55,378 nucleotides of DNA from Octopus sinensis (Eukaryota). Position 1 is the first letter of the stretch, and each line of letters begins with the position of its first letter. Positions 1-55,378 of the stretch are shown in pieces. A program made the position numbers and the translations under genes. The DNA is taken from contig NW_021833761.1 in assembly GCF_006345805.1 (NCBI RefSeq), forward strand, positions 1-55,378. Direction: 5' to 3'. The notes beneath the pieces were generated by a model, which saw only the letters and a list, made by a program, of their open reading frames with translations, ran no database searches and had not been told where the DNA came from.

Positions 1-171
1 CAGGTCGATACAGCTTGGCACCAGCGACGTCGCAACTCATTTCTACAGCTGAGTGAACTGGAGCAAGTGAAATAAAGTGCCCCTTGCTCAGGACACACAC
101 GCAGCCCGGTCCGGGATTCGAGCTCACAGCCTCACGATCGTAAGCTCACAGCCTCACTGAGCCATGCGCCT
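1..171 (-). mobile_element. tRNA-derived SINE family A, 5' part (cut by window start)
   Basis: Reverse complement gives a tRNA-like head (GGCGCATGGCTCAGTG...TCGAATCCCGG); colinear with 10438-10612, with several small indels. Confidence 0.85.
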
Positions 172-210
172 TAGATATATATATAATATATATAATATAT
201 AATATATATA

Positions 211-259
<49 letters not shown>

Positions 260-272
260 CGTATATATATGT

Positions 273-455
273 ACCGTTGCCGATTTTTTCCCTCTGTCCT
301 CCCTCTCTGGATCTTTCCTTCTCCTATGTTTTCCGACGAAGAGCTCCGCTCGAAACGTTAAAAACCCTCCTTCTTTCCTGAGCGTCCGATAATACTATAT
401 TTGTTCCCCGTCCTCGCGTTGTTGTGTTTTTTTGTGCTTTCTTGTTTGAATTACT
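273..455 (+). mobile_element. Short PLE-terminus-like cassette between (TA)n arrays, with a minimal hammerhead motif
   Basis: Flanked by (TA)n; GTTTT-CCGACGA-A-GAGC-TCC-GCTC-GAAAC-GTT-AAAAAC at 328-365; downstream TTCCTGAGCG..TAATAC shared with the 2250/51720 family. Confidence 0.7.
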
Positions 456-462
456 GTACATA

Positions 463-554
<92 letters not shown>

Positions 555-678
555 CATATCTATAATATATAATTATACATATATACATATATATATACAT
601 ATATATACATATATACATATATATATAGATATATATATATAGATATATATATATATTTATATATATATGTATGTATAT

Positions 679-985
679 GGAGGCGCAATCCCAGTGGTTA
701 AGGCAGCATACTACCGGTCGTAGGATCGCGGTTTCAATTCCCAGACCAGGCGTTGTGAGTGTTTATTGAGCGAAAACACCTAAAAGCTCTACGAAACTCC
801 AGCAGGGGTGGTGGCGATCTGTGCTGTACTCTTTCGTCCCAACTTTCTCTCACTCTTTCTTCTGTTTGCCTGCTTGCTTAGTCAGCGGGTTGGCGTCATT
901 TGAAGGCTAAAACAATGCGAAACGCATTGTGACCAGCGATGTGTAGCAACATCTGGTAACCTGGTCGGTCACGTGATCACGTGAT
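679..985 (+). mobile_element. tRNA-derived SINE family B (tail type 3)
   Basis: Head GGAGGCGCAAT..CAGTGGTTA..GGTTTCAATTCCC with A/B-box-like motifs; near-identical inverse copy at 26752-27068. Confidence 0.85.
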
Positions 986-1320
986 ATATATATATATATA
1001 TATAAAGCATTATCCACGCTTGTATCTATGTTTACCACTCCTGCAATGACTTACTTTGACTCCCTTTATGTTTGTTAGTCGACAAAAACTAATCGATAAA
1101 AATAAGTACTGGGATCGATATAGTCTACTAAATGTTTGGTCGTGTTCCTATGACTAATACCAATGAAGAAATCGTACGCACACGCACACACATAGGCATA
1201 CGTACACATACACGCGGGTGTCCGCATGCTCACAGAGGGACATACACACGCTCACACAAACATGCACACACGTATATACACAGAGAGAGGGGAGCAAAAT
1301 TAAGTGGGATGTTGAGAACC

Positions 1321-1493
<173 letters not shown>

Positions 1494-2170
1494 CTTCTAT
1501 CCATGTTACAAAATTTATAGGATATTTTATAGATCCTTAAAATGACTGACTTTTTTCTCTTTCCGTTTTATTCTAGTTTAAGAAATAATGTCTTGGAAGG
1601 AATCATAAAATAAGTACGTAAAGACATTAGGAAAATGTATGCAGAGATAAAATCCCATCATTTCTTACAAAGGACTATAATAAAATGTAAACGCACTTAT
1701 AGTAAATGAACCAAAATTCAGTAGCAATGATATTGGACTTAAGATCATGAGTTCAATATCAAATCCATTCGGCCAGTTCACTATTTTCTAGTTCATCGAC
1801 TAGAAATATATACTAAATTATTTTGGAATACTACCAGGCTGGAATATTTACGCCCTTGCGCACTGTGGGACGAAACCGAAACAAGTAGCCTAACCTTAAA
1901 AGTATCCCCGTATCCACTTCTGTGACTTAGAAAGCATTTACATTGTTCTCAATGAACATATTAATTGTCCGCAGTAGAATTACTCGGGAGAGCTTTGTGC
2001 GTGAGTGTGTATGCGTGCGCGCGCGTGTGTGTGTGTGTGTGTGTGTGTGCGTGCGTGTGTGTGTGTGTGTGTGTCTGTGTGGTGCGTATGTATATAAATA
2101 TACTTCTATATATGTATACATAAATAGATACACACGCACACAAACAGAGACATACATACTTATAAATAGA

Positions 2171-2210
<40 letters not shown>

Positions 2211-2214
2211 CCGT

Positions 2215-2248
<34 letters not shown>

Positions 2249-2249
2249 C

Positions 2250-2458
2250 ACCATGTTGAATCGCTAGCTTCTGCACGCATTTTTTTTCTCTCCTTGTTTC
2301 TCTCCGTGTTTCTTTTCTGTGTATCTTTCTGTTGAAGAGCGTAGGCTCGAAACGTAAAAAACTTGTTTTATTTATATTCCTGACCGCCATACTAATACAA
2401 TTGCTTGTTTGTACTCCACCTGCCTTCGTCTTTTGTTTATTTTCATAAAGCTTCCCGT

Positions 2459-2460
<2 letters not shown>
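2250..2460 (+). mobile_element. PLE-terminus-like cassette in (TA)n with a minimal hammerhead variant (CUGUUGA core)
   Basis: TCTTT-CTGTTGA-A-GAGC-GTAG-GCTC-GAAAC-GTA at 2324-2356; near-identical copy at 51720-51911 and partial copy at 46685-46803. Confidence 0.75.
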
Positions 2461-2490
<30 letters not shown>

Positions 2491-3496
2491 CACTATGTAT
2501 GGCGAGGAGATAAAGCAACATTCACAAACTCATGACGATAATTAGAAACGACTTAATGACTGTTTAGCAGTTTTTAAATGTCACACTATTGCTGTTTACA
2601 ATCATTTAGCGAAATGTTCACCCGAGGTCACCACTGTTTTCTAAACATAAATCTCACGTTTTTGTTATGCTTTTCAGACCACAGAAGTCGTCCTACTTTT
2701 TTTTTTTTTAAATGATTATTGTTTGATATCTCATCAAAAAGTAAGAGTCGTCAGAAATATTTTTACTTTAAATTGGCCCTTGTCACAACAGAATTACGTT
2801 TGGGGTTGCTACATCTCCTACTTGAACTATATTAAATGAAGTAGCAGTTGAGCATTTTTTATGGCTTAATACGTATAAAGAGTTTGTATGAAAGTTACCC
2901 CCTTCCCTGTGCTCTATACACAATCTGTTGACAATTGTTCGCAATGTTCCAGCATTATTTCATATCTTCCAGTCGAAATGAATGTTAACTTATTTAATTT
3001 AAATCACTTAATATTCTCAGTTTCCTATCTTTATGGTTTGAAAATTTTTTTTACAACTTTTCCGCTCTACTTTTCTCAGAACATAGAAAATTATTACCAT
3101 GCCTGCCTTTAGTATGGTTTCATTCAATTTTATTTCAGAGAGCCTTTTCTATTATTTTTTTTTCGCCCAACTATAAAATTTGGAAGTGCTTATTTTTATA
3201 CAGCATTCTCACGATTACACACTTTCTTTGGGTTATTTCAGAAAAGAAAATCAATTAGAGCCCCACCCAACTAAAATTCATCCCATTCTTTTGACATAAC
3301 ACCGTTAAGGTTTCTCCAAACACGATATCAGCAATTCTTAGAACAGCAATTGTATCATTTTTTATCTGGTGAAAAAAATACTTATTTTCCCCCCTCCAAA
3401 GCACTGATAACATAAACGCTTACAAATAAAAATTCACTTGGAAATTCTCACTGAAGTAATGTTTGTCTCCTGACCCATAAAACGTACAGAAACGTT

Positions 3497-4040
<544 letters not shown>

Positions 4041-4956
4041 GCATGAGTACACATGCACGAATGTATAGGGAGAGATAGGCATGCAGACAGAATCACTTGA
4101 GAGGCACTCGTGAGAATATGCAGTACTTTGCGTCTATTTTCCAAGTTCAAAATCCGTGTGTTTGGACTTTGCCTTTTATAATAAAACAAAATAAAATACC
4201 AGTAATGTACCGGAGTCGATATATTTGGCTATACCCCACTCCAAATTAGGCCTCTGGTAGAATTCAATGCAGTTTACGATTAGCAATATCGAATTTACCT
4301 CATCAGCCATGGTACTACCTGAGAAACATGCAAGAAGTTAAGAAGGTTTTTCATTTGATCTTCCATAAATATACGTATATTCCCATATACATACTTATTT
4401 ATATATGTGCGTGTGTGTGTGTGTGTGTGTGTGTTTTAGGGAATTAGTAATAATGGTATACCCCCTCCTACGCGGCGAATGGAATAACCTAGTCACTATA
4501 AGTAAAGAGAAATGCATAAGTAGGAGTGGCTGTGTGGTAAGTAGCTTGCTAACCTCACTGACTGAAGAGTGACTTTGCTTACCTTACTACGGTTTGGACG
4601 CGTTTTTCTTCTCGGTAAGAGTTTTGCTGTGTTGTTAATATTACTTCGTACTATCTGGATTACTTGTTGAATTTTACTACTGAAAATTTGTTTTTTAACG
4701 TTGTTGAACTGTCTTGTTCCCCGGTTTTACCGGAGAATAATTGGATAATTTGTCACTGTTGAACTGTTAGGCATTGTGGCTTTTTTATCTTCGTGACTGC
4801 ATATAGTCTTGCTAGACTAAGTTTGTGCCCCTCCCTCGAATGGGGGTGGGAATTAAACTTAATTTTTGAACTGCTTTTGAACTGCTTTGGGAGAAAAACT
4901 TTTTATTGGTTTTCCAGTTTTGTGGGAAACCAATATTTGTATTTTTTGTGTTGTCT

Positions 4957-6395
4957 ATGACGAATTTCAACAAAATAATGTCTGTTGAGATTATTCACGA
5001 AAATAGTGCTCTTGAGGAGAGCAATGTTGATAGTTGTGGTAAAAAATTTTTGGCGGTGGCCGCAGTGGCAACCGAGAACATTAGCATTAATGTTAATCAG
5101 CTCGTCAAGCTATTTAAAAGAATGAAAGAGGAGGGTGGTGATATTAAAATATCACCTTCCGCCAGTATCGTGGAGACCGACAAGCGGACCGTAGTGTTTA
5201 AAACCTTCTGTCCACAAAGCAGAAGGTTCAAACACTTTGAAAAGAATATTATCGAAAAATGCCTGTCCCTGATTTGCAGGGACATTGTGTACGTCGCCAG
5301 GGGACGGGCATACGGCACTGTGGAGGTCCGCTTCTCGGGGGAAGAGGTGGCCCGCGGGCATTCCGTGAATCCCCTAAAAACTAAGGAGGTGGTACTTCTG
5401 CCGACCTATATGGGACGTAGGACGTCCCGGGTCAAGATTGCAGAAGCGCCGCCAGAAGTAGATCCTGTAGAGGTAGTGACCGCCCTGTTATATAAGAGGG
5501 CGGAGAAAATCAAAATATTACAGGTAACATGCTCTGCCCCTCAAAATTGGCTTGGGCAGAACATTAATGTAATAATCCAAGGAACACAGGAGGACCTGCA
5601 GGTCCTTCCTGAGAGGATGCTCGTGGGCGAGAATGTGGCCCTCAGGGTACAGGTCGAAGGCCGAAAACCCACCTGTTACGCCTGCGGCAAAAAGGACCAC
5701 ATTCGTGTGGACTGTCCAGACAATCAAAAGAAACCGCTGACACCAGGCCCCTCAGATAATAAAAAAAATCCCTACCCTTGCAAACTCACCTACCCCTACA
5801 AAAACAAAAAGTCCCACTCCTGCTGTTACGGTGTCAACCCCAAAACAAACTGACAAAAAAACCCAGCCCTTGCACACACAAACCCCTACATTATTAAAAC
5901 TTCCCACCCTCTTAAAAATTGCGGCGCCTACTGAACAAAATATTGCTAACCCAGACGATACCATGGAGGTATCAGAGGAGGGATTTACAACTGTTCGTAA
6001 AAGAACTCGAGCATCATCCCCGTCCACATCCCCTACAAAAAATAATAAAAATAATGACACACCAAAGACACCAAACAAAAAAATCCCGCCCAACTGGCCC
6101 AGAAAAAGAAGACGAAAAAAAAGAATTCATATTAATTGAGTATGATACACGAAACAAATATATAAATGATATTGTGGTTCCGCATCACACAGCAAGACTG
6201 TACGACAAACACAAAGATCTAGACGGAAGATGTGCGTGGATTGCGGATAAAGTGTACAAACAATTAAAAGACAGACACCCAAAGGCCATCCGGCGTATCG
6301 CGAACTTGCCGGGTTATCTGAGGAAGGAGGAGAAAGAAGGGGCCCACAAGTGTGTGGTGAGGTCGACCCCAACCTCTCCAACGAAATGTAAGTAG
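4957..6395 (+). CDS. LINE ORF1 (gag-like nucleic-acid-binding protein with CCHC zinc knuckle), two apparent frameshifts
   Basis: CYACGKKDHIRVDC = CX2CX4HX4C. ORFs 4906-5853, 5831-6139 and 5919-6395 join into one frame if one A is removed from each of the runs at 5761-5768 and 6077-6083. Pro/Thr/Lys-rich linker; GFTTVRKR is typical of Tx1/L1 ORF1. Confidence 0.8.
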
Positions 6396-6412
6396 AACTT
6401 TTACTTTTTGTA

Positions 6413-6760
6413 ATGGCTTCGCTTAACCTTGGTTGTTTAAATGTGCGTGGTCTGAGTTCGAAGTGGTAGCAGGCTTGTTTCCTCGACGACCTCAGATCAC
6501 ATGATATACATGTGATGGTTGCTACAGAGACCAAACTGAACAGCCTACAAACCTTCTCGCCTCTCCTGAATGGCTACAAGAAAATCATGTCTCCTGCCCA
6601 GACCGGAGGGCGAGGGGGTGTAGTGGTACTGATCCGTAAAGACTTGGCTCTGCAGACAAGTACAGTCTATGTGGACCCTGAAGGTGGGCTGGTCGTCCTT
6701 GATGTGACATACAGCAGTAAGGCAAGGCCTTCAGGTTGATCGGACTCTATGCACCTTGTG
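6413..6760 (+). pseudogene. LINE ORF2 N-terminus (APE endonuclease), disrupted and truncated
   Basis: MASLNLGCLNVRGL..*..VATETKL..GRGGVVVLIRK..GGLVVLDV..(frameshift)FRLIGLYAP match the L1/Tx1 EN motifs NVRGL, QET, GV and YAP; in-frame TAG near 6467. Confidence 0.88.
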
Positions 6761-6926
6761 CTAGAGGTTTCCAAACTGAATAAAGCTCTTTTTCTTTGCA
6801 GAATTCAAGCCGGTCTCTAGCAAAATGGCTAGGCTCGACAGCTCATGGAGTTCGTGGATATGCGAATTTGTTAGTGTGCATGTATATTATACACACACAC
6901 ACTCTCTCACACACACACATACACAC

Positions 6927-7007
<81 letters not shown>

Positions 7008-7159
7008 CATTCTTTTATATTAATTTTCTTGTAAATAATTTAATTTAATTATTTTCATATTATTATATTACACCTCCACTAAAAATATACCTAGTATTAT
7101 TTTACACTAATCACACACAATAACTAACCTATTATGCACATCATAAGCAATTTTATAAA

Positions 7160-7500
7160 AATTTCGTCTGCCATTACGTGCTGAGTTCAAATTCCGCCGA
7201 GGTCGACTTTGCCTTTCATCCTTTCGGAGTCGATTAGATAAGTACCAGTTACGCACTGGGTCGATATAATCGACTTAATCCGTTTGTCTGTCCTTGTTTG
7301 TCCTCTCTATGTTTAGCCCCTTGTGGGTAATAAAGAAATAGGTATTGCGTCTGCCGCTACGTTCTGAGTTCAAATTCCGCCGAGGTAGACTTTGCCTTTC
7401 ATCCTTCCGGGGTCGATAAATTAAGTGCCACTTGCGTACTAGGGTCGATCTAATCGACTGGCTCCCTCCCCAAAAGTTTCAGGATTTGTTCCTAGAGTAG
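7160..7500 (+). mobile_element. SINE family D, tandem/dimeric copy nested in the LINE 3' region
   Basis: CTGAGTTCAAATTCCGCCGAGGT(C/A)GACTTTGCCTTTCATCC occurs twice (about 7181 and 7364); related copies at 28820, 32867 and 34875. Confidence 0.85.
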
Positions 7501-7789
7501 AAATAGATAAACACTACTGCTATATATACTAGCTTAGATTTTAGTATATGAATTTTTATTGAACAGTCACACTTTGTAACACATACATAAATTCCATTAT
7601 TATTCACATAACTACATTTAATTAATAACCATATTAACAAATTATTAATAACAAAATAATGAATGATATGCAATCATATTATTATATCTATTTTTTAAAT
7701 TTAAATTTTTATTTTTATTTTCATTTATTCAGGCATTTATCTATTTTATTTTATTGTATTTTTATTTATTTTTTTATATTTTTATCCAT

Positions 7790-8185
7790 AGTGGCTGTGT
7801 GGTAAGTTGCTTGCTAACCAACCACATCGTTCCGGGTTCAGTCTCACTGCGTGGCACCTTGGGCAAGTGCCTCTGCTCTAGCTCCGGGCCGACCAATAAC
7901 TTGTGAGTGAATTTGATAGACGGAAACTGAAAGAAGCCTGTCGTATATATGTATATATATATATATGTGTGTGTGTGTGTTTGTGTGTCTGTGTTTGTCA
8001 CCTAGCATTGCTTGACAACCGATGCTGGTGTGTTTACGTCCCCGTTACTTAGCGGTTCGGTAAAAGAGACCGATAGAATAAGTACTGGGCTTACAAAGAA
8101 TAAGTCCCGGGGTCGATTTGCTCGACTAAAGGCGGTGCTCTAGCATGGCCGCAGTCAAATGACTGAAACAAGTAAAGAGAAAGAG
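7790..8185 (+). mobile_element. SINE family C (CORE-like), body downstream of the LINE insertion
   Basis: tRNA-like head, GGCACCTTGGGCAAGTG CORE-like block, internal (TA)/(TG) tract, tail GACTGAAACAAGTAAAGAG; copies at 8250, 11145 and 36860. Confidence 0.88.
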
Positions 8186-8249
8186 GAATAATAAATTATA
8201 ATAAAAGTTATAATAGAGTGCTAATAGGGAAAGCATTAGATACAGACGC

Positions 8250-8553
8250 TTGGTTCCGGGTTCAGTCCCACTGTGTAGCATCTTGGGCAAGTGTCTTCTG
8301 CTATAGCCTCGGGCCGCCAAAGCCTTGTGAGTGGATTTAGTAGACGGAAACTGAAAGAACCCCATCGCATGTGTGTGTGTGTTGTGTGTGTGTCCGTCGC
8401 TTGACAACCGATGTTGATGTGTTTACGTCCTTCTAACTTAGTGGTTCCGCCAAAGAGCCTGATAGAATAAGTCCTGAGTTCGATTTGTTCGACTAAAGGC
8501 GGTGCTCTAATATGGCCGCAGTCAAATGACTGAAACAAATAAAAGAATAAAAG
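8250..8553 (+). mobile_element. SINE family C, 5'-truncated
   Basis: Colinear with 7830-8185. Confidence 0.88.
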
Positions 8554-8736
8554 ACTATATACATTTGCGAGTCTATGTAAATGTATATACAGATATAAAC
8601 TAGTGTGCGGCTTTGATAAGCACGCGTAATTATATATGCTTGTTTTAGTGCGGATGTATGTGTTATACTTAATTATTATTTGATTACTTTGTTTTTGATA
8701 TTGTAATCTATGCTAAATTGTAACTACATATATATA

Positions 8737-9113
8737 CACTTGCGTCAGAAATTAATTAGCACTTCTCAAATTTCTACATTAAATAGGTTAAATCAATTAA
8801 CCTATGAGCTGTTCAAAACGTCTTACGCGATGAGAAAACTTAGTATGGTGTGATTTCGGTCCTTGCGAGGCGCTACCTATATCTATTAAACAAAGGAAGA
8901 TTTGTCTGCATCCGCACTCCGAGCTGTTGTTGCACTGCTATGTCAACATCATAAGGCTGTAGACTCTCAAACTGCTCTGCAAACAAAGTTACGTCATCGT
9001 TCTGCGCAACAGTGAACTCGCAACAAAGCAATAGTTCGAGATATGGCCACTAGGTGACAGCACATACCTTGAGTGAAGAGCAAATCAAGGGTGCTAATTA
9101 ATTTCTGACGGTA

Positions 9114-9116
<3 letters not shown>
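8737..9116. mobile_element. Tc1/mariner-type MITE (380 bp)
   Basis: 26-bp TIRs: CACTTGCGTCAGAAATTAATTAGCAC versus reverse complement CACTACCGTCAGAAATTAATTAGCAC; TA on both sides. Confidence 0.9.
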
Positions 9117-9163
<47 letters not shown>

Positions 9164-9441
9164 TTTCGGTGCGAATTTGTATACGGCGCCGTTTTTACAA
9201 TCTTGTAAATAATAATAACGGTATTTTTATATAAGCTTAAAGCCCTCGACAGAAAAATGAGGACTTTCCTATACGCGTCTGTGTTACCTTTATACCAGCG
9301 AATCAGACTCTCTTTTCCTGTCAAATTTATATATATAGATATTTATTTTAATACTTCTTATATATTTAAATATAACGGTAATTATTTATCAATTGTTTCT
9401 CCTTACACATTAACTAGACTTATTTTAGATGTCACAAGCGC

Positions 9442-9527
<86 letters not shown>

Positions 9528-9838
9528 AGGGCGCGTGGGTTAGTGGTTAGGGCATTCGGCTCATGATCGTAAGGTTGTGAGTTCGATTCCCGGCGACGCG
9601 TTGTGTCCTTGAGCAAGACACTTTATTTCACGTTGCTCCAGTCCACTCAGCTGGCAAAAATGAGTAGTTTCTGTATTTCAAAAGAGCTAGCCTTGTCACA
9701 CTCTGTGTCACGCTGAATCTTCTTGCGAACTACGTTAAGGGTACACGTGTCTGTGGAGTGCTCAGCCACTTGCGCGTTAATTTCACGAGCAGGTTGTTCC
9801 GTCGTGGGATCCTCGTCGTCGTAACCGACGGAGTGCTC
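9528..9838 (+). mobile_element. SINE with family-A-like head/core and tail type 2
   Basis: tRNA-like head; GTCCTTGAGCAAGACACTTTATTTCACGTTGCTCCAG core shared with family A; 3' part matches 47142-47280. Confidence 0.85.
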
Positions 9839-9875
9839 ATGTATATATACATATATATGTATATGTATATATGTA

Positions 9876-9914
<39 letters not shown>

Positions 9915-10119
9915 ATATATATATATGTATGTATGTAGGTAGGTAGGTAGGTAGGTACTGTAAGTTTAGAAGGAATACTTGATAAGTGTAAGCACCTGTA
10001 TATGCCAGATCGTGGCAGAGGTGAGAGAATATATCAAACATAAAAGAGATGTGATAAACCTATTATAATGGGTAACACTACGTGTAATTTTTATTCTGTG
10101 ATGCAATCTTTGGATTAAC

Positions 10120-10229
10120 AATGTTTGCGGCTGAAGAGAGCTTTAAACCATCTTTTGTATCAATAATATACCTATGCTGATGTAATAACGGATTGTTTTT
10201 AAGGCTTGAAACATGTGTACCGCGATATT
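10120..10229 (+). ncRNA. Type I hammerhead ribozyme motif with large loop II, in a roughly 300-bp cassette (9960-10260)
   Basis: Stem I GCGG/CCGC (extendable), CTGAAGA at 10131-10137, 10-bp stem II GAGCTTTAAA/TTTAAGGCTT, GAAAC at 10208-10212, stem III AC-ATGT-GT, GUA triplet. Confidence 0.8.
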
Positions 10230-10277
10230 CGTTGTGTTCTGTTTTCAATTTATGTTTGATATATATATATATATATT

Positions 10278-10613
10278 TAAAGACCCCCTTCGGTCATGAA
10301 TGACCATGGGATTTCACCTAGAATGTTACCCTCCTAGACACAAGTCCGGGCAAGGTTGTTTATGGAAGGCCAGCAGTCGCCCATGCATACCAGCCTCCCC
10401 TCTCCACGCCACCAGTGTTATCCAAGGGAAAGACAAAGGTCGATACAGCTTGGCACCAGTGACGTCGCAACTCATTTCTACAGCTGAGTGAACTGGAGCA
10501 ACGTGAAATAAAGTGCCTTGCTCAAGAACACAACACGCAGCCCGGTCCGGGATTTGAGCTCACAGCCTCACGATCGTAAGCTCGACGCTCTAACCACTGA
10601 GCCATGCACCTTC
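10278..10613 (-). mobile_element. SINE family A, full length (tail type 1)
   Basis: tRNA-like head with an ACG-centred loop (TTACGAT), CORE/Meta-like block, tail ending GAAGGGGGTCTTT; copies at 1 and 34407. Confidence 0.88.
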
Positions 10614-10823
10614 ACCATATATATATATATATATGCACTAATTAAACGATGAATGTTACCTATTATTACCCTAATTATATTCACATATTATCCATTACCG
10701 ACTAAAACAACTTATAACCCACTAACCCAGGCATATACCAATATTAGCCATAAAATAATATTCCGTCTGCTCTGACGATTCTAAAATACAACACATAAAA
10801 ACCCAACAGTATACATTTTTCTA

Positions 10824-10922
10824 CCCCTCTGAAGAGATTTTACCTAGTATAATGATTTTAATAATTGCTATTTAATAATTGCTATTTAATTATTTCCGGT
10901 TTAATTGAAACAGCTGTAAGGG
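10824..10922 (+). ncRNA. Type I hammerhead ribozyme motif with large AT-rich loop II
   Basis: CCCT-CTGAAGA-(imperfect stem II GATTTTACC/GGTTTAATT)-GAAAC-AGCT-GTA-AGGG; palindromic stem III ACAGCTGT. Confidence 0.75.
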
Positions 10923-11144
10923 ACTATGTTTGACTTTTGCAGATAATAATTTGTTTTATTAAACGCTACATCTCCATTTTCTTATTTTCTTTTGAATGAT
11001 TATAAACCATGGCTTATTTATAAACTTATTATTTTCAAGAATATTATTATTCAAAAGTATTTGGTACTGAACCAGTAATTTATTGGGTGATACCATCCCT
11101 TAATATATTTGCTGTATTTCGGGAAGATCGAATCTCGATTGATA

Positions 11145-11457
11145 CTCTCTCTCTTTTACTTGTTTCAGTCATTTGACTGCGGCCATGCTGGAGCACCGCC
11201 TTTAGTCGAGCAACTCGACCCCGGGACTTATTCTTTGTAAGCCCAGTACTTATTCTATCGGTCTCTTTTGCCGAACCGCTAAGTGACGGGGACGTAAACA
11301 CACCAGCATCGGTTGTCAAGCAATGCTAGGGGGACAAACACAGACACACAAACATACACACACACACACACATATATACACTTGCCCATGGTGCCACACA
11401 GTGGGACTGAACCCGGAACCATGTGGTTGGTAAGCAAGCTACTTACCACACGGCCAC
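11145..11457 (-). mobile_element. SINE family C with internal deletion
   Basis: Reverse complement of 7791-8185, lacking most of the segment between the CORE-like block and the microsatellite. Confidence 0.88.
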
Positions 11458-11458
11458 G

Positions 11459-11553
11459 TGAATATTTCATCAAAGATAGGGGAAAAAGAGAACATATATG
11501 GAGAACTAATGAGCAACCTGCAGCTCTTATATCCAAGCTATAGATTTTCCATG
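11459..11553 (+). pseudogene. About 95-bp fragment of a restriction-like-endonuclease (R4-like) LINE C-terminus
   Basis: NISSKIGEKENIYGELMSNLQLLYPSYRF resembles the EKxxKYxxL helix of RLE domains. Confidence 0.5.
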
Positions 11554-12475
11554 GTTAGGGTTATGGAGTTCTCTGCTAAATTCTCTTTGAGTCTCCTATC
11601 CCACCATGCCATAAATAGGTTAGCCACATCGCCAGCGATAATGACACCGATGGCTGCAGCTTCCTTTTGTATATCTTCTTATTGAACTTAAATATGTGGC
11701 CCTTGAGTGTGATCTTGGCACTCACGTCCGCCGCATGTGCGACCATCTTTTTAAGCTGATCATCGTTTTTCGGGGTTCGTATAACTCTGGTCCATCCGTT
11801 CCATCTCTCTACAGGAGTCTTCTTATCCATAGAAATTATAGTAGGGGTGTCTGCCTCTTACCAATCTAGTGGGGTAGAAACAACTAAATTTATGTTAATC
11901 TAAGAAACCATTGTCACATGTTAGTCTTAAGAGGAGGCCCAGTTCTTCTGTGTGAAGACCACGAAACTCCACATCGCTCTCACTGATCACCTCCACACAT
12001 TTCTTCACAGCAAAATTAACATCAATGGATGGATATGAGGATACTACGTCTATATTTCCTAATATGCATCCCGTCAGGTCATAAGCATGGTTGCAATCAT
12101 TGATTCTGCTGAGATCCTTTGTGCTGTCACACACATCCGGGGACATTATGATCATAGAGAGGAAGCATGAGATCTGGTAGCTGTTGGCAACATTGGCTCC
12201 GCAGACCGGTCTCGCTGGTGGTCCTGTTACTGGGTCAGTAGTTGCCTTATGGTCCTTGAGGAGCCTTTACAGTGCCTTAGGAAAATCTACAAGAACGCAG
12301 CCATTGCAACAATACCAAGTTCAATATTCTTATAGCAGACTTGGTAAGAGTGATGAGGAAAGTGTGTCGCATGTGCGATGCAGCACTTCATCCATCGCAT
12401 GCAGTTTTCTGGCTACAATGAAAGGGACAGGACTAGAGCGTACAAATGAGCCAGGGTTAAGTACAAAGCCATCAT
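11550..12475 (-). pseudogene. Penelope-like reverse transcriptase, N-terminal half (inverted segment)
   Basis: LKDHK..GPPARPVCGA; NIDVVSSYPSID; HIFKFNKKIY..AAIGVIIAGDVANLFMAWWD (PLE RT motifs), with stops and frameshifts. Confidence 0.88.
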
Positions 12476-12477
12476 AG

Positions 12478-13115
12478 AAAGTGATGTTAAGGGGATCTGT
12501 CCGCTATACAGGAGTAAATCTTGGAACAGCACAGAAAAGACCAGAAAAAAAGATAGATAAGGCTACTCATGGTATGACAACAAATAATACCGGAGTGTCA
12601 TGTTCGTTGATGCTACCCCTGGCAGCGAACTAGCATCCCTTTTTAGAAAAACATCGGTTAAGGCCAATCTACGGATTAAAGTAGTAGAAAGGCCTGATGT
12701 CCCTATAAAATCCCTGATCTCTAGAACCTATGCCTTAGATAGGCTCCCGTGTACAGAGAACAATTGCACTATATGTAGGATGAACCGACATGTTAACTGT
12801 AAGGTTAGAAATATAGTGTAGAGCTTACGATGTACTAAAGGGCGGTGTAGAAACATGACAACTACCTACATTCAAGAGACAGCACGCAGCATAGGAGAGC
12901 GTATAAGTGAACACTGGAGAGAGTTCAAGGAAGAGAAAGGCTCGTCAGTGCTCTACTAACATGCTCAAGCAAAACATAGAGGCTCAGTCAATAGCATAGA
13001 GCTTAAAGTATTATCAATGCATGGAAGTGACACGACACTTAGACAGATCACAGAGGCTAAATACATAGCAACAAATAGGCCGAGCCCCAACAGAGAACAC
13101 GAATGGAAGAGTAAC
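12478..13115 (+). pseudogene. Penelope-like (Neptune-type) thumb/linker, Cys cluster and GIY-YIG endonuclease
   Basis: PLYRSKSW..VMFVDATPGSELA..IKVVE..CTENNCTIC..CKVRNIV*..YIQETARSIGERISEH..LRQITEAKYI..P.PN. Confidence 0.9.
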
Positions 13116-13835
13116 AACCACCACAACAACACACAACATGACGACTAAAGAATGGAGAGAGAAAAAAAACGGATACAAACAGCTTAATACGCATACAATA
13201 GATATATATGCACATACCTATGATAAATACAAAAAAAATTGGAGACATAAAAAGACTGTATACAGGGCAGGGAGGCAAACAGAGGAAGCGAACCCATATA
13301 CACACACGAACATACGTACGGTAACTTCACAAACGGCCGCAACAATATCAACAACATGACTAACAACAATTACAACAACAACAGTTACCACGATGGCAGC
13401 AGTGTGGGCGAACACACAAACACAGTGAGTTACAAGAATGGTACAAAAAGTCGGGTTCAAGGGTAGCAGCAGCGCAACGGGGTAGGTGACGGGGTTGAGC
13501 AGGAGGTCATAGTGTTACTAAGAACAATCACACAGACACATTTATACACACACACAAACACAGACACGTACGCATATAGGGATAAACATCATGGAAGAAC
13601 AGAATGGAATAAGCAAAGCAAAAGTACACACGAAGACGGAAAGTTTTGCTGAGATGTCAAAGATGTGCGACGAAAGATTTCCGGGCAATGGATAGGAGTT
13701 AGAATAAGAACAGTAATAAACGTGTTAAGAACGAGTATATAGTGCGTGTGTTTATTTGGTAAAAAAAATACCCTCCCCAAATACAGCAATATTTGCTTCA
13801 ACGCGATTTCACACCAGCAATCTTGCAACACAAAT
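13116..13835 (+). mobile_element. PLE 3' non-coding terminus with degenerate hammerhead
   Basis: A/C-rich UTR; CTGA-GAT-GTC..GAC-GAAAG at 13649-13676; AATAAA; ends at a (TA)n array. Confidence 0.6.
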
Positions 13836-13881
13836 TCATAAACGTATATACATACATACATACATATATATATATACATAC

Positions 13882-13994
<113 letters not shown>

Positions 13995-14146
13995 ATATAC
14001 ATACATATACGTTTGTGTGTTTCGATAAACTTCAATACATATCGTTGGTACACATCTTAGTTTTACCATACAAATGAATGCTTCATTACAACTTGTGTGT
14101 GTGTCCGTACCTATGAGTAATCCGTATGTATATGTGACTGCATATA

Positions 14147-14580
14147 CGAGGTCTCATCAATAAGTATCCAGACTGTTGCCATACTAACAAATCGAAAGTA
14201 CACAGAGTAAAGCTGCTTGGTAAAAATTGACCTTGAACTTTGCTGTGCATTTGTACTAAGTTTTAACATTCTAGCTCACTTCGTCTGTCTACAGCAGTGC
14301 TTGGAAGGAAGATGTATAATGTGTGATCACCGCTGAAAGTAGTTTTGGCACAAACTTGGCAGACACGCATCTCATACCCAAATCTTTAGTGATAATGGAC
14401 TGAACTGAACCGTAACTAATCTGCACATCCTCTGATAACTCACGGATGGTGATTCGACGATTTCCCCCACAGCTGCACGCATATCAGGTATCGCCAAGCT
14501 TTTGACAAAATTTGATGCAGATTCTCTGCTCAACCTTCCTTGTCATGTCCAATGCCATGATCACACGCTACGCTCATAAT
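14147..14580 (-). mobile_element. Non-autonomous mariner relic
   Basis: Minus strand NRRITIRELSEDVQISYGSVQSIITKDLGMRCVSAKFVPK (HTH plus WVPK-like linker); TA-CGAGG terminus at 14145-14151. Confidence 0.8.
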
Positions 14581-14989
14581 ACTTGTTCGGGAGCTCTTCC
14601 CCTAATCTGTTCAGTGCAAATGTGATTCGTTCTTTCTTTACTTTAAAGTAAGCGTAGGCTTTGTAATACGACCCTGCACTCGAAAGCTATCTGGACTGAA
14701 CTTATAACTCTACCTACATCCGTTTAACATAGATTCTATCCGTGTCATTGTTGATATGAAAGTTGTCAGTAGTTGTCACTATCTTTCTAGTCCTGATGTC
14801 CAAGTTGCTTCGAGAGTCCAATCCAGTATCTCTAATTTTGGTTCTAGCTTTGACACTGCGAAATGGTTTTATTGAATGAGACAGCTCTGAATATATCTTT
14901 CAAAATCTGCTGAAGTATCGAGGGTACTGAAGATAATGTTGCATTTTATGTAATAAGTTCAAATCAGCATAAAACCTATCGCCAATATA

Positions 14990-15850
14990 TTGATTCATCT
15001 AAAAGATAGTCGGCATCGTTAGCAATTACATTTTCTCACCTCGAAATCAGTTTTCTGATTGCTATAGAGGAAAAAATCAGGTTCATTAGAACAGAAAAAA
15101 AGTATTTGGAGAGCCTGCATCTGAATGCCTTTCCCCGTTAGTAAAGTGTTCAAGTGATCTCTGAGTATGGGAAAATCTTATGGTGGTAGAAAATATGATG
15201 GTGTGAGATCTGGTGAGCAGGGATGGTGAGGTAGAGCTTCCCAGCTAAATTAATTAATATTGTCTTGGGTTATCTTCGCTGGTTATGGCCTTGCATTGCC
15301 ATATGTTATAATGAGGTGTCCACTTCCCTTCTCTTACACTCTGGCAATTTTCTTGAGATGATCTTGCAGTGTACCAAAATGTATTAAGCCTCCGGTATAT
15401 GTCCCGGATAGTTTGATACGGATCCTCTTCAATTGCTCTTTTCACTGCGTCATTACTGAAAACAGTTGATCTTCCTGATCAATACCCATCAAGAAATTCA
15501 AGTCACCATTTTTGTATTTATTAAACTACTTTTGGCACTTCCGAATGCACACCATCAGTTTATGCATCTCAAATGTCTTCACTTGCACATGTCCTTACGA
15601 AATCCGTAAAGCATGCAATACTGAGTACGCAGCTCGCGAAACTCTTTGTATTTCATAAGCTATCAGACAGAGCATATACAGACAGCGTGTGTGTTCTTTC
15701 ACATTTTGATCATTAATTCTAAGCTAATTTGTTGGTTGAAAGTACACCATTTATTGATCTGTAAACTATTTGTAATATGATGCCATACTATTTGCTTGAA
15801 AATACGATATTACTTTTCCGTAACGCAAATATTTTCTTTTGCCACTCTAA
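14990..15850 (-). mobile_element. Degenerate mariner transposon
   Basis: GRSTV..AIEEDPYQTIRDI.., GKWTPH and HPCSPDLTP (YSPDLAP-like) on the minus strand. Confidence 0.75.
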
Positions 15851-15854
15851 CGTT

Positions 15855-17580
15855 AATCATTGTAGCGACATAGGCAATATTATCATCAATTTCGAGGTAT
15901 TTGTGGCATTCATCATTTCAGAGAAAGGAGATGGACAGGCTAGTGGTCGACAATCTTTCATTATTTTGCTACCGAAAATTTATCTTGGTGAAACCCCATT
16001 CGTATGTTCCGTGAGGATATCGTACAAGTTCTAACAGCGACTTGGTGTTGAGGATATTACTCAAATAAACTTTAAATCATCAAGAAAAATAGTGAGACGC
16101 TTTATTTTTTTCTCTTCACTGTTGATCCTCTTATGTAATCTTTTTACTTCCTTAACAAGGCTGACAAAGTGTTCACTGCTAGAACGAAAAGCATTATAGA
16201 TAAGCTGACACCCTGAAACATTCTTGATGATAGCCTAATTCTCCTAATGATTATTAGTAATAGTTTCAGTTCTGTTTTCCCTGTGGATCATGTTGTCTTT
16301 TAATTACACCAGCTATTCTAGTTGGAATGTTAAGCAAGTGTAGTGAATCAAGTATCCATGAATGAGAAATAGAGTTGAATGCTTCTTATAGTCAAGCCAT
16401 GCAGTCAACAAACCTCGGTGCTGTTTTGGTTCCTTAAGGACATCTTTGTTGATGAATTACTATTCGGCACTTCTCCAGATTCCTTTCTTTCCTCCGGCTT
16501 GCTCATAAGTCATCCGATTGTGCGTTTTGCAATCATTTTGAAGGAAAATTCAAGCAGCTTGTATATAGCTTATGTACAACATTTAAGCATTCTCCAGACT
16601 TGATGCTATTAGCTACATGCTTCTCCCAGTTTTTAGCTACGAGCAATGTACTTGCAAATATCGACCAGACTGACACATCAAGTTCTTGTTCATTTGAACA
16701 GGTTGACGAGTGCTCTCATGTAGTGTGAGCTTTCTATACCATTAACCGGCTATTAGGTCCTTCCAAGTTTTCAAGTATTTGGCACAACTGTCAAGAGAGT
16801 TCCACTGGTGATATATGTTTTAGGAGAAATGTTTACACAATACTCACAATGTAGCGCATCTAAACATTGTATCACAGTTATGTTGTTTGTTTAAATACTA
16901 GATCCTTTCTAAAAGTTAATTTAGATCATGCATAGGGGGAACTTTTCCTACATTGATGGTATGGTCTTTCATGTTGCGATATGCTGCTTGTAGATATAAT
17001 TTCTTATGATATCGAAGGTTTTCACTTTCGACTGTCAGTTCACGTTTAAGGGCAATTAGCTTACCTGTTAGTGTCTCGTGACAGCCGTCCTTGAGGACCT
17101 TAGATAATCTATAATGAAATACCTTTGCACTTAATGGTAGTATTTAATTATCCAGTATTTTTCCTGAGTCTCTTACTGTTACGATAGATTGCAATAATTC
17201 CCATCTGCTGGTGAATGGTAATTGCCACACAGTACAGAAAGACATTCAATGTCTAAAAGTTGGGAGCTTTAATCAGTGTTAGATGTTCCTTAGCAATTTG
17301 ATGGATCACGGATAACACCAAGATGATAGCGTTCCTATCGATACGTGTCATAAGCGTTCTTTCATGTAGTTGTTTGTAAATGGTGCAATTTTGTTTGAAT
17401 TTTGCACTTAGCTGCATTTCGAGTTGCTCATAATCTTCCATAATTTTTGTTTGTTCGTTATCAGCAGCCACCTGTTCGTGTAGTGGCTCGTTCAAATTTT
17501 TGTTTAATGTGCGATTTTGACAGACAATAAGAAGCGCTGCACATATTTTGTCATTTACCGCATTTATTCGAGAACTCAAT
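15855..17580 (-). pseudogene. Highly degenerate non-LTR retrotransposon RT (R4/RLE-type)
   Basis: Minus strand GKDLIAG*WYRKL (about 16730-16765), RMFQGVSLSIMLFVLAVNTLSALL (about 16150-16225), VSLFFLDDLKF (about 16065-16100). Confidence 0.78.
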
Positions 17581-19620
17581 GGAAAAAGTGATCATTAAAG
17601 GATGTTGATAAAAAAAAACTAGGATAAAGTGATACAAATATACCCAAATTTTCATTATGGATTTTAAAAAATATAGTGCCTGATGTTTTACTTATAGAAT
17701 ATTCTATAAAAATTCTGATTTTCATTGAAGTCCCGAGTTTCCTTCTAATAAACAGCATGGTAGCTTTTTTTAATTCCTTAACAATCATAACGAATGCAGT
17801 TAGATTTAGGATTTATTTTAGAAGCTCGATAAATATTGAACAAATTTACGAAGTTTAAAAAATATACAGTTTAGAAGCATATCCAACCTGGCTTTAAATA
17901 AAGAAGACTTTAGTTTATTTTTTATTCCAGGAAGGAAAACAAACTAACATTTACTAAAATATGAAACTGAAAGGAAGTTTGACTTAAATTATTGTATGCT
18001 TAGTGAATGACTATTTTTCTACTAAATAATCTGAAAGATATTTTGTATAACAATCTTGAAGTAGAAGGAATTAATAATAATCCACTCCAATGAAGAGTAT
18101 GAAAACATTTCAAGTATAAACTTATATACATTCTGCTATAAGTATTATACACTTTTTTAAGTTCATTCCATTAAAATCGACTTAACCTCGCGACTTCCTA
18201 TGATTGACAAATTTCTGTTTACATGCGACATATCTTCGGAATAAATTTTATAATATCCGTAGCTATTTTCGTTTAATACTTAATAAGTTGGCGATTCTAC
18301 AGTTGTAGAAGTTGACAAGTGTAAAGTTGTGTGAGAATATTTACCAACGAAGAGTAAGTGCAAACATGATTTCTGTACTTATGTCCCGGGGCAAAAGTTA
18401 TAAGTATCAACAGCACATTAAGGACAGACCTATCCTCAGCATAAAGCAAAGCAATATTGCAATCAAGTTATCGATAGCTTTCTAGACATGCTTTCCTACA
18501 CATGTTGCATTTTCCAACCTCTGGAGAGATTCTTTGTCTTCTAAATATACAGACAAGTTCAACCAATCAAAGTTTTACAGATTATTATCTATATATATAA
18601 AACTGTATGGTATGTGTATTCATCATGCAAAATCTTCCCTTAAGTCACATTCCTTTCATCCCTATTCTGTCTCCCAACAACCCAGTCTTTTCCCTTCTCA
18701 TGCATATACATGTGTGCATCTGTGTCTGTTTCTGTGTGTCTGCGCGTGTTTGTTTGTATATCGTCTGTCAGTGATATTTGCCTCTCGCATAGTCGTTTAA
18801 GCACTAAACGTATGTACAGCACTAGTAATGGTGTTGGGTTAAGTGCCGGCACCACTCGGAAATAATGATCGCCGTTGCTTGGCCTTCTACGCATTTCTGC
18901 AACGGCACTTGCCCCAACATCATCACTAGCACAGTTATACATTACTACAGATTACACTCAACTAGACGCAGACTATTGTCTCTTCCGAGGTCGTCATACT
19001 TAAGGAACTTAAAACAGAAGTAAATTACTTAAAACGAACTAAAAGGGCTTGTAACTTTTCCAGCACAACATCACGCCCTCAGAACTCACTTTTCCTTAGG
19101 GAGAGAAAGGTTCATAAATGCAACATGAGGAGGAACTTTAAAAACAATATATGAGTCCTACTGTCAATGGGTTCATGACTTGAATTAACCATCACCGACA
19201 TACTCCTCCGAATCCCTTAAAAGAGAAACGCCACTTTACTGTCCGGCTGCTGTAGAACTCTCAAGAAGACCATAACCTAGTGTTATTTAAGATAGATTAT
19301 AATTATCAAATTCCTACTATATCATGGAAACCTCAAACCCTGCAATTTTACGTACAGTTGAAAGCATCCCTATCCTATTCGCCCGTGAACCAGTACTCAG
19401 AAAAATAATCTGAACTCATTCGAACCTCATCCACATACTCATACACACACCACAACGCACACTCTATCATCGTTCACTAAAACACACAACGGATGCACAT
19501 CATCCTGTCTGTAGTTATCTTAAAGCTTCCTGCAAACACAGAAAAACGTACTTACCGATCCACATGATCTACTGGCCCCGCAATAACATGCATACATACA
19601 TACATACATACATACATACA

Positions 19621-19653
<33 letters not shown>

Positions 19654-19703
19654 GTGTGTGTGCGTGCGCGCGTGTGTGGAAGTAAATAACTATATAAATT
19701 GAA

Positions 19704-19772
<69 letters not shown>
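19704..19772. repeat. (AAT)n microsatellite
   Basis: Direct reading. Confidence 0.97.
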
Positions 19773-19774
<2 letters not shown>

Positions 19775-20004
19775 GTAGGTGTAAACACATGAACAAAATA
19801 AAAATAAACAAAAACAAATTACACGAACGTATATAAACAGAAGATACAAATATTACAGGCACTCCCCACCCACACACACACTAACATAGACACACACAGA
19901 GGTATACGCATGCGCAAATGAAGACACATACAATAGGAATACAAAATACGAAATGGGTGATCGTTAGTAAGGAGAGACACACAAATAAGAAAGAAGAAAG
20001 TAAA

Positions 20005-20050
20005 GGACCACTGATGAGGTCACAGGAGTGTGACGAAAGAACTCTGGCCG
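20005..20050 (+). ncRNA. Minimal type I hammerhead motif
   Basis: CCA-CTGATGA-G-GTCAC-AGGAGT-GTGAC-GAAA-GAAC-TC-TGG; perfect core, 5-bp stem II, CUC triplet. Confidence 0.72.
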
Positions 20051-20489
20051 AAATGATATTAAGATTAAAGTAAAAAATAAATAACGCTGAAGCAAAGTAA
20101 CGTCAAATATATAGTGCGCGTGTTTTTATTGGCTAAACTGGCAAAATGACCATTCCTAAATACAACAATATATATATACATACATATATATATATATATG
20201 TATGTTATATATAAGGAGGACTGCAAGATGACACATTCTAAGGTATGTTTTGAGAGGAAAGTATATATTAAGTTGTGCATAAGGGGCATAGATAGAATGA
20301 AATATCTCTAGGAAATGGAAATTAGGTAGAATTATGTTCACTTAAAACATTACAATCCGGCACGCTTTGAACATGATCGAGATACAAGTACAACTAGTCA
20401 CTCTTAAATCATGGTCGAAAAAGTGTGCAAGGATCTTTCGTTAGTATGTTCCCTTGAAGTATTGAGTTTACTTGGGAAGATAATTAGCC

Positions 20490-22155
20490 AGTGTTTCCCA
20501 CACTTTTTTCCCAATTGTCACCTTAAATACTAAAATGCTTAACGCTGCCCCTCCCTAGTTTTAGACTTATAAAGGTACAATTTTATTAATGTGACTAAAA
20601 AGGAATAATTATGAGAGCACATATTATTAATTAATATGATTAAAATAAGAATAATTAAAATAGCACAGATCATTTATTAATGCGATCCCTGTGGCTGATG
20701 ATCTGCAGCAAGTTTTGCAATATTTGTTTCCAAATTTGATAAAAGAAGTCGTAAATCATCGCGCTTGACTACTTCCATTCGGCTTCTATTTTTGCTCAAA
20801 ATTTGATTTACATCGCTAATACCTTTTTCAACTCAGATAGGAGAATGGAAAAGCAATAAAAAGTATTTTGGCTTCCTTCCACAATATCGAATACTTCAAA
20901 CTACATTGCAGCCACATTTCACACAAATTTTGATTTTCAAAAATCAACTTTTCTTTTTCATCTTTTTGTAAATCAATGATTGTTTCATGTAATTCAATTT
21001 TTTGTTTTATTTTCCATAAAATCAAGGTTTGTTTACCCAGTCAGAAATCTCCTGTTTAATCAAATCATTAAATTTTGTCTCAAAATTATCTTTCAATTAT
21101 TGTAGATGTTCAAAATCGGTCTTCAGATATCTTTTGTAAATACTTTTGTGAAGCTTTCGTCTGCTAAGGTTTCACGCATACAATTAATTTTTAAGTTGAT
21201 GACTGCATTTTTTGCGTATATTATATCGAATTTGGTTCCTTGCCATAAATATAAACCCAGTCTCATCTCCACGAATAAAGCCAATACCATTTGCTAGTTG
21301 GTCATCAAGATGTATGTATAAGTAAAATTAATAGCAGGCTTCTTTTGACAGTCATAGAAGTTTAGTATTGAGAATTAGTATTTTAAAATTTTCTCTGCAC
21401 AGTCTAATGTTTAAGGGACCGAATTTTGATTTGTTAACAACTAATATTAGTAAAGCTAAACTTAGAGGCAGTTGCTCACTAAGGTTGACGAATTACACAG
21501 TGAGCTGGGAATGGAGTTGTGAATACTTTAGACATATTTAGATGTCTTTCAAATGTCACCTTCATCATGTGTAACTATGATACGTATATCATATGAATTC
21601 TTTTCTAGGTGCTCTGCCAAAAGTGCTCTTTTCGACACGATGGTTTTAAAGAAAGACACACAAGCCACTTATCAGTTGAAGTTAGATTGGCAAATTCAAA
21701 CTGCTGGTTGTTTACATTGCTGAACTTTGACTTATATTTCACTGGGGAAGGAAGAGTTTTTTTTAGTTTTTGTTCGTTGGATGCATTTTTTCTTTATTTT
21801 TTCCATTGATAGAAATACTTGAACAACTGTCGTCAATTTTCTGCGTAAGAAATATCGAAAGTTTAATAGCAAAAGTTTTTTGAGCCACGAATATCACAAA
21901 AACGAAATAGTTAATTACTAAAACTTTAAAATTTTCATGAAATAAGTTCAACTAAAAAAACAAAATTCGTAGTTTTAACTATTTGTACAAAACATGAATA
22001 AATACAAAGTTTAAAATAATTTCTTTGCTAAAAATAAAAATAAAAATATTTTTTCATTGGTGAAGAATATTTATGCCCACGCTCATCCATAGCAACATTC
22101 GCCAACGGTAAAAATCATCGAAAAAGCACGCAGATCCTCCGCTTAAAAGAAACTA
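20490..22155 (-). mobile_element. hAT (Charlie/Buster-like) transposon relic, internally deleted
   Basis: WLQ..KYSILWKEAKILFIAFPFSYL.EKG.S..DLRLLL..HQPQGSH* dimerisation-domain end; CAGTGTTTCCCA terminus at 20490; right end uncertain. Confidence 0.82.
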
Positions 22156-25100
22156 CACTTTTTTTACGTTCTAGTCAAAACAAGAAAATAACTGAGATTC
22201 AGATATTTTTTAAATTTCGTATTTTAAAAACATGATGTCGAAGATGTTTTTTAAGAACAAACAAAAGAAGAATACATTGCTAGACGTAAAGAATGTGTGA
22301 GGATACATTACTACAGAAAGAGTTAAAAACCTACTCCAACACGTTTTAATCGGTGAAAGAGAACTCGTATTTTAAGTACGTTCAAAATGAAGATATTTTC
22401 TCGAAAATTTTAGCCGTAGTACTATGTTCTTCAAAACCTGCTTCAGAATAAACTTTACTTATTGTGAAAAAATTGTGTTCCTTGACAGAGTGATTAAGGA
22501 GTGGGCACACGAAATGGATGAACGACAGTGGTTGCTGACATCAGAAATTCGAACTTTAAATGCTTAATTCCACGAGTGGATTTTTCTAAAAATTACTTGG
22601 TTCAAGACGCATGGTGGTTTACTCACTGGTGACTGACTGAGTTATCGTCTAAGAACTGAGATTTTGAGATTTTAGAACAGAAGAATATGCGGACAAAATT
22701 TGGTGGTTCCTTGAATGATCAGTCAACCGGTAATGATCTGTCAACTGGTAGAGATCAAAACCTTGCTAGATTACAATTTATTTTAGTACATACCTATTAA
22801 ATCGAATCGCGAAATTCCCTAATTGAAATTAAAGGCATCGAGAAAAACTTAATTCTTGTGTGAAAATATTTTCCTACGCTGACGCGCCAAGACACTTTAA
22901 TTGTAAAACATACACCACCACGCTGAGAAGCATGTCAGAGATATGCCAAAAGTACTCATATTTTAATGCATGGAATGTACACTGGTATTATTATCACTTG
23001 GGGCATCCGTGTATTTTTAAACCAAATATTTTTAAAGTAAAAAAAATTTAACCAAATCAAATTTGGCAGTATAGTGTGTTTCGCCTTTATCGTTACTTTA
23101 CTGATGATGATATACACATTTATTCACCGCCATCGCCACTGCCTATAATATAATTTTGCTCACTGCCTTCCTCATAACACCAAATGTGAAATCCCAAGGG
23201 ATGGTGGTGGCTCCGTTAGGAAATACTACTCTAAGAGGTCGTTCGACAAGCTAGTTATAGTAACTAAGTCACATCCCAATTACTTAAAAACGGAAAGATG
23301 CATTGGATAAATCTATAACTGGTTGTGTTATGAACGAAAATTTGACACGATGGTCATGGATAGAACACATTTGATCTTCATCGTGCTTGATTTGGAGCTA
23401 ACAACAATTGAGTTGATTTTTTTTCATTTCTAGATATTTTCATTTAGCGATGTTTACGCAAATCTAGATTGAACACTAAAATGAATTATAATTAAACAGA
23501 ATATTGAAAGTGGGTAGCAGACAGCATTTTGATTCAAAATATGTAATTTATTGTTTTCATACTTAACATTTGCTACCAAATATCTTGAATATTTTCTATC
23601 AACAGAAGTACAATAGCAGAGAAATAGAAGTGAATCATAAGCAGAATGTAATAAAATTCAAAGGGCCTATAGAATATCATAGAATGAAACATAATCACCT
23701 TATCGAGGCTGCAGTTAACACTACCCAATTCCTCATGGACCCAACAAGTAAAGAAAAAATAAATTAAGGGATGAAATGTGTCCTAAGTTTTATCTCAATT
23801 TCATGGAGTAGCTTTTGTTTTGACTTTCTTTATTCTGAGAATTTATATATTTAAAGCGTTTGTGTTTAGGTTTTCTTCTTGTTGTTGTTTGTATTTTTTT
23901 ACCCTTGTTTGATTTGTTTTTTGTTTGTTTTTTTCTTCCTTATCTAATATCATGTGGTGCTTTCAGAGCGAATGAAATTCTACTTTTCCTGAATATCAAA
24001 AATAACGGATGCATTTATCTATGCAGTAACCACTAGAGTGAAACATTGTTATATGTGTCACGTTTAACCATTTCTGTTGTATTATTTTTTTTTTATATTT
24101 TTCTTTTGCATAATAATATAATGTATATCTTTGCTACTCCGATTTTCTGCCCCAGTGAGGAAAGCTGTTTCCTCTCAAGGGAATTCGTATTCTTTTATAA
24201 TATAAGGTTTTTTACGTCTACCCTTAAAGTAAACATAAACTGGTGTTTAGATAGATTACAAATTTGTGTTGTTCCTCCTAACGCCAAACGTTGTTAAATC
24301 GTGCTTATAAAGAGTGAAATTGTATATGATAAATCAGATGTGTAGCCTCATAGGGAAGTATATAAGTATATATCTTTTGTTGCGTATGCTTAAATATATA
24401 GATAGTTTCCACTTTATAATATCATACATGAAATTGTGAGAACATGCAATATACTGCTGCACGCAACTGATAAATAGATTTAATATACTGATTAAGAGCG
24501 ACACTGAATAGTTGATTTAAATAAGCGCTTTTTATAGAGAAATGATCTGAGCATATGTTCAGTAGTATTAAAGAATTTTGAAGAATCTGAGGCTCCCTTA
24601 ATAGGATTAACAAATGGCTATGCAACCTCACAGGGAAAATATGAAAGTTTAACAACTGGAACGACCGAAGAACAATACACGGTCAACAACCCAATATCAA
24701 CGTATAAGATTGTCGAGACGTCATTAGCGAGAGTGATGAATAGAACGTATTTCAAATAAAGACGTAATTCTAAATACTAACATAAAACAAAAGATCGAAA
24801 AATTGAATGTCTCTTTAGTAAACTGTGTTTATATTCGACAAAAGAAAAATTATAAGTAGGGAATTTTTAAAGAAATTTTAGCCATTCTGCAAAGAGATGA
24901 ATTGGTGAGAGGTTAATGGCTTCAGCACAAATTCGATTTCCAGCAAAATCCTTTTTTTTTTTGTCTAATACCAATGTGTTTTAGATGGACATAAACGATA
25001 GACAAGGATATACAGTAACAATAGATAAACGATGTGAACTGGAGGCAAGTCTCGCCCGCAAACTATTTTCTATTTCCATTTCTAAGGAACGCTTATTTTT

Positions 25101-26541
25101 TCTTTTCTCCATACAACACAAATATTGTACCTATGTAAGATAAATTCTATCTTCTGACACACATTTATCACCATTCTGGGTTCAAATTCTATTAAGATCA
25201 ACTTACAGGAGCCACCAAAATATAACCAATAGAACGCACGGATTGTGCGCAGAACTTGATATATAATTCACTACGATAGTCTGAAGTTATGTAAGGAAAA
25301 AAATGTTTGCTTCAATCAGGGCTTATTTTTGTGCTTTGTTCTTTGTATTAGATTTTATTTACAAGTTGACACTTGAATATCTTTTGTTTTTATTGTCTTT
25401 AACACTTCAGACTGAAGCGAAGATCTGCCAACGTATTTATCATTTTCTACTACACTTAAAATAATCTTATTCCTTTTACTTAATCCTTTTATATTGCCAT
25501 ACAAGTGGTTCTGAGTATTTCTCATAAAACATTGGTCAAAATAAAAGTAGTTACTGGCCCACAAACCTCATTTTAACTGCTGTCTGCCAAGGAATAACTG
25601 TTTTTTGAAAAATACTGAGATATACTAAAAACATTCGACGAATATACATTACTGGTATTTATTTTACTCAAAATATATTGCATTGCAATATGCACATGCA
25701 TAGGTGCATATATGCGTGTGTGAATGTGTATGTGGTTTACTTACTTCATCTTCATACACCCTCTCTTTTTCTCCCACATTCTCCCTCACTCCTTTTCACT
25801 GGCGTTCATTCCTCTCGTGCCACCCACCCCTGTACATATTTCCTGTTAGCTTTTGGACTTGCGAGATCGTGGCCAATGTAAGCGTACCCCTACTCCCAAT
25901 ATTTCTCCCTGTCGGAGTTGTTTACCCAGACAAAAATCTCTCTATATTTTCATCCACGTTATATGTCTTGTTTGTAGCAGTCGTAAGTCACATTCTTCGT
26001 TTATACTCCGCATCTATCTGTTACTCTGTGTGTGCGTGGAGGGGGTGATTTTGTTTTGGGTTTACTTTACTTTTTGGAACAATCTTTCGTCTACGCCTTT
26101 GTTTTTAGCCGTAACCTTTGTCTTCGTTTTGTCTTGTATGACCTACTACCGTTTTCCACACAAAGTTAGCGACTCCTCCTCCCCCCGCCGAACTTCGAAA
26201 TCGTAATGACTCTGGATAAACAGTTGGTAGATGAAATCGATTTACCCCGTGTGTGTGTGTGTGAGCGCTAAATTACAGTAAATATTCCACATTTCTTTAC
26301 CTGATATTTTTGAAGCTCATTGAAGCACAACATGTCCAAACATTCAGTGTCCTAGAATCCCGTAGCCCAAGGAGTCTAATATGTTATGAACAGCGACCAG
26401 CATATTCTGCGTTCGAACCAGCCTGAGCGTATTAATCAGCTAATAATCGATTCTTCACATTTATTCAACTGCCAAATTCTCGTATACATAAAGATAGCAA
26501 GAAGAACTTCTTGAGTCGTGCACTGTTTAACCTTACATACA

Positions 26542-26577
<36 letters not shown>

Positions 26578-26751
26578 ATAAATAAAATATATGCATACAT
26601 ACAAACATATATGTACGTACCGTCGAATTTTATCCTCCCAGTATTGTTTTATTATATATATATATATATATTAGAAGAAATGAGGTACTCAGAAGATCGG
26701 ATGGTTTATATTTACAGATATTTATTTGTATATTACATTTTTTATATATAT

Positions 26752-27068
26752 ATCACCGATCACGGTGATATCACCGTGACCGACCAGGCTATCAGATGTT
26801 GCTACACATCGCTGGTCACAATGCGCTTCGCATTGTTTTAGCCTTCAAATGACGCCACCCTGCTGGCTAAGCGAGCAGGCCAACAGAAGAAAGAGTGAGA
26901 GAAAGTTGTGGCGAAAGAGTACAGCAAGGATCGCCACCACCCCTGCCGGAGCCCCGTGGGCTTTAGGTGTTTTCGCTCATAAACACTCACAACGCCCGGT
27001 ATGGGAATCGAAACCGCGATCCTACGACCGCGAGTCCGCTGCCCTAACCACTGGGCCATTGCGCCTCT
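26752..27068 (-). mobile_element. SINE family B (tail type 3)
   Basis: Reverse complement of 679-985. Confidence 0.88.
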
Positions 27069-27181
27069 ACATATATATATATGCGTGTAGATTCCAAGGA
27101 ATCTAATGCGCTTGGCTTAGATTTTCCTTGGACCTGGCCAGATTGGAGCAATCTCAAGATTAACCAGCCGAAATTGCGAGG

Positions 27182-27424
27182 ATGATTCGGTTCTTGACTG
27201 AAGATTGAAGGCTTCGAATGTCCCGTCCGTGATTTTTGTATCGTCTTCTGGGTGTTTTGCGTTCTTGTCCCGGTTTGTGTTTTTTTTTTTGCATATACAT
27301 ATATATATAGCATGATTCGGTTCTTGACTGAAGATTGAAGGCTTCGAATGTCCCGTCCGTGTTTTTTGTATCGTCTTCTAAGTGTTTTGCGTTCTTATCC
27401 CGTTTGTGTTTTTTTGCATATACA

Positions 27425-27430
<6 letters not shown>
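27182..27430 (+). repeat. Tandem 130-bp direct repeat (two diverged copies), PLE-terminal-repeat-like
   Basis: ATGATTCGGTTCTTGACTGAAGATTGAAGGCTTCGAATGTCCCGTCCGTG at 27182 and 27312; each copy ends in (TA)n. Confidence 0.9.
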
Positions 27431-27478
<48 letters not shown>

Positions 27479-27497
27479 TATATATATATATATATAT

Positions 27498-27534
<37 letters not shown>

Positions 27535-27565
27535 CGCATATGTATATTTGCATATACATAAATTG

Positions 27566-27613
<48 letters not shown>

Positions 27614-28819
27614 GTGTGTGTGTGTATGCATATATATAGATAGATAGACAGACAGATGCCTCCAAACATTAGTTATGCAAATACACATTGTGTGTGAATG
27701 TATAATACTTTCTTCTTAATTTTAAAAACAGCTACGGCCTTTTTGGTTCAATTCCATTTGATGTATTATTTTTATTTAAAACAATTTTGATTTTTTTTTA
27801 TTATTTTAAGTAGGCAATTCTCAGTTTTATTTTATATCTTTTGCGTTTTCATTTTGTTTGTTATATGCAAAATGTAAAGACCTCCTAATGGAAAACTCTA
27901 TCATTTTTCATTTGTTGAAATATTTTCTACATATCAAATAGCATTAAAATCTTTTATGTTTATTTCCTTCTTGAAATGTAAACGATTCTTTACAGAAATC
28001 TCCGTTTTAGCTGGGGTTTTTTTTTTCATTGCAGAATATTTCTTTTATTTTTTTAAATCCCCTTATCTTGCGATTATTTTCTTTATTTCTTTTCTTTATT
28101 TCTGTGTATTTCTCCTTCTCTCACACATTCCTAACATATATTACTTTAATTGGTATACATACACGCTTTTCCCAGAAAAATGGCATGACATTATATGGAG
28201 ACTACTTTTCAAACGTCCTTTAGCAAGCTTTTCCCTCCCAATAGTTTAATTCCAGGAACCAGAAAACAACCGTTTTCACCTTTGTTTTTCGAAGAGCGCT
28301 AACAGAACAGAGACAGTATAATTGTCTAGGGTGTTGATATTTTCAAGCGGTCTATTCTTTTATACTATAGGGGTAGAATATCTAAATATTTGGAAAAAAA
28401 ACGGGCTATGCATTGTAAAGTGGATATAGATATTCCACTTATTCGAGTCCGTGTTTCTCCGTCAATACTCAAATGATTCCAGTCAGAGAATTTCCAAATC
28501 TCGAACGCATGGAGAATATGAGCGCCATGTATTCTATTTTGAAAATGAATAGCCTAACTTATGACCTTGATGAATATCAAAATTTGATCAAGTCTCTAAA
28601 ATGAGTCCAACACTGTCTATTTAAAGAAAAATGAAATCTATGCTTGAGAGACATCATATATTAATTGAACATCAATAGTTTTATGCTTAGGAGAAACAAA
28701 CACACATTATTGGACAATGTTTCAACTTCTTAAATATCAAAGGAAAGTAATAAGTTGAAACACAAATATTCCAATGTCGAAAATATACAAACTCATAATA
28801 GTCCTTTCTACTATACGTG

Positions 28820-29020
28820 CAAGGCCTTAAATTTTGTGGAAGGGGCCAGTAGAGTACATCGTCGTCTCCAATGCTTAAATTGCTACTTATTTTATCTAGT
28901 ACTCATTTTATCGACTCTGCAGGAATGAAAGGTAAAGTTGACCTCGGTAGAATTTGAACTCAGAACATAAGCAGTCGGAAGCAATGCTGCTACGCATTTT
29001 GTTCGGTGTTTGTCTGCTTC
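28820..29020 (-). mobile_element. SINE family D, degenerate
   Basis: ATGAAAGGTAAAGTTGACCTCGGTAGAATTTGAACTCAGAAC is the reverse complement of the family D core. Confidence 0.7.
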
Positions 29021-32000
29021 TCGCCCATTTGCATACATACTCATAATGTTGATATTAAATAAAATGAATGCTACAGAACAATAAATAAACTTTCGACAGG
29101 TTTTGATCAAGCAACAGTTTCAATTTCTAGTTGAAATCATTTCACTTGAAAGAAAACTCTAATGTCACACTTTCCATTTATCTTTCTAAAACTATTGGAC
29201 AGTAGGCGCATGGAAATGATATAATGTTGGTATTCTATTTCGAATCAAACGTTTAGAGTAATTACGATATACAAGCGTAAGCATTCGAATTTGCTTTAAA
29301 AAGCAAGTAGCTTGTTTGGGCAAATAATGAAATGAAAATAAATGTTGCAAAGAATTCCCTCAAATTCATTAAATATGTTTTGTTGGTATTACTGCAGACG
29401 TCAATTGTTTTCCTATTTCTCAATATACTACATGGTTCATTCAATGTTTTATAGACATTATGCATACCTTTTATTCATCTCTATTTCAAATATTTGTATC
29501 TGAATGGAGGCATGTTGATTCGGAGTGTAATAAAAGAATGGATTTAATCAGTTTTCATGTTTAAGTTAACCTCTAAACTGATGGCTTCGTATGCGTACTC
29601 TGAGATAACCCCAATATTGATGAAAACTGCTGATGTTTTATGATATGGGAAGAAATGGAAATCTGAGCATTGTTTATGGATCGATTTCTAGTTCTCATTT
29701 CTTTTGACCTACAAATAATATTGATTTTTGTGAGAAAAGCAGGGATAGACCAGTACTGATTGAATGAGTCTGAAGTGGTTACAGCAATATTATAAATCTC
29801 CCAGATGGAAATAGAATTATGGTTCATTTTGCTAACACACTTGCAATTCTGAGCTTTCCAAATTCAATAAATATATTAAAATGACATAACTCCATTTATC
29901 ACAGGGGCATGTGGGGTTAGGATGGAAGAGAAAATGGAAGGTTGTATAGAAATAACACCGTATGAGTGCCTAAATACTCAAGTGGTTTCTAATGTTTTTC
30001 CTTGTCAATATAACTGGAAATGACGCTCTCTGAAGTCTATCAACTAAATTTGAAGTTGTAAGTTGATATCTAGACAGGAAAGCAATGTACTAACAATTCT
30101 GTACACAGATTAAAAAATATCTCGAAACGAAGCATAGATAATTCCAGTAAAAGCAGCCGATAACAGAAACTTTCTTTTCGTATCTCACTTGGCCAGACAT
30201 AAATTCCAATGAAATTTCGAGGCAAACTTACTTGTTTCAATAAGTAATGCCTTAACTGTCAACGAACTCTGAACTCACAATAAAAGTGAAATTCTTACCA
30301 TAAACAAAATATCCAAAAGTTATAAATGGTTAACAATTGATAGAAAGAATAAAATAAGACTAGTGCTATATATCACAGATAAATTTGCCGCTCCCCCATG
30401 TAAAATGCTTAGTTTCAAAGTGTTATTAAATCAAATAATGAGATTTAGATTGTATTTACTTTGCGCTTCTTTCCAGGAATGAGACAGACATTAGTCAGTA
30501 GTGTGTCATAATATACATCTTGCATTGTAAATTAAAGAGAAATATTCATGAGTTTCATTATTTCTGTAGTCACTAGCATTAAAGGCATGAGATAAATGCC
30601 AGTATATTATGGATATTTTGTGAAGTTTCGAGAATTGAAAGTTGAAAAATACAGAACAGTGAAGTAAAATTTGTGATACCGTAAAGTGTCTAATACATTT
30701 TGTTCTACTGATTTCACTATTCATAATGATTTCAGGCATAGACACAAGATCGCATTTTTGAGGGGTGAATATAGTCACCTTAAATCAATTTAATACATTT
30801 TGTCGACCCACTGACGATGAAAGAAAATGTCGATTTCGTCAAAATTCGAACCAAGAATGAATCTAAAAAGACGTAATTGAATACTACAAAGAGTTTAATG
30901 TTTTGTTCAGCCACTCTAAAATGCCGCTAATGAACGGACTTTCTTTCACCCCTAATAAGTGTTCTTAACATGGGCACGTGGCTTCAAGATTTGAAAAGAA
31001 TTTAATCAAGTACATAGATACCAGCACTTAACTGGAACTTCATTTACTAACCCTGCGAGATTAAAAGGCAAAGCTCGCCTCAGCTATATTTAAACTAAGA
31101 ACGTAAAACGCCGCAACAGGTAGCAAAAGATATTTTGAGAGACTCCCTAGTAATTCTTCTATTCAGCCTTACATCATGATGTTGTAATATACTCATATAG
31201 ACTTTGAAGTTTTTTTTTTCCTTTTTCGGACCGAGACGGCCATACCTATGAACAAAAGTGTTCAAGTCGTGACCAGCTCGTTTTTTCTTACTTTCTTTTC
31301 TAATGCATCCTATTTTAAAACTGTCGCATGTGATATGAGGGAGGTTTGCTTCTATTTCTGGAAGAGCGAAGAATCACATATTGCCTCTTTCAAGTTTTAT
31401 TGAAAGATGGAACAGAAGTGTAAAAGAAATCGGCTTAATTGTTTAGTTCGTTTTTGCCAAAATATAAGCCAGAAAATGATAAACTGGCAGCCTTAAAACA
31501 TCATAATTTTGTGGTCGAATCTTACACAAAGATGTTGGCTTCTTGAGCTCAGTTCTCATGGAGAGCTTCAATTATTTGAATCTATGAGAAGCAATTAATG
31601 AAAACGGTTTATAAAATGTTTAACTCATTCCTTCGTATTTATTTTATTTTATTATATTTATCAAATTAAATAAATTACTTGAATTGGTAGGATCACAACT
31701 CCCGCACAATTTTGTAACGTTTAGTCAGAAGACAAAGGGCAACACCCGCCATACTTTTATAAGGTCGCTGGTTAGATAACTTCGCTAAAGATAGCCAAGG
31801 ATGAAATGATGAAATAGCAGGAACAATCCCTCAATCGGGAAGCCAAACAGTTTCTGCCACTCAATTTCGTTCTCAATGCTTTCGTTGACTCGACGCCATA
31901 GCAGACAACACTTGTACATTGTCCAATACTGTGCGATCAAACCTGAAACTATATACTCCTCGAGCAAAATTCTTAATCGCACAACTATGCTTTAGTCCTG

Positions 32001-32866
32001 ATGTTTACTAACATTAATTACCATAGCAATACTCCTACAAGGCGAATATGCAAATATATATATATAAGAAATCTGCGAAATATAGCTTACTAATTGTCCG
32101 CTACTGATAGAGAAATGTTTACCTTAAAAGGAAATGATACAATATCGAATAAACAATGAGGTTTCCTTCAGCAAATCTCATTTACATCTGTTAATATATA
32201 GGTTAGTAGATTTCTATCAAATGTACTTTTAATGCTGTTTGTGTTATTCAAAAGAAATTAAAGTCTTAGATTGGAAATATTTTCGCTCTCATATCTATTA
32301 TGACAAATTCATCTGTTTTACAACACATAATTTTATTGGTGGCACTATTTTCTAATTTCCTGGAAATATGAGAAGCTTATCTGAATTTAGTCTGTTTCTG
32401 ACTGTTAACGCTCTCAAAACCGCAGTTACTAATGGATATCATGATAGCTACTTAGTAAAACTATTTTCACAATAACCACGTGTTAGATGCAAGATAAAAC
32501 AAATGAAATAATGAGAATATATTTTAGCTTTCATAGATATTGTATCGATATCCTTGTATTATACTAATACTTGCCTTGAAGTAAGACACTTAATTACACA
32601 TGCGTCATTTGATTTTATCTTGCTTCAGTGTCTGAAAAATGGATGTCACAATTCCATTTAAAGATTAACCTCCTATCCATTTAGTTTTCCATCTGCTTAA
32701 TGTCTCAGAGACTGTATCAAAACACTGACCCGATAAAATCATGTAATTTTGTTAGAAAAAGGGTAAATATTTCGAGAATCTACACAATATATGTTTCTTT
32801 GTTTTTTAAATGGTTAACTGACAAATATGATTTTAAAAATAATATCATATTGATGTGAGGATAAAA

Positions 32867-33066
32867 GCGGCGAGCTGGCAGAATCGTTAGCAATTAGAGC
32901 AAAGTACTTAGCAGCATTTCGTCCATTCTGAGTTCAATTTCCGACAAGATCGATTTTGTCTTCCGGGGTCGATAAAATAACTACCAGTTGAGCACTGGGG
33001 TCGATCTAATTGACTTGCTTCCTCCCTTGAAACTGCTGGCCTTGTACTAATATTTGAAACCAATAA
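32867..33066 (+). mobile_element. SINE family D with head
   Basis: GCGGCGAGCTGGCAGAATCGTTAGC..TTCTGAGTTCAATTTCCG..GGGGTCGATAAAATAA..TTTGAAACCAATA. Confidence 0.8.
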
Positions 33067-34139
33067 TTGGGTCAAGACCCTGGTGGCTATGTTTAATACG
33101 CATATAAAATATGTAACCTACTGGTAGGTCGTAGAATCTGAATTGCACGAATTAAGAAATGATCTTTTGGAGAAAAAGTGCAGTTTTAATGTCTGTAGGG
33201 AAGGAAGTTGATGAAAATTACCCTGATATATTACTGGAAGCTGTTCTATTGATGCCAGAAGAAAGAATAGTCGACGTAATTTTCTTGTGAAAAAATAGCT
33301 ACATAAAATCTATAATTGGTAGACGTTTCTCTCTGGTTTATTTCCATCAAAACAAAAACCAGTTTTCCATTGTAAACAAATACTAAGTATTTTAATTATT
33401 GAATTTATGCATTAATCGATTCTTAATGAATCTTCAAAACACACTAATTTCAGTTTCAGTCTTTAAAACATACTTGTGGCTCTGTATATTCCTTTCTCGT
33501 CTTCAACGCAAACTGATTGTTTTTTAACATTTCATGACATGTAGACATTTTTCGTTTTGACTACCGACTTCATTTTAATTCAGTTGACTGAGAAGTTGTT
33601 CACAATATTTACATCTGAGTGTTTGGTAAATAGTGAGATTATATAGTATATGTTTGCGAAATATTTTACTGTCTGATAAATTACTACTGTCAATGATAAC
33701 AACAGGCCTTAAATAACAATATTTGCTGAAAGAAATACCAGAATGCAGACAGATTTCTAAACGACACTGGTTAACGCAGACTTAGAATATGAATGGAGTA
33801 ACAAGAAAACATTGCTTTACACTACTATGTAAATAAATTGTACATGTCACCCTATTTCAGTTACATATTCCTCGTTTTACCAAACACTCCATCCCGTGTT
33901 TTCAATTGTTTCGGTAGTCATAGATAAATATGTGTGTATCGTTTTCATTTTGTGTGTGTGTGTGTGCGTGTATGTGCGTGCGTGCGCATGTGTGTGTGTG
34001 TGTGGTGTGTGCGTGTGTAGCAATGCAAGATATTACTACTTCACTTTTTACAAGTAATCTTCACGCGATTCAGATAATATGCATTAAAATTTAACTGTAT
34101 AGCAAATATTGGGTCCTTTCATTAGTAAAAATTTATTGT

Positions 34140-34140
34140 A

Positions 34141-34188
<48 letters not shown>

Positions 34189-34296
34189 AAATATATATAT
34201 AGATATATAAATATATATATATATATAAATATATATATAGATATATAAATATATATATAGATATATAAATATATATATAGATATATAAATATATAT

Positions 34297-34390
<94 letters not shown>
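34140..34390. repeat. (TA)n/(GA)n compound microsatellite
   Basis: Direct reading. Confidence 0.95.
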
Positions 34391-34393
<3 letters not shown>

Positions 34394-34406
34394 TACATTA
34401 CATTAC

Positions 34407-34707
34407 GAAGGCGCATGGGTCAGAGGTTAGAGCGTCAAGCTTACGATCGTGAGGTTGTGAGCTCGAATCCCGGACCGGGCTGCGTGTTGTGTTCTTGAGC
34501 AAGACACTTTATTTCACGTTCCTCCAGCTCACTCAGCTGTATCGGCCCCTTTGCCTTTCCCTTGGATACACTGTTGGCATGGAGAGGCGAGGCCGGTATG
34601 CATGGGCGACTGCTGGTCTTCCATAAACAACTTTGCCCGGACTTATGCCTGGGAGGGTAACTTTCTATGTGCAATCCCACGGTCTGTGTCGTGACTGAAG
34701 GGGGTCT
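34407..34707 (+). mobile_element. SINE family A with internal deletion
   Basis: Colinear with the reverse complement of 10278-10613; the segment between two AGCTGTA repeats is missing. Confidence 0.85.
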
Positions 34708-34740
34708 CAGAATAACATTACATTCTAACAATCCTAGCAT

Positions 34741-35028
34741 TAATACTGGTTTCAAATTTTGGACAAGACCAGCAACTTCGGTGTGGGGGAGAAGTCGATT
34801 ACATCGACACCAGTGTTCAGCTGGTATGTATTTTATCGAACCGGAAAGACGGACGAAATACTGCTGAGCACCTTTACGTTCTGAGTTCAAATTCCGCCTG
34901 GACCATCTATCCCTTTCATCCATTCGGGGTCGATAAAATAAGTACCAGTCGAACACTGGGGTCGATTTAAGCGACTTAGATCTCCCCCAAATTTGCTACC
35001 TCTGTGCCATAATTTGAAACCAATATTA
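34741..35028. repeat. Head-to-head pair of SINE-D 3' parts forming an inverted repeat with arms of about 105 bp
   Basis: TAATACTGGTTTCAAATT... versus ...AATTTGAAACCAATATTA; inner ATCGACACCAGTGTTC versus GAACACTGGGGTCGAT. Confidence 0.85.
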
Positions 35029-35064
35029 GTATACGTTCGGATACGTATATAGATATATGTTGCC

Positions 35065-35830
35065 TGTCTATGTATCTATAATAATAAGCGGCAAGATTGT
35101 GTGAATTTGTTACTTTAACTCCATCGAGACTATCCAACAGACCTCGATGAAACTTGATACGTGTGGTGGGGCTTATGCCCATGCGGTCACTTACGCACTT
35201 GGAATTTTTTAAAATTGATTTTTGATCATCATCGATTTTTCAAAAATCGTAAAATTTCGGCTTTTTTCGCACTAGCCATCGCAACATCAATTCGACGAAA
35301 AATGATTCATTCATGCGTGTAAACAGACAGCTTATTAACGGTAATCTATTCAGCATTTGCTAATTCTTCATTTGAATACGAATTGTTTTGATTTGCTAAA
35401 CTTTATTATTTCAATTCGCTGTTTTAATTCCCCAGCGTTTCAGGGTTTAAATAGTTAAGTGCATTTTATTTCGGCATTTTGCGCACTAGCCGGCGGGACA
35501 TCAATTTGATGAAACCTACCCCAAAGCATTAAATTTCGCCATTTTATGCACATGCACAAAAAGGACGACGACGCGAGTTCGCTACCAGACTCTGCTCATT
35601 TTTTCGTCAAACTGGTCCTACCCATTAATATAGATTTCAAATTTTTGAAAAATATCGAAATTTGACGAAAAATGTTTCATTGCTATAAACAGATATCTTA
35701 TTAACAATAATTTGTTTATCTTAGTTTTGATTTGCTAAAACTTATTTCAATTTGTTTGTTTCAATTCCCTAGCGTTTCAGATTTTAAATAGGGAAGAGCA
35801 TTTTATTTCTCAAACATTTTCTATTCAGTA
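35065..35830 (+). mobile_element. Possible non-autonomous Helitron-like relic with internal duplication
   Basis: TCTATAATAATAAG..GATGAAACTTG start resembles Helitron 5' ends; about 35290-35470 is repeated at about 35660-35810; no 3' end identified. Confidence 0.4.
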
Positions 35831-36859
35831 TTTCATGCATAACCATAGACATAATTACTGACAATCAAACTAAATTTATACAAACTACTACTTATATACA
35901 AGATTTAACTTATCAGTATACCTCCTCTTACCTTGCGAATACTTTGGAGTTCAGATTTGTGTTAAGTTACTAGATGAACCTTAACTCTTATAGAAGGTTC
36001 AGAATCTTATATAAGTCTTTTAAGTTAAGAGATATTCTCATGTGAGCCTCAACTTACTTCAAAAGTCAGGACTTTTTATCCACCATGTCACTTATGCAAA
36101 AGGGATTTTAGTCCTCGGATTGGATAACCCGTGTTATTTTGTCAAAACACGAAACCTATGTGATTTTATCACCCTAACCTGAGTGGATTATGTGTATATT
36201 TCTCTGTGTGTGTCTGTGTTTGTACCCCCACCATTGCTTGACAACCGATGTTGCTGTGTTTATTTTCCCACAAAATAGGATCAGAGCGAGTAATTATCTG
36301 AGGAACCATAAGAAACGTTATTAAAGCTGTTACAGGCATGACTGCAATATGAAAGGGAGCTTGCTAGGCGTTGACTTCACAACTACCACATATTTATCGC
36401 GATGTATGCGTTTGTATTTAGTTCAACTAAGTAACTATCATCAAAACTGGCGGAGATTCATAACTTTTTCACTTGTGAATAAAGGGGATAAGACGGAATA
36501 CATATGCAAAAGAAAACATGACATGCAAGAGCTTGACACTAAAGAATGAAACAAAGTAAATAAGAGGAGAGCCATATAAAGAGAATTAATATTCCAAAAT
36601 TAAAATTTATTTGGAGGATCAATTTTGGAGCAATGTTACGCTAACATTTAAACATGAAAAGATGTTATAGCTGAAGTATGAATGGGATTCTAACAACAGA
36701 TGACAGTTTGATTTGAACCCATTTCAAAAATATCTTTAATAGACGTCTAGATATTCGGTAATAAAGGTCATCGATATCTGAGGAGACTAAAACACATTAA
36801 CAGAATTAGCTTTTATGACTTCATCTTGCTATGACTGGTTTTCTGTATGATTTATCTTT

Positions 36860-37245
36860 TATTTGTCTCATTCAATGGACCGCGGCCATACTGGAGCATC
36901 GCCTCGAAGATTTTAGTCGAACAAATCGACCCGAGTGCTTTTTCTCATTCTATAGTTTTCCTTTGACGAATCGCTAAGCAACAGGGATGTAACTAAATCG
37001 ACAGCGGTTGCCAATCGGTGGTGGGGTCAAACGGAAAGACACAGATACCATAGCAACGCATACATATATATAGACGCATTTTCATATATACAGTTTCCAT
37101 GTCCTAAATTCACTCACAAGGATTTGGTCGGCCCGGGGATACAGTAGATGACACTTGCCCAAGTCTCCGCACTGTGACACTGAATCGGAAACCACTTAGC
37201 TTCAAAGCGAACATCTTAACCACACAACAATGTCTGCGACCATGC
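36860..37245 (-). mobile_element. Old diverged SINE family C copy
   Basis: GCGGCCATACTGGAGCATCGCC; CACTCACAAGGATTTGGTCGGCCCGGGG; GACACTTGCCCAAG. Confidence 0.8.
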
Positions 37246-37389
37246 ATAAACAAGGCAATGTTCATTTAAAAGAAATTCACTGCACTGAGCCCTCAAAAAA
37301 CGTTGGTCTTGTTTATTGGCAAAATACAATAGTTATCATGTAATTAGATTGATATTTCACTTACTATATTTTCATATCTCTTTCTTTAT

Positions 37390-37430
<41 letters not shown>

Positions 37431-37477
37431 TATATATATTATATAATATATATATTATATATATATATAAATATCAC

Positions 37478-37560
37478 CAGCTGACCGGTGTCTGCTACTC
37501 TAGGCCGATGAAGGACAACGATCCTGAAACACGTGTCCCTAGATGCAGTTCCGGCAGCCG
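37478..37560 (+). ncRNA. Type I hammerhead ribozyme with extended stem I, in a roughly 240-bp cassette (37473-37713) between (TA)n arrays
   Basis: TCTAGG-CCGATGA-AGGA-CAACGA-TCCT-GAAAC-ACGT-GTC-CCTAGA (37499-37543); stem I extends via CTGC/GCAG and CCGG/CCGG. Confidence 0.88.
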
Positions 37561-37713
37561 GGGGTGTTTGTCTCCCCTTCATAAATGTATATAAGGACAC
37601 AGGGAAAAATGTGTCAAAGCCATCAGGAGGCGTTCGATGCTTCCTAGGGCTATACAGTGGTGGTGTACCCCCTACTGTCACGTTCTTGTTAGATTGACAG
37701 TATACAACCATTC

Positions 37714-38272
<559 letters not shown>

Positions 38273-38325
38273 CACTTATCAACACCTGTAGAGTCGCGAT
38301 GGCGACCGAATGGGTAATTTCTTGG

Positions 38326-38368
38326 TTTCTTTTTTGATGATTGGCTCGGACTGAAACTCGTAAGAAAG
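38326..38368 (+). ncRNA. Degenerate hammerhead motif
   Basis: TTTCTT..TTGATGA-TTGGCTCGGACT-GAAAC-TC-GTA-AGAAA; core C3>T and weak stem II; next to (TA)n. Confidence 0.45.
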
Positions 38369-39792
38369 ACTTGAACTCAACACTAGATACTACGAACCAC
38401 GCTTTATCTGCGTGTTCTAAATTCTATATGTTTCATTAACGAAGCACTAGAATCATAGAATATTCTTGCTACATCAATGAGTTATACTTACTTCATGGTT
38501 TCTTTGATCATTAAGTGGAACAAAAGCGCAACAGAAAATGATGAGCTTAGTTGTTGACATGATACGAACTATCGACTCTCCGCTGCAAGTCCACCACCCC
38601 AATAGTTCGATTACCTGACGTTCCTATAGTTGCTAAAATTTACCTTTATATAAGCCGTGAATATATTCCGAATATGTGTGCGTGAGTGTGTGTGTGTGTG
38701 TATGTACATGTGCAAAACCAGTCTTTAAATCAATGTAAATAACCCACAATATATCATTACTTGTCTTCTAATATATATATAATATTATAGATATTGACTA
38801 GATATTAGCTGAAGTTCAATCGGCTTTATCGTGATAATTACTTAATCAAGTTGTTTACTCTACTGAGGAAGATATCCAATACTCATAATCAAATTATATT
38901 GAGATACGGTGTAGGAGGAGCTAATTAATTATTTCAATTTAATAATTGTCTATTTGATCAGATGCCCGCCTCTAAGACAGAAGCGTTAATGGGAAATCTA
39001 ACTAACTCTATCATGTATTGAATTAGTGTTATCGTCCCTCGGATATTCCAGGCATGGTAATGAATTCATTATTTAATCCTTAAAGTGAATTATATAGCGG
39101 GAAAAGCATTGGAAAGTTATTGTTTTTTTCTTTTTCATTTTTAAAAAAAATATTTGATTTGATTCAGTCATTGAGCTGCGGCCATGCTAACATACTGCCT
39201 TTATAGTCTGTTAGTTTTGGGTGGTTCTTCGTAGTTTTTTTTTAATACTAGGGGTAATGGTAAATAACATTTTATAAAGCTCAGAACCACACTTTAATTA
39301 TAATCCACTCCAGAATGTCTTGGTAAAAAATTAGCTTATAGTATTTAAGAGTAATATCCAGTTTTTAGAGGATTCTTATGACCTTTAAAGTCGAAATAAT
39401 ATTAAAGTCAGGCAGAATGTTCTTAATTTGTATGTATGCGAGGTGTTTTTAAACATAGTATTCAAATTTCAATGTTCAGTTTCTACTGACAATTTTGAAA
39501 AGCCATCAGTAGTGTGTTAACCTTTTCTCATATCTATTATTTATAGGGCGTCACAACGTCGCAGCCTGCTATCATTTAGCTACAGATCTCTCACCTAGTT
39601 AATTATTGAAATAACTTCCGCTGGATCCTATAGCTGTTTGTAGTTTAACATGTCTCCGGGGACAGCTTCAAAGGCAGGAAAATGAAATAACAAATGACTT
39701 TCTGAAGTCTAAAGTAGATGTTGTCAGTTTACACATAAACATATATGCTTAAACTGGCTACACGTAGGTGTGTCTGAGAATGTATCAGCTTT

Positions 39793-39866
39793 TGTGGGAG
39801 GGCAGAAATATGTGTGTGCGTGCGAGTGTGTGGGAGGGCAGAAATATGTGTGTGCGTGCGAGTGTG
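39793..39866. repeat. 36-bp tandem duplication
   Basis: TGTGGGAGGGCAGAAATATGTGTGTGCGTGCGAGTG twice. Confidence 0.92.
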
Positions 39867-41576
39867 TGTGTATGCATGTGTGAATAATTTAATTATTGCA
39901 AAGTTATATTAGAATCTTCCAACACAAAAATACATGAGATGTCATCACCATTTAGACATTGGCATATAGAATTCTAATGTATTTGCGAAGCACTTTATCT
40001 CTCTATAATTTATATACATTAAAAGAAAAGGAGAGAGGAAGAGAGAGGAGAGAAGAGAGAGGGAAGTGGGCAGAATAAGTTAGGGAAAGAAGAAGCTTTA
40101 CAAATAAGAAAGCATTTAATTTATATGAAATTTAACTCTCTCTTTGCAGGTCGGTTTAAGAGATACTCTGTAATATATAGCGGAAATATAAGTATGGAGA
40201 TATATGTCAGAATTTACTATGCTGTCATCGTAGACAAAATAGAAACTGTTGCTCTATTCACAACAGTTGTGGCTTTCAGAACTGAAAACCATAAACACCG
40301 GAACTAAAAGTTAAATTAAGCCTTTAAGTATAACAATGGGTGGCAATGCTTGTCTAATTGAATGGGGTTGGTCGGATTGATATTTTCTCTTCAACGGAAA
40401 CGAGTGGTGCAGCTTTAAAGAGTACACACTAGATAAAGATTTTAGTAATAGGAACCATTGTTAGCTTTTTTAAAAATTGGGTGCTTTTCCTATCAAACAA
40501 GTAACTTTTCACTGCTGATTTCGTGGCCGCGAGGGTGTACAACACACATAAATCCTTTGTGGCTTATCTATGCTGGATATGTTATTCTTAATGTTTCGCG
40601 TCCATCTAAAACCTCACCACACACTTCATGGAGCTCTGAGTCTAAAACATTTTCTGTTAGCCCCAACTTTCTGTATGGCATTTATAGAATGTTTATCAGT
40701 CATTCTTCTATAATTGTCAATTACTTCGAAATACGTAGAGGAATGGTGGATATAATGAAACTTTTTCCCCGAATTTTCATCTTCATCATATTTGTTATTA
40801 TTCATATAATGGTTGGATTTCATCAAACAATCAATTTTGTCGTTTCACCTTTACTTGTAACACCCCATAGATATTATTAATGTTAGTGAGTCTAAGACAG
40901 CCATTATATGTCAGCATATCGCATTGGGAACGATGCATATTCTGTTGATGAGTATCATGGAGTCAATGCTCTTATTCTCGAAGTTTGAACATTTCCATTC
41001 CACTTTGGCACTAAGATGGTCTAAGTATATATTAGACTACGGTCTTGCAGGATACTAAAATACTTAGAAATCTGGTGGCGTTTCACCTTTGTTCCAGACG
41101 ATAACATTATGTGTGCTTCTTTAATTTTTCGATGTAGTGCAGAAATCCGTGTTTTAAGAGGATTAAAAATTAAATCAACTTTATAGCTTAAACTACTTAA
41201 AGTGGTACATGTGGGTTCTTTTTTGGGGGGGGGGATACTCTTGGCATAATATGCATAAATCATCGGCTAACTTGAAGCATTTAGTATTACTGTATTTTCC
41301 GGCATAAAAGTTGACTTTTTCGAGCCAATAAATTAAAACCATGCAAGATAATCGATTTAAGTCTAAAAGGTGTAATCATAACTGCGTTCATTTCGAGAAG
41401 GAAGGTTACAGGAAACTTTTCTGAGGTCATGGAACACACCTGAGAAATACAGCGGGATGTTTGTGTAATCTTAGTGTTCACATCTTGTGGCTATTCTACA
41501 ACCCTGATAGAGTAAGGTTATAGCGAAAGATATTTCAATCATAATCATGCGGTCTTTTCATAGATATTGAGGACTA

Positions 41577-41804
41577 CCGTAAATCTTCGAGTATAGTCCG
41601 CCCTTGAGTATAATACGCAGCTTAAGGCATTTTCGCGCCCGACATCACAAAATGCGTCTGAATAAACATCGCCGGACAGCAAATAGAGACTCGGACATTG
41701 CTTAGAAAATGTTTTTCATTTTTAACCTCGTATATAGCACGCACTAGGGATTTTGACCTTTAAATTTTGGGGGAAAAATGCGGATTATGCTCGAGGATTT
41801 ACGG
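41577..41804. mobile_element. pogo/Tigger-like MITE (228 bp)
   Basis: 25-bp TIRs: CCGTAAATCTTCGAGTATAGTCCGC versus reverse complement CCGTAAATCCTCGAGCATAATCCGC; TA on both sides. Confidence 0.88.
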
Positions 41805-41893
41805 TATATTATTTTGTTTCTTTTATCATTAGATAAGATGGTAGCTTGTGATTCGAGCGAAATTTTTCTGCTTTTCTAGTAGGTTAAGTAACC

Positions 41894-42169
41894 ATGTAGA
41901 GTAGTGGCTCTCAATAAGTTGTTTTTTTTGCCTCTGGACCCCTTGAATCTTATTTTACTCTACTGACCTCTATAGCCAATTCGATGCATATAAAAAAAAA
42001 TATCCCACTGTATTTTAATAATTAAATATTAGGAATTGTATTCAACAGCTGTTAAAATTTTTTGCTTATTGCAGAATTATAAATAATTTATTGCACGTAA
42101 ATTTTAACAACAAAATCTTATATGGAGACCCAAGGGCCATATGCATCCCGGTAGAGAACCACTCTACAT
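41894..42169. mobile_element. hAT/Charlie-like MITE
   Basis: AGTGGCTCTC..GAGAACCACT termini, subterminal GGACCCC-like motifs, AT-rich interior. Confidence 0.65.
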
Positions 42170-45100
42170 TTCAGAGGTTCTCTCTCGCAGAGAGTTTGGA
42201 ATCTGGGAGCGTAGAGAGAAACAGATTTTTGTTTAAAAGATATGCTGCTGTCCAAGGGAACAAGACTGCTTCCACCGATGTTTTGCAGTGGCTACAATTT
42301 AATGAAATGGCATGCTATAGTAGAACTGGTCATGATGAATAGGTACACGCCATAGATACAAAAAAATAGAAAGCACACGCTCAATTTAAGATGATATCGG
42401 AGTTAATCCCTTATCAGATTCAGCGTTTTCTCTATTCAGGATTTCTAAAGCAAATTTTTAACTAGTTTACCCATGAGCTATTTAAGATTATTGCAAAGGT
42501 AATATATTCTACTTCTATTAAAATATGCGGGGCCGTATCTAATGTTCGTAGAAAGTGTGTGCAGATATATTATGCTGTGCACTGCACTTATTCTCTATGG
42601 AATGTATGCGCACACTGAATGTTTGTGCAAATGTAAACTTGAAATTACAGCATTATTAATTAGAAAATCATATTTCATAAATAATAGATTATCAAATGTG
42701 AAGTTCACAATCTGTAACTGCGCAGAAATCAGAAGTTGACAATAGCTGTGTTTCAACTTCAGGAGACCGTTCGTCTATGTGAAAACACAAAGACGATTTC
42801 TAACAGTCAGCAGCATACTTGTATCTCTTGATACGTTCTCTGGATAACAGACACAGCTAAGAGATTACTTTCGATAAATATAGTTTCTAATTATAGCTCC
42901 GTTAGCCAACTATTTCTTCTATGCATAAAATATTTAATTTTGTGTGCTGGTTGCAATACGTATGTGCACGCATGCGCACACGAACGCAGCTTGAAGGAAC
43001 AGTTGTTAATATTATTGTAAGTGCATTGTATGCATGATATGTCCCTAGTAATATATGCAACGTGCGGCGTGAGATTTGAGTGTTTAGGGTTATGTACATG
43101 ATAATATGATAATTATTGTATACCTGTAAATGTGTGTATAGTGTATAAGGTAATGCATATGTACATGACTTACTTTCTACTTAGACATTGATTTCCAGTT
43201 GATGAAAAGCAATGTACAATACAGAGTTAGATAACTGTTTCAGTTCATGTATGGAAGCACAGAGACTGTGTGTCCCTATTTGCTTACGAATGTGTATCTA
43301 CATTTGCATGTCTGCCTGTGCGTGCCTTCGTACTTGCGTGTATTTGTGTGCGTGCGTACGCTCGAGTATATATGTGTGTACGTAGGTGAATGCTTATGTG
43401 CGACAGCGAGTGTTCACGCACGCGTGCATGGAAAGTGGAACTGGATATAAATAATGATAGATTCTGGAATATAAATAGAATACGGAATAACATTCTATTG
43501 AAGCAATAATGAATTTCTGCTGTGAATAGAAAACGATGTTGTAAAACCATTCTAAAAATTGCATCATAGCAAAATTGCTTTCCTAAATATTTGTGAAACC
43601 TATTAATGTCTGTGTGTGTGTGTGTGTGAGTGTGTATGCATGTGTGTGTGCGCGCGCGCGTTTGTGTGTAGTAGGCCCTATGACGATACTGTTGTGGTCA
43701 TTCCAGTGACGAAACTCGATAAGCTTTCAAGTCTTTTTAGTGCTTCTGTGACATTGACTGTAATTCAATTTCTGTTGATTTTCACATCAGATTCAAGATG
43801 CGATGCCTTTGAAATAGAATAGCTATCATAACATTACCGAGAAAGCTAAACTGAACGCTTTCTAAACGGTCCGTTTAATTATTGGAATATGTTATCGAAT
43901 ACGCAAGTTTTTATTGATTTTTATGTCATTCCGCAATTGAAACTTCACGTTTGTCATTTTATTTCGTTCTTTCGCCTCGCAGCAAAATACGAGCTTCTGA
44001 ATAATAATTATTCGTCTGGCCTCTTCGGTTACCTTTCAGAAACAACCACTGGTCACCAGCAAAGGTGTTAGCGATAGGCTTCCTCGTTATTCCTCGACTA
44101 CAATGTCCTATACTTGGCAAGTGTTATCAACCTCAGCAGTTTTCTTCTCATCAATTCCATCTTTTTGGGAAGTATTTAGAAATTCCTTTACTAATTTCGA
44201 TCTTTAATCTTTTCAAAGTGAGCAGGCTGATAAATAGATAACAATATTGGGCTCTAGGCAGAGTGGGGGGGGGGGAATGGTGCGACTAGTTCCGTAGGAG
44301 CAAGAGAGGAATAATAAAAGAAATAAAGCAGAAAAATAAGTAGAAAGACAGATATTTAGCAGCGACAAGGATTCTTGGCAGAGTTATTATTGACATGAAT
44401 GCCAAGACAAATTGAGGCTGTCATAGATTTTAAGGGCTACTGTTATATTTCATGCCAGTTACCTATTCTACTGAATTATTGCTCTGCCCTATTAGATTTT
44501 CCTTGCTCATTTCACTTGTCTCATTACCTTTTTATTGCTTTATGTTCTATTGGCTGACCAGAAGTATCAAATTATGTTTCAGGGTTTTCTCTTCTCTTCC
44601 TGTTTCTCAAATATTCTATTTTGTGGCTACTTTGTATTTACGCAGAGGCTACGTTTGATTCCGAGCGGTCATAAAATCTCCATTACACAATTCAAAATGG
44701 AATGTTCTCATCGGCATTCTACTTTATCACTTCAACTAATATACGTCAGTGAATAATAAAATAGGTCTCCGATACAACAGAACTAACCCGTGTCGACTAA
44801 TCAACTCTTCAGTAATCATGCTGAAATGAAAATGATTTTAGATTATTATATTAAAAATCTAAATGCGTAAATAGATGTTCAAGTCAGTGAAGCACTACAT
44901 ATATTCTTTCTGCTGTTTCTCAATGAACTAATAGACAGGTTGCTTGATATATCAAGCATAGAACAATACGGGGAAGCCAAACGCGAACCTCTATTAAGCT
45001 TAAGCAAATAAATGAGAATGTTCTGAACCGTTCTCTGTCAGAAGACTTTCACAGAGCCAGATTATAACAAATCACAATGTTTTAAATAGTATTGTTGTTT

Positions 45101-46684
45101 GTATTATTTCAAGTCGCTTTAATCAGAATTCTCGAATTATAAACGTAAACTATTTTTCTGCGTTTCCCTTCAAGTTTTATTGATCACTAATCAGTTTATA
45201 GAAAATAATATCGATATCCAAGCTATTTGTTTAAAATTGCTTCTTTGTAAAATCATACGATTTCATTTTGATAACTTCTGTTGGCAAACAAATATTGAAG
45301 TCATTGTGACATTTTCGGCATTACTCTTCTTTCAATTACAATTACTTAAAGGGCTCTTTAGGCAATAAAAATAGCTCCAAACCTCGTAATCATGTTTCGT
45401 CGAAACAAAACTATTAATCATGCGCTTTTAATCTCGGAGGGGAACTTTTCAAAGTGATGAGATTGGTGTTGGGATAATAACTATTCTATTTTTAAAAGAT
45501 GCAAACACTCATCTGTTAATATTTAGCGAATGAAAGTTGTGTGTGATTAGCGGAGATTACACGATAGAAATAAGCTAAGTTCGGGATTTCGTATGTCGTA
45601 ATGAAGCGTATAATAAGTAGTTAATGGCTGATAGACATAAGCCGAATCCCTTAAATAAGAACACAATGTTTTGCCCTGTATTACTGGACTCCATCATTAT
45701 GTCAGCCAAACTGAGTATTTTAGGATCTGTTTCTGTGTATTTATTTTTAATTTCCTAATTTCTAGCTTCGTCTACGAGCGTCTTGTGTTGTGTTTAAGCT
45801 TATCGTATTATAGGACCAAATTAGTCACAGAATTACTAAAACTATGTTTATAACTTTACTTAATATCACTCGATAAAATATTTAAAATTCTGCTCAGCCT
45901 GTTGCTGATGCTTGTGCTGGTGGTAGTCTCAAAAATGTCTTGTATACAAAATGCTGGTTATTTTGATAAAAACTATTTGTAAACTCATAACTGAAATTCT
46001 GAAATAATGTGCAAACGAACAAACATAATGTTTTGGGATAAATATTTATATGTTTGTCTCTGTTACGAGGTGTGTTCATACGTACGCATATTCTCTCACA
46101 AATTCTTTATCTGATCTCTGTATTTATAGTCTAATTGCAAAAGTTATGCAAAAGGAAACCTATTTGAACTATTGCGTTTGATAACTGGGCTCATTAGTCT
46201 CACAACAGTTGTCTGATTTTAATTTACATTCATCAAAAGCTTGCTGAGTTCCACAAATTTTACCCTCCCGTTTGGGCTGACATAACAGACTATGACAGTC
46301 TAATGAGATGAGGAATTCGGTTTAGCTGGTGAAATACATTGTCCTTCGTTAGTGAATGTACTTGATCACCTCGCACACAGTACTTACTAACCAGTGCTTT
46401 AATCTATCATCTTTATTCTAATCTACAGAACTTTGTCCTCTTCCACATTCCCCTGTTTTCAGTTCATTTGAAGATTTATCAACAATTTCGAAAATGTGAT
46501 TAATATATTAGTCATAAATGCTGTCTTTATCTACAAGAGTAGAAAATATTCTGTTGCAGATTGTACTTCTTCATCTAGCCAATCTTCTCAACTGCCTTCA
46601 TACCAATACCTGATTCGATATATTCATTGTCATTCATATAAAATGGAATACTCAAAACACCCTTTCTCTCTCTTAACCAGTCTT

Positions 46685-46802
46685 CGTAGGCTTGAAACGT
46701 GAAAGACTTTTTCTATTTCTATTCCTGAGCGCTATACTAATACATTTGTTTGTTTGTACTCCACCTGCCTTCGTCTTTTGTTTATTTTCGTAAACTTTCC
46801 CG

Positions 46803-46803
<1 letters not shown>
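46685..46803 (+). mobile_element. 5'-truncated copy of the 2250/51720 cassette
   Basis: CGTAGGCTTGAAACGT..TTCCTGAGCGCTATACTAATAC..GTACTCCACCTGCCTTCGTC, then (TA)n. Confidence 0.85.
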
Positions 46804-46872
<69 letters not shown>

Positions 46873-47141
46873 ATATATACTAAGCAATAAAGGGTTTAGC
46901 AACGAATTGCCTTACCACATACCGAATTTAGAAATAGCAGTCAAAGAGTTATAGCTATTTCTTCTACTAAAAAGGGAGATCTCAGTAAAAACAGCAATTG
47001 GAAGGCAGACACAAACAGGTAAGAGAGAATGAATTGACGGCAATCTATCATACAATTTTAAGTTATCTACGGACGCACGTTTCGAAATCAAGTTTTTAGG
47101 AAAGCATAAGAATTAAATATTAAATAATTCTACCTTACCAA

Positions 47142-47479
47142 AACGGAACAGCCTGCTCGTGAAATTAACGTGTAAGTGGCTGAGCACTCCACAGACACGT
47201 GCACCCTTAACGTAGTTCTCGGGGGATATTCAGCGTGACACAGAGGGTGACAAGGCCGGCCCTTTGAAATACAGGTACAACAGAAACAGGAAGTAAGAGT
47301 GAGAGAAAGTTGTGGTGAAAGAGTACAGCAGGGATCACCACCATCCCTGCTGGAGCCTCGTGGAGCTTTTAGGTGTTTTCGCTCAATAAATACTTAATAA
47401 ATACTCGGTCTGGGAATCGAAACCGCGATCCTATGACCGCGAGTCCGCTGCCCTAACCACTGGGCCATTGCGCCTCCAC
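47142..47479 (-). mobile_element. Chimeric SINE: family B head plus tail type 2
   Basis: 47290-47479 matches the head of 679/26752; 47142-47280 matches the tail at 9670-9800. Confidence 0.88.
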
Positions 47480-47763
47480 TAGCAGATATATACTTGTTTT
47501 CTACGTTAGGTTTTTTTTATGTAAATTTCAAATTATCGAACTAGTGTGGTAATTTTTTATATTCTATTTGTATAAACAAAATTAGTTATACAATGGCGTC
47601 GCTCTTGGTTGAACGAATGAAAGTCTAACATCAAATTTCGTTTGGCGCTTCTTTTTGCTAGTGTTTTTTAACAACTAAAAGTTTTTCAGATGTTCAGTTA
47701 GTATTTCACCATTTGAATTACCTTAATAATGTGTTGACATAAATTTTCGTACATATGAATTTC

Positions 47764-47799
<36 letters not shown>

Positions 47800-47894
47800 C
47801 ATTTAAATAATGAGGGAGATAAATTGAATATTAATTTAATTAATACCTATTTAAAACCAGTAGCCTAGCATACACATGTACTAGCCCTTTAAAT

Positions 47895-47953
<59 letters not shown>

Positions 47954-48499
47954 GAATTAGAGATAATACCACTATTATGCAACTCAAACAGTGATAGACA
48001 TGAACCAATACATAAATAACAAATATATATATATATTTTATATTTTATTTTTATTTTATTTTTTAAATATATAACTGATAACTAGATCTCGAAAGGTATA
48101 AAATGAACGATAAATGTATGTATGTATGTATGTATGCATGTATATGTTAATTCGATTGAAACAATTGTTGGATTTTTAAGGTGTGATCTAAAATACAGAT
48201 ACTTGACTTTTTTCGTACATAAAATTGATTGTTAACTTTTCCGTAATTTAAAAAACTGTTATATTCGGCTGCAGTCAAATTTTCTTTACAATCATCTGCT
48301 GTGATTCATATAATTACTATTACGACTAATTTTTCTAAAGTCAACTTTAGGTTTCGTCTCCTCCTGGGGTCGATGAAACAAGGACCAGTCAAGCGCTGAT
48401 GTTGATTGTATCATCTCAATTTTCCTCTGAAATGGTAACCTTCTCCCAATGTTAGAGAACAATTTATATTTACACCAATCCATTATTATGTGTATAAGT

Positions 48500-49326
48500 A
48501 TGCATACTTGTATGTATGCATGTAAGCATGTAATTCATGTATGTAAGCATGCATGTGTGTATGTGTGTATGTGTGTATGTGTGTATGTATCTATGTATGT
48601 ATGCATGTATGTATGTATGGATGTATGCATGTATGCATGTATGTATGTATGTATGTATATATGTATGTATGTATGTATGTATATATGTATGCATGTATGT
48701 ATGTATGTATGCATGTATGTATGTATGTATGTGTGTATGTATGTATGTGTGTATGTGTATATATGTATGCATGTATGTATGTATGCATGTATGTATGTAT
48801 GTATGCATGTATGTATGTATGTATGTATGTGTGTATGTATGTATGTATGTATGTATGCATGAATGTATCTATGTATGTATGTATGTATGTATGCATGCAT
48901 GCATGCATGTATGTATGCATGCATGTATGTATGTATGTATGCATGTATGTATGTATGTATGTGTGTATGTATGTATGTATGTATGTATGTATGTGTGCAT
49001 GTATGTATGCATGCATGTATGTATGCATGTATGTATGTATGCATGTATGTATGTATGTATGTACGTATGTATGTATGTATGTATGTATGTATGTGCGTAT
49101 GTATGTATGTATGTATGTATGTATGTATGTATGTATGTATGTATGTATGCATGTATGTATGTATGTATGTATGTATGTATGTATGCATGCATGTATGTAT
49201 GTATGTATGTATGTATGTATGTATGTATGTATGTATGTATGCATGCATGTATGTATGTATGCATGTATGTATGTATGCATGTATGTATGTATGTATGTAT
49301 GTGTGTATGTATGTATGTATGTATGT
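48500..49326. repeat. About 830-bp degenerate (TATG)n/(CATG) array
   Basis: Direct reading; generates the MYVC/HTYI ORFs. Confidence 0.97.
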
Positions 49327-49329
49327 TAG

Positions 49330-49491
49330 GACCACTTTCATCAAACAAAAGCAGAAAAGGAAACCTTTGCAAATAAAGCTGTCACTAAATTCACTGTTCT
49401 TGAAAGCGAAAATATTAAAGTCGTTCTATTATGCAGCCATGGAACAATGCACATCGAAAGGCAATCTCACACTTCGTTGTCAGCTCCAAAG
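49330..49491 (+). other. Weak candidate internal exon (162 nt, phase 0-0)
   Basis: TTAG|GAC...AAG|GTAATT; open 54-codon frame DHFHQTKAEKETFANK..LSAPK; no recognised homology and no polypyrimidine tract. Confidence 0.15.
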
Positions 49492-50740
49492 GTAATTCCT
49501 GTTGTTTACATTTTTAGTCTTATGAAGATTTCTTTTTATGGCATCTTCTAATGATTTCGAAATACAATGCAGCAGGAAAACGTTTGAAATCTCGCTGCAA
49601 GGTGTTCAAGTATCGCATTGTAAATATAAATGCTGTTGCATCGTGAGACGCATATTTCAATAATCTAAACTCTAAATCTGTGTATGTGTGCATGTGTATG
49701 TATGGGCGTGTGTATGTATGTGTGTGTGCGTGCGTGTGTGTTATAGCATAGCTTAGTATTCTTTTCTATATATTGTAGGTTAAGCCTAAGTATGGTTTTA
49801 TTTCAAATGTATCTAAAATCTATAAAAGTAAATACTGTTAAATATAATTATATTCAACCTTTAGTTGTAACTTTAATTTCACAAATTCCTGCTCTGTCCG
49901 ACGGCCTATAATGAAAAAACATGCCCTACTTCATGAAGGCTTCGAGATCTCACAATGTTATGGGTTAATATGATAGTATACGATAATATTCTTATCATAA
50001 GAGAACATTAGTTCAAGGCTCGAGTGCATCTCCAAGGTGTTATACATTTATAACAGAGGCGATTTCTTAATATTAGCATAAACCTGTGTGTCTGTCAAGA
50101 TATTTAAAGATGGTAGCAAATCCGATACTTGAGATAATACGGAAAACTGATATAGATGCGATAACAGGACAGTCTAAAGGCATTATTGAAGACGTGTGAT
50201 AATAATAAAACTGCGAAATGTGTTGTCTTTATTATGACTTTGATAACGGTATCCTTGTAGATATAAATTTCTACACGGTTTGCATTCTACTCAGTATGTA
50301 TACTGTATTAGGAAAACCATACTTAAATATATGTGTGTATATGTATGTAAATATATAAACATGCATACGAAACACGTAAACACATATACACATATACTCA
50401 TATATCAATATAGATATAATGAGTATATAGGGATAAATTATTCAGGCAGGTACCGTACGAGCACTCAAGTACAGACAGGGTTCAGACTATCTGCATCAAA
50501 CGGAAGGAAGCACCTAGGATTGCTTAGGGCAAGCAATCCCATTGTAATTCATCTGGTGGGTGAATCCTGGGTTCACTTCACTGGATTATGAATATTTACG
50601 CGAGTGTAAATCAAAGACAATTATAAAGAATACAAAGACTGTTTTTTTTTCTTTTAATAATTTATATATAATTAACTGTGAAAATAAAAATTAAAAGAAA
50701 ATAAGCATGAAGATGTACCAGTGTACATAATATATGTATG

Positions 50741-50807
<67 letters not shown>

Positions 50808-50821
50808 TTGTGTGTGTGTGT

Positions 50822-51105
50822 GGAGGCGCAATGACCCAGTGGTTAGGGCAGCGGACTCGCGGTTGGAGGATCGCATTTTCGATTCCCAGACCGGCCGTTG
50901 TATGTGTTTATTGAGAGAAAACACCTAAAGCTCCACGGTTGGTGGCGAACCCCTGTTGTACTTTTTCGCCCCAACTTTCACTCTTTCTTCCTGTTTCTTG
51001 AGTAACACTGCGATGGACTGGCATCCCGTCCAACTGGGGGGGGGGACACATACGCCACAGAAGCCGGGAAACCGGGCCCATGAGCCTGGCTAGGCTTGAA
51101 AAGTG
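50822..51105 (+). mobile_element. SINE: family B head plus tail type 4 (V-domain-like)
   Basis: Head as in 679; then CTGCGATGGACTGGCATCCCGTCCA, resembling the V-SINE central block. Confidence 0.8.
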
Positions 51106-51114
51106 CGAGAAAAA

Positions 51115-51500
51115 AAGAGAAAAAAATATATGTATATGCGTGTGTCTGTGTGTGTAATGGTCTTGAGAGCGTAGAAACTCAGAGTATTTCCATTGCAGTA
51201 CTCAATCTATACTCTGGAATTAGAGTTTCGAGGAAGATCGAAATTTCGCTGGTGAAGAACATTCAAGTACTACAGGTGCAAATCTAATGTGTGGGTCAAG
51301 TGAAGAGAAAAAAATATATGTATATGCGTGTGTCTGTGTGTGTAATGGTCTTGAGAGCGTAGAAACTCAGAGTATTTCCATTGCAGTACTCAATCTATAC
51401 TCTGGAATTAGAGTTTCGAGGAAGATCGAAATTTCGCTGGTGAAGAACATTCAAGTACTACAGGTGCAAATCTAATGTGTGGGTCAAGTGAAGAGAAAAA
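51115..51500. repeat. 188-bp tandem duplication, apparently perfect
   Basis: 51115-51302 matches 51303-51490; AAGAGAAAAA at all three junctions. Confidence 0.95.
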
Positions 51501-51719
51501 TATAATCCAATTAAGAGACAGAGAAAGATATAATTGTTTCGGTACCACCCTGTTTCTTACGACATTACACAAAAGTTCCGTGCGATAAGTTGCCTAATAT
51601 TTGTGGTTTTATATATACATGAGCATGAAACTTCATCAGGCTTGAATAAATAGCTCAGAAACAATGGCAACCAGATATTAAAATCATTCGTTGTTTATTT
51701 ATTTGGATCTTTCTCTCTC

Positions 51720-51911
51720 TGTTGAATCGCTAGCTTCTGCACGCATTGTTTCTCTCCGTGTTTCTTTTCTGTGTATCTTTCTGTTGAAGAGCGTAGGCTC
51801 GAAACGTAAAAGACTTGTTTTATTTATATTCCTGAGCGCCATACTAATACAATTGTTTGTTTGTACTCCACCTACCTTCGTCTTTTGTTTATTTTCATAA
51901 AGCTTCCCGTT
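51720..51911 (+). mobile_element. PLE-terminus-like cassette with minimal hammerhead variant
   Basis: TCTTT-CTGTTGA-A-GAGC-GTAG-GCTC-GAAAC-GTA-AAAGA (51776-51813); copy of 2250-2460. Confidence 0.78.
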
Positions 51912-52005
51912 ATATACATACATACATACATACATACATACATACATACATACATACATACATAACATACATACATACATACATACATACATACATAACA
52001 AGAAA

Positions 52006-52130
52006 TGGCTCTGACGAAAGTAGCATTAATCTTTTTAGATCGTTCAATTTTTCTCAAATGATAAATAGACCAATTGAGTAAACCTACCAGTACCGTACCT
52101 TTAATGGCTACTGGAAACAACTGTGAATCA
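52006..52130 (+). ncRNA. Degenerate hammerhead motif with a loop II of about 70 nt
   Basis: CTGACGA at 52011-52017, stem II AGTAGC-ATTAA/TTAAT-G-GCTACT, GAAAC-AACT-GTG; triplet and stem I decayed; AATAAA and (TA)n follow. Confidence 0.55.
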
Positions 52131-52189
52131 ATTTTACTCTAATAAAGGAAAATATGTAATGACCTTTATTCATATCTTGTCTTATATAT

Positions 52190-52238
<49 letters not shown>

Positions 52239-52242
<4 letters not shown>

Positions 52243-53034
52243 ATATTCGGGCTAAATTTGACAATCGTTACGTCTTTTTTTTTCAGGAACAAGTTGATGT
52301 ATTGGTGAACAGTCGATGGCGTTAAACAGTCTAAAGATTGAAGTCGTTGAGAAAAAATTAACTGATGTAAAGGATGGATGCCATCTGAATATTGGAAAAG
52401 AGTTGCCGGTATCATGATGATTTACGCCGGATATCAAAATACTGTCATCATGAATGCTGCTCAATAACCTGTGAATATTGTAAAGCGTGTATGACGTGAA
52501 ATGGAAAGCTGCAACGAAGACTACGAAGCCGTGACCTGCAGATCTTTAGGTGTGTCGCCAGTGAGGGTAAGATGCCGCTCCATATCTTTGAAGAAAGCCT
52601 TAGACTCAATTCAGACGGCTATGAGAGGCTGATGGAGAGGGTTTCTGCTGGAAGGCCATATGTGTGTCAGCAGGATTCGGCTCTTTGCCATACCTCCGAA
52701 AAGAGTCAGAAGTGTTGTCGGAGAATTTCTACGACTTCAACAGCCCCAATTTGTAGCCTCCTAACTCTCCCGATTTGAGAAAAGGCCGAGCTGGTGTTCA
52801 AGGAGGTGTTCGCATATCGTTCCAGGGACACAGTGAGCAACACATGCACCAGGTTCCGCAACTGTTTGGGGGCTGTAACGGAAGCTGAGGACGGCTACTT
52901 TGAGTAAACTGTTATCTCTCAATCATAATCTGGTAGATATTTTTTGATTTAAAACAAAATACTTTTGTTTTTGGATGGGATATTGTTTTTTTTTCCCCTT
53001 TACATAAACTGACAAAATCTAACTCGAACACCCT
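52239..53034 (+). mobile_element. Internally deleted Tc1/mariner-superfamily (DD37D/maT-like) relic
   Basis: GRPYVCQQDSALCHTS and PPNSPDL motifs; imperfect TIRs CAGAATATTCGGGCTAAATTTG versus reverse complement AGGGTGTTCGAGTTAGATTTTG. Confidence 0.75.
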
Positions 53035-53302
53035 TTCTATACTGCAAAGCTCTTTACTCAACATTTAAAATTTTCTTTTGCGTCTGAGTAAGTTCCGGAA
53101 AGGACAAAACTATGAAAAGAAATAGATCTAGAATATATAAATATATACTTATGCTTTACGTACTCATATTGCTTACAACTGTCAAACTTGAAGTCAATAA
53201 ATCTAAATATAATGGCGCATAAATTTGGGGTTAAAAAACTTTGGATAGAAAAGTGGACGTCAACAATACATACATGCGCGTACGCACACACACAGACATA
53301 GA

Positions 53303-53340
<38 letters not shown>

Positions 53341-53405
53341 GTAAATAAATGGTACAACGAGGCACGGATATTTACTGGAAAATAGCAATCGTAAAAAATA
53401 TATAT

Positions 53406-54553
53406 AGGGTGTTCGGAAAGTAATTGCATCTTACCAGGAAGGATATAAAAACGAATGTAAACTACGTTTATCTGAATAGAATGTAATCACCATCGTTTTC
53501 AACGACTGCAGCCCAACGGGAAAGTGACTTTTTTTATGCCACATTCAAAGAAACTTATTTATTTTCCTGTAAAAATATCTAGAAGACTGTTTTCAACTTC
53601 TCTGTTTCTGAATGTTTTACTTCTCATAAAGTGTTCTAGTGTTCCGAACAGATGGAAATCCGTAGGTGCTAAGTCAGGTGAGTATGGAGAATGTGGAAGA
53701 ACTTCCGATTCTAACGACCTTGTTTTGAAGAGTGTTGATGTGCATTGTCATGCTGGAGAATAACGCCTTTTCTGTTTCCCAAAGCTAACCACTTTCGACG
53801 TAATTTTTCATTTACATGATCAAGTTGATGACAATAGACATCTGCATCGAAGGTCTTTCCATGTTCCAGGAGTTCGTTACGGACGATACTTGTCATGTTC
53901 CACCGAGCACAGAGCAAGAATTTTTGTGGATGGAGGTTTGGTTTTGGTCTTAGCACTGCCCTCTCATTACATGATAACCATTGTCTTTTTCGTTTTCTGT
54001 TGTAATGCAAAACCTATTTTTCATCACCTGTAACAATGCGCTGCAGAAATGAAAGGCTGTTATTACTGGTTAGAAGACTACTGCAGATGGGGAAACGTTG
54101 TCTTTTTTTCTCAAGCGTAAGCTCATGTGGAACCCAAATTCCCCCTTTGCATGTTTTCCCAATTTGCTTGAGATGTTCATGGATAATTGAACATGAAACA
54201 TTAAATTTTTGTGCCAAATATCTGGTCCTTTGACATGGATCTGATACAATGGTCTCATTCAAAATGTAGTCATTCAGAGTGGATGGTCTTCAAGAGCGAC
54301 GCTTGTCGGATATGTCATAATCACCATCTCTAAACATTTTAAACCACAACTGACATATACGAGCTTTCACTGCATCTGGATACACTTCACAAATGGTTTT
54401 TCATTGCTTCTGTAGCAGTACTTATCTTTCGAAACTACCGGATAGAAGAGATGATATACTATTCCTAGACAATTCCCGGCCATTCGACCTTGGCTCTGAC
54501 GTGATTGATTCATATTTCATATTGGTGAAAACGCAAATAATTTCCGACACCCT
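53406..54553 (-). mobile_element. Near-full-length mariner (DD34D) transposon with disrupted transposase
   Basis: WVPHELT, IVTGDEK*, LQHDNA, HSPYSPDLAPTDFHLF; TIRs AGGGTGTTCGGAAAGTAATTGC versus reverse complement AGGGTGTCGGAAATTATTTGC. Confidence 0.93.
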
Positions 54554-54579
54554 CAGATATATATCAATAAAAATATATA

Positions 54580-54617
<38 letters not shown>

Positions 54618-55066
54618 TTTAGGGTGTTGAAAACAATTCATTTCACAGCGTATATGTAAATCTAGAGACAAAGTCAAAATTTGGAGAATTTGTATTACAG
54701 AAAATCCCTGTTTTGTTTGCCACTGAAACTCAGTATCGAGCAAAAGGGACGAAATAAGTTTGAATTGTCGACAGGTGCCTACATTCTAATTCTTTCATGT
54801 CAAAAATATATAGTACATGACAGCTGATTTTAACCATTTAAATTATTAACTGTCTACATTTTATCTAACTACTAACATGAAGGTGACCGAACTATCGAAT
54901 AAAACGAAATGTATTTCAGATATGATTTTTCACACATATATCGACATAGCTCGTCAAAACATTTGTCTTTCGTACAACAAAAAATAATCAAAGATAATAC
55001 ACACAAGCGCACATGCATACATATACACATATATATATCATAAATGTAGAGAGAAAGAGAACTAGG

Positions 55067-55143
<77 letters not shown>
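55067..55143. repeat. (AGAT)n microsatellite
   Basis: Direct reading. Confidence 0.97.
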
Positions 55144-55378
55144 CCACTCTTTATACATATATATGTATTTACGTGCATACATATATCATTTATCAATATA
55201 TACCTATGCATGTATGAATGCTTGTACATATTTAATAGTATATACTTATGAATATAGAAGTGTTTGCCGTTATTTTGCACAAATAAGCATATATTAAGAA
55301 AAACATGAATAAATACTGCAATTTATGCATTTATGCACGTGCCTTCTGGATATGTTGCCTCTAATAATTTGATCATTA

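What the first reader, a model, noticed from the sequence alone, without database searches (positions are those of the whole stretch)
10120..10922. Hammerheads with very large stem II loops
Seen: two unrelated motifs 600 bp apart have intact cores, palindromic or near-palindromic stem III (ACATGTGT, ACAGCTGT) and GUA triplets, but carry about 55-60 nt of AT-rich sequence in loop II. The motif at 52006 has about 70 nt. Natural hammerheads usually have a short loop II that docks on stem I, so standard models would probably miss these. Inference: a distinct structural subclass, in which the loop may carry an RT-binding or promoter element.
Basis: partly seen in the sequence, partly recalled or inferred. 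Interest (0 to 1): 0.7.

Follow-up and report, generated by a model that had tools for sequence, protein, structure and literature searches.

The report
Long-armed hammerheads of Hydra-clade retrotransposons
These are worn, truncated tails of jumping genes (Penelope-like for the first motif, likely so for the other two) that carry a hammerhead-ribozyme motif with an unusually long side arm, predicted to fold as an irregular hairpin; this long-armed form is the commonest hammerhead pattern in this animal genome, and it likely cuts RNA only slowly or in pairs, which is untested.

Summary
The motifs are real: intact type I hammerhead cores (C3 at 10131 and 10829), 70-71 nt between the core halves, 2 found vs 0.015 in shuffles. 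Each is a 5'-truncated copy of a different dispersed repeat. Motif A ends the ~2-kb 3' UTR of a Hydra-clade Penelope-like element; parents of B and of the 52011 motif were not found, and the latter has G at the cleavage position. The insert is not an open loop: in family A it is predicted to fold as a ~24-bp irregular stem II (median z -3.3); support is weak for B, whose window copy has a private duplication. Long arms are the norm here: 27,544 long vs 8,774 short pattern matches; published Hydra hammerheads have 3-10-nt loops. Rfam misses short-armed ones too. No genomic footprint of cleavage (3 vs 1,946 copies). A 9-mer, TGATGTAAT, recurs in about 14% of long arms, a lead for the 'element in the loop' idea. 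The scan noted long-armed PLE hammerheads before on other DNA. New variant of a known kind.

The parts
9951..10044 (-). Inverted 3' 'tail' piece of the family-A insertion (the sequence that follows +45 after the cut site in long-tail copies)
   Evidence: matches the sequence directly after the motif in L005, L008, L017 and others, in opposite orientation
10043..10264 (+). 5'-truncated direct copy of family A (end of 3' UTR / pLTR of a Hydra-clade PLE), ending about 45 nt after the cut site in (TA)n
10099..10107 (+). TGATGCAAT, first of two CARE-like 9-mers around the core (TGATGTAAT in most copies)
10121..10130 (+). Stem I 5' strand (GCGG 10127-10130 pairs with CCGC 10220-10223)
   Evidence: 98% of cells paired in 14 A-lineage sequences
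10131..10137 (+). Core C3-A9 of motif A
10138..10207 (+). 70-nt arm II: predicted extended irregular stem II (8-bp base, middle and distal helices) with a variable terminal loop; holds TGATGTAAT at 10178-10186
10208..10219 (+). GAAA, 8-nt stem III palindrome (one change from the family's perfect palindrome), H17 = A10219
10278..10634 (.). Unrelated dispersed repeat (SINE-like, label inferred) between two TA tracts, separating insertions A and B
   Evidence: matches L007, L028, L046, L019
10656..11104 (+). 5'-truncated copy of family B (PLE-type hallmarks; coding parent not found)
10825..10922 (+). Motif B: stem I CCCT/AGGG, core 10829-10835, arm 10836-10906, GAAA 10907, ACAGCTGT, H17 = A10918
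10860..10887 (+). Tandem duplication (14-nt unit) private to the window copy; family arm is 54-57 nt
51995..52190 (+). 5'-truncated copy of family C; core at 52011, 96-nt arm 52018-52113, G at position 17 (52125) and broken stem I: decayed copy

Best explanation
The motifs are type I hammerhead motifs in truncated copies of dispersed repeats, motif A at the end of the 3' UTR of a Hydra-clade Penelope-like retrotransposon and B and C likely of the same kind, and their insert is predicted to be a long irregular stem II, not an open loop. Shown: anatomy, copy families, link of A to an RT-thumb/linker/GIY-YIG ORF, the same motif in both pLTRs of full-length sister elements, insertions ending 35-210 nt past an intact cut junction. 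Inferred mechanism: with only 2 bp of stem III as a monomer and no short loop 2 to dock on stem I, a lone motif is likely slow or off, so the RNA stays uncut while the RT primes downstream and copies through it; two motifs of a tandem transcript would pair through the 8-nt palindrome (possibly helped by the element's protein) and cut after GUA to give unit-length or circular RNA. The arm is likely a tolerant, lineage-specific outgrowth of stem II that must stay paired so as not to disturb the core, and that has room for overlapping pLTR signals. The window's own copies are decayed fossils.
For: Descriptor vs shuffles. Families: 869, 461 and 1,181 first-look candidates. Of 12 loci picked by the endonuclease alone, 8 carry an A-type motif 2.3-4.6 kb downstream on the same strand and 1 has it as an upstream inverted copy; L062 is continuous from ORF to motif. 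Sister families show RW[AK], DKT, YRDD, CxCX5C, CxxC and CxH, the Hydra features in PMC8557442 section 11. Inverted 5'-truncated partners, two 3' ends per family and (TA)n targets in A, B and C. Arm folding: A median z -3.3, 22 of 27 copies <-1.65, flank control 2 of 30; variation, including a 6-nt indel, concentrates in the terminal loop (0.22 vs 0.01-0.06 in most other parts); A-lineage structure 87% paired vs 27-44% when slid; D/E/F-type arms covariation 0.324 vs 0.225, 0 of 500 shuffles. Palindrome duplex -10 to -11 kcal/mol; perfect palindromes in 20 of the first 30 genome hits. Precedent: PLE hammerheads are slow, dimeric, lack loop docking (PMC4209133); PAc hammerhead is protein-assisted and uncut RNA is the RT template (PMC11167929).
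Against: No cleavage data. Family D copies starting exactly at the cut: 3 vs 1,946 with the junction intact, so no genomic footprint of cutting (no control position was run). In the A lineage two-sided compensatory changes are not above shuffles (1 pair vs 3.7 expected). Arm folding is weak in B (7 of 24 copies, median z -1.1) and middling in C (11 of 21); the window copies score z -1.6, +0.3, -1.1. RNAalifold found no consensus arm structure on sequence alignments. The hammerhead fold is 2-13 kcal/mol above the free MFE. No coding parent found for B or C. Pfam gives only a sub-threshold GIY-YIG hit and no RT hit, so the clade call rests on motifs and visual comparison with published proteins.
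Confidence: 0.7

Rival explanations
1. The arm is kept because it carries a sequence-specific signal of the pLTR: a DNA site TGATGTAAT matching the C/EBP-ATF (CARE) consensus for the internal promoter, and/or an AWTAAA poly(A) signal 16-28 nt before the cut; pairing merely lets the ribozyme tolerate it.
For: TGATGYAA in 11 of 49 distinct arms vs 0.48 expected and in 3,888 genome-wide motifs vs 1 control; it keeps its letters while its predicted partner differs (5' strand in the A lineage, 3' strand or terminal hairpin in others); family A has two copies within 80 nt of the core and none in the rest of 2.16 kb. CARE consensus TGATGxAAx (PMC5175342 passage); Penelope has an internal promoter (PMC2377424 abstract). 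AWTAAA in 19 of 49 arms vs 7.7.
Against: Only about 14% of long arms hold it; absent from B, C, H and the young full-length A4 family, altered in D/E/F. Lineages are related, so counts are not independent; the near-fixed position in non-A arms fits common descent or an RNA contact as well. An upstream second copy in only 3 of 31 motif-bearing arms. The 9-mer also resembles a duplicated hammerhead core. No expression data.
Confidence: 0.15
2. The arm is a folded docking or protein-binding domain: an A-rich bulge or internal loop replaces loop 2 in the contact with stem I, or binds the RT-EN protein, and makes the ribozyme active.
For: Length clusters near 55-60 nt in many families (median 57 over 20 clusters); recurring A-rich 3'-side bulge; covariation in D/E/F arms; PAc hammerhead needs its protein.
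Against: Arm length runs from 45 to 98 nt with different shapes; the bulge lies at different distances from the core; 8,774 short-armed motifs share the same core and palindrome; RT start sites lie outside the arm; no conserved extended stem I seen.
Confidence: 0.2
3. The hammerhead is catalytically irrelevant in these elements and the arm is neutral AT-rich bloating, like the elements' long UTRs and Asn-rich ORF inserts.
For: No cut-site footprint; elements are 4.4-4.6 kb vs <3 kb for published Hydra elements; private duplications are tolerated in genomic copies; hammerhead mutants did not affect PAc insertion in vitro.
Against: Core, GUA triplet, stem I and an 8-nt palindrome are kept with different letters across families whose arms and flanks do not align; arms fold better than shuffles in 11 of 20 clusters.
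Confidence: 0.12

Closest known systems
Hydra-clade PLE hammerheads (Craig et al. 2021, PMC8557442; passages, section 11, supplement parts 1-2 of 59 and a term search in it)
   Same: Type I, near the 3' end of a C-terminal GIY-YIG element with RWK/DKT/CxCX5C, (TA)n targets, inverted 5'-truncated partner; U.U or extra bases at the foot of stem II occur.
   Different: Published stem II 3-7 bp with loop 2 of 3-10 nt (Hydra-1_oBim 7 bp + 8 nt); here 45-98 nt between the core halves. Published stem III mostly 3-4 bp with a 1-3-nt centre; here an 8-nt palindrome. Elements 4.4-4.6 kb vs <3 kb.
Minimal and variant PLE hammerheads (Cervera and de la Pena 2014, PMC4209133; parts 1-2 of 4 and passages)
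   Same: In pLTRs, mostly single truncated copies or opposite-strand pairs, palindromic helix III, larger than usual helix II, no recognisable loop docking, many families per genome.
   Different: 'Larger' helix II there is 6-8 bp; here about 17-27 predicted pairs in several helices. Supplementary figures not seen.
PLE-X1 hammerheads of spike mosses (File S2 of PMC8557442)
   Same: PLE hammerheads with a long loop 2 (35 and 29 nt), flagged there as deviating from canonical.
   Different: Chlamys-related EN-minus plant elements, two cases; arm shorter (53 nt total in PLE-X1_sMoe); not described as a class.
PAc (Poseidon, Anolis) hammerhead (Frangione et al. 2024, PMC11167929; passages and section 3 part 2)
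   Same: Two RT start sites downstream of the hammerhead defining a tail; uncut RNA is copied.
   Different: Short stem II overlapping the start codon; here the ORF starts about 200 nt after the cut site.
Discontinuous CLEC2 hammerheads (seen through review PMC2950038, passages)
   Same: Large insertions that hide a hammerhead from pattern searches.
   Different: Insertions in loop 1 or 3, mammalian mRNA, not in stem II of a transposon.

Membership tests
Type I hammerhead ribozyme | Core CUGANGA ... GAAA ... UH with three helices, open end in stem I | tested here: met
   Motifs A and B; families 23 of 30 and 19 of 30 intact cores. Window copy C fails (G17), family C 15 of 25 intact.
Type I hammerhead ribozyme | Short loop 2 docking on stem I (canonical fast hammerheads) | tested here: not met
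   Arm of 70, 71 and 96 nt; no conserved extended stem I in constrained folds. A bulge-mediated contact cannot be excluded.
Type I hammerhead ribozyme | Self-cleavage after H17 | not testable with these tools
   No bench data; indirect genomic test negative; only contigs available.
Type I hammerhead ribozyme | Match to an Rfam hammerhead model | tested here: not met
   No hit (150 of 154 rows shown); a short-armed control is missed as well.
PLE-associated dimeric hammerheads | Palindromic short stem III | tested here: met
   15 of 23 (A), 13 of 19 (B), 9 of 15 (C) intact-core copies are perfect 8-nt palindromes.
PLE-associated dimeric hammerheads | Located in both pLTRs flanking an RT-EN ORF | tested here: met
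   Sister families A4 (L144, L145) and D (L149, L156, L158); family A linked to the ORF's 3' part. Not shown for B or C.
Hydra clade of PLEs | C-terminal GIY-YIG without CCHH, CxCX5C linker, CxxC and CxH near the end | tested here: met
   Family A copies; A4 and D.
Hydra clade of PLEs | RWK and DKT motifs in the RT N-terminus | tested here: inconclusive
   Present in sister families A4 (RWA, DKT) and D (RWK, DKT); family A's own N-terminus was not recovered (A is 49-63% identical to A4).
Hydra clade of PLEs | Placement in the RT phylogeny | not tested
   Published reference proteins were read but were not available to the scripts.
Hydra clade of PLEs | Families B and C: linked coding sequence | tested here: inconclusive
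   No linked ORF in the B and C loci examined; one Hydra EN fragment beside a B copy lies beyond its 3' end and is probably a separate insertion.
Non-LTR retrozymes | Short head-to-tail tandem repeats, non-coding | tested here: not met
   Copies are dispersed, 5'-truncated at variable points, with inverted partners; A leads into an ORF.
Naiad/Neptune PLEs | N-terminal EN (Naiad) or CX2-5CxxC plus CCHH (Neptune) | tested here: not met
   EN is C-terminal and of the CxCX5C type.

The most novel reading that the evidence does not exclude
In Hydra-clade retrotransposons of this lineage, stem II of the hammerhead has become a cassette with two codes: as RNA a long hairpin that holds the ribozyme in a slow, dimer- or protein-gated state, and as DNA a C/EBP-ATF4-type site (TGATGTAAT) of the internal promoter, so that thousands of copies scatter stress-responsive enhancers embedded in ribozymes through the genome.
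Probability: 0.12. Interest if true: 0.72.

Novelty: new variant of a known kind. Interest (0 to 1): 0.42.

Why it matters
Published descriptors cap the distance between the core halves, so hammerhead counts in such genomes may miss the majority form: under one pattern long arms outnumber short ones about 3 to 1 (27,544 vs 8,774). Dozens of natural arm variants on one core, including young full-length elements, give a ready series for asking what PLE hammerheads do, which is still open. If the arm is only a tolerated outgrowth, the finding is a catalogue correction.

Tried and rejected
Naiad link (prompted by 'HHR_half_core') and Neptune assignment: rejected on domain order and linker motif. 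A-B heterodimer: duplex only -2.7 kcal/mol, and the two are separate insertions with another repeat between. Intron in the arm: no GT..AG of workable size in A (sequence). AATAAA in the short-armed G family: not conserved in the listing, dropped. Pseudoknot from arm to downstream flank: not supported by constrained folds, not formally tested. RNAalifold on sequence alignments gave no arm structure. One search used a misregistered structure string and is disregarded; one reference (L050) had wrong coordinates and is disregarded. Search for B's parent with an upstream piece returned mostly simple-repeat matches; with the tail piece, no linked ORF. Sequencing runs: no RNA holder listed on record; laid runs were contigs and showed no joints or pile-ups, uninformative; only the 5' pLTR and ORF of L144 were laid. 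Lunse et al. 2017 and Arkhipova et al. 2017 were not held: known only through the review passage and recall; they and unseen supplements (PMC4209133, the 2026 preprint) may contain long-stem-II examples. Literature searches found no description of 50-100-nt stem II arms as a class.

Full report
Observation. The two motifs are at the stated places. A descriptor scan of the window found exactly two type I hammerheads, with C3 at 10131 and 10829, spans of 70 and 71 nt between CUGANGA and GAAA, and H17 at 10219 and 10918; 200 local Markov shuffles gave a mean of 0.015. The third motif (C3 52011) has a 96-nt span but G at position 17 and a broken stem I. The three share no significant similarity. 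Rfam gave no hammerhead hit in the window (150 of 154 rows shown), but it also missed a canonical-core motif with a 21-nt arm, so the miss is not caused by the arm alone.

What they belong to. The window lies in a 2.7-Gb genome with many TA microsatellites. Each motif is a copy of a dispersed repeat: 869, 461 and 1,181 first-look candidates, 40 scored each. The family-A insertion in the window is a 5'-truncated direct copy (10043-10264) ending in (TA)n, with an inverted piece of its own tail directly upstream (9951-10044). B spans 10656-11104, and another repeat lies between the two. Longer A copies run about 2 kb upstream into an ORF with an RT thumb, linker and GIY-YIG domain (L062). Of 12 loci chosen by the endonuclease, 8 have the A-type motif downstream on the same strand, 1 has it as an upstream inverted copy and 3 show none in the range fetched. 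Relatives with full ORFs (842-947 aa) carry RW[AK], DKT, YRDD, CxCX5C, CxxC and CxH, and have a long-armed motif in both pLTRs with units of 4.4-4.6 kb. These are the defining features of the Hydra clade (PMC8557442 section 11); Pfam gives only a weak GIY-YIG hit, and no tree was built. For B and C no coding parent was found, but they show the same inverted partners, two 3' ends and TA targets, so PLE origin is inferred.

The 'loop'. In family A the arm folds better than shuffles in 22 of 27 parsed copies (median z -3.3, median 24 bp), against 2 of 30 for flanking element sequence; B gives 7 of 24 and C 11 of 21. The window copies themselves score -1.6, +0.3 and -1.1. In A, departures from the majority are 0.22 in the terminal loop, where a 6-nt indel splits two subfamilies, and 0.01-0.06 elsewhere except the CpG-rich 3' strand of stem I (0.12). 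Across 14 A-lineage sequences a hand-set structure keeps 87% of cells paired (27-44% when slid), but two-sided changes are not above shuffles. Across 17 arms of the D/E/F type, picked by eye, the covariation score is 0.324 vs 0.225 (0 of 500 shuffles; relatedness not controlled). B's window arm is 15 columns longer than in the other 29 copies because of a private tandem duplication; its family keeps a 4-bp foot, a 2x2 loop and a 6-bp helix in 23-30 of 30 copies per pair. So the better description is an extended, irregular stem II, firm for A and weaker for B and C.

How common. One pattern with 45-90 nt between the core halves matches 27,544 places (reversed control 168); with 8-30 nt, 8,774 (control 99). 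Not all are intact: among the first 30 hits 20 have a perfect palindrome, 18 a stem I of 3 bp or more and 17 a stem II foot of 4 bp or more. 126 motifs in the loci then held fell into 20 clusters, median arm 57 nt, 11 of 20 at z<-2. Published Hydra hammerheads have stems II of 3-7 bp and loops of 3-10 nt; the only long loops in that table are 35 and 29 nt in spike-moss PLE-X1.

Mechanism. Stem III can form 2 bp as a monomer but an 8-bp duplex between two motifs (-10 to -11 kcal/mol for family sequences, -6.0 for window A, -1.0 for window C); A with B gives only -2.7. Insertions end at two points per family downstream of the cut site (A about +45 in 17 and +120 in 13 of 32 matches; A4 +54/+122, D +35-41/+162; B up to +210), so the copied RNA had an intact junction. 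In the young family D, 1,946 copies keep the junction and 3 start at the cut; two of the three are inversion junctions and one was not resolved; no control position was run. This matches the PAc result that uncut RNA is the template and that the ribozyme needs the protein (PMC11167929), and the dimer model for PLE hammerheads (PMC4209133; review PMC6765202). I therefore infer a slow, dimer- or protein-gated ribozyme whose stem II is free to grow as long as it stays paired. Cleavage itself is untested; RNA data were contigs only.

A signal in the arm? TGATGYAA occurs in 11 of 49 distinct arms (30 unselected loci plus 20 picked for diversity) vs 0.48 expected and in 3,888 genome-wide motifs (control 1). 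It keeps its letters while its predicted partner changes between lineages, and family A has a second copy just upstream and none in the remaining 2 kb. It fits the CARE consensus TGATGxAAx (PMC5175342), and Penelope promoters are internal (PMC2377424 abstract). Against: absent from B, C, H and the young A4 family, altered in D/E/F; lineages are related; an upstream copy in only 3 of 31; it may be a relic of a duplicated core. AWTAAA is in 19 of 49 arms vs 7.7 expected, but not in A, B or C. These are leads only.

Novelty. Hammerheads in PLE pLTRs, palindromic stem III, larger helix II and lack of docking are known. Searches found no account of 50-100-nt arms as the dominant form in Hydra-clade elements; two key papers were not held, and the 2026 retrozyme preprint (parts 1-2 of 5), PMC3088659, PMC13725137, PMC7229834 and PMC2950038 were read as passages only. 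Earlier scan notes report long-armed PLE hammerheads on other DNA; none matched this sequence. Verdict: real, a new variant of a known kind, interest 0.42.

Noticed in passing
window 37505-37536 (+): A fourth hammerhead motif with a 14-nt arm, CCGAUGA core (U4 to C), ACACGTGT palindrome, C17 and a 5-bp stem I, between TA tracts; not hit by Rfam.
   Followed up: no
L061 1343-5807: A Gypsy-type LTR retrotransposon with identical 238-bp LTRs sits inside the 3' UTR of a family-A copy; a further 4.4-kb insertion splits the same copy upstream.
   Followed up: no
L062 4632-5450; L148, L149 ORFs: Hydra-clade ORFs here carry Asn-rich inserts of 150-250 aa between RT thumb and endonuclease and 1.6-2-kb 3' UTRs with TA/TG tracts; elements are 4.4-4.6 kb against <3 kb published.
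   Followed up: partly
L143, L144, L145: Near-identical full-length 842-aa ORFs with hammerheads in both pLTRs: a young Hydra family suited to bench tests.
   Followed up: partly
L174, L175, L177, L185, L188: The most frequent long-armed family among the first 100 genome hits (55-nt arm) lies about 700 nt downstream of a Hydra-type endonuclease.
   Followed up: partly
L117 2759, L124 6188: Short-armed motifs with a GC-rich 6-bp stem I and GUC triplet next to Hydra fragments.
   Followed up: no
window 51115-51504: A near-perfect (99.5%) 188-bp-period direct duplication just upstream of motif C; possibly a young repeat or an assembly artefact.
   Followed up: no

What the first reader, a model, noticed from the sequence alone, without database searches (positions are those of the whole stretch)
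37473..37713. Best-preserved ribozyme cassette: 240-bp retrozyme-like unit with extended stem I
Seen: perfect 6-bp stem I extended through bulges by CTGC/GCAG and CCGG/CCGG, 4-bp stem II with a CAACGA loop, perfect ACACGTGT palindrome in stem III, GUC triplet (predicted cut after 37537), and a CCGAUGA (U4C) core. The unit is GC-richer than its surroundings, non-coding and bounded by (TA)n on both sides. Bulged stem I plus loop II is the architecture used for tertiary docking in fast hammerheads. This is the top candidate for an active ribozyme here.
Basis: partly seen in the sequence, partly recalled or inferred. Interest (0 to 1): 0.75.

Follow-up and report, generated by a model that had tools for sequence, protein, structure and literature searches.

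The report
Hammerhead retrozyme fragment with altered core
This stretch is a shortened copy of a 363-base jumping repeat with hundreds of copies in this animal genome, which carries a well-formed self-cutting (hammerhead) RNA with one unusual core letter; it is likely moved by a Penelope-type retrotransposon and is predicted, untested, to cut slowly and in pairs.

Summary
The hammerhead is real: type I, all helices at the stated places, 13 of 16 pairs covary across subfamilies. The unit is not 240 bp. It is positions 1-244 of a 363-bp repeat (887 exact hits of one 17-mer), so this copy cannot give a circle alone; a circle would be about 363 nt. C at core position 4 is the family state (150 C, 8 T) and recurs in two unrelated hammerhead families. 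With a 2-bp stem III and an A-U pair closing stem II it predicts slow, dimer-dependent cutting, not a fast ribozyme. Copies show Penelope-type anatomy: (TA)n flanks, inverted arms, one short and one long end in 12 of 12 pairs. The partner enzyme was not identified. The unit's first bases are a landing site for ORF1-only, HAL1-like cassettes (empty here); the scan found that system before on other DNA (e1-8801340, e1-8669648), and I confirmed it here. One locus shows unit and cassette moved together. Cleavage and circular RNA are not shown. Verdict: new variant of the non-LTR retrozymes, moderate interest.

The parts
37473..37716 (+). Positions 1-244 of the 363-bp retrozyme unit: a 5'-truncated copy that stops at the family's short 3' end (the last 3 bases are shared with the TA array)
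   Evidence: 48 of 98 sampled copies end at 238-245
37499..37543 (+). Type I hammerhead: stem I 6 bp, core with C at position 4 (37506), stem II 4 bp closed by A-U, stem III 2 bp plus palindromic loop; predicted cut after 37537
37485..37554 (+). Extended stem I with a 3-nt bulge (37496-37498) opposite a single U (37544); likely docking partner of loop II (37516-37521)
   Evidence: pair probabilities 0.99-1.0; T37496, A37518, A37521, T37544 invariant in 12 of 12 aligned copies; the contact itself is inferred
37529..37536 (+). Self-complementary 8-mer that forms an 8-bp stem III between two ribozymes
   Evidence: active dimer is the cofold minimum, -52.5 against -42.8 kcal/mol for two monomers; seven different perfect palindromes occur at this place in the family and its relatives
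37473..37486 (+). Unit start: landing site (duplicated on insertion) of ORF1-only cassettes at other loci; no cassette in this copy
37564..37713 (+). Rest of the unit up to the short end; several hairpins; its long-range partner (unit 335-363) is missing from this copy
37393..37472 (.). (TA)n array on the 5' side: likely insertion target
37714..38272 (.). (TA)n array on the 3' side: likely insertion target
   Evidence: TA follows the end in 51 of 83 copies that stop at a unit end

Best explanation
The stretch is a 5'-truncated copy (positions 1-244) of a 363-bp hammerhead-bearing repeat with hundreds of dispersed copies, likely a non-LTR retrozyme copied into (TA)n arrays by a Penelope-like reverse transcriptase/endonuclease, whose ribozyme is predicted to cut slowly and as a dimer. 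Shown: the fold and its covariation; the 363-bp period; C4 as the family state; two fixed 3' ends, scattered 5' ends, inverted arms with one short and one long end; ORF1-only cassettes with target-site duplications at the unit start of other copies. Inferred: transcription starts at about unit position 1 behind a TATA-like stretch in unit 330-345; transcripts of two-unit loci pair their palindromes, cut at both sites and close to a 363-nt circle; the enzyme primes at 244 or 299 and runs back round the circle, which gives partial tandems; weak cutting (U4C, A-U at the base of stem II, 2-bp stem III) lets the monomer circle survive. This copy lacks the upstream 122 bp and a second ribozyme, so it is likely a dead end unless a read-through transcript pairs with another copy in trans.
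For: Covariation: 95.8% of cells paired, 13 of 16 pairs changed on both sides, 0 of 500 shuffles as high, slid controls 24-52% (12 hand-picked copies, related, so not a probability). Period 363-366 bp in 5 same-strand pairs among the first 100 of 150 hits. Circular fold of a natural monomer -120.4 against -85.0 +- 5.8 kcal/mol, 0 of 100 shuffles. Dimer is the cofold minimum. 3' ends of 98 sampled hits: 48 at 238-245, 27 at 294-306, 8 where the aligner ran on from 299 into TA, 4 into a cassette, 11 elsewhere. Of 16 inverted insertions, 12 have both arms ending at a unit end and all 12 pair a short with a long end, as described for PLEs (PMC8557442). A PLE family in this genome has the same two-end, (TA)n anatomy. 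52 of 98 hits run through the 363-to-1 junction and none starts at the unit start except 8 behind a cassette, which fits a circular or multimeric template. Size and layout match mussel and axolotl retrozymes (PMC7229834).
Against: No cleavage or RNA circle was observed; contigs cannot show either. 5' ends do not pile up at the cut site (5 of 98 at 61-69, about 3 expected from the 27 ends at 11-88), so the genome holds no footprint of cutting. The unit shares no sequence with the two PLE families compared, so the partner is unproven; the single PLE-unit junction (L271) has only 2 bases of overlap and may be a nested insertion. No array longer than two ribozymes was seen, whereas published retrozymes reach long arrays. 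Within the young family the core is only about twice as conserved as the rest (11 of 725 against 246 of 7835 differences), a weak signal. The transcription start is inferred only.
Confidence: 0.7

Rival explanations
1. The ribozyme of this young family is dead or nearly so: U4C and the weak pairs were fixed by drift in one master copy, and copies are made from uncut multimeric transcripts.
For: No pile-up of 5' ends at the cut site; copies run through the site freely; U4C lowers activity in vitro (PMC3088659); active monomer fold lies 2.7 kcal/mol above the minimum.
Against: Position 4 is C or T only: 0 purines in 158 exact hits of this family and 0 in the first 100 of 8385 hits of an unrelated family (71 C, 29 T); a third family has 14 C and 12 T in 30 loci, 4 without the motif. 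All other core bases are kept, and a U4C viroid stays infectious. Multi-unit loci that could supply long linear templates are rare.
Confidence: 0.2
2. The unit is the terminal repeat of one composite, protein-coding element (unit - ORF1 - unit, about 2.1 kb) that always moves as a whole; the window holds a solo 3' repeat.
For: 20 of 30 unit starts not preceded by the usual unit end follow the cassette tail; 9 of 9 bodies after the unit end are this cassette; older unit subfamilies carry older cassettes; ORF under purifying selection; at L161 two inverted arms 99.4% identical over 1245 bp include about 1 kb of cassette.
Against: Cassettes have 8-17 bp direct repeats of varying length, also in unrelated targets, and 5'-truncated copies with their own repeats. 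Within family A, unit and cassette distances do not correlate (rho -0.14, p 0.82, 14 rows): units 0.85% apart hold cassettes 12.9% apart, and cassettes about 1% apart sit in units 5-9% apart. The ORF is 31% identical to ORF1 of a full LINE with endonuclease and RT. Most copies have no cassette.
Confidence: 0.07
3. One reading: a self-contained 240-nt retrozyme with a fast monomeric ribozyme.
For: Bulge and loop II bases are invariant; coral retrozymes of 220-245 bp exist and cut fast (PMC7229834).
Against: Period is 363 bp; no 241-bp tandem junction in any sampled copy; stem III probability 0.00 in the monomer.
Confidence: 0.03

Closest known systems
Non-LTR retrozymes of animals (Cervera and de la Pena 2020, PMC7229834; seen: parts 2-3 of 6 and passages. 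Li et al. 2026, bioRxiv 10.64898/2026.07.22.740005; seen: part 1 of 5 and passages)
   Same: Non-coding repeat of 150-450 bp with a canonical type I hammerhead (6-bp helix I, 4-bp helix II, short palindromic helix III), highly self-paired circular fold, PLEs in the same genome; mussel units are 350-390 bp.
   Different: C at core position 4 in nearly all copies; dispersed partial tandems and inverted pairs instead of long arrays; unit start used as a landing site by ORF1-only cassettes; circular RNA not shown here.
Penelope-like elements and their non-autonomous forms (Craig et al. 2021, PMC8557442, passages; Cervera and de la Pena 2014, PMC4209133, parts 1-2 of 4)
   Same: Partial tandems, inverted 5'-truncated arm, an extension at one end only, (TA)n targets, hammerhead in the repeat.
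   Different: No RT or endonuclease; the extension is about 55 bp rather than 30-40; a canonical rather than minimal hammerhead; no sequence shared with the two PLE families compared.
U4C hammerhead variant of a viroid (as cited in Perreault et al. 2011, PMC3088659; seen: section 8 and passages)
   Same: Same core change.
   Different: There a rare variant; here the majority state of a repeat family, and common in two further unrelated families of the same genome.
HAL1, HeT-A, Ag-Sponge: ORF1-only non-autonomous LINEs (PMC5753468, PMC5786205, passages); Tx1-clade target-specific LINEs (PMC4494074, passages). Applies to the cassette, not to the window copy
   Same: One ORF homologous to LINE ORF1, target-site duplications, 5' truncation, tandem stacking, insertion at a fixed place in another mobile element.
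   Different: Targets the start of several unrelated ribozyme repeats; ends in a hairpin and AATAAA without a poly(A) run; at least once moved together with the retrozyme in a PLE-type inverted insertion.

Membership tests
Type I hammerhead ribozyme | Three helices round the core, helix I open | tested here: met
Type I hammerhead ribozyme | Conserved core bases | tested here: met
   All present except U4, which is C (a natural variant on record); pair 10.1-11.1 is A-U. Rfam models do not score it.
Type I hammerhead ribozyme | Self-cleavage after the NUH triplet | not testable with these tools
   No raw RNA reads offered; no genomic pile-up at the site.
Non-LTR retrozyme | Non-coding unit of 150-450 bp with a type I hammerhead | tested here: met
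   363 bp
Non-LTR retrozyme | [quoted passage not shown] | tested here: met
   5 dimers among the first 100 of 150 hits, no trimer; the window copy itself is a single partial unit
Non-LTR retrozyme | Stable, highly self-paired circular fold | tested here: met
   z = -6.1 against 100 shuffles, computed
Non-LTR retrozyme | Accumulates as circular RNA | tested here: inconclusive
   Only contigs of runs of guessed or unknown kind; one contig in run X18 closes on itself over 363 bases, which a DNA tandem also gives
Non-autonomous Penelope-like element | Partial tandems, inverted 5' arm, extension at one end only | tested here: met
   12 of 12 informative inverted pairs
Non-autonomous Penelope-like element | 3' end shared with an autonomous PLE | tested here: inconclusive
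   No similarity to the 781-aa or the 775-aa family; other PLE families among 5029 GIY-YIG candidates were not surveyed. Filed as 'works like', not as a member.
HAL1-like ORF1-only LINE (the cassette at other loci) | Single ORF homologous to LINE ORF1, no ORF2 | tested here: met
   451 aa, zinc knuckle, 28-32% identical to ORF1 of 10 of 10 fetched LINE loci; no RT between the repeats
HAL1-like ORF1-only LINE (the cassette at other loci) | Target-site duplications and 5' truncation | tested here: met
   17 single cassettes with 8-17 bp repeats, picked by eye from 88 printed tail rows; truncated copies at L159, L197
HAL1-like ORF1-only LINE (the cassette at other loci) | 3' tail shared with the mobilising LINE | tested here: inconclusive
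   Resemblance by eye, but 25 of 300 shuffles score as high; only one LINE family compared

The most novel reading that the evidence does not exclude
U4C is a selected, recurrent way of tuning hammerheads down in this animal's Penelope-dependent elements (three unrelated families, thousands of copies), and the retrozyme is a two-level vehicle: LINE-derived ORF1-only cassettes land at its start to take its promoter, and the ribozyme pair then cuts out a 2.1-kb coding circle that the Penelope enzyme re-inserts, so one RNA is moved by two unrelated retrotransposition machines.
Probability: 0.3. Interest if true: 0.68.

Novelty: new variant of a known kind. Interest (0 to 1): 0.42.

Why it matters
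How animal retrozymes move has rested on co-occurrence and phylogeny; this family shows Penelope-type junctions copy by copy, so the template (circle or multimer) and the partner can be tested directly. A core change treated as a rare defect is the majority state in thousands of genomic hammerheads here; descriptor and Rfam searches miss them, and the natural C4/U4 pairs allow a clean rate comparison. The single copy in the window is itself an ordinary truncated insertion.

Tried and rejected
Rfam: no hammerhead match. 240-bp monomer: rejected. Pile-up of 5' ends at the cut site or at the unit start: none. Autonomous partner with the same repeat: none among 30 GIY-YIG loci, 8 larger PLE loci and all listed unit junctions. 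My own first reading, a composite element with the unit as pseudo-LTR, was dropped; one search has two artefact rows (L176 unit cut at 137, L161+ arm shorter than the stretch compared) and left L163 out. RNA: no RNA holder listed as on record; contigs of four runs guessed to be RNA cover unit and parts of the ORF but show neither strand, ends nor level; not used as evidence. Word-indexed protein search found no relative of the cassette ORF, while the profile search found 333 at E 1e-10 or better, unnamed. Structure model weak (mean pLDDT 55); Foldseek no hit at E 0.001, best rows tandem RRMs; VIA best Z 5.6, ferredoxin-like folds at 74-137 and 137-219: a lead only. Bacterial promoter scan is not apt for an animal and was not used. 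dN/dS for residues 381-451 not obtained (script error). Literature: searches for hammerhead + octopus, U4C + natural, Penelope + zinc knuckle + non-autonomous + hammerhead, Penelope + octopus, Penelope + gag-like, Terminon, HAL1 and Tx1 + transcription start gave no description of this family or of widespread U4C; two relevant papers were not held, and supplements and Repbase/Dfam entries were not seen, so either may be on record there.

Full report
Observation. The stretch is 49.8% GC between two (TA)n arrays. A strict descriptor finds it once in the window and never in 200 random windows. Rfam does not report it. The window lies in a 2.72-Gb animal genome; that it is an octopus is my inference, not tested.

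The real unit. A search of the own genome gave 2161 candidates, the 40 scored being 97-100% identical over the whole stretch. Their flanks show that the repeat goes on 122 bp upstream and about 55 bp downstream, and that the period is 363 bp. One 17-mer of the unit has 887 exact hits (some belong to related subfamilies), the ribozyme 24-mer 150. I mapped 98 of the first 100 listed 17-mer hits (contigs C1 and C2) on a natural monomer. The window copy is positions 1-244: a 5'-truncated copy ending at the commoner of two fixed 3' ends. It has one ribozyme and lacks unit 245-363.

Is the ribozyme under selection? Twelve copies chosen to span the subfamilies and related units keep 95.8% of cells paired, with changes on both sides in 13 of 16 pairs; no shuffle and no slid control comes near (the rows are related and hand-picked). 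The first bulge base, the single bulged U and two loop II adenines are invariant, which fits the helix I/loop II contact (that these bases make the contact is recalled from the Schistosoma structure, not tested). Stem III has only two pairs, with probability 0.00 in the monomer, but it lies in a palindrome; seven different perfect palindromes occur at this place among the copies collected, and the commonest variant (39 of 97) has one central mismatch. The active dimer is the cofold minimum. This is the dimer design described for animal hammerheads (PMC4209133).

The U4C change. It is the family state, not damage: 150 C, 8 T, no purine; 54 of 56 in the sample not selected on this site. Older subfamilies have U. 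It recurs in an unrelated minimal hammerhead family (8385 hits; 71 C and 29 T in the first 100; one copy at window 333) and in a PLE family (14 C, 12 T, 4 without the motif, of 30). Some T copies may be CpG decay. In print I found U4C only as a viroid variant with much lower activity in vitro that still supports infection (PMC3088659). The pair closing stem II is A-U and is the least kept pair of the alignment, whereas G-C is typical. All this points to a slow ribozyme.

How it moves. 83 of 98 hits stop at one of two ends, 51 of them directly in TA repeats; 5' ends are scattered. Of 16 inverted insertions, 12 have both arms ending at a unit end, and each pairs a short with a long end; two more have an arm running into a cassette and two are broken elsewhere. 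That is the PLE signature (PMC8557442), and a PLE family of 775 aa (RT and GIY-YIG) with 804 hits of its 3' motif shows the same two ends in (TA)n. But the unit shares no sequence with it or with the 781-aa family, so the partner is inferred from anatomy alone. 52 of 98 hits run through the 363-to-1 junction, while loci with two ribozymes are few; a circular template is the simplest reading, as proposed for PLEs and shown as RNA for coral, mussel and axolotl retrozymes. A natural monomer folds as a circle 6 standard deviations better than shuffles. Against: no excess of 5' ends at the cut site, and no RNA evidence.

The cassette at the unit start. At other loci a 1.65-1.8-kb body with one ORF of about 450 aa sits at unit positions 1-14. 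It has a zinc knuckle, Atlas look-alikes with RRM and CCHC domains, dN/dS 0.06-0.33 over residues 1-240 in 35 of 37 comparisons with one reference (2 saturated), and 28-32% identity to ORF1 of a full LINE with endonuclease, RT and zinc finger, whose 5' half lies in this same window. I first read unit plus body as one element. One cassette in a foreign target carries the first bases of another host repeat at its 5' end (L191), which suggests that the landing site is a transcription start; this is inferred. What I add is L161: inverted arms 99.4% identical over 1245 bp, with the break inside the ORF and a short and a long unit end, so a composite was moved at least once by the PLE-type route.

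Verdict. The window holds an ordinary truncated copy of an apparently undescribed retrozyme family (searches listed under Tried and rejected). It is a member of the type I hammerheads by structure and of the non-LTR retrozymes by all features I could test, and it works like a non-autonomous PLE without a named partner. The fixed core variant and the junction anatomy make it a new variant; the cassette system was seen before by this scan. Interest 0.42.

Noticed in passing
window 4560-6800 (+): 5' half of an L1/Tx1-type LINE: ORF1 with zinc knuckle (30% identical to the cassette ORF) followed by a broken endonuclease start at 6413. Full copies elsewhere end at the same short sequence of another repeat in 9 of 10 fetched loci, with a duplicated target.
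   Followed up: partly
window 333-360 (+): Minimal hammerhead with C at position 4, member of a family with 8385 exact pattern hits (71 C, 29 T in the first 100).
   Followed up: partly
window 20011-20050 (+): Hammerhead-like motif with canonical CTGATGA core and a 5-bp stem II; weak stems I and III.
   Followed up: no
L271 (G000:C7:82707500-82716500, - strand): A 5'-truncated 775-aa-family PLE joined directly to unit 307-363 + 1-299, with TA arrays outside: template switch or nested insertion.
   Followed up: partly
L151-L158: Two PLE families with long open frames (781 and 775 aa); the first has a hammerhead-like motif with the U3-A8 core pair downstream of the ORF in 4 of 8 loci.
   Followed up: partly
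L155, L202, L206, L214 (B); L215, L218, L219, L261 (C); L181 (E): Further hammerhead units of the same design but different sequence, C with U3-A8; B and C also carry the ORF1 cassette at their start.
   Followed up: partly
L192, L195, L220, L224 (D): A host repeat of the cassette with about 50-bp internal tandem repeats and inverted arms, in which I saw no hammerhead (no dedicated scan).
   Followed up: no
L221, L225, L228: Arrays in which the cassette stands in front of up to five copies of a second ORF1-only type (30-40% identical) with the same hairpin-AATAAA tail.
   Followed up: partly
run X18 laid on L012:1379-1803: One 369-base contig covers the whole monomer and closes on itself over 363 bases; run kind unknown, another organism label.
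   Followed up: no
window 27182-27434 and 51115-51504: Two-copy tandem repeats of 130 bp (92% matches) and 188 bp (99% matches).
   Followed up: no
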